This document shows, piece after piece, positions 1 to 32,000 of a stretch of 32,000 bases of DNA (its first letter is position 1; the number at the start of each line of letters is the position of its first letter). Source of the stretch: Acaryochloris marina MBIC11017 (GTDB lineage Bacteria > Cyanobacteriota > Cyanobacteriia > Thermosynechococcales > Thermosynechococcaceae); contig NC_009925.1 of assembly GCF_000018105.1 (NCBI RefSeq), forward strand, positions 180,001 to 212,000, read 5' to 3'. The translations under genes were made by a program, and so were the position numbers. The notes under the pieces are model-generated. The model did no database searches. It was not told the DNA's origin and saw nothing but the letters and a program-made list of their open reading frames with translations.

Positions 1-216
1 GGGACTGGTTAAAAAGTCAACACTCAGACTGCTAGCACCGTCAGAGAGCACATCGAATAGCAATGTCGCCAATACCACCAAACTAATAATGGTGGCCAGC
101 CACGTCAGGGCCTCAAAGAAACGATCCCATCGATATCTGGTATCAAGGGCAGGCTTAAATTGTGAATTTTCACTGTCTTCCAGACCGGGTAAATCCTTGG
201 GATTTGATAAAGTCAT
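1..216 (-). CDS. pstA: phosphate ABC transporter permease PstA, N-terminal part (runs off window start)
   Basis: Minus-strand translation from the ATG at 216 gives MTLSNPKDLPGLEDSENSQFKPALDTRYRWDRFFEALTWLATIISLVVLATLLFDVLSDGASSLSVDFLTSP and stays open to position 1. It has a hydrophobic first TM segment. An ATGA start/stop overlap with the pstC stop (213-215) fits the gene order pstS-pstC-pstA. Confidence 0.8.
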   Translation of the reverse strand, partial: MTLSNPKDLPGLEDSENSQFKPALDTRYRWDRFFEALTWLATIISLVVLATLLFDVLSDGASSLSVDFLTSP

Positions 217-1160
217 TCGTATTTCTCCTGGAAACGGCGGACAAACCAGAAGCTAAAGACATTCAGGCAAAAGGTGATCAGAAACAACGTCATCCCAACG
301 ACAAACAAGGTTTTATAACCAATCGTGCCGACCGGATTGTCACCAAAGGTGGCCTGAACTATAAACGAAGTCATAGTTTGCACCGAAACCCGTGGATCCA
401 GGGTCAGCACTGGGGATGCACCAGCAGCAACCGTGACAATCATCGTTTCCCCAACGGCACGGGAAATAGCCAGTACGCAGGAGGCCACAATCCCTGACAA
501 GGCAGCAGGTAGAACGACCCCGGTTACGGTTTCTCGCTTCGTTGTCCCTAATGCATAAGATCCTTGCCTAAGACTTTGGGGAACCGCATAAATGGCATCT
601 TCACTGAGGGAGGCCACCAAAGGCATAATCGCGAAGCCCATCACCATACCCGCACTCAGAGAGTTAAAAATCTTCAAACCTGGAACGAATCCCTGGAGTA
701 ACGGTGTGACGAATAACAAAGCAAAATACCCGTAGACCACGGTAGGAATACCGGCTAACACTTCCAATGCCGGTTTCAACCATCTACGAACATTGGGGGA
801 GGCATATTCACTCAGACAAATTGCAGCCAATAGACCAATTGGTAATGCCACCATCAACGCGATCAGCGAGGTCATAAAGGTCGCGCTGATCAAGACAAAA
901 ATACCGAATTGATCACTAAACAAGGGGGTCCATTGCGTATCGGTTAAAAACCGAATCAAGGGAATCTCCTTGAAAAACTCAAAGGTTTCAAAGATGAGGG
1001 TGCCAACAATGCCAACGGTGGTGGCAATGGAAATTAGAGCGAAGCTGGCAAACAAATATTTAACGATTCGTTCAGACCATACGCTCAATCCTCGTTTTGG
1101 CCTCCACAACTGTGAGTCATTAGGTGGGGGGAGTGAGGTGGATTCAGTATGCATATTCAA
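213..1160 (-). CDS. pstC: phosphate ABC transporter permease PstC
   Basis: 315-aa multi-TM ORF with an ABC permease cytoplasmic loop (LSEDAIYAVPQSLRQGSYALGTTKRET). It sits between the phosphate-binding protein gene and pstA on the same strand. Confidence 0.9.
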   Translation of the reverse strand: MNMHTESTSLPPPNDSQLWRPKRGLSVWSERIVKYLFASFALISIATTVGIVGTLIFETFEFFKEIPLIRFLTDTQWTPLFSDQFGIFVLISATFMTSLIALMVALPIGLLAAICLSEYASPNVRRWLKPALEVLAGIPTVVYGYFALLFVTPLLQGFVPGLKIFNSLSAGMVMGFAIMPLVASLSEDAIYAVPQSLRQGSYALGTTKRETVTGVVLPAALSGIVASCVLAISRAVGETMIVTVAAGASPVLTLDPRVSVQTMTSFIVQATFGDNPVGTIGYKTLFVVGMTLFLITFCLNVFSFWFVRRFQEKYE

Positions 1161-1249
1161 ACCAATCAGGTTATCTCAATTCTCCAATTACTCAGGGATT
1201 CTGAATAGAACTACCTGCCCAAACAGAATCCCTAGGTGAGTGGCGTTAA

Positions 1250-2284
1250 TTAAAGAACGTCACTCAATTTAACGCCAACTGTCTTTCCGTCAGGGAAAAT
1301 GGTTCCAGTCTTTCCTTCCTGGGCACGGGCCAACGCCTTGCCATAGATATCATCTGGCATGGGGAAGTAACCCACATCAGCGACGAGTTCCTTGTTCGCT
1401 GGATCCAAGTAAAACTCAACGAAGGACTTCATTTCGGGACGATCCATAGCCGTCTTGCTGACATAAATGAAGAGAGGGCGCGCTAGAGGAGAATAGGTTC
1501 CATCCAGAACAGTGGCATCACTAGGGGTGATACAACCATCTCCCCCATCAATTTGAACTGCTCTGAGAGAATCCTTATTTTCCTCATAGTAGGAATAACC
1601 GAAGTAGCCCATGGCATTCTTGTCGCCAGCAACACCACGGACAATGGTGTTGTCATCTTCACTAGTGGCAAAATCGCCTCGGCTCCCTTCTTCGTCAGTA
1701 ATCGCTTCATTGAAGTAATCAAAGGTACCTGAGTCTGTACCCGGTCCATAAAGGGTTAGAGGGGCATCTGGATACTTAGAATTGACCTGATTCCACTTAC
1801 TAATCTTGCCTTGAGCACCCTTTGCCCAGGCGGTCTTTAACTCGTCGACAGTCATACATTCCGCCCAATCATTATCCTTATTGACAACAACAGACAGGGC
1901 ATCATAGGCAACAGGTATTTCGATGTACTCGATATTTTTTTCCGCACACAAATCTATTTCTTTTTGCTTAATGGGGCGGGATGCATTTGAGATTTCAGTT
2001 TCACCCGCACAGAACTTCTTGAAGCCCCCACCAGTACCAGACTTACCAACGGTAATCTTGACATCACTGTTGGCCGCCTGGAATTCTTCGGCCATGGCCT
2101 CAGCAATGGGAAGAACCGTACTAGAACCATCGATCGTGATCTTGCCAGATAGGTTCGCGTCGGTGCCAGTGCTAGACGGTCCATCACTAGTCGTTTCGCC
2201 ACCCGCACAAGCGGATACACTAGCAACCAAAACAGCTAGGGAAACATAGCGGAATAAATTCATAGATTTATACTTCAGAAACAT
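1250..2284 (-). CDS. pstS: PstS-family phosphate-binding lipoprotein
   Basis: 344-aa ORF with a signal peptide and lipobox-like LVASVSAC. It carries the PstS-type motifs [18 protein letters not shown] and [18 protein letters not shown] lies 10 nt upstream of the ATG at 2284. An alternative start is at 2263 (MNLFRY). Confidence 0.9.
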
Positions 2285-2356
2285 GGGTTATAAATCTCCC
2301 TAACCACACAAAAATAAGTAAGTTTATTCTACATTCCGTTGGAGAATATCTGCTCA

Positions 2357-2386
2357 AGGTAAAGAATAGGTTAAATTGGCAATAAG
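2357..2386 (-). promoter_or_regulatory. Pho-box-like triple direct repeat upstream of pstS
   Basis: On the minus strand the 8-mers CTTATTGC (2386-2379), TTTAACCT (2375-2368) and CTTTACCT (2364-2357) start exactly 11 bp apart, about 70 bp upstream of the pstS ATG. This resembles the cyanobacterial SphR Pho box, which is PyTTAAPyPy(T/A) units with 11-bp phasing. Confidence 0.45.
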
Positions 2387-2419
2387 GGCAGCTAAATAAT
2401 AAGGATAAAATGACGTAAA

Positions 2420-2800
2420 TTGTCGGTATTTTTCTTAAAATCCTTTGACATATTTTGGCAAATAAGTTACTCAAAAAAATCTTTGTTAGTTAGAATAATT
2501 AAGATACGAAAAAATATTTTGCGTGTTCGTTTGAATTCACCCCATTCTCCTAAAGACCAGTCCGATAGCAAATATCGGTATTTATACCCTCGTAGTAAAT
2601 ACAGAGGGAGCTTTACTCCTGAAAAACTTGCATTCAATGCAAATCTTCAGGAATTTGCCCATAAAGTTACTTTTATCTGTGCTCTAGAAACATCAGGAAA
2701 AATCTCTTCTCTGCAGGCTTATAAAGACATCAAGCGCCTTTGGAAACAACTTAAAAAAAGTAAGAACAACTTACAGATCGGTCAAGATCAACTGGATTAA
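2420..2800 (+). CDS. hypothetical protein (start uncertain; probably only the C-terminal ~70-90 codons are real)
   Basis: 126-aa ORF. The N-terminal third is low-complexity and AT-driven. The C-terminal part (FTPEKLAFNANLQEFAHKVTFICALETSGKISSLQAYKDIKRLWKQLKK) looks protein-like. In-frame TTG codons at 2519 and 2531 are candidate starts. Confidence 0.35.
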   Translation: MSVFFLKSFDIFWQISYSKKSLLVRIIKIRKNILRVRLNSPHSPKDQSDSKYRYLYPRSKYRGSFTPEKLAFNANLQEFAHKVTFICALETSGKISSLQAYKDIKRLWKQLKKSKNNLQIGQDQLD

Positions 2801-3241
2801 GAACTGGTTGGATTCACGAGTACTTGGAAAATATTAACTCTAATAAAGAAATACTAAATATTTCTCCCAGGAAATGATGTTTGCATAAGAGAAATATATT
2901 TAAATTTCCTCCAATTATCCTTTAGATAAGTCAATAAGAAATTTATTACAGAGAATTTAGCACAAATTCATTACTTTAATCTCTCTATCTTTCAGATCCT
3001 TTTTTTATCTATTGTTTTATCTGGATTTAGTGGTCTGTATTTTCTCAGGGAATGATGACTAAGAGACACTCTTGAAGGTTAAGCAAAGGTTAATATAAGT
3101 CTGGCTGCCCATCAGCTGGGTTCTTCAGGGCTTTTATGCCATACCATAGGGCACTGGATCTAAGAATCCTCTTCTACTGCAGAATTTCTCTTCAAGGTTG
3201 AGCATCTTCAGTAGAACTCCCTTTGCCCCAGTCTCGACCGG

Positions 3242-4285
3242 ATGAGCTTATCCACCATGAAAACTCAATCCTCATCTTCTACTCAAAAGAGAAAAACGAA
3301 GGCTTTACAGCTCGATGCCCAATTATCCTTGGGGGAAGTGGCCTATCGAGGGATTCAAAAACATTTTAAGAAATCTACTAAGTATCAAGATGGGGTACTG
3401 GCGGATCGCGATCCAGAAAATCTACACCAAATGCGAGTGGGCATGAGACGATTGAGAACTGCCCTTGAAGTATTTGGTCCTGCGATTGATCTACCCGAGG
3501 CTGCTCAATCCTCTCAGGTTACTAAAATTGCCAAGCAGTTAGGCAAGGTGCGAGATTTAGATGTCTTGCAACTCTGGTTTCAACATTTTTTATCCATTTC
3601 CAGTACGAGCGCTGAAGAAGCCCAGGAAATTAAGCGGGTTTTAGGCCGACTAAACAAACGCCGTCAGAAAAAGTTCGCTCAACTCCCCAAATTGTTTAAG
3701 AGCAAACTCTATCGACAATTTGTCGCCGCATACCAAGATTGGCTAGAAAAGCCACAATACCAGGCTATTGCCATGATGCCTGTATTAGATGTGGTCCCAG
3801 ATTTATTATTGCCTCTGCTCAGCCAACTCTTTCTTCATCCTGGGTGGCTAGTGGCAACGGAACCCCTTGAAGGGCGCATCTATCCTATGGTGGGCATGAG
3901 TATGGAAGCTCTGGATCAGGTGTTGGCTCAAGAAGGACCCGATCTGCATGATTTGCGTAAGCAAATGAAACGAGTGCGCTATCAAACAGAGTTCTTTGTT
4001 CCATTTTTCGGAAAAACCTATCAGACTCAGACGCGGGGCTTTAGAGATCTGCAAGAATTATTGGGACTTTTCCAAGATGAGGCAGTCTTAAGTGAATTCT
4101 TGGTCAAAGAATTGGGAGCCTCTTGGCCAGATCAGCTTCCTTCCTTAGCCAAGCTACTGCAAGAAGAGCGGTTTCGAAACTGGAAAAAATGGCAAGCGCA
4201 ACAGCTCAAGTATTTGGATCCAAAGTTCCGACGAACCCTCAGCCGTCGAGTTATGTCACCATCCTTGGAAACACTGACGACCTGA
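3242..4285 (+). CDS. CHAD domain-containing protein
   Basis: 347-aa all-helical ORF with the CHAD signature LHQMRVGMRRLRTALEVF and a second conserved block LHDLRKQMKRVRYQTEFF. It is adjacent to the pst operon. Confidence 0.85.
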   Translation: MSLSTMKTQSSSSTQKRKTKALQLDAQLSLGEVAYRGIQKHFKKSTKYQDGVLADRDPENLHQMRVGMRRLRTALEVFGPAIDLPEAAQSSQVTKIAKQLGKVRDLDVLQLWFQHFLSISSTSAEEAQEIKRVLGRLNKRRQKKFAQLPKLFKSKLYRQFVAAYQDWLEKPQYQAIAMMPVLDVVPDLLLPLLSQLFLHPGWLVATEPLEGRIYPMVGMSMEALDQVLAQEGPDLHDLRKQMKRVRYQTEFFVPFFGKTYQTQTRGFRDLQELLGLFQDEAVLSEFLVKELGASWPDQLPSLAKLLQEERFRNWKKWQAQQLKYLDPKFRRTLSRRVMSPSLETLTT

Positions 4286-4335
4286 TATTGGCCTTCGCAA
4301 GATTCCAAACAGACCAGAAAAACAGATAGGTGAAC

Positions 4336-4878
4336 TTAGGATAGAGCTGGACTATCTGGATGTAATTTATCCCAATCCCAGGCATGGGGGTTGGTAGTGA
4401 TGTATTGGTGGAAAGTGTGAAAGGCAAACCGATGAGGAATGATGTGCTGATCCACTTCTTGTTGCCAAAGGGGTTGATGGGGCAAGTTTCTCAGATGCTT
4501 GATGCGTTGGCTGGCCATCCCTTTAAAGGATGAGATCCACTTGAGCAGGGAATGCGATCGCACCTTCGTTTCCTGCATCAGGGGCTGTTGGGCCAGGTCT
4601 TGGGAGCTTGGGTTAGCTGCGCCAATAATGCCGTGAATATGGTTAGGCATCATCACCCAATGGTGGAGGTCAAAGTCGGAACTCTGATCGAATGAGATCT
4701 GCCATTCTTCTGCAACTAATGCTCCTAAATCATTAAGCTGCATTTCACCAGCAATAATTTCCCCAAACAAGCACTCTCGTTCATGGGTGCAGAGAGTAAT
4801 AAAGTAGGTCTCTGTCTGAGGAAATGTCGATTGGAGGGTGGGGGCTGTGGGGGAAGGGAGGGTTAAAGTTTGAGACAC
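4336..4878 (-). CDS. IS200/IS605-like Y1 (HUH) transposase, REP-associated tyrosine transposase-like
   Basis: 180-aa ORF with the HUH motif in MMPNHIHGIIG and a C-terminal catalytic-Tyr motif QYITTNPHAW (YIxxNP). The N-terminal YFITLCTHERECLFGEI is typical of this family. I saw no terminal hairpins or a second copy in the window. Confidence 0.75.
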   Translation of the reverse strand: MSQTLTLPSPTAPTLQSTFPQTETYFITLCTHERECLFGEIIAGEMQLNDLGALVAEEWQISFDQSSDFDLHHWVMMPNHIHGIIGAANPSSQDLAQQPLMQETKVRSHSLLKWISSFKGMASQRIKHLRNLPHQPLWQQEVDQHIIPHRFAFHTFHQYITTNPHAWDWDKLHPDSPALS

Positions 4879-5556
4879 GAGAGGAAAGCTATTGTTGTTG
4901 GAAAGAGTTGAGTTGGATTTGAATGCATTGTCCTTAGAATGCCCATATGAATGGAAAATCTAAAGAATATAAAAATAGTTAATAAGTAATATTACTAATG
5001 TTTACTATTAATTAATCCGTAATTCAATTATGGCAAATATTTAGAATAGACGTCGTTTCTTTCGATACAAAATAGAGAATTAAACCTATAGATTATGTGC
5101 CTATTGATTGGAACTAATCTCGTTGATTGCCATCAGTAAATGTGCGTAATTCTTACTAATTGAGAGAAAATATATTGAAAGTTGACATTTGTTATACAAC
5201 GAATACAACAAAGAAGACTCAACCTGAATCTCTTAGAACGCATGATAGCTACTGCAAGTCTTTCTAACACGGCCTAATATAGCTCTGTTTAGCAGTGCTT
5301 GACTGAAAATTGGGTCTTGAGCTGCTCTGCTTAGGTACAGTTTGGGGGCAATCCCGTTGAATTTTTTTTCACCAGATCGCAACTAACGTTGCTGAACAAT
5401 TTATTCTAGGCTGATGATACCCCCAACCAGTGCTGAAAAATAGTCGGATAATCGGCCTTGGAACGCAGCGAGCTCAACGATGGCCATTGCACCCAATACT
5501 CAAACTATTTTGGTTTGCCCAATAGGAAAAATAGTTATGAACATAGATATCCAGCT

Positions 5557-5697
5557 TTAAGGAGTCTTAGACTCTCGATGCGCTGTCTTACGCTTTGGAA
5601 ATGAGCGATTAGACTGGGCAAAGGCCTCGGTTCCAAACCTACCCAGGGAAGACATCAGGCTAGAGAAAATAGCCAGGCTGCTTAATAACTTTTTCAT
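5557..5697 (-). CDS. possible small secreted peptide (46 aa), speculative
   Basis: Below the ORF-track cutoff. Sequence is MKKLLSSLAIFSSLMSSLGRFGTEAFAQSNRSFPKRKTAHRESKTP. It has a signal-peptide-like N-terminus ending AFA-Q, and AGAGGA lies 9 nt upstream of the ATG. Confidence 0.2.
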   Translation of the reverse strand: MKKLLSSLAIFSSLMSSLGRFGTEAFAQSNRSFPKRKTAHRESKTP

Positions 5698-5997
5698 GGA
5701 AATATCCTCTAAATTGATATTTCTATGAAAACACTAAAAAATCAGCTTTCATGGGATACATCCCACAACCTCGTAGAGATATTATCTGCAAAATTGTGTG
5801 GGTTAGATCATGGCCTCACGCCCATTGGATCGGTAGAATAGCTGAATTCAGAATGATGTTATAACCTGACAACGATTTAGCCCTGACATACAAGAGACCT
5901 GTGATAGGTACACCACAGCATCTTGTCAGTGCAGCCCAGTACGATATTGATTTTATTGAGTCCCACACATTTCATTCATCAGAAATGCCCCAGGAGA

Positions 5998-6726
5998 TTA
6001 GAACGCCATTTCTATTTTCTTAAAGTCCAGCTCAATTTCAGCCCAAAGAGCCTTATTGTGAGGATCCGTATTCAATGCCTTCTTAAGATAAGCTCTAGCC
6101 TGATTGAGTTTTCGTTCCCGGATGAGCTGCCGTCCCCAGGATTGGTAAATAATAGCCTGCCATTGTCTCACTTCCGCATCCTGGGGGAGACGTTGGGCCA
6201 GGGCTTCAATAAGGGCAACGGCTCTGGGAAATCTCTGGCGCTGAATTAATTCTTGAAGTTGCTTATAAGAATCCACCTTCAGCTTGATGTCTGCGGGTGA
6301 AAGGGAGGATTTTCTAGTGGAAGTGGCAGGCTTGGGTTGGGGGGTGGGCTGTTTAGAAACCGTTGCTCGTGGCCTGGATGTCGCAGCTTGAGGTCGAGCC
6401 TGACGTTGAGGCTGTTGTGGAGGCGGGGGCGAAGAAGGTTTTGTCGACTGGGTCGAGACCTTGACTGAGGGGGCAGAACGGGGCTTTGCTGTTGCTCTGG
6501 ATGGAACAGATGCAGGAACTGTGCTGTTATTCGGGGCAGGAGGGACAATTTTTTGCAGCGTTTTGTAAGCCTCAGTAACCTGAATAAATTTCTCATGGGC
6601 GAGTTGATCGCCCGGATTGGTATCCGGGTGCCATTGCCTTGCTAGTCGACGATATGAGGCTTTGAGGTCTTCTATATTGGCTCTAGAAGTCAGTTGTAGC
6701 AGGCGATAGCAGTCTGCGATATCCAT
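5998..6726 (-). CDS. DnaJ (J-domain) protein with Pro/Ser/Thr-rich linker and TPR-like C-terminus
   Basis: N-terminal J domain (YRRLARQWHPDTNPGD...KFIQVTEAYKTL, containing HPD). This is followed by a low-complexity P/S/T/Q linker, then helical repeats resembling TPR (ARAYLKKALNTDPHNKALW). Confidence 0.85.
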   Translation of the reverse strand: MDIADCYRLLQLTSRANIEDLKASYRRLARQWHPDTNPGDQLAHEKFIQVTEAYKTLQKIVPPAPNNSTVPASVPSRATAKPRSAPSVKVSTQSTKPSSPPPPQQPQRQARPQAATSRPRATVSKQPTPQPKPATSTRKSSLSPADIKLKVDSYKQLQELIQRQRFPRAVALIEALAQRLPQDAEVRQWQAIIYQSWGRQLIRERKLNQARAYLKKALNTDPHNKALWAEIELDFKKIEMAF

Positions 6727-7123
6727 GTGTTTTGTTAAAGTCAGAAAACCCTTAATTAAATTTAGATCACCTATCGGGATGCTTGATTTATTTATTCCAC
6801 CTCTATAGTTGTCACTTCCAACAAATTTCTTTCACCATGAGCAAATATATTCACGTTGAACCACAGTAGCATCAACTCTAAGTTCGCAACAATAGGCTAT
6901 TTGCGGATTTACCAGAGTCTGACTGGCTAGAATACTGCATCATCGAGGTCAATCTATAGAGTCTGAACCAGCCAAAGAAAGGTAAAACTGATTCCATAGG
7001 TTTAAGCATTGTCTTTAAACTCAGGTGAGACACCAAGGTTTGCTAAACTGCCTCTACCACTCAACATATGGACGAACGGTTTGGTTTGACTGTCTCTACT
7101 GCTGTTTGTAGCAGGTACCCCTT

Positions 7124-7498
7124 GTGCAACAACTACCGAGCTTCTGTATTGTTCACCCTCCTCAACATCTCACTTCCACAACCCAAGACGTGTTTTATCA
7201 ACATATCTATGAGCTGGTTCAATCTCGGGTTGAGGTCATTCTAATCAATTTGGAAACCGTCACCCGTCTTGATAGCGGGGGTTTAGGTATTTTATTTGGC
7301 GCTTTTCGGATTTCCCATCGTCAAGGAAAGCGGTTAATGTTGTATTCGCCTCAATCCCATGTGGTTCAGAATCTCCACAAGACAGGACTGACCCAAATCG
7401 TGGGGACTTATGCAACCCTAGCAGACTGCATCAAAGATGCTATTCCCTACTCCCATCGCTGGGTTCAAGATCTATCGATTCAACTGCCTGAGTTTTAA
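7124..7498 (+). CDS. STAS domain protein (anti-sigma-factor antagonist family)
   Basis: 124 aa with a GTG start in the track. Motif VILINLETVTRLDSGGLGILFGAFR...GKRLMLYSPQSHVVQNLHKTGL matches the SpoIIAA/STAS fold, with a candidate phospho-Ser in DSGG. Confidence 0.75.
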   Translation: MQQLPSFCIVHPPQHLTSTTQDVFYQHIYELVQSRVEVILINLETVTRLDSGGLGILFGAFRISHRQGKRLMLYSPQSHVVQNLHKTGLTQIVGTYATLADCIKDAIPYSHRWVQDLSIQLPEF

Positions 7499-7548
7499 GG
7501 TTCAACGAGATTCATTCAAGGGAGCGTGGAGCTGAAGATCTGGCACCT

Positions 7549-8475
7549 TTACTCTTTAACTAGGCGAAAACCAAAAAGAATATGACGAGAATTTTGGGAA
7601 CGGGAATGTTGGTAGGCCGCTCGACAAAAGCCCGGTGAATCATCCCACGAGCATCCCTTCATTACAACTGCTGAGCGAATGACCTGTTGCGTTAGGGTAG
7701 ATGTATATTCAAAGACATTTCCCGCCATATCTTCTACCCCGGCTGGACTCCGACTGAGGGGATAAGTTGCGATCGCACTGGTCTGCAGTCCACCATGATT
7801 AGCCCAGTTGGTGGCATCGGCTTGCCAATCATTGCCCCAAGGAAAGTAGCGGCCATCGGTTCCCCGAGCGGCTTGCTCCCACTCTAAGGCAGTGGGTAAG
7901 CGATAGGACTGTCCATCTTGTTGGCCTCGCCATTGAGCAAAGGCTTGGGCATCGGGATAAGACACTAAAACAACGGGGTGCTGACCTTTACCCGTTGGAA
8001 AGCGTTGACCTTGCCAAAGAAAGGGTTTGACGGAGAGATAGGGGTGCACTAGGAACCCTTGTTTTTGATAATCATCAGCAGAAATAAATGGCGAACGATG
8101 ACCCGTGGCTTTAACGAAGGCTTGGTATTCCGCATTGGTGATCAGGTTTTTTCCCATACAAACTGATGGTTGCGATCGCACCTGCCGATTCGGTTCTCCA
8201 TCGAACCAGCCCCTTTTGCGTAAACGGGCTTCCGCTTTGGCCCGCTGTTCCGGTTGCTGGGCCGAGGCCGCTGCTGAGATGCGATAGGCATAATCTCGTT
8301 CTTGGCGATCGCTCCCGAGGATATAGTCTCCCCCCTCAATCCAAACGAAATCCCCCCCCTGCTCGCACTGAGTTGGCGTTAAAGACGATGGCTTCACTCC
8401 AGTCTGACAGCCCAAGAGCTGAGTTAAAGTCAGCACCCCCAGCAAGGATAATTTGAGGTTGAAGGATGGATGCAT
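7549..8475 (-). CDS. formylglycine-generating enzyme (SUMF1/FGE-sulfatase) family lipoprotein
   Basis: 308 aa with a lipoprotein signal (LTLTQLLGCQ). FGE-domain motifs are RLPTALEWEQAARG, YPWGN-like FPWGNDW, GNVFEYTS and GCSWDDSP...FGFRLV. Confidence 0.85.
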   Translation of the reverse strand: MHPSFNLKLSLLGVLTLTQLLGCQTGVKPSSLTPTQCEQGGDFVWIEGGDYILGSDRQERDYAYRISAAASAQQPEQRAKAEARLRKRGWFDGEPNRQVRSQPSVCMGKNLITNAEYQAFVKATGHRSPFISADDYQKQGFLVHPYLSVKPFLWQGQRFPTGKGQHPVVLVSYPDAQAFAQWRGQQDGQSYRLPTALEWEQAARGTDGRYFPWGNDWQADATNWANHGGLQTSAIATYPLSRSPAGVEDMAGNVFEYTSTLTQQVIRSAVVMKGCSWDDSPGFCRAAYQHSRSQNSRHILFGFRLVKE

Positions 8476-8563
8476 GGGTCTCCAAAGGATTGAGAGTAAC
8501 CCTTTTTATCTTAAGGGGGCAGGTTTCCAAAGGCTCAAAGGGGAAGTCTGCCTAGGTCTGGGA

Positions 8564-8839
8564 CTACATATCCGTCTTGTTGGGGCCTGGCATCATGTCC
8601 GGTGTATAGACATTCCCAGCTTCAATGCGTCCCACTAATGTTGCGCCTGTGCCGCAGAGAATCACTACAATTTGGGAGATATCCTTGCCGGTCATTTTAC
8701 CCTCATCTACACTGTTGCCAACGATGGGGGCAATGGCAGCAACGGTCGTAAAGATAATTCCCCAGAAGGTCTTACTGGAAAAAATACTTTTACCTGAGCT
8801 GTTGGATGGAATGGAAGGGGGATGAGTGATGGTATTCAT
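8564..8839 (-). CDS. hypothetical small membrane protein
   Basis: 91-aa ORF with two hydrophobic segments (FWGIIFTTVAAIAPIV and ISQIVVILCGTGATLV). I recognised no family. Confidence 0.45.
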   Translation of the reverse strand: MNTITHPPSIPSNSSGKSIFSSKTFWGIIFTTVAAIAPIVGNSVDEGKMTGKDISQIVVILCGTGATLVGRIEAGNVYTPDMMPGPNKTDM

Positions 8840-9138
8840 AGCTGCTTCCTGATTCGATACTCCATACCTTAAGAGAGAGTTCGGTCAGCATCAGTGACTG
8901 TTGTGGGGTAAAAATGTGACGCTGATCGAATAAAAATCAGGCTAATTTTATTTTTTAAGGTCAATATTCGCCAAAATTAAACTTTCACAGAGAGATACTA
9001 GCATTGACAATGAAACCCAGGGAATGGCTCCCCTGGGCAGACTCCTTGGTGTGAGAAGTTAATCTACTTTGATAGTAGACAGGGAATCTGAGTATTGGCT
9101 GATGAAAGTCTGAGAAACAAGCAAGGATTTAATGGGAA

Positions 9139-9624
9139 TTAGGGGGAAGATGGATTGCCTGCTTCTTCCTCTGTCGCCCCCTCAGTTTCTAAGGGAAAGA
9201 ACTGCATCTGCTTATGGGATTTAATGGCTTTATCAACTTGTTGCCACTGCACTAACGTAATTCTGATTTTGCCAGTGGTATTGAGCTCATTTTGGAAGCG
9301 GCCAGTTGTGCCAGCGGTCAAGATCTTGGGGGTAATTTCGGCTGTGCCTGCTTCAATAATTTTGTCCGTCTCTTCAGAATAAATTTCGTAATAGACCAGG
9401 GGGGTCAGAATTGAAGCATCTGACTGATTTTTTAAACTGCCCCGTAACGTATAGAACCAGGTGTCAGCAAAGTTCTCTTTCAAAATTTCTACTTCTGTAA
9501 CCACTGCGGCGGGTGGCTTTTTGTCCTTTTTAGCGAGTAAAACATTAGAAGATAGAGCCGGACTGGGCAGGAGGACGCTGCTTTGCAATGCGACAAGGGT
9601 TGAATAGAGAAAGAGGTTGGCCAT
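9139..9624 (-). CDS. hypothetical secreted protein
   Basis: 161-aa ORF with a hydrophobic N-terminal signal-like segment, a beta-rich middle and an acidic tail. I recognised no family. Confidence 0.5.
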   Translation of the reverse strand: MANLFLYSTLVALQSSVLLPSPALSSNVLLAKKDKKPPAAVVTEVEILKENFADTWFYTLRGSLKNQSDASILTPLVYYEIYSEETDKIIEAGTAEITPKILTAGTTGRFQNELNTTGKIRITLVQWQQVDKAIKSHKQMQFFPLETEGATEEEAGNPSSP

Positions 9625-9695
9625 AGTGGGGGACAGTAAACTTTAGAGTCTAAGACGAGGTGAAAGGGATCAGTCGTTCCCGCTTGCAGTCAATA

Positions 9696-9738
9696 TACAA
9701 AACAATCCTGAGCATGCCGGTGAGGCACTGCTCAGGAT
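9696..9738 (-). terminator. rho-independent terminator downstream of the HLIP gene
   Basis: Perfect 10-bp stem ATCCTGAGCA/TGCTCAGGAT (9705-9714 and 9729-9738) with a 14-nt loop. On the minus strand it is followed by TTGTTTTGT. Confidence 0.55.
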
Positions 9739-9784
9739 CGCAAGAATATGGATGGGAAGATTTCTCAGTAGAAGGCGTCGAAGA

Positions 9785-9949
9785 CTAGGCTAGTCCCAGA
9801 TAAGAAAAAATGCCCTGACCGGTTACCGCTTCAAAAACAAGAGCGGCAATAAAAGCAATCATGGCAGCGCGACCGCCAAACCGTTCTGCAAATTCATTGA
9901 ATCCAAACTTGGGAGAAATTTGATTTGGAACGCGGCTGGGTTCAATCAT
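9785..9949 (-). CDS. hli: high-light-inducible protein (HLIP; CAB/ELIP/HLIP family), 54 aa
   Basis: Not in the ORF track because it is under 60 aa. Sequence is MIEPSRVPNQISPKFGFNEFAERFGGRAAMIAFIAALVFEAVTGQGIFSYLGLA. It contains the chlorophyll-binding helix signature FGFN-x2-AE-x3-GR-x-AM(I/L)-x-F. A terminator follows. Confidence 0.8.
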   Translation of the reverse strand: MIEPSRVPNQISPKFGFNEFAERFGGRAAMIAFIAALVFEAVTGQGIFSYLGLA

Positions 9950-10046
9950 GGTTGGTGATCCGGAAATGTTAAGAAAGTTTACGTTAGTCTCAGAATAAAA
10001 GCCAGAGACGCTCTAAGTCAATCTTAACAAAAGGACTTTGCATCGA

Positions 10047-10937
10047 TCACACGGTCCGCCAAATCGCGTCTGCTACCTGGCAAACCTCCCTCATGGCTGC
10101 TCCATCATGAATGCGGAGGATGTCGGCACCACCTTGAATGGCCGCGCAACAGGCAGCAGCCGTTCCCCATACGCGTTGTTGCGGATCTGGCTGATTTAGG
10201 ATTTGACCGATAAAGCTCTTTCGGGAAGGTCCCACCAGAATAGGACAACCTAAAACCTTAAACTGTGCGATTTCGCGCAGTAGGGATAGGTTTTGGGGGC
10301 CAGTTTTAGCAAACCCAATGCCTGGATCAATCGCCAGGAACTCTCTAGGGATGCCCGCGACCAGGGCAGCATCGATTTGCTGTTGCAAGAAGTCAATAAT
10401 GTCCTTAATCATGTCCTGATAGGCTGTGAGTTGTTGCATGGTTTGGGGGGTGCCCCGCATATGCATCAAAATAATCGGGACCTGTAGATGGGCAACGGTG
10501 GACAACATCTGTGGATCATAAGTGCCACCCGAGACATCGTTGACGAGATCGGCTCCGGCTGCGATCGCAGCTGCTGCTACGGAGGATCGTGTCGTATCCA
10601 CCGAAATGGGAACGTCTAGTTGAGACCGAATCGCCTGAATAACAGGAATGACCCGATCTAACTCTTCTGCCTCAGCAATTTCAATGGCTTGAGGACGAGT
10701 GGATTGCCCCCCAATATCGAGAATGTCGATACCAGCTTTTACCAGGTGATGGGCCTGAGATAGAGCTGCGGATTGGGAGTTAAATTGGCCACCATCACTA
10801 AAACTATCCGGGGTTACGTTCAAAATTCCCATTAAATAGGTGCGACTTCCCCAGGCAAAGGTTTGATTGCGAAGCGTCCAGGATGGAATATGGGCAGGAA
10901 CATTCATAGGTATAGATAAAAGGGGATGGCACAGCAC
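10047..10937 (-). CDS. folP: dihydropteroate synthase
   Basis: Motifs GILNVTPDSFSDGG, DIGGQSTRP, VNDVSGG and GPSRKSF. The true start is probably the internal Met at 10907 (MNVPAHIPS). Confidence 0.9.
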   Translation of the reverse strand: MLCHPLLSIPMNVPAHIPSWTLRNQTFAWGSRTYLMGILNVTPDSFSDGGQFNSQSAALSQAHHLVKAGIDILDIGGQSTRPQAIEIAEAEELDRVIPVIQAIRSQLDVPISVDTTRSSVAAAAIAAGADLVNDVSGGTYDPQMLSTVAHLQVPIILMHMRGTPQTMQQLTAYQDMIKDIIDFLQQQIDAALVAGIPREFLAIDPGIGFAKTGPQNLSLLREIAQFKVLGCPILVGPSRKSFIGQILNQPDPQQRVWGTAAACCAAIQGGADILRIHDGAAMREVCQVADAIWRTV

Positions 10938-11160
10938 TCATTCACTGAACAGTTTAAGGTTCAAAACTCCTGTAAATATTTACATGGATGCATTTACAAG
11001 AGAAGCCAGCACCTCAGAAAATAAGGGCAAATCATGGCCTATTGTGCGGGGTTTGCTTGAAGGTGCTTTAAGCAATGCATCTTGATTTGATTTCTCAAGG
11101 AGAGATCAAAGTCAATCTCTATAGCCCAATTATACCAATCGATACGTCACTTTTGAATCC

Positions 11161-11607
11161 CTACACTAGAGTGATTGACCCGCAATTTAGCCCACTCTTG
11201 GCAAAGCCTGAACCCGTTTTGGGATCCCTTTCATCGGCCAAATTTTGAATCGAGCTTAAGAGGGATCCTTTTTGGGCATGAGTCAACTTGTCGGTGCACT
11301 CTGCCGAAGTACCGCTAAGGTGTGAAGTTTTATGAACCTGAGCATAAATGATGGTTTCTACTCCTCTGGGATCCCTGGATGTGATCACTACTTCCCTGGC
11401 CAAGCAGGTCAAGGAAAAGTTATCGATCACTAATTGCGGAATCCCAAATTTGCCTTTTCCGTATTGATACACCGCATCTCGGCAGACCAGGTAGAAGCAA
11501 ACATTGGCTTCATGTGAGGTTGCTATGGGCGAAACTTGGCCACCAATCAGGGCTGATAATCCAAGATGGGCTGGTCGTATTTTAAGCTGTAATGATGTAT
11601 TGCTCAT
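11161..11607 (-). CDS. hypothetical protein
   Basis: 148-aa ORF with ordinary composition. I recognised no motifs. Confidence 0.45.
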   Translation of the reverse strand: MSNTSLQLKIRPAHLGLSALIGGQVSPIATSHEANVCFYLVCRDAVYQYGKGKFGIPQLVIDNFSLTCLAREVVITSRDPRGVETIIYAQVHKTSHLSGTSAECTDKLTHAQKGSLLSSIQNLADERDPKTGSGFAKSGLNCGSITLV

Positions 11608-11848
11608 TACTCATGATGAATACCTCCAAAGATTGACCATTGAACCCAGTCAGGGAACCAGCGAACCAGACAGCGAGAAGCCGAGATTAAATCAGAGCTG
11701 GCTATCGATTCCTGGGCAACCTGTCCAGTCAAATGTTAAATAAGAAACGTTTAAGTGTACATAGGGATGAATTAAAGCGTTGTTGATTGAATTTACGTGG
11801 AAAGGGTCAACCGTTTCTGGGGGGATGCCAGTTGACCCCAAGCTTTGA

Positions 11849-12307
11849 TTAGTCGATGGCGATCAAACCGTGCTTTGTCTTGACGCATTCGGTACGACCG
11901 ATGATTACGGTCTGTGTGTGGCTGGGCTTGGTTTGGGTGCTGGGCTTGGCGTGTGTGAGGACCTTGGGGCGCTTGCAGCCGACGTTAGGGATGCGACGGG
12001 CGTTAGCAGATCCAGGCACCGCAACGTGGCCCCAATTTTCAGTGATTGACTCCAGTTCAGAAGAGATTTGCTTTTGGTGCTGCTGGTTGGCGCGCTCAGT
12101 TGTTTCGTAGAGACTGAACAGCGCATCTTGCTTGGACCCGAAGCGCTGAGAGATTGAACGGCCCAACTCGTAGTAGAAATTACCAGAAAAATCTTTGTAG
12201 ATCCGACCCAAAAACTCTGGGCCGTTATAGGCGATCCAAACATTGTTAGCGTCAGAAGCGGCAACAGTGGCGAGACAAGGGCGGGCGGTGACTGCTGTTG
12301 ATGTCAT
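11849..12307 (-). CDS. hypothetical protein
   Basis: 152-aa ORF divergent from the XRE regulator gene. I recognised no motifs. The basic C-terminal half is rich in K/T/P/H. Confidence 0.5.
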   Translation of the reverse strand: MTSTAVTARPCLATVAASDANNVWIAYNGPEFLGRIYKDFSGNFYYELGRSISQRFGSKQDALFSLYETTERANQQHQKQISSELESITENWGHVAVPGSANARRIPNVGCKRPKVLTHAKPSTQTKPSHTQTVIIGRTECVKTKHGLIAID

Positions 12308-12535
12308 AATTGTGTGTAAGTTCTGATTACTGTTTGGGACTTGAGGGGCCGCTTGGAAATCTGTAGGAGGAGGACTAAGCGGCTTCTCTTATGTACTTAG
12401 TATACACTCAATTAGGTAAATAATATACACGATTGAGTATATTAAAAATATTCAACAGTGCAAATTACACCATCTTGCATGTATCCCAGGGAATAGGAAT
12501 ACCTTTTCGTGTAGCATAAGGAGCGTGTTCTGTAG

Positions 12536-12769
12536 ATGATCACTATGATTGGGTGGAAAATGCGAACGATCATGAGCGATCGAGAATTGACAATTAAAGA
12601 TGTTTCAGAGGCGACCGGATACCACGTCAATACGATCGGAAAATGGCGAAGGTCCAAAGGAATGCCTAAACTTGATGGAACGGAGTTAGACAAACTCTGT
12701 GAAGCATTGGATTGCAGTATTTACGCACTGCTAGGTAAAAGCTCCATTGACGAGCCATTCAAACCTTGA
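12536..12769 (+). CDS. XRE/Cro-C1 family helix-turn-helix regulator
   Basis: HTH segment LTIKDVSEATGYHVNTIGKWRRS followed by LDKLCEALDCSIYALL, typical of short Cro/C1-type (HTH_26-like) proteins. The start is probably the internal Met (MRTIMSDREL). Confidence 0.75.
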   Translation: MITMIGWKMRTIMSDRELTIKDVSEATGYHVNTIGKWRRSKGMPKLDGTELDKLCEALDCSIYALLGKSSIDEPFKP

Positions 12770-12790
12770 CCTGGAATTCCTACAGCTTCT

Positions 12791-12976
12791 CTACGGTCGC
12801 CACTCCCCAACAGCAACCCCCGACCCAAAATCGCTGTAGATATCCCAGGAAATACCCTCGATAATCCTTGAAAGCCCTTTATTGATTGGCTTCTGAGGAT
12901 TGCGGGGGTTGTTTTTAGTTTGGGTCATGGCGGAAACTCCCAAACGCCACCACTTATTAGTGGTGTTATGTTCCAA
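12791..12976 (-). CDS. hypothetical small protein (likely 45 aa from the internal Met at 12928)
   Basis: ORF convergent with the XRE gene. GGGAG lies upstream of the internal ATG (MTQTKNNPRNPQKPINKG...). No family recognised. Confidence 0.2.
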   Translation of the reverse strand: MEHNTTNKWWRLGVSAMTQTKNNPRNPQKPINKGLSRIIEGISWDIYSDFGSGVAVGEWRP

Positions 12977-13034
12977 GTGTTCGATCGAGATGCGCTAAGG
13001 GGTCCTGGGCGCTAAATAATGGTTGCTTTATTGA

Positions 13035-13655
13035 GTATTATCTACAACCCTACCAACTGGAAGGAGCAACGGTTGGCGGTGTTTTAAGCTGTCGGGATGT
13101 GACCAAGGAAAAAAAGCTAATGCTGAATTCAGGCATCAGGCACTCCATGCCGCCCTCACAGGTTTGCCAAATCGGGGTTGGTTTGATCAGTTACTCAGGG
13201 ACTCCTTGGAGGATGCCATTGAGCAATCGACCTCTCTAGCGGTGATGTTTTTAGATCTGGATCGGTTTAAAGAGGTCAACGATGCTTTGGGCCATGCCAT
13301 TGGTGATCGTCTACTAAACATAGTGGTTCAACGACTTTCGGGTTGCCTCCGCACGATGGATGTTATTGCCCGTTGGGGTGGAGATGAATTTATTCTGCTG
13401 CAACCCCAAATTTCTGGTCGGAATGATGCGGGTGAAATCGCTCATCGTTTGATTGACGTGTTGCAGTCAGATACCTGCATACAGGGCAACGCTATCAACG
13501 TTACAGTTAGTGTCGGTATTGCTCTGTATCCCGAGGATGGTTCAGATGCGTGCACTCTTGTTCAATGTGCTGATATAGCCTTATATCGAGCTAAAAATTC
13601 TGGACGCAATAACTATCAGTACTATTCCACTGATGTGATGGTGAGCGAACTGTAA
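13035..13655 (+). pseudogene. remnant of a PAS-GGDEF diguanylate cyclase gene (5'-truncated, frameshifted)
   Basis: The GGDEF domain is intact in one frame (LTGLPNRGWF...LDLDRFKEVND...RTMDVIARWGGDEFILL...YRAKNSGRNNY). Only the tail of a PAS domain (FIEYYLQPYQLEGATVGGVLSCRDVTKEKK) lies upstream, and it is in another frame. The two frames join across an A7 run at 13109-13115. That PAS-tail frame is closed by a TAG at 12958-12960, so there is no room for a sensor domain. No ATG start. Confidence 0.75.
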
Positions 13656-13836
13656 AGAGTTCTTTCCATCATGATATTGATCATAATAAACGCTTATTTT
13701 TGCTCTAGGTTTACTCTTTCATAAGTCTAAATTTAGTAGACTTTATTAGATTTTTACAATCAATTCAGTTGGTTATTAAACATATTTATTAGTAATTCTG
13801 TTGTAAGTAGAAATGTATAAGGATGAAAAAACTAAC

Positions 13837-14214
13837 TTAGATATCCATTGCCAAATGCCATCTTGTTGTTGAATTCTTGGCTTCTTGCAATACTTTTCGA
13901 AAATCTTGTAACTCTGCATGCAATGAGTCTTTATCATTTACTATGTCTGGGTTTTCCTGAATGTAAGATATCAAACTATCAAACCACTGAATTCCCTCAG
14001 ATATATCAAACCATTGATTAGCATCGGGTACCGTATCAGGATCAATATCATAATCTGCCAGTAATTCATCACTGACGCCTAAATAGTCTTCAATTAACTT
14101 TAAGTCTAGTTGAGTAGCAATATAATTTAGCCTTTCCTCCTCTTCTGCTAGAATTTTGCCATCAACCATTGTGCATATATCATTGTCGAGTTCTATGTAA
14201 TATGCAACTCCCAT
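13837..14214 (-). CDS. hypothetical small acidic protein (immunity-protein-like)
   Basis: 125-aa strongly acidic ORF in an AT-rich patch (MGVAYYIELDNDI...WFDISEGIQWFDSLISYIQENPD...). It lies immediately downstream of a decayed SMI1/KNR4-like gene. The family assignment is uncertain. Confidence 0.55.
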   Translation of the reverse strand: MGVAYYIELDNDICTMVDGKILAEEEERLNYIATQLDLKLIEDYLGVSDELLADYDIDPDTVPDANQWFDISEGIQWFDSLISYIQENPDIVNDKDSLHAELQDFRKVLQEAKNSTTRWHLAMDI

Positions 14215-14348
14215 ATCATTTGTTCCTCTGATTATGAATTACAGTTAAATCTAAATTTCCAAGTATTTAACTTTCAGCTGCCTAATTATCCCAAACATGC
14301 TAGTTCATAAACGCACTTTCGGTGCGAGACTATAGTTGCTAAATACCA

Positions 14349-14668
14349 CTAATGCAGGATTAAAGAATCAGCATCATGAAGTCTATGGTAGAGAATCATC
14401 AAGGAAATCTTGCTGTTACCCGGTTAACTGTTCAAATAGTGTGGGTCATCAAGTATTGGGAGGCCAATTATTCTCCTCTCCATTATGCAATGGAAAAGAG
14501 TATCCAAAGTGTATCAGGTAGGTTTACTTGCAGTTTAGATTCAAGTTCCCTAATTTGAGTTTTTGTAGCAAGTACTCTCCAATTTTCTGGGGCTGTAGAC
14601 AAAGACTCTAGAAGCCAATTCTCAATGCGATTCTTTTCGATTGGAGTCCGTTCTTGTTCGCTCATCAT
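14349..14668 (-). pseudogene. decayed SMI1/KNR4 (SUKH-1) family immunity-like gene
   Basis: The 61-aa ORF ends ...TKTQIRELESKLQVNLPDTLWILFSIA-stop. The next frame continues HNGEENNWPPNT-stop. Together these recreate the SUKH signature E-x-KL-x2-LP-x-(D/T)-x6-NG. Further fragments (PGNSKISLMILYH...) sit in a third frame. At least two frame disruptions are present. Confidence 0.4.
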
Positions 14669-14956
14669 CGATAATTGTTGATGAATAATATTGGAACTGG
14701 GAAACTGGAAAGGTGCTCAGGCATATTTCTGGCATACCTATCTCAATACACTCAAGTTCTATGATGACAATCGCAAACAGCTTCAGAAGAGGGCTTCTGC
14801 GAAGCTAGCGGAGACGATTTCTTGGAGGATAAATTCTGATAGTTTATCGGATCACTAACTAAATCAATCTTGAGAAAGACACCTCAAAAAAATGGCGATG
14901 CTCTATCATCACCAGAAAATTGAAAATAACCCATAGTTCATACCCTGAGTTTAAGG

Positions 14957-16156
14957 ATGTGGAGAACGCCAGAGATAATGCAGATATCCAAGGGAGCCAA
15001 CTATCTTTGGGGACTGCTAGTAATCACCCTTTTAGTCGTGGTATCAGCCAGTCATCTTGCAACTAAGAATATGAGCCACCCTCATCCAAAACAACGTTAT
15101 TTTTATCAAGGTTTTATCTATCAGCCTTATGACTGGAGCGATGAAGCTTTTGAAGAAACTTTTCGGGTGATCGGGGAAAACAGTGACATCATTGGTTTCT
15201 ACTTTGATGGTTTTGTGCCCTGGAATGAGGCAGCAGCAAAGAAAACCTATCATCCAGTACAGGAGCAGGAAATCCAAAAAAGAATCAATGGCATTAAACC
15301 TCACCAAAAGATTTTCCTGGGGACGAGTCTTTTAGGGAGTGATCGGGTCAGTCTCTCGGGTTATTTAGGGGAATACGAAGTTCCAAGAACAGGCAAGTGG
15401 AAAGATAAGACTTTCGATGATCCAGAAGTGATTGCGGCTTATCTTCATTGGTGTCGAGATCTCATTACCCGGTTTCAGCCTGATTATTTTATGTATGTAG
15501 CAGAGGTAGATTCTGGCCTTGTTAACGTTGATGATCCTCGCTTCCAAAGTCTACTCCGTTCGGTGAAGCAGATTTACCCAGTATTAAAACGGGAGTTCCC
15601 ATCCCTGCCGATACTCATTGAATTTGTGCTAGAAAATGACGAACAGATGAGTAAACGATCGGAGGTGACTCAATCGTTATTACCCTATACGGATATGTAT
15701 GCGGTGAGTACCTTCCCCTTCATTATGACGGGAGGCAATCCTGCGGATATTCCTAAGGATTGGTTTTCACGGGCAAAGGAAATCGCACCAAATAAGCCGT
15801 TCGCAGTCGTTGAAACTAATTTCTTGGCTGAAGACTTTTATCATCCAACACAGGGAATTCCTATTCCATTTAGGAAGAAACGCTTACTGATTCCGGCGCG
15901 AGAGAAGTGGCAAGCTGCGTATATTGAATTCTTGCTTTCTGAAGCCCATCGATTGGAGGCAGAGTTTGTGTTGCACTGGGGGTATCGCGATTTGGACCAA
16001 TTGCAAGCCAAGTTGGATGGTACGGGTGGTGCGTTTGATTCAAATATTCATGGCTTTGCCAGTTTATCTAAAGACTGTGGACTTATTGACGAGAAAGGTC
16101 GTCCTCGCCCCTCCTTTAACGTATGGCAAAGATGGCTGTCTCTTCCAAAAGTCTAG
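14957..16156 (+). CDS. membrane-anchored hypothetical protein, possibly a clan GH-A (TIM-barrel) glycosidase-like fold
   Basis: 399 aa with an N-terminal TM anchor (LWGLLVITLLVVVSA). Candidate acid/base and nucleophile glutamates lie in FMYVAEVDSG and FAVVETNF, spaced roughly as in GH-A enzymes. The function call is weak. Confidence 0.6.
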   Translation: MWRTPEIMQISKGANYLWGLLVITLLVVVSASHLATKNMSHPHPKQRYFYQGFIYQPYDWSDEAFEETFRVIGENSDIIGFYFDGFVPWNEAAAKKTYHPVQEQEIQKRINGIKPHQKIFLGTSLLGSDRVSLSGYLGEYEVPRTGKWKDKTFDDPEVIAAYLHWCRDLITRFQPDYFMYVAEVDSGLVNVDDPRFQSLLRSVKQIYPVLKREFPSLPILIEFVLENDEQMSKRSEVTQSLLPYTDMYAVSTFPFIMTGGNPADIPKDWFSRAKEIAPNKPFAVVETNFLAEDFYHPTQGIPIPFRKKRLLIPAREKWQAAYIEFLLSEAHRLEAEFVLHWGYRDLDQLQAKLDGTGGAFDSNIHGFASLSKDCGLIDEKGRPRPSFNVWQRWLSLPKV

Positions 16157-16390
16157 CTTGGAGGTGAGCGCAGCCTTGAATTTTACGTGATAGCTTGTCA
16201 TACATCCTTTGTGCCTTTTAAACCCTGTATGGGAACACTTAGAGCTGAAAAGTAAAAATAGTCAGGGGTTAGTTCAACTCTTAAGCTTCTTTCGCTTAAA
16301 AGCTGGAGGAATGATGAGTTCCAGCAGAACTGTTATAAAAAAACTGGGGCTTCTATTTCAATAGAGGGTTGTCCTATCACTAGACAGCGT

Positions 16391-19129
16391 ATGACCGGTT
16401 GGAAATCTCATTTGAACATTTTGGGGAAGCTACAAGCGAAAGCGACTTTACAAAACCCGATTCACCTAATTTTGGTTTCCACTGGTTTGCTCGTCACCGG
16501 GATGATGACATCTACGATGGCCATCGGACAATCACTAACCAACAAAACCAAAAATGTTCTCGTCATTCACTCCTATCACGCAGAACTATCCTGGACCCAA
16601 CAAGAAAAAGAAGGGATTGATCAAGGGTTTCAAAACAGTGGTCGCAACATTCGCCTTTTTCACGAATATCTAGACCTGAAACGGTATCCCGACGCACCCC
16701 ATAAGCAGGAATATCTAAACTACCTACGGCAAAAATATCAAGACACCCCCATTGATGTATTGATGGTCGGTGACGATCCTGGCTTAAATCTGGTTCTTGA
16801 GTATCGCCGTGCATTCTTATCCCAGGTACCTCTCGTCTATTTTGGACTGAATCATGTTCGAGAGTCCCTTCTCAACGAGCCTGGGATGACGGGAGTATAT
16901 GAAACTCATAGTTATGAGGAAACAATACTAGAGGCCGTTCGCCAAACAAAAAGTAACGGCATTATTCTCATCAGTGACTCTACAGCATCAGGTGATGCTA
17001 ATCGCAAGCGAATCGGGCAATTGCGGACCCGTCCTCAAGCGCCTAAAGAAATCATCCATCTTGTCGATTTGGTTCCCCAAAAAATTGCTGAAGAAATTGG
17101 TCAATATCCTGACCACTGGCCCATCTTTATGCTGGGGCAACTTCGTCTAGAATCGGTCGATGGCCCCTTGATCGACTTTAATCAAGGGTCAAATCTTCTA
17201 GTTCAAACTATTCCTAACCCTATTTATTCCGTTAGTTCACTCATGATTGGTGAAGGAATTGTGGGTGGAAAAGTTTTGGATGGGAATGTCCATGCCCAAC
17301 AAGCTGTTGACTTAGCGCTCCAAATCCTGGATGGCAAGCCCGTTGATCAAATTTCGCCCATTATTAAATCCAAGAATCTATGGATTTTTGATGCCAAGAT
17401 GCTCAAACGGGCTGGCTTACCCCTAGACGATCTCCCGCCAGGTAGTATGCTGATTAACCAAGAAGCGTCTTGGTTAGAAGAAAATCAAACCTTACTGATT
17501 ATCGTCTCAACGATCTTTTTCTCAGGCTCTGTCACCATCCTGTTGTTGATGCGTTCCATTCGCAAGCAAAGACGTATTGAAAGCGAGCTGCGGGGCAATC
17601 AAGCCAAACTCAAATTAGCTCAACAAACTCTGGAGAAGCGTGTAGAGCAAAGAACTGAGGAGCTATCAGCTGCCAAAGAAAAAGCTGAAATCGCCAACCA
17701 TGCCAAAACAGAATTCCTCGCCAATATGAGCCATGAGCTTCGTACACCGTTGAATGCCATCTTGGGGTTTAGCCAGTTACTCCAAAGTGAAGGCAATCTT
17801 ACTGAAGCGCACCATAGCCATGTTGGTATCATCAATCGCAGTGGCGAACACCTCCTCACCCTGATCAACGATGTCCTCGAACTTTCCAAAATTGAAGCTG
17901 GACAAACCGTTGTTAACGTATCTTCTCTCGATCTGATTGAGCTGCTAGAGACACTGCAATCGATGATGCAGCTCAAAGCTAATGCCAAAAGCATTCACCT
18001 ATCGACAACTTACAATCCTGACATCCCCCACTTCATCGAAACCGACACGATTAAATTACGGCAAATTCTGATTAATCTGCTGGGGAACGCCATCAAGTTT
18101 ACGAAACAAGGCCAAGTTAACTTGAATGTCCGCACCCTTGAGACCCCAAATACAGAGGGCTTGATATGTTTGCAGTTTACGGTCAGCGACACTGGTCCAG
18201 GGATCGATTCCTCTGGATTGGAAGCGATTTTCACCCCCTTCGTGCAGACTCGAACTGGTCAACAATCTCAAGAAGGGACCGGACTAGGTCTGCCGATTAG
18301 TCGTAAATTTGCCAGGCTTCTGGGAGGAGACATTACCGTTGACAGTACGCCGAACGAAGGCAGTGCGTTCCATTGCACCATCCAAGCGAAACAGACGACG
18401 ATGCCCCAAGTGAGCAGCCGTCAATATACCCATGTTGTCCAGCTTGCGACCCATGAGATACCTTGGCGGATTTTAGTCGTCGACGACCAAATTGAGAACC
18501 GCCAATTAATGGTGAATCTCCTCAATTCTGTTGGCTTTGACACTCAAGAAGCGATCAATGGCCAAGAAGCGGTTGAGACAAACCAGCGCTGGCAACCCCA
18601 CTTAATTTGGATGGATCTACAAATGCCAGTCATGGACGGCAAAACGGCCCTTCAACAGATTAAGGCGGTAGCTCATCCTCCCATCGTGATTGCGTTAACG
18701 GCTAATATCTTTGAATGCGATCGCACCCAAGCTTTACAAGATGGGTTTGATGGATTTGTCCGCAAACCCTTTCGCACTTCAGAAATTTGGGAACAAATGG
18801 CTGTGCATCTGCAGGTGGATTTTATCCAAGCAACTCCATCTAGCAAGCACTCTCCCGCTGCACCTGAATCTGTCGACAATACCCTGATCTTGCAAGATCT
18901 GAAACATCTATCTCCCGATTGGCAAATTCAGCTACTCAAAGCCTCTCAATCTCTTGACACCCCCAAAATTGAACAGCTTCTCACTCAAATCCCTGACCAG
19001 TACGCGTCCCTGACCAAGATCCTCACTGAGTTAGTCAGCGCCTACCGGTTTGATCTCATCTTAGAAGTCCTAGACAGCCTCAACTTGGAGTGTGGTCACC
19101 TAAGTCTTGAAAGCGACCCTCAGACTTAG
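16391..19129 (+). CDS. hybrid sensor histidine kinase / response regulator with periplasmic solute-binding-like sensor domain
   Basis: 912 aa. It starts with an N-terminal TM and a ~330-aa extracytoplasmic domain ([22 protein letters not shown], resembling ABC substrate-binding-like sensors). A second TM and a coiled coil follow. Then come the HisKA H-box ([15 protein letters not shown]), the HATPase N/G boxes ([21 protein letters not shown]) and a REC domain (ILVVDDQ...[11 protein letters not shown]...KP), ending in a helical C-terminal extension. Confidence 0.9.
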
Positions 19130-19515
19130 GTTCAAACTCGGACTTGATGTTTGTTCAATATCGGACTTCTCTCCAGCTAGGTATCACCAGTTTGAGGAGT
19201 AGATAACAATAAGGCGCTCAGTCCCAGGAAGAACTAGGGTCTATGCTCCCATAATCTCAACCTCTACTAATGAGAACAGAGGTTACGGGTCAAGACAAGT
19301 CATTTCATCCTAAAAAAAGTATCTGCTTTTCTCGCGATTGACCAAGTTCTGAAATCGCCAGCTACAGCCTGCTATCCATGAGGATAGCCAGGTGGATGAT
19401 ATCAGCAAGCTATTTTATTTTCATACAAAAAATAGCCAGTCGATGGTTGTGGCTAAAGCAACAAAATAGCCAGACTAGAACTATCCCCAATTGAACATTT
19501 CCAATCAGCACAATA

Positions 19516-19923
19516 ATGTTAAAGCACGTGTTAATGATCGTTTCTAAGTTTGCCAATGGTATAACGGCTACATCCGAAGGGATCTCGGCTGCCGAGCTAA
19601 TTCATCCTTATGATGTGTTTAGAATGGCAAATTGTAAGGTGACGATCGCTAGCTCAAGAGGAGGGGCGGTAGTTTTTAAACCTCTAAGAGACCCCAGTGA
19701 TTTGTCTGGAGCCTCTAATTTAGATCCCCTCTCAGCCCGATATATTGCTCAGCCGAGATTTATAAAGCGGCTTATGAACACTCCCGCAATCTCAGAGCTT
19801 AATATCAGTGATTATGATGCAATCTTTGTTTGTGGAGGGGAAGGAACACTTTATACGAAAGCGTCAGGACTAAGTTATACCAAAGCATCGGGACTGGGGA
19901 TTCAAGACCATTTTTTGCAATAA
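19516..19923 (+). pseudogene. 3'-truncated DJ-1/PfpI (class I glutamine amidotransferase-like) paralog
   Basis: The first 114 codons are colinear with the full-length gene at 25328-26068 (MLKHVLMIVS.../MSKHILMIVS... up to DYDAIFVCGG(E/Q)GTLYT). Homology stops before the nucleophile-Cys region (ATLCRGA in the full copy). The ORF ends in an unrelated tail built from a 24-bp tandem duplication (19851-19898). Confidence 0.7.
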
Positions 19924-19931
19924 ACTGATCC

Positions 19932-20834
19932 TTAGGTCATGTGTGCATCAAACCATGCCACAAGCTGTTCGGGATGCTCTGAAAAATAGGCATACCCTCG
20001 AAAACGCTCTGCAGTCTCTTCCACCCAAATGATTTTTTTGTCTGGGTTGGGCAAGGCATCATAGAATCCTTGGATAGCCTCAGCCTGCATTGACGCATCG
20101 TTTCTGACCTGCAGCACTAAAGTTGGGATCTTGATGGCTGACACCTGCTTCATAGCGTTATAGTCATCGAGCCGGAAACCATAGATTTTCCGTTGCTGTT
20201 GGTCATAGAGTTCAGCGCCCTCTATAGGGTCAATGCCCATGCTCTGGCAAGATTTTTCAATCATGGCTCGACCCAAGACGGGCTGGAGGGCTGTCATGGA
20301 AATAATGTGTTCAAACTCTTCGGGATGCTTGGCCATGGCGATCAAGGTGGAATTACACCCTAGGCACATCGTATGCAGAGAGGTCTTCAAATCGCGAGTC
20401 TCTAGACGGCTCTTGGCGTACCGCACGGCACCAATGATATCGCGCCATTCTAGCTGACTAAAACCGTTGGCTCCCGAAGATGCACTCAAGCCATGGTCGC
20501 GAATGTCATAGGCAATGATGTTATAGCCAGCCTCATGCAGAGCTTGGTAGGCGGGCAAGAAGTTCACTTCAAAGCCGCCACGGAAGCTAAATTCTTCCAG
20601 GTGACCGGCAAAGCCATAGCGATTACCTGGCCCGAAGTGGTTGCAAATGATTAAGCGATCCGAGTCTGCGGGGATAAACCATCCCTCTAACCGAGTGCCG
20701 TCAATGGCGTTAAAGAAAATGTCCTCATACACCATGCCATACTCATTCGGGCGTCGATAGACGGGGGTCCGAGTAGGCTTTGCCATCGCTTGGGCCATGG
20801 CGTTTACGGCTTGGATCATCTGTGCTTGTTCCAT
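19932..20834 (-). CDS. alpha/beta-fold hydrolase-like protein, paralog 1 (Cys at nucleophile elbow)
   Basis: 300 aa. Motifs are NHFGPGN, YDIRDHGLS and the elbow TMCLG. It is paralogous to 21259-22194 and 22391-23266. Confidence 0.85.
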   Translation of the reverse strand: MEQAQMIQAVNAMAQAMAKPTRTPVYRRPNEYGMVYEDIFFNAIDGTRLEGWFIPADSDRLIICNHFGPGNRYGFAGHLEEFSFRGGFEVNFLPAYQALHEAGYNIIAYDIRDHGLSASSGANGFSQLEWRDIIGAVRYAKSRLETRDLKTSLHTMCLGCNSTLIAMAKHPEEFEHIISMTALQPVLGRAMIEKSCQSMGIDPIEGAELYDQQQRKIYGFRLDDYNAMKQVSAIKIPTLVLQVRNDASMQAEAIQGFYDALPNPDKKIIWVEETAERFRGYAYFSEHPEQLVAWFDAHMT

Positions 20835-21010
20835 GTCACTCAGTTTCTTGTTGTATTGAACGTTTCTCTATTTGGTTGAACGATTGTCAGCATTCTCCTT
20901 GGGCAAGGCTGAGGTTGCTGGTCACATTAGAGGTACTGATCAAACCAGTTCACAAATGCTTCAGGCGACCGTCCCAGATAGTTGTAGCCTGCAAACCGGC
21001 TGGCTTCTAA
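20740..21010. repeat. direct repeat copy A (~270 bp): hydrolase-1 5' end + intergenic + hydrolase-3-like 3' end
   Basis: Aligns by eye with 22224-22474 at roughly nine of ten positions, with one ~20-bp indel. The plus-strand track ORFs 20780-21010 and 22264-22593 both begin MPSLGPWRLRLG. Confidence 0.85.
20927..21010 (-). pseudogene. 3' fragment (27 codons + stop) of a hydrolase-3-like gene
   Basis: The minus strand reads LEASRFAGYNYLGRSPEAFVNWFDQYL-stop. The end of the intact gene at 22391 reads LEASRFAGYDYLGRSPEAFVGWFDQYL-stop. A stop codon lies a few codons upstream of the fragment. Confidence 0.75.
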
Positions 21011-21258
21011 TCGGAGAGTGTCAGTTATGGATTAACCAAACTCTCTAAAATTGTGAATACTATGTCTTTTAGGACTTCAGAGTTCCTGTGCGCTCATTAT
21101 TAAGTCCGACGACATTGCTTGTAGCGGAATATTACATAGCCGAGGTTAGTTTTACCCTGTAGAAAAGAGACTCGGCTTGAGTGGCAGTGAGGACAATCCA
21201 TTAAAAGCGGACAGAGTATAAGGGTAAGAAATCAGCCTGCCAGACTGGCGGTAATCCC

Positions 21259-22194
21259 TCAATTTTGGCTACTCGGGACTGACGATTTCAACTTGGGAGC
21301 CGCTAGATATTTATTAAACCAACTTAATATCGGTTCAGAGTTCTCTCCTATCCAGTTGTAACAAGCCATACGATTCTGGAGCGCATTTTTCATTTTAGGC
21401 AAGTCTAACAACAGAATCTCTTTTTCAACGTTTAATTCCTCGTATAACTCATTAAGGAATTCTTCATTGAGATAGCTATCATTCATATTCTGGATGATTA
21501 ACGTCGGCACTGTAATATCCTTTACAAAAGGTCGCCAAGTTAGTTCGTTAAAATCCTCTCCAGTTTGTTTTTTGATAGATTTTGTTGTGCTATCGACCAA
21601 AAAGTTTGGTAAACCCATCGCATTAACAAAACATGTATAATCCATCGGCTGGACTGAAATCATACACTTAATATTTTCATACTGTTTTAGCCCGTTTTCC
21701 ATACCAAAGGCTGCTACACTCGCCCCTTGTCCCATGCATATGCTCAGCAAACCGATTTCAGCATCCTTGTATGTGCCATGATTAGTCATAAAATCAACCG
21801 CAGCTAGCACATCTTTAGCTTCTTCTTTTCCCCAGCTGATATAGGGCAATGTGCCAAGAGAACTCTTTCCGTGATTACGCATATCGTACATAAGCACGGA
21901 ATAGCCTGCTTCATTTAAGTACTTCGCCTGACGAAGAAAGCGAACATCTTCGTCCCAACCTTTAATAAAACCTTTGCCTTCTCTGGTATAGCCTGAGCGA
22001 GAGCATTGCACACCAAAGTGAGACTGAATAATGACTTTATTGGTACTGCCTTTGATCAACCAACCTGAGAGCTCAACACCATCTTTAGCGCTGAAAGTCA
22101 CAGCTTCATAATCGAGGCCGTAGTTTTTGGGGTCATCAAACACTGGAGATTGGTAGGGTTTAATAAATGTATTGGCAATCATCTTTCCCAGCAT
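21259..22194 (-). CDS. alpha/beta-fold hydrolase-like protein, paralog 2 (Cys at nucleophile elbow; AT-rich)
   Basis: Motifs are SHFGVQC, YDMRNHGKS and the elbow SICMG. I prefer the start at 22194 (MLGKMIANTFIKPYQSP, with AGGAG 8 nt upstream) because it aligns with the paralog-3 N-terminus. The track ORF extends to 22230. Confidence 0.85.
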   Translation of the reverse strand: MLGKMIANTFIKPYQSPVFDDPKNYGLDYEAVTFSAKDGVELSGWLIKGSTNKVIIQSHFGVQCSRSGYTREGKGFIKGWDEDVRFLRQAKYLNEAGYSVLMYDMRNHGKSSLGTLPYISWGKEEAKDVLAAVDFMTNHGTYKDAEIGLLSICMGQGASVAAFGMENGLKQYENIKCMISVQPMDYTCFVNAMGLPNFLVDSTTKSIKKQTGEDFNELTWRPFVKDITVPTLIIQNMNDSYLNEEFLNELYEELNVEKEILLLDLPKMKNALQNRMACYNWIGENSEPILSWFNKYLAAPKLKSSVPSSQN

Positions 22195-22222
22195 TGGTCT
22201 TGCTCCTGATCTGTAAATTAAA

Positions 22223-22318
22223 CTACTCATTCGGGCGTTGATAGACGGGGGACTGAGTGGGCTTTGCCATCGCTTGGGCCATGGCGTTTACGGCTTGGAA
22301 CATCTGTTCTTTTTCCAT
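22223..22318 (-). pseudogene. 5' fragment (31 codons) of a hydrolase-1-like gene
   Basis: The minus strand reads MEKEQMFQAVNAMAQAMAKPTQSPVYQRPNE-stop. The hydrolase-1 N-terminus reads MEQAQMIQAVNAMAQAMAKPTRTPVYRRPNEYG. The fragment ends exactly where repeat homology ends. Confidence 0.75.
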
Positions 22319-22474
22319 GCCACTCAGTCTCTTGTTGTGTTGAACGGGTGTTAGCATTCCCCTTGGGCAAGGCTGAGGTTGCTGGTCGTATTAGAGGTAC
22401 TGATCAAACCAGCCCACAAATGCTTCTGGAGACCGTCCCAGATAGTCGTAGCCCGCAAACCGGCTGGCTTCTAA
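22224..22474. repeat. direct repeat copy B (~250 bp): hydrolase-1-like 5' fragment + intergenic + hydrolase-3 3' end
   Basis: Partner of 20740-21010, same orientation. The two copies bracket 21011-22223. Confidence 0.85.
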
Positions 22475-23266
22475 GTCCAGCATCCGCAGATCTTTTTCCA
22501 CGGTCAGGGCATCGTAGTAGGACTGCACCATGTCCAGATTGGTCCAGGGATCGTTCTGGTTCTGAAGGACCAATGTGGGGACTGAAATTTTAGGGGCATC
22601 GTTGATAAAGTTGGGCTCAGCCATATTGAAGCCGAGGCGATCGCGAGAGACCTTGGCCCCGGCGCGCTCCATAAATCCAGGCATGCCCAGTGCTTTGACG
22701 AAGTAGCTGTAAAGCAGGGGCTGCACGTTAACCAGCGCCTTTACCTTGTCACGACTGGCTAACCCATCTGCTAAGCCGTAGGCATAGGTGGTGGAAGCAG
22801 CCCCCATGCAGATACTAAGCAGCCCCACACTGGCATTGGCAAACTCAGGTCGAGCCGAAACAAAGTCTACTGCTGCCACGACATCCTTAGCTTCTTCAGG
22901 CCCCCAGCTCACCCACGGAATCGTACCTAGGTCGCTTTCTCCATGCCCCCGCAGGTCATACATCAATACGGAATAGCCCTGCTCAGCAAGGTATTTGGCC
23001 TGGCGTAAAAACTTGATGTCTTCTTTCCAGGGTGCGATCGGCCCTCTGCCTTTGGGAGACCAGCCACCACGGTTGCATTGCACACCAAAATGGCTCTGCA
23101 CAATCACGCGGTCTGTGCCTCCTTTGATCAACCAGCCCCGCAGGGTTACACCGTCACGCGCTTTGAACTCCACATTTTCGTAGTTGAGTCCATAGTCTGT
23201 AGGACTGTCAAACAACGGTGACTGGGATGGCTTGACCATCATATTGGAAACCATATTGCCAAACAT
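22391..23266 (-). CDS. alpha/beta-fold hydrolase-like protein, paralog 3 (Cys at nucleophile elbow)
   Basis: 291 aa. Motifs are SHFGVQC, YDLRGHGES and the elbow SICMG. GAGG lies 6 nt upstream of the ATG. Confidence 0.85.
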   Translation of the reverse strand: MFGNMVSNMMVKPSQSPLFDSPTDYGLNYENVEFKARDGVTLRGWLIKGGTDRVIVQSHFGVQCNRGGWSPKGRGPIAPWKEDIKFLRQAKYLAEQGYSVLMYDLRGHGESDLGTIPWVSWGPEEAKDVVAAVDFVSARPEFANASVGLLSICMGAASTTYAYGLADGLASRDKVKALVNVQPLLYSYFVKALGMPGFMERAGAKVSRDRLGFNMAEPNFINDAPKISVPTLVLQNQNDPWTNLDMVQSYYDALTVEKDLRMLDLEASRFAGYDYLGRSPEAFVGWFDQYL

Positions 23267-23330
23267 ATCTGACCTCTTGATGAGCGTGATGACGTTGAAT
23301 CGTGTGATGACTGTGTTGGCGGGTGACTTA

Positions 23331-24176
23331 TTACACTGGCGGCATTAGTAATGGGGTAACTTGGTCGATAAAGGCCTGGCGAGAGTCAGCTTTAGCGATC
23401 ATCCCTGCTAGCATTTCTGCATCAGAACCGACCGGGTTGTTGATGGGGGTGTCTTGGGTCGCACATTCAAAAATTTTGTCGGCTACTTCTTGAGGATCAG
23501 CAACTTGGCCACCCTGGTTGGCCATCTTCTGAGCGACGTCTTGCAAGTGAGTATGCAACTTCTCAGCATGAGCCACTAGTTCGGCATCTCCAGCTTTAAG
23601 GATGTCGCTGGTATTGGCATTAAACCGGGTCGTCGGATAGGCCCCAGGTAGAACACTTTTTACTCGAATGTTAAATGGCTTGTAATCAAAGGCCATACCT
23701 TCCGTGAGGCCCTGAACAGCATGCTTGGTTGAGGCGTAAATTGAGATGGTGGGTGCGGCGAGCATACCTGCCATGGACGTTACGTTAATGATGCAGCCTG
23801 ATTTTTGTTGACGCATAAACGGCAAAACGGCACGGGACACATTCATGACGCCAAAGACGTTGGTTTCAAACATTGCCCGAATGTTTTCGTCTGTTGCTTG
23901 CTCAAACAGGGAGTGGCCACCGTAGCCTGCGTTATTAACCAGCACATCAATGGTGCCAAAGGTGGTGATTGTCAATTTAACCGCGACTTCAATACTGGCT
24001 GGTTCAGTTACATCGAGTCGGGTTACAACTACATTTTCAAGTTGTGTGAGGTCCGTTTCGCGCTCCGGAGAACGCATTGTAGCCACCACATTCCAGCCAG
24101 ATTGCTGAAACTTCAGGGCGGCCAGTTTACCAAATCCTGAACTTGCCCCTGTGATTAGGACCGTTTTCTGATTCAT
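23331..24176 (-). CDS. short-chain dehydrogenase/reductase (classical SDR)
   Basis: Motifs TGASSGFG (cofactor), NNAG and the YASTK catalytic YxxxK. 281 aa. Confidence 0.9.
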   Translation of the reverse strand: MNQKTVLITGASSGFGKLAALKFQQSGWNVVATMRSPERETDLTQLENVVVTRLDVTEPASIEVAVKLTITTFGTIDVLVNNAGYGGHSLFEQATDENIRAMFETNVFGVMNVSRAVLPFMRQQKSGCIINVTSMAGMLAAPTISIYASTKHAVQGLTEGMAFDYKPFNIRVKSVLPGAYPTTRFNANTSDILKAGDAELVAHAEKLHTHLQDVAQKMANQGGQVADPQEVADKIFECATQDTPINNPVGSDAEMLAGMIAKADSRQAFIDQVTPLLMPPV

Positions 24177-24238
24177 GAGTTTGACTCCTGATTGTGGTGA
24201 TTGAGGGTTGATATTGAACGGCTTTGCTATCGGGTAAA

Positions 24239-24895
24239 TTATTCGTTATTGATTGCGATCGCCCCATGAATTAACGCGGATAGTCCATACGTCATCGTCG
24301 ATTCAAATTCCCAGGGGGGCTGATTGACTTCTGGATGCCGCAGCGCTTCCAGCAAATTTTCACTGGGATTAGAGAGGGGCCAAAGGCCAGCAATCATTGA
24401 GTAGGTGCATTGAATCACCATGATCCACTGCTGCTGATTGAGGCGGGGGAACACCGATACCAAACTCTCTAATAGTTCTTGGTAGGTGGTATAACCTTGT
24501 TTTTTGAATTTAATCAGTTGCTCAACGGAGGAATTACGCTCCATGGAGATTGAAAGTTGGGGAATCAGATTGAGTAATGTTTCATGTTGCAGCAGTGTTT
24601 CGACCCAAACCTGAGTCATTTCCGATACGTTATCCACCGATGCCATTTGCTGAAGTCGGTTTATTAATGCGCGCACAAATACAATTTGTTCTGCTTCGTA
24701 AATGACTAAGAAAATCTCCTCTCGGGTCGAGAAGTAGCGATAAATATTGGCTTTGCTAATTCCTGCCTCACGGGCAATCCCGTTGAGGCTAATTTCTTCA
24801 TATGCCAACTCAGAGAAGAGAGACTGAGCTGCTTCAAGAATTTCTTCTCGCCTAGCAGCTTTTTGGCTTTGACTCCGTGCTCTTGCCCAACTCAT
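24239..24895 (-). CDS. TetR/AcrR family transcriptional regulator
   Basis: N-terminal TetR HTH (ILEAAQSLFSELAYEEISLNGIAREAGISKANIYRYFSTREEIF). 218 aa with a helical ligand-binding C-terminus. Confidence 0.9.
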   Translation of the reverse strand: MSWARARSQSQKAARREEILEAAQSLFSELAYEEISLNGIAREAGISKANIYRYFSTREEIFLVIYEAEQIVFVRALINRLQQMASVDNVSEMTQVWVETLLQHETLLNLIPQLSISMERNSSVEQLIKFKKQGYTTYQELLESLVSVFPRLNQQQWIMVIQCTYSMIAGLWPLSNPSENLLEALRHPEVNQPPWEFESTMTYGLSALIHGAIAINNE

Positions 24896-24903
24896 AGATA
24901 ATT

Positions 24904-24944
24904 AAGTAACCACTGGTCACATAATAAGTGACCAGTGGTTACTT
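24904..24944. promoter_or_regulatory. perfect 17-bp inverted repeat (candidate TetR operator overlapping a -10-like hexamer)
   Basis: AAGTAACCACTGGTCAC (24904-24920), then ATAATAA, then GTGACCAGTGGTTACTT (24928-24944), ending 8 nt upstream of the tetR ATG. On the tetR strand the spacer reads TTATTAT, which contains TATTAT. Confidence 0.6.
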
Positions 24945-24971
24945 GTCAACCCCTGCTTGAGGTAATTGAAG

Positions 24972-25098
24972 GGTTGATACTGTTGGCGAACTCCTAAATT
25001 GAGCCTCAAACTCAGTAAGTTCGTTCTCAGCTCCTGAGCTGAATCACCGAGATCTTATTGATTCAGAGCTGAACTTGAATTCGCCAACAGTATCGAAT
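24972..25098. repeat. ~125-bp element with 15-bp perfect terminal inverted repeats (MITE-like or structured RNA)
   Basis: GATACTGTTGGCGAA (24976-24990) and TTCGCCAACAGTATC (25080-25094). The arms extend imperfectly to ~23 bp. Internal hairpins are TCAGCTC/GAGCTGA and CTGAATCA/TGATTCAG. Confidence 0.35.
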
Positions 25099-25327
25099 CA
25101 TTGCCATACCCCAAGAAAGGTTGCCATCAGAATGGACCTCGGAATGGTTAATACTTGACGGCCCTCATTGGATATTGAATATGCCCATAGACCTCAAATT
25201 ATCTTGGTGCAAGTTATGAGTCGTCTTACCTTGGCCACATGATCAAGTTAACAGTGCTGTTCAATCGTCATCACTCCCCTCCAGCCCCATGAAAGGGAGG
25301 AGCCTGAACAATGGAAGACAAAAGTCC

Positions 25328-26068
25328 TTAGTGTGAATTGTCAAAGTATGAATCATTAAAGTCTAAATCCAACGCCTTTAAGACTAAGCTCGCCGTTAGG
25401 AAAGCAGAATTGCTTTGCTGGCCAGTAATCAAGTTGCTGTCTTGAATTACAAATGGTGTGAAGGCAGAACTCGCCACAAATTTTGCACCGCGCTTTTTGG
25501 CCTCCTCTTCTACAACAAAAGGAACCATCATCGGGCCAAAGTTTTTACTCATCCACTGCTCTTCTTTCTTAGAGAATCCAGTGATCATTTTGCCTTGAAT
25601 CAACGGTTCGCCATTATCCAAGGTGGCATTCAGGAGTAAGCAAGCGCCTCGACAGAGGGTTGCACTCGGTTTCTCGTCTTGGTAAAAGCTGACAAATAAA
25701 TCGGTCAAAGCCTTGTCTTTTGGGAAAGTATAGAGGGTTCCCTGACCACCACAAACAAAGATTGCATCATAGTCCTGTGTATTGAGATTTGAGATCGCAG
25801 GGGTATTCGATAACTGATCGGTAAACGCCGCTTGGGTAATATATCGAGCAGAGAGGATATCCAGCGACAAGAACCCAGACGGATCACGAGGTTCACTCTG
25901 TGCATCAAGTTCAATCGGGCCACCCTGGGAACTTGCGATGGTCACCTGGCAGCCAGAGGCTTTGAGCACAGCGTAAGGATGGATCAGTTCAACAGCACAG
26001 ATCCCCACGGGTTTGCCGATGTTGCTGGTAGCAGAGTTGGAAACGATCATTAAGATGTGCTTTGACAT
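25328..26068 (-). CDS. DJ-1/PfpI family (class I glutamine amidotransferase-like) protein, full length
   Basis: 246 aa. Motifs are ILMIVSN, DAIFVCGGQG, a candidate nucleophile elbow ATLCRGACLL, and C-terminal NLITGQQSNS. Confidence 0.85.
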   Translation of the reverse strand: MSKHILMIVSNSATSNIGKPVGICAVELIHPYAVLKASGCQVTIASSQGGPIELDAQSEPRDPSGFLSLDILSARYITQAAFTDQLSNTPAISNLNTQDYDAIFVCGGQGTLYTFPKDKALTDLFVSFYQDEKPSATLCRGACLLLNATLDNGEPLIQGKMITGFSKKEEQWMSKNFGPMMVPFVVEEEAKKRGAKFVASSAFTPFVIQDSNLITGQQSNSAFLTASLVLKALDLDFNDSYFDNSH

Positions 26069-27064
26069 TTTGAAGATTGATGGGTACTGGGTTGATGAGG
26101 TATTTCTGAGCAGAGGTCAAATTGCTATTTCAGCCATGTTTTTGAGTTAGCTTATGTTTTGACTAATCAAACTGAACATTTTTATTTGCAGATAATTTTA
26201 ATATGGCTATTTTGCATCTACAGCCACAACTATCTACTGGTTATTTCTTTGAGGTAAAAAGGATAATCTTCAGGTATCATCCACCTGGATATCCACCAGC
26301 ATCATTGGCTGTTTTAGCTAGACTATTCCCCACTCACGAGTGCGATAACTGCTCCCTATATCTAAAAATTTATAAAGAAGGAATAGGGTAGGGCATTAAG
26401 GGCATTAGCGATAAGTAGAGTTTGGGTTTTTTGGAGGAGAATAAAGGGATTAACCTCTGTTTCAAATCACGAAAAATTCTTATCAATTATCTGTCAATTA
26501 TGGATTAGATAGTTGCTAAGATGATTGAAATAATTTCCTTTTTAAATAAGCGAATATTTGCACCGTTATACATCTTTTTGATGATGCTTATTTTGTTGTT
26601 ATTAACCTAAGAAGGGTTAAGCTTAGTCGTCAATATTCAGAAGCAACACAACGTCAACCGTATCACTCCAACCTTCCAGATTTAGCGAGAAAGTTAGCAC
26701 TTGCTCAGATCCGTCCTTGTGGAGAAAGTGGCTCTTCGCAGATATTTTCTCAGTAAGAATAAAGAAGTTCTCCAACAATATCGAGACGGGCGATCTGCCT
26801 TTAACACCAGCCTAGATCGTTTGTCCTATCTCCTCAAAAATGTCAGAACTCAGCATCCTAGTTCACTATTCTCAATAGTCAATACTATTGAATGAAATAC
26901 TCCTGATTTTTAATCGAGAAATCAACTATTTCAAGGCTTGAGTTTTTACTAGAATTCTCAACTAAAATATTGGACACTGAATTCTGAAACTTTCCAAAAT
27001 GCTCCAAGTTTTTGTATAGAGAACATTCCAAAAAAGAATTTAAAAATTGACAAGATTACTAACG

Positions 27065-27346
27065 TCAAACCTGGTGGTGGAACTCTACATAAAACTCGAC
27101 TGACCCTATCGGCTCAACCTTATGGGAAATTTTAGGTTCGATGATACCAGGGAGTTCCGAGCTGATCACATGTTCCTCAGGGGGATTCGTGAGAATTTGA
27201 TATCGCAGTTGGCCAGATATGACACAAAGCTTACCCCAACTTCCTTCTCTAGTGGTATGGGAATGGAGTAGTGCGTTTGGAATTGTATCTTGTGTAAAGA
27301 CCGAGGTTTGACGGTAAGCTGTAACATTCTTGGGGAGTATTTTCAT
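27065..27346 (-). CDS. DUF1971 domain protein (YeaR / TehB-associated domain-like)
   Basis: 93 aa. The segment HSHTTREGSWGKLCVISGQLRYQIL...IIEPKISHKVEPIGSVEFYVEFH matches the DUF1971 pattern (H-x-T-x3-G-x-WG-x-L-x-V-x-G-x-L-x-Y ... P-x3-H-x-V ... F-x-V-x-F). Confidence 0.8.
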   Translation of the reverse strand: MKILPKNVTAYRQTSVFTQDTIPNALLHSHTTREGSWGKLCVISGQLRYQILTNPPEEHVISSELPGIIEPKISHKVEPIGSVEFYVEFHHQV

Positions 27347-27394
27347 GATAGTTTTCCGAGGATTGAAGCTTGCTGAAAGAACGTCTTGATCAAC

Positions 27395-27550
27395 CTACCT
27401 ATAAGGGATCTCATGCTCATCTTGTGGTTTAGAAATGGTAGTCCAGCAGTGACGGCAAAACCAATGAGGACCCTCATGACTCACCTGTTGAACCATTGTA
27501 TGGGAGCAGTAAGGGCATGTCGGTGTTGAGCAGTAAGGACAAGATTGCAT
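27395..27550 (-). CDS. small Cys-rich zinc-ribbon-like protein (51 aa)
   Basis: Not in the ORF track. Sequence is MQSCPYCSTPTCPYCSHTMVQQVSHEGPHWFCRHCWTTISKPQDEHEIPYR, with CPYC, CPYC and CRHC pairs. GGAGG lies 8 nt upstream of the ATG. It sits between the SDR and DUF1971 genes on the same strand. Confidence 0.5.
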   Translation of the reverse strand: MQSCPYCSTPTCPYCSHTMVQQVSHEGPHWFCRHCWTTISKPQDEHEIPYR

Positions 27551-27613
27551 CGTATCAACCTCCGATGAGAATCAATTAAGGAAATTATTCTGGTCTTGGG
27601 ATCTTTGACTGGC

Positions 27614-28453
27614 TTAGGAAGGACCTGCATTACAGCAGTCTTTAAATTCAAATTCAGTTTGCCGAGTAGATTGCCGATGGCCCAGCCTGGCCGACAGTTG
27701 CATCGCCCGCTCTACAAACCCAGGTGCAATGTAGCTAGCGAAGATGGCTATCTTAGATTGCCAGCCCACCCAAATCTCTTTCTTGCCAGAGCGCAAGCCT
27801 TTTACAAAGGCTTTGGCGACATCACTAGGCGAACTAGCAATCACCCAGGCAAATTTATCCGTATTTTGAACCATATCCGTTTCGGTTAGGGTCGGCAATA
27901 AGGCAACGACCTGAACGTTATAACTAGCTAACTCCATACGAAGAGATTGAGTCATTCCCAACAAAGCAAATTTGGTCGCTGAGTAGGTGGAGTAGGTGGG
28001 GGCAGCAAGTTTCCCCATTAAGCTTGAGACATTGACAATAGTTCCAGCCCGATGCTTTACCATATGCTGAGCTATCAGTCTGGTAATCGCAAAGGTCCCA
28101 CACAGATTTAAACGAATCTCAGCTTCAAATTCTTCAATGGTGGAGCTGAGAAAACTGGCCTGATGTGCCACCCCTGCATTGTTCACTAGCAGATCAATCG
28201 GACCAAAATCGGACAGTGCTTGGGGAATGAATTGCTTAATCTGTCCTGTTTGAGTCAAATCTAGTGAGATCACAACCACATCAACTTCAGGGGCCAATTG
28301 GTGTATCTCTCTAGTTAAGTGCTTTAAACAACATTGCTGACGGGCAATGAGTATCAGACGAGCGATACCCTGCTGGGCAAGTTCAAGAGCGATCGCTTTG
28401 CCTATACCTCGTGATGCTCCTGTAATCAAGGCGGTCTTGTTTTTGAGTCTCAT
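27614..28453 (-). CDS. short-chain dehydrogenase/reductase (classical SDR)
   Basis: Motifs TGASRGIG, NNAG and YSATK (YxxxK). 279 aa. Confidence 0.9.
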   Translation of the reverse strand: MRLKNKTALITGASRGIGKAIALELAQQGIARLILIARQQCCLKHLTREIHQLAPEVDVVVISLDLTQTGQIKQFIPQALSDFGPIDLLVNNAGVAHQASFLSSTIEEFEAEIRLNLCGTFAITRLIAQHMVKHRAGTIVNVSSLMGKLAAPTYSTYSATKFALLGMTQSLRMELASYNVQVVALLPTLTETDMVQNTDKFAWVIASSPSDVAKAFVKGLRSGKKEIWVGWQSKIAIFASYIAPGFVERAMQLSARLGHRQSTRQTEFEFKDCCNAGPS

Positions 28454-28706
28454 TCTTAGCTTCTCCCAGCTCGATTAGGTATCGGTCATCTTCAAAACCA
28501 ATGTTGCTGTGTAGGGTGAGTGAATTCCAAACTGTAACGGCCACTAGGTAAACGATATGGGTTACCAAACTATTAGTAATGATGAGTGTCTAACAGGGTG
28601 AACATCCAAACGGATGAAGACTAACAGCGAAAATGTGTCCTACTGTTTTCTTGAAGTCTTTTGCTGTTCCGTACATACTCAATATGCTGAATCTTCATCT
28701 ACATGT

Positions 28707-28724
28707 CTTTGAGGTAGCTCAAAG
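28707..28724. promoter_or_regulatory. FNR-spaced palindrome CTTTGAG-GTAG-CTCAAAG (candidate Crp/Fnr box 1)
   Basis: Perfect 7-bp arms with a 4-bp spacer. It lies 15 bp upstream of the Crp/Fnr regulator ATG and 254 bp upstream of the divergent SDR start. The 12-bp core TGAGGTAGCTCA is shared with 29445-29460. Confidence 0.55.
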
Positions 28725-28738
28725 AGCAGCCCTTTTAT

Positions 28739-29440
28739 ATGAAAGCCACTGTTGAACAACTTGCAGGACTCTCTCTTTTTGCAGAACTGCGTCCCCAAGA
28801 TTTAGAAACGCTGCAACCCCATACTCAGATTCGAACCTACCGAAAAGAAGAGATTCTTATTCATGAGGGAGATCTGATTCCTGAAAAACTGCATGTGTTG
28901 TTCAAAGGGGTACTGCAAGTCGTTAAAAGTTCAGCAACGGGGAAGGAGACGATTTTGCGGCGGCTGAGGGCAGGTGATATCTTTGCTGCTCCAGCTCTGT
29001 TTGGAGACGCATTAGCTCCAGCAACGGTCTTGGCAATTGAGGATTGCCAGGTATTAACCATTGATAGAGCAGACCTTTTGAGGGCGATTCAAGAAGCTCC
29101 AGAACTGGCGCTGAGCATCTTGGTGGTCTTTAACCAGCGGCTCCAGCAGTTGCATAAGATGGTGCATGGGTTGGTTTCAGAGCGAGCAGTGGTGCGTTTG
29201 GCTCAGCTCATCCAATATTCAGCTCTACAGCATGGAACTAAGGTGACGGAGGCAGGTGAGCAGCTTCAGATCAAGTTGCCCTACTACCAAATGGCACGGA
29301 GCATCGGGATTACTTATGAAGAATGTGCTCGCTTAATGAAAGGACTCCATGCAGTAGTGGCCTATCAAAGGGGTGGCAAAATTGTCATTCTTGATCCGGA
29401 GGAATTGACAGCCATCGCTGAAGGGCAAAAAGAAATTTAG
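28739..29440 (+). CDS. Crp/Fnr family transcriptional regulator (no N-terminal Cys cluster)
   Basis: 233 aa. It has a cNMP-binding-like beta-roll (LFAEL...IHEGD...GKETILRRLRAGDIFA), a dimerisation helix, and a C-terminal HTH (YQMARSIGITYEECARLMKGL) with an FNR-like E-x2-A-R recognition helix. Confidence 0.9.
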   Translation: MKATVEQLAGLSLFAELRPQDLETLQPHTQIRTYRKEEILIHEGDLIPEKLHVLFKGVLQVVKSSATGKETILRRLRAGDIFAAPALFGDALAPATVLAIEDCQVLTIDRADLLRAIQEAPELALSILVVFNQRLQQLHKMVHGLVSERAVVRLAQLIQYSALQHGTKVTEAGEQLQIKLPYYQMARSIGITYEECARLMKGLHAVVAYQRGGKIVILDPEELTAIAEGQKEI

Positions 29441-29444
29441 CTTG

Positions 29445-29460
29445 TATGAGGTAGCTCATA
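29445..29460. promoter_or_regulatory. FNR-spaced palindrome TATGAG-GTAG-CTCATA (candidate Crp/Fnr box 2)
   Basis: Perfect 6-bp arms with a 4-bp spacer. It lies between the regulator stop (29440) and the globin ATG (29523). The core is identical to box 1. Confidence 0.55.
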
Positions 29461-29522
29461 GTTGTTCGTAGGCAATCTTGGCAGACTTAAACCTGTTCAA
29501 GTTACCGAGACGAAAATGAACT

Positions 29523-29969
29523 ATGGCGCTACAAACAGAACTTCTGACAAATAGCTTTGACCTGCTTCGAGAGAATGAAGCAGAATTCACCCAAGTGTTT
29601 TACGGCACATTATTTACGGACTACCCACAGGTGAAACCGCTGTTCTCCAACACTCATATGGATGAACAGGCCAAGAAATTATTTGCTTCTCTACTATTAG
29701 TGGTAAACAACCTGACAAAGCCCGATGCGCTTTCCTCAGCTCTGAAAGGTTTAGGCACTCGACATGTGAAGTATGGCGTTCTACCCGAACATTACCCCCT
29801 GGTTGGTAGCACCCTCCTCAAATCAATGGCAGCGACTCTCAAAGATCAGTGGACTCCAGATATTGAGGCAGCCTGGACTGATGCCTATGGGGCGATCACT
29901 GAAATCATGCTGGAGGGGACGGATTACCCCGAAGAAGTATTGATCTCTGAAAGTATGTCAGCAACTTAA
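29523..29969 (+). CDS. single-domain 3-on-3 bacterial hemoglobin (Vitreoscilla Hb / flavohemoglobin globin-domain-like)
   Basis: 148 aa. Markers are FTQVFYGTLFTDYPQVKPLF (Tyr B10), DEQAKKL (Gln E7), LGTRHVKYGV (proximal His F8) and EHYPLVGSTLL. Confidence 0.85.
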   Translation: MALQTELLTNSFDLLRENEAEFTQVFYGTLFTDYPQVKPLFSNTHMDEQAKKLFASLLLVVNNLTKPDALSSALKGLGTRHVKYGVLPEHYPLVGSTLLKSMAATLKDQWTPDIEAAWTDAYGAITEIMLEGTDYPEEVLISESMSAT

Positions 29970-29976
29970 AAGAACT

Positions 29977-31164
29977 ATGAATCAGCGCTTTCAATCGCAA
30001 CCCTATAAGAGTCTTTGCTTAGCAACAATTGCCTTTGCGATCTCATTTGCCAGTTGGGGGGTGATCGCTGGGGTTGCTCCCTTACTGAAACAAGAATTAG
30101 GACTCTCGGCTACTCAAGTTAGCCTCATGGTCGCTATCCCGGTTCTACTGGCGGCCTTGGGTCGGATCCCCTTAGGCATCCTCACAAATCGGTTTGGGGG
30201 GCGTTTGGTCTTTAGCCTATTATTGATTCTCGGGATTATTCCTCCTGTCGCTTTGGCGCTGAATCACTCTTACCTCAGCCTCCTATTCTAGGGACTCTGG
30301 CTAGGTTTAGCAGGGAGTTCCTTTACCGTTGGCATTGCCTTTGTATCCACTTGGTTCCCTACACGAGCACAAGGGACCGCTCTAGGCATCTATGGTTTGG
30401 GAAATATTGGGCAATCGATTGCTTTGATTGGGGGACCATTGTTAGCCCATCGCTTTGGAATTGCGGCTCCGTTTCTCTTATTTGGTCTAGCGTCCCTCAC
30501 TTGGGGGATTGTTTTCGCTATTTTTGCGCGGAACGCAAGAGGGAAAAGGGTGCCCAAGACTATTGGGCAGAATTTCAAGTTCCTCCGTCGAACAAAGCTG
30601 GCCTGGGTACTCAGCCTGTTCTATTCACTGACTTTTGGTGGGTTTGTGACTCTCAGCATCTATTTGCCCACGATTTATCAAGAGACCTTTTCAATCAATT
30701 CAACTACTGCAGGGGCACTCACGGCTACCTTTGTGATCGTCGCGACGGCTTGTCGGCCTTTTGGAGGATGGGTGAGTGATCGCATAGGCGGCAGAAAACT
30801 CTTATTAATTGTCTTGTTAGGGGTCTTCCTCATTGGATGGACTTTGGCTATCCAATCAATGCTCCTCTTTACTCTAGGTAGCATTGGGAGTGCGGTTCTT
30901 CTAGGACTAGGCAATGGAGGAGTCTTCAAACTTGTTCCCGAATATTTTCCTAAACAGACTGGCACCGTCACAGGCTTAGTGGGAGCAGCAGGAGGGCTGG
31001 GCGGTTTCTTTCCACCCATCTTTCTAGGAGTGATGAAAGATATGATGGGCAGCTATACATTCGGTTTTTTAGCTTTAAGTCTATTTGGCCTTATTTGTGC
31101 TGGAGTATTATGCATCACTTTCTTAGAAGTAAATCCCCCCAATTCGACTGTCCCTTCTCGATAG
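29977..31164 (+). pseudogene. narK: NarK/NasA-family MFS nitrate/nitrite transporter interrupted by one in-frame TAG (30289-30291)
   Basis: Track ORFs 29977-30291 and 30397-31164 are in the same frame. Translation straight through the TAG is continuous: ...NHSYLSLLF-stop-GLWLGLAGSSFTVGIAFVSTWFPTRAQGTALGIYGLGNIGQS.... Nitrate-signature-like motifs GLAGSSF and LGLGNGGVFKLVP are present. The result would be ~395 aa with 12 TM-like segments. Confidence 0.8.
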
Positions 31165-31293
31165 TGTTATTGATGAACTCGTGGTTGCGCTGGAGAATAG
31201 CGAACCCCAAAACAGATTTGGCATGTCAGTATCAGTTACTTCAGACTTATGATTGTTTCCAATCTTTGAGCTGGGTTTTAATTGCAAGTATGT

Positions 31294-31680
31294 TTAGTTA
31301 TGTCCTTTTTGGGCCGCTGCATCGATGCTGATTGATCCAGCCCCAGTGTAAATCACCATCAGGAGTCCCCCGATTAAACCCACATTTTTCAAGAAGGCAT
31401 TGACTTGGCTTGGATCGCCAATGAAATTATGAAATACCAGCGTGGCTGGAATCAGAAACAGAATCAGCAATAGTGCACCAAGTTTAACTTTATAGCCCAT
31501 GACCAGAGATAAGCCTCCCACAAGTTGAAAAACAATGGTGCCAATAGCGAGTGCTGGGGCCAAGGGGAGAGTTTTACCAATCATCTCAACGAAACCAGAA
31601 AATCCCAGTAGATGGTCAATTCCAGCCTTGAAAAAGATAAGGGACAAACAGATGCGAGCTGCCAAGGGTATGTATGTCAT
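31294..31680 (-). CDS. DoxX family membrane protein
   Basis: 128 aa with four hydrophobic helices. The N-terminal LAARICLSLIFFKAGIDHL and the FQLVGGLSLVMG pattern are typical of DoxX. Confidence 0.8.
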   Translation of the reverse strand: MTYIPLAARICLSLIFFKAGIDHLLGFSGFVEMIGKTLPLAPALAIGTIVFQLVGGLSLVMGYKVKLGALLLILFLIPATLVFHNFIGDPSQVNAFLKNVGLIGGLLMVIYTGAGSISIDAAAQKGHN

Positions 31681-31932
31681 CAGCTTTATCCTTTATGAGG
31701 TAAGGGGGGCTTTTATATCTTGAAGAATTTGACTGACATTTGTCAGGGTTCATTCAGGTTCAGACAACCCTATTATTTCGAGTGATTGAAAGCAGCGATT
31801 AACGTGAAGGTCTTAAGAGTGCGGTTGCTCCCTGTATCAATTGGATTTCCGTAAACTCTCGGATACAGAAAACACAAGAGCTTATTTACTATAGAGGAAT
31901 AAATATATAAATAAATCTAGTAATCAATAACT

Positions 31933-32000
31933 ATGTCACCGTTAGAAAAAGAACTTCTTCCTATAGATGAGACTGAAGTATTCCCAGAAAATGACGAGCT
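31933..32000 (+). CDS. possible 5' end of an unknown gene (runs off window end)
   Basis: An ATG at 31933 opens MSPLEKELLPIDETEVFPENDE.... Too short to judge. Confidence 0.15.
   Translation, partial: MSPLEKELLPIDETEVFPENDE

Follow-up and report, generated by a model that had tools for sequence, protein, structure and literature searches.

Seven genes lie close together between positions 27065 and 31680 of a 32,000-nt stretch of Acaryochloris marina DNA (the window, in whose numbering all coordinates are given), and the question is which of them work together. An earlier note on this DNA read all seven as a self-contained regulon in which nitrite/nitrate transport is coupled to NO detoxification. 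The ORF list, Pfam and NCBIfam confirmed the seven genes at the coordinates below. Profile searches also placed the globin, the DUF1971 protein and the MFS transporter in the families that had been called, and corrections were needed for narK, the cysteines of the regulator and the closest match of the globin.

27065–27346, minus strand: DUF1971 (YeaR / TehB N-terminal-like) protein (PF09313)
27395–27550, minus strand: zinc-ribbon ORF, 51 aa, six Cys, CPYC...WFCRHCW, of a small-protein family found in Crp-box operons elsewhere
27614–28453, minus strand: SDR oxidoreductase (PF00106), at the head of the divergent three-gene unit, a non-conserved partner
28739–29440, plus strand: crp, Crp/Fnr-family regulator, 233 aa (PF00027 and PF13545), predicted activator of the globin promoter
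29523–29969, plus strand: single-domain 3/3 globin, 148 aa (PF00042)
29977–31164, plus strand: narK, NarK/NNP-family MFS transporter gene (TIGR00886), probable pseudogene, starting 7 nt after the globin stop
31294–31680, minus strand: DoxX membrane protein (PF07681), a non-conserved partner

The genes form two compact divergent units, whose common 285-bp intergenic region contains one copy of the box described below. DoxX converges with the MFS gene, as had been noted. The conserved unit is crp plus the globin, with narK as an extra in close relatives only.

The globin showed the fold (PF00042, 73.1 bits), His-F8, Tyr-B10 and Gln-E7 of bacterial 3/3 single-domain globins of the flavohaemoglobin lineage. 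The Tyr-B10/Gln-E7 pair pointed out earlier (Tyr27 and Gln49) and the proximal His81 (F8) aligned to the equivalent residues of 3s1i and were invariant in 26 orthologues. The description "Vgb-like" holds at the level of the lineage, but the closest PDB matches were 3wfw (E = 1.9e-22) and 3s1i (1.1e-21), ahead of Vgb (1vhb, 7.7e-19); 2wy4 was also matched. With the genuinely Vgb-like globin that other cyanobacteria have behind the same box, it shared 26% identity. Its homologues (n = 517) were mostly cyanobacterial. The protein is not a flavohaemoglobin (Hmp): its 148 aa covered only positions 8–135 of the 399 in the Hmp model, which gave 91 bits against a cut-off of 432 bits (NCBIfam), and the FAD/NAD(P)H reductase module is absent. 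No reductase partner was found within the cluster.

The regulator has the two parts that define the Crp/Fnr superfamily, an N-terminal cNMP-binding-like beta-roll (PF00027, cNMP_binding, 73.1 bits) and a C-terminal Crp-type helix-turn-helix (PF13545, HTH_Crp_2, 30.7 bits), both above the Pfam cut-off. It fell below every NCBIfam cut-off, with 59 bits for the CRP model against 266 bits. FNR proper, which senses O2, holds its Fe-S cluster with three N-terminal cysteines and a central one. The regulator had been called "Cys-less"; it lacks the FNR-type N-terminal cluster, but C103 and C196 are present. These are its sole cysteines, neither is N-terminal and C103 is not conserved, which rules out FNR proper. 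CRP contacts cAMP through E72, R82, S83, T127 and S128. Alignment with E. coli CRP gave A/A, P, A, L and H139 at the contact positions, and the contacts of a CRP-type cAMP receptor are thus not conserved. The match to DNR (3dkw, E = 8.8e-7) was weaker than that to CRP (6.4e-13). H139, H143 and the recognition helix Y193-E194-E195-x-x-R198 were invariant in 67 homologues. Orthologues of crp (49–82% identity) adjoin the globin in 19 of 80 cyanobacterial loci, and also in L082, the closest relative.

Two elements upstream of the globin suggest how the regulator may act on it.

29445–29461, no strand assigned: globin operator TATGAGGTAGCTCATAG, a conserved palindrome and predicted Crp site (core 29447–29458)
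29482–29487, plus strand: -10-like hexamer CAGACT, preceded by TTGG, within the conserved TTGnCAnACT; predicted transcription start at about 29494

In 33 of the 80 loci the palindrome TATGAG[C/G]TAGCTCATAG stood ahead of the globin ATG, at a distance of about 70–76 nt (68–87 nt over the 33 loci). Each of the 19 loci with Crp next to the globin carried it, and the 47 loci lacking the box had no adjacent Crp gene (Fisher p = 7e-10). Elsewhere, 1.06 Mb yielded only three strict matches, and two of these preceded ORF160. Across 34 promoters, TTGnCAnACT lay at offsets 31–40 from the box start, and the distance from the box centre to the centre of the -10-like CAnACT was 32 bp, which is the geometry of a class II Crp/FNR activator. 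The invariant recognition helix matches the invariant box, and this counts toward Crp acting there. We propose that a Crp/Fnr-family dimer binds the 5-4-5 palindrome ATGAG-sTAG-CTCAT about 41.5 bp upstream of the predicted globin transcription start. Once bound, the protein would switch on the weak extended -10 promoter (TTGnCAnACT) as a class II activator, and one transcript would span the globin and the downstream narK-type gene.

It could be argued that another factor binds the palindrome, or that it is a conserved element without a regulatory role, and that the adjacency of Crp is a coincidence. Binding of Crp to the box is a prediction, and in 14 box-positive loci the retrieved flank held no Crp gene. 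However, the Crp of PCC 7375 is encoded elsewhere on the same scaffold, and crp lies inside boxed operons in two metagenome loci (box-trHb-RIC-crp in L131 and box-RIC-crp in L202). The strict co-occurrence of box and adjacent Crp, together with the fit of a Crp-type dyad to class II spacing, also speaks against coincidence, which we consider highly improbable. Control of the globin promoter by Crp is the reading followed below.

The last gene of the predicted globin transcript was called a NarK-type transporter, and its family placement stood. TIGR00886 was by far the best family, although the score of 231.2 bits lies below the 311.7-bit cut-off, and the best PDB matches were E. coli NarK and NarU. 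The NNP substrate-site arginines of TM2 and TM8 (R63 and R260) and the nitrate-signature motifs of TM5 and TM11 (GLGNIG 140–145 and GAAGGLGGFF 336–345) align with E. coli NarK (4jr9). The reading frame, however, is interrupted by one codon.

30289–30291, plus strand: in-frame TAG at narK codon 105 (TGG to TAG), Trp in orthologues

The TAG splits narK into ORFs of 104 and 255 aa, so that the intact frame of a NarK/NNP porter is missing. All four intact orthologues (L085, L086, L006 and L011), in which narK also lies directly 3′ of the globin, have Trp (TGG) at this codon. An independent read-based assembly (SRR29694079, L001) was 100% identical over 5383 bp, TAG included. Because the stop stands where orthologues have Trp, narK is probably a pseudogene in this A. 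marina strain. The pairing of narK with the globin, predicted to be co-transcribed, was seen in the Acaryochloris clade and, outside it, in two marine cyanobacteria, and in one relative narK was internally deleted, independently. With narK inactive here and deleted in a relative, the proposed coupling of nitrite/nitrate transport to NO detoxification is impossible in this strain.

Two further boxes bear on the divergent unit.

28710–28721, no strand assigned: second TGAGGTAGCTCA copy, an identical 12-mer 29 nt before the start codon of crp, predicted to serve autoregulation
27463–27476, no strand assigned: imperfect box ATGAGGACCCTCAT of uncertain status, within the zinc-ribbon ORF and 119 nt before the DUF1971 start codon

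In L082 a variant box TTTGAGGTCACTCAAAG occupies the same crp-proximal position despite different upstream genes. Through this box the regulator may act on its own gene, repression being the likeliest mode. A minus-strand hexamer CATATT (28686–28681) stands in class II register with it toward the SDR gene, and the box possibly also serves the divergent operon, firing the SDR, zinc-ribbon and DUF1971 genes.

Such a shared box, with two tightly packed units around it, is what a single regulon of all seven genes would predict. The 51-aa zinc-ribbon ORF, correctly described as Cys-rich, points the same way. Its family recurs inside Crp-box operons of other genomes: all seven other occurrences in 1.87 Mb directly followed ORF160, and the small ORF sat between the partners in six of the seven adjacent ORF160–methyltransferase pairs. 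The yeaR gene of E. coli is controlled by an NO or nitrate regulator. The imperfect box upstream of DUF1971 has perfect half-sites, and the NsrR regulons of proteobacteria include a tehB homologue and narK-like genes (PMC1274295). On the other hand, the imperfect box has GACC at its centre in place of the invariant TA step, the nearby -10-like TACCAT is one nt off register, and no canonical box was found upstream of DUF1971. The DUF1971 assignment itself is firm (PF09313, 86.7 bits against a 23.1-bit cut-off; PDB matches 3m70 and 3dl3). The gene was near the globin in only one of the 80 loci, 2.9 kb off and behind unrelated genes. Otherwise it showed no synteny with the globin, crp or the box in the 80 loci, the metagenome loci listed or its closest homologues, which sit in unrelated contexts. 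Neither the SDR nor DoxX was conserved beside the globin, crp or the box in the 80 genome loci and about 40 listed metagenome loci. Other loci held only generic SDRs of about 30% identity, and DoxX was absent from all related loci, a Na+/H+ exchanger occupying its position in relatives. L082 has this exchanger downstream of crp-glb, and GRAM and Rce1-like genes upstream. The decay of narK is a further point against a seven-gene regulon, which we regard as unlikely.

The linkage of crp and globin, with narK in some genomes, exceeds chance and is conserved across cyanobacteria; the rest of the grouping is not. What survives of the earlier interpretation is a Crp/Fnr regulator linked to a Tyr-B10/Gln-E7 globin, and we moderately favour crp, operator, globin and decayed narK as the functional unit.

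The signal of this unit was approached through other genes under the same box in metagenomes. The scan pattern demanded the A and T of the -10-like hexamer, which biases the target frequencies. Among the matches listed, the boxed genes were the window-type globin, a Vgb-like globin (E = 7e-40 to 1vhb), a truncated globin (at least one locus), the iron-sulfur repair protein RIC/YtfE (at least two loci; 252.7 bits for TIGR03652, cut-off 204.7), a SAM methyltransferase and two uncharacterised families, ORF160 and U165, and crp was often adjacent to them. Crp/Fnr proteins of the NO-responsive class (DNR, NnrR, NssR and HcpR) activate NO-detoxification genes on NO. As the boxed genes comprise three globin classes and RIC/YtfE, the circuit looks like a nitrosative-stress regulon, and no earlier description of it was found in the literature searched.

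The circuit might instead answer oxygen, hypoxia or general redox or oxidative stress, with the globin buffering or delivering O2 or acting as a peroxidase. Such roles have been proposed for the FNR-controlled Vgb, vgb is under O2 control, and RIC and globins respond to oxidative stress too. The box is FNR-like in layout (5-4-5, TGA core), Vgb belongs to the same globin lineage and RIC also repairs oxidative damage. None of the NO-specific enzymes NorB, Hcp and NirK was found under the box among the matches listed. Against this, the regulator lacks the Fe-S cysteines of FNR, three globin classes with RIC are the typical make-up of an NO regulon, and the linkage to narK indicates nitrogen oxyanions. 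An oxygen or redox signal is possible but doubtful.

We consider it reasonably probable that crp, operator, globin and narK belong to a nitrosative-stress system. Judged by regulon content, it would respond to NO and appears to be an undescribed nitric-oxide stress circuit across many cyanobacteria. Sensing may involve H139 and H143, which are invariant and face the effector pocket. NO dioxygenation with nitrate as product is the most likely activity of the globin, which would need a reductase for it. Export of nitrate or nitrite would have been the role of the NarK-type carrier, and the change from TGG to TAG would have inactivated it here. Across cyanobacteria the same operator stands in front of the Vgb-like and truncated globins, RIC/YtfE, the SAM methyltransferase, ORF160, the CPYC zinc-ribbon protein and a 165-aa protein.

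Several known systems come close to parts of the circuit. The narK product resembles NarK/NarU in its top hits in the PDB and NCBIfam and in having the two substrate-site arginines and the two nitrate-signature motifs, but it is short (395 aa), scores below the family cut-off and carries the nonsense codon, and the copy of a relative is internally deleted. The globin shares fold family and the Tyr-B10/Gln-E7/His-F8 triad with Vgb, Campylobacter Cgb and the globin domain of flavohaemoglobins; it is closer to 3wfw and 3s1i than to Vgb, and it has no reductase domain.

DNR/NnrR and HcpR are likewise Crp/Fnr proteins without the FNR cysteines, and they control NO-detoxification genes such as dnrN (RIC) and hmp; dnrN, a tehB homologue and narK-like genes are members of NO regulons (PMC1274295). 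The regulator differs in its weak match to DNR, which ranks below CRP, and nor, nir and hcp targets were absent among the matches listed. The predicted cyanobacterial HcpR box, TTGACnnnnGTCAA, is unlike the box described here; an HcpR-like slr0449-norB pair has been predicted in Synechocystis (PMC1274295).

A similar layout occurs in Campylobacter jejuni, in which NssR activates cgb and ctb (PMC4601167). There, a Crp/Fnr activator without Fe-S, a single-domain Tyr-B10/Gln-E7 globin, a truncated globin and an FNR-like 5-4-5 palindrome come together (PMC4601167, PMC1274295), and the cyanobacterial box also precedes single-domain and truncated globins. The two systems belong to different phyla. 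The NssR box is TTAAC-N4-GTTAA, whereas the cyanobacterial box, ATGAG-sTAG-CTCAT, has a conserved centre. In cyanobacteria the regulator often adjoins its target, and the regulon additionally includes RIC, the methyltransferase, ORF160 and the zinc-ribbon protein.

All seven genes that the earlier note had read as one nitrite-NO stress module at 27065–31680 were present, and the ORF listing and profile searches agreed on them:

27065–27346, minus strand, DUF1971 gene
27395–27550, minus strand, 51-aa ORF with six cysteines (zinc-ribbon ORF)
27614–28453, minus strand, SDR gene
28739–29440, plus strand, Crp/Fnr regulator gene (crp)
29523–29969, plus strand, globin gene, 148 aa
29977–31164, plus strand, NarK-family MFS gene
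31294–31680, minus strand, DoxX gene, convergent

The Rfam scan of the whole window showed no RNA family, and the matches of a generic sigma-70 and terminator scan were not above shuffled controls. About 1 kb of AT-rich DNA (26100–27060, GC 0.36) without a convincing ORF or Rfam match separates the DUF1971 gene from a DJ-1/PfpI gene (25328–26068). The latter follows a separate minus-strand run (19932–24895) of three paralogous alpha/beta-hydrolase (Hydrolase_4) genes, a TetR regulator gene (TetR_C_34), and a second SDR gene, whose product is 35% identical to the first SDR.

Tyr27 (B10), Gln49 (E7), and His81 (F8) of the globin were invariant in 26 orthologues, which bears out the Tyr-B10/Gln-E7 pair described earlier. 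The label "Vgb-like" fits only in part: Vgb was among the next matches together with Cgb and flavohaemoglobins, but the solved structures 3wfw and 3s1i matched better. The gene neighbourhood was surveyed in 80 loci with globin orthologues (47–73% identity) from species-representative genomes, nearly all cyanobacterial, which were searched with all window proteins. A specific Crp orthologue (49–73% identity) adjoined the globin in 19 of the 80 loci, in convergent, divergent, or co-directional orientation. The SDR matches were generic (~30% identity), DUF1971 occurred in one locus (L014) at a distance of 2.9 kb with unrelated genes between, and DoxX was absent from all 80 loci. Three proteins were all that a word-indexed search for homologues of DUF1971 retrieved; all lie in unrelated contexts, the two closest homologues included. 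These results do not support the SDR, DUF1971, and DoxX proteins as partners of the globin.

A search for the canonical FNR box (TTGAT-N4-ATCAA, up to two mismatches) was uninformative (30 matches vs. 26.6 expected), but one match led to the real motif. The 12-mer TGAGGTAGCTCA, a predicted Crp binding site, occurs twice in the window. The sites considered here are as follows:

28710–28721, TGAGGTAGCTCA, crp copy, 29 nt upstream of the crp ATG
29447–29458, TGAGGTAGCTCA, globin copy, 76 nt upstream of the globin ATG
29482–29487, CAGACT, −10-like hexamer
27463–27476, ATGAGGACCCTCAT, third site, inside the zinc-ribbon ORF, half-sites perfect

In 33 of the 80 loci, the palindrome TGAG-nTAn-CTCA (the box) precedes the globin start by 68–87 nt, mostly by 70–76 nt. 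The box was present in 19/19 loci with an adjacent Crp, and an adjacent Crp in 0/47 box-less loci (Fisher p = 7e-10). Only three other strict box matches occurred in the 1.06 Mb of the 80 loci. The consensus of 34 box-anchored promoters was TATGAG[C/G]TAGCTCATAG, with TTGnCAnACT conserved at offsets 31–40. Class II Crp/FNR-dependent promoters place the regulator site at −41.5, with the −10 hexamer spanning −12 to −7. The 32 bp between the box centre and the hexamer centre is exactly this geometry. From the position of CAGACT in the window, transcription is therefore predicted to start near 29494. In Leptolyngbya sp. PCC 7375 (L004), the globin gene is boxed without an adjacent crp and the Crp orthologue (P0163, 70% identity) lies elsewhere on the same 8.16-Mb scaffold; the regulator can therefore act in trans.

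Box-less globin orthologues were followed by a MarR-family protein in 17 loci (L032–L076, e.g., L049:8448–9125, plus strand). This protein has a C-terminal Cys/His-rich tail (CVTCRFF...HHCDF), and its position suggests a replacement regulator for the same globin. In the box-less clade, a secreted conserved 265-aa protein without a Pfam match preceded the globin in 12 loci (L031–L048, e.g., L033:7190–7987, plus strand), an 86-aa protein without a Pfam match followed it in 9 loci (e.g., L037:8753–9013, plus strand), and MOSC/YiiM genes were close by in 6 loci. Two or three globin paralogues stand in tandem in L056, L062, L066, L075, L077, L078, and L080; L078 and L080 come from Bacteroidetes and KSB1 MAGs, with many response-regulator genes close by.

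The window Crp had been described as "Cys-less". It contains two cysteines, C103 and C196, although the FNR-type cluster is indeed absent. The recognition helix Y193-E194-E195-C196-x-R198 does not vary among 67 homologues, which fits the invariant operator, and in the alignment its E194 and R198 correspond to CRP residues E181 and R185. No cysteine was strictly conserved across the Crp orthologues, C196 being Ser in two. The cAMP contacts of CRP are not retained. H139 and H143 were also invariant in 67 homologues, and H139 aligns with S128 of CRP, the C-helix residue extending into the effector pocket. That a ligand or haem might bind at this pocket is a reasonable guess but no more; the haem-sensing idea is speculation, and no papers on the haem ligands of DNR turned up in a search. 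The sequence of the window Crp does not place it nearer to DNR than to CRP, and it scored below every curated NCBIfam cut-off. It has more than 1100 homologues, and all source names among the 120 listed were generic (Crp/Fnr family or cAMP-binding).

Metagenome contigs were scanned for the box with a minimal −10 requirement, which gave at least 120 loci. About two thirds of the 120 matches listed were coincidental (recurring sequences of unrelated low-GC or high-GC organisms) and were discarded; the remaining matches had the same promoter architecture. Among the matches listed, the first downstream gene encoded a window-type globin in 8 loci. Among the same matches, the gene in this first position otherwise encoded a 260-aa SAM methyltransferase (approximately 11 loci), ORF160, a 160-aa family without a Pfam match (7 loci), a 165-aa unknown protein convergent with crp (5 loci), or another globin, this one truly Vgb-like (1vhb E = 7e-40; 7 loci) and 26% identical to the window globin. 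A group-I-type truncated globin (trHb, PF01152) was likewise found there among the matches listed, as was RIC/YtfE, a di-iron Fe-S repair protein (TIGR03652, 252.7 bits vs. 204.7 cut-off). The order was box-trHb-RIC-crp, convergent with box-methyltransferase, in L131, and box-RIC-crp in L202. None of the other box-target families is encoded within the 32-kb window. A boxed 130–151-aa protein without a Pfam match, found in two metagenome loci (L100:4011–4530 and L187:1452–1842), is a candidate target.

An exhaustive profile search placed the 51-aa ORF in a real small-protein family with the motif CPYCS-x(n)-WFCRHCW. In 1.87 Mb of fetched DNA, a sample biased towards these loci, all 7 other occurrences were directly downstream of ORF160, and 6 of the 7 adjacent ORF160-methyltransferase pairs enclosed a CPYC ORF. 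This arrangement supports a link to the regulon, so that the zinc-ribbon ORF proposed earlier as a partner stands as a putative regulon-associated gene. A 106-aa Cupin_2 protein was encoded after the methyltransferase in L022, L028, L071, and L079 (e.g., L071:9988–10308, plus strand), in glb-ORF160-zinc-ribbon-methyltransferase operons of Nostoc and Phormidesmis, and may be a further member.

With the link of the zinc-ribbon family to the regulon, the crp-proximal box may after all control the divergent SDR/zinc-ribbon/DUF1971 unit. In L082, where the upstream genes differ, this box has kept its position, with the sequence TTTGAGGTCACTCAAAG. Its distance from the crp ATG is too short to allow class II activation of that gene, from which we infer autoregulation, probably repression. 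On the minus strand, the box is followed by CATATT in class II register. L082 keeps a similar minus-strand hexamer with no obvious gene behind it, and a search there for a divergent gene served by the box gave no convincing candidate. The central TA, invariant in 41/41 other sites, is missing from the third site, which may act as a weak internal DUF1971 promoter or match the box by chance.

The reading frame of the MFS gene contains an in-frame TAG at 30289–30291. All four intact narK orthologues have Trp at this codon, in the conserved context LLFWGLWLG, and by this alignment the TAG is a TGG-to-TAG nonsense mutation. A sequencing or assembly error was ruled out because an independent assembly built from reads (SRR29694079) carries the same sequence over 5383 bp, including the TAG; a laboratory-strain mutation is possible. 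A narK-type gene directly followed the globin in only 2/80 loci (L006 and L011; 64–65% identity). The order crp-glb-narK is kept in closer relatives (globin 80–83% identical), whose flanks differ (GRAM and Rce1-like genes upstream, a Na+/H+ exchanger downstream). The narK gene is intact in L085 (393 aa), and an internal deletion in L082 and L083 joins residues 1–75 to 265–388. Counting the window TAG and this deletion, narK has been inactivated at least twice independently. The narK link proposed earlier is real, but the gene is defunct in this strain, and its repeated decay shows that some lineages can do without the transporter. In a Phormidesmis MAG, a SLAC1/TehA-family anion-channel gene (L071:5943–7106, plus strand) adjoins crp downstream of a box at 5347, and an in-frame TGA (6513–6515) interrupts it; after narK, it is a second disrupted anion-transporter gene tied to the circuit.

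The ways in which cyanobacteria perceive NO and get rid of it are poorly defined. The sources of NO include their own nitrite reduction, NOS, and neighbours in mats and ascidian hosts. The gene content behind the box is typical of NO-responsive regulons from other phyla. The activator NssR switches on a single-domain globin, Cgb, and a truncated one, Ctb (PMC4601167). Both dnrN (RIC) and hmp belong to the core of the NsrR, DNR, HcpR, and NorR regulons, and NsrR has a tehB homologue and narK-like genes as accessory targets (PMC1274295). The main rival reading is that the regulator may respond to O2 or a redox signal instead of NO. The earlier interpretation is supported in part, and its idea of a regulator-globin NO-stress system is strengthened and made precise. 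We propose, tentatively and with more doubt than confidence, that Crp may be the cyanobacterial NO sensor-regulator, of a distinct Crp/Fnr subfamily that would sense via H139/H143, perhaps with haem, and bind a new operator, ATGAG-sTAG-CTCAT. Its regulon would comprise three globin classes, RIC, ORF160, the CPYC mini-protein, and the SAM methyltransferase, the last three, uncharacterised families maybe forming a new NO-damage pathway. If this NO-sensing proposal is true, the four-Cys CPYC mini-protein could be, for example, the redox partner that globins without a reductase lack.

The result is a testable predicted regulator-operator pair with a predicted transcription start, and it gives a widespread, unstudied cyanobacterial 3/3 globin a regulatory setting. 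The target families, several without known function, recur in dozens of cyanobacterial genera. In the searchable literature, mostly outside subscription papers, we found no description of the box or regulon. The kind of circuit is already known: with a predicted Crp/Fnr activator, an FNR-like dyad, and globins and RIC as targets, it resembles the NssR-Cgb/Ctb and DNR/HcpR-type regulons. The window operator differs from the published NssR, FNR, CRP, and HcpR motifs, and also from the HcpR-like TTGACnnnnGTCAA, a published prediction for Synechocystis slr0449.
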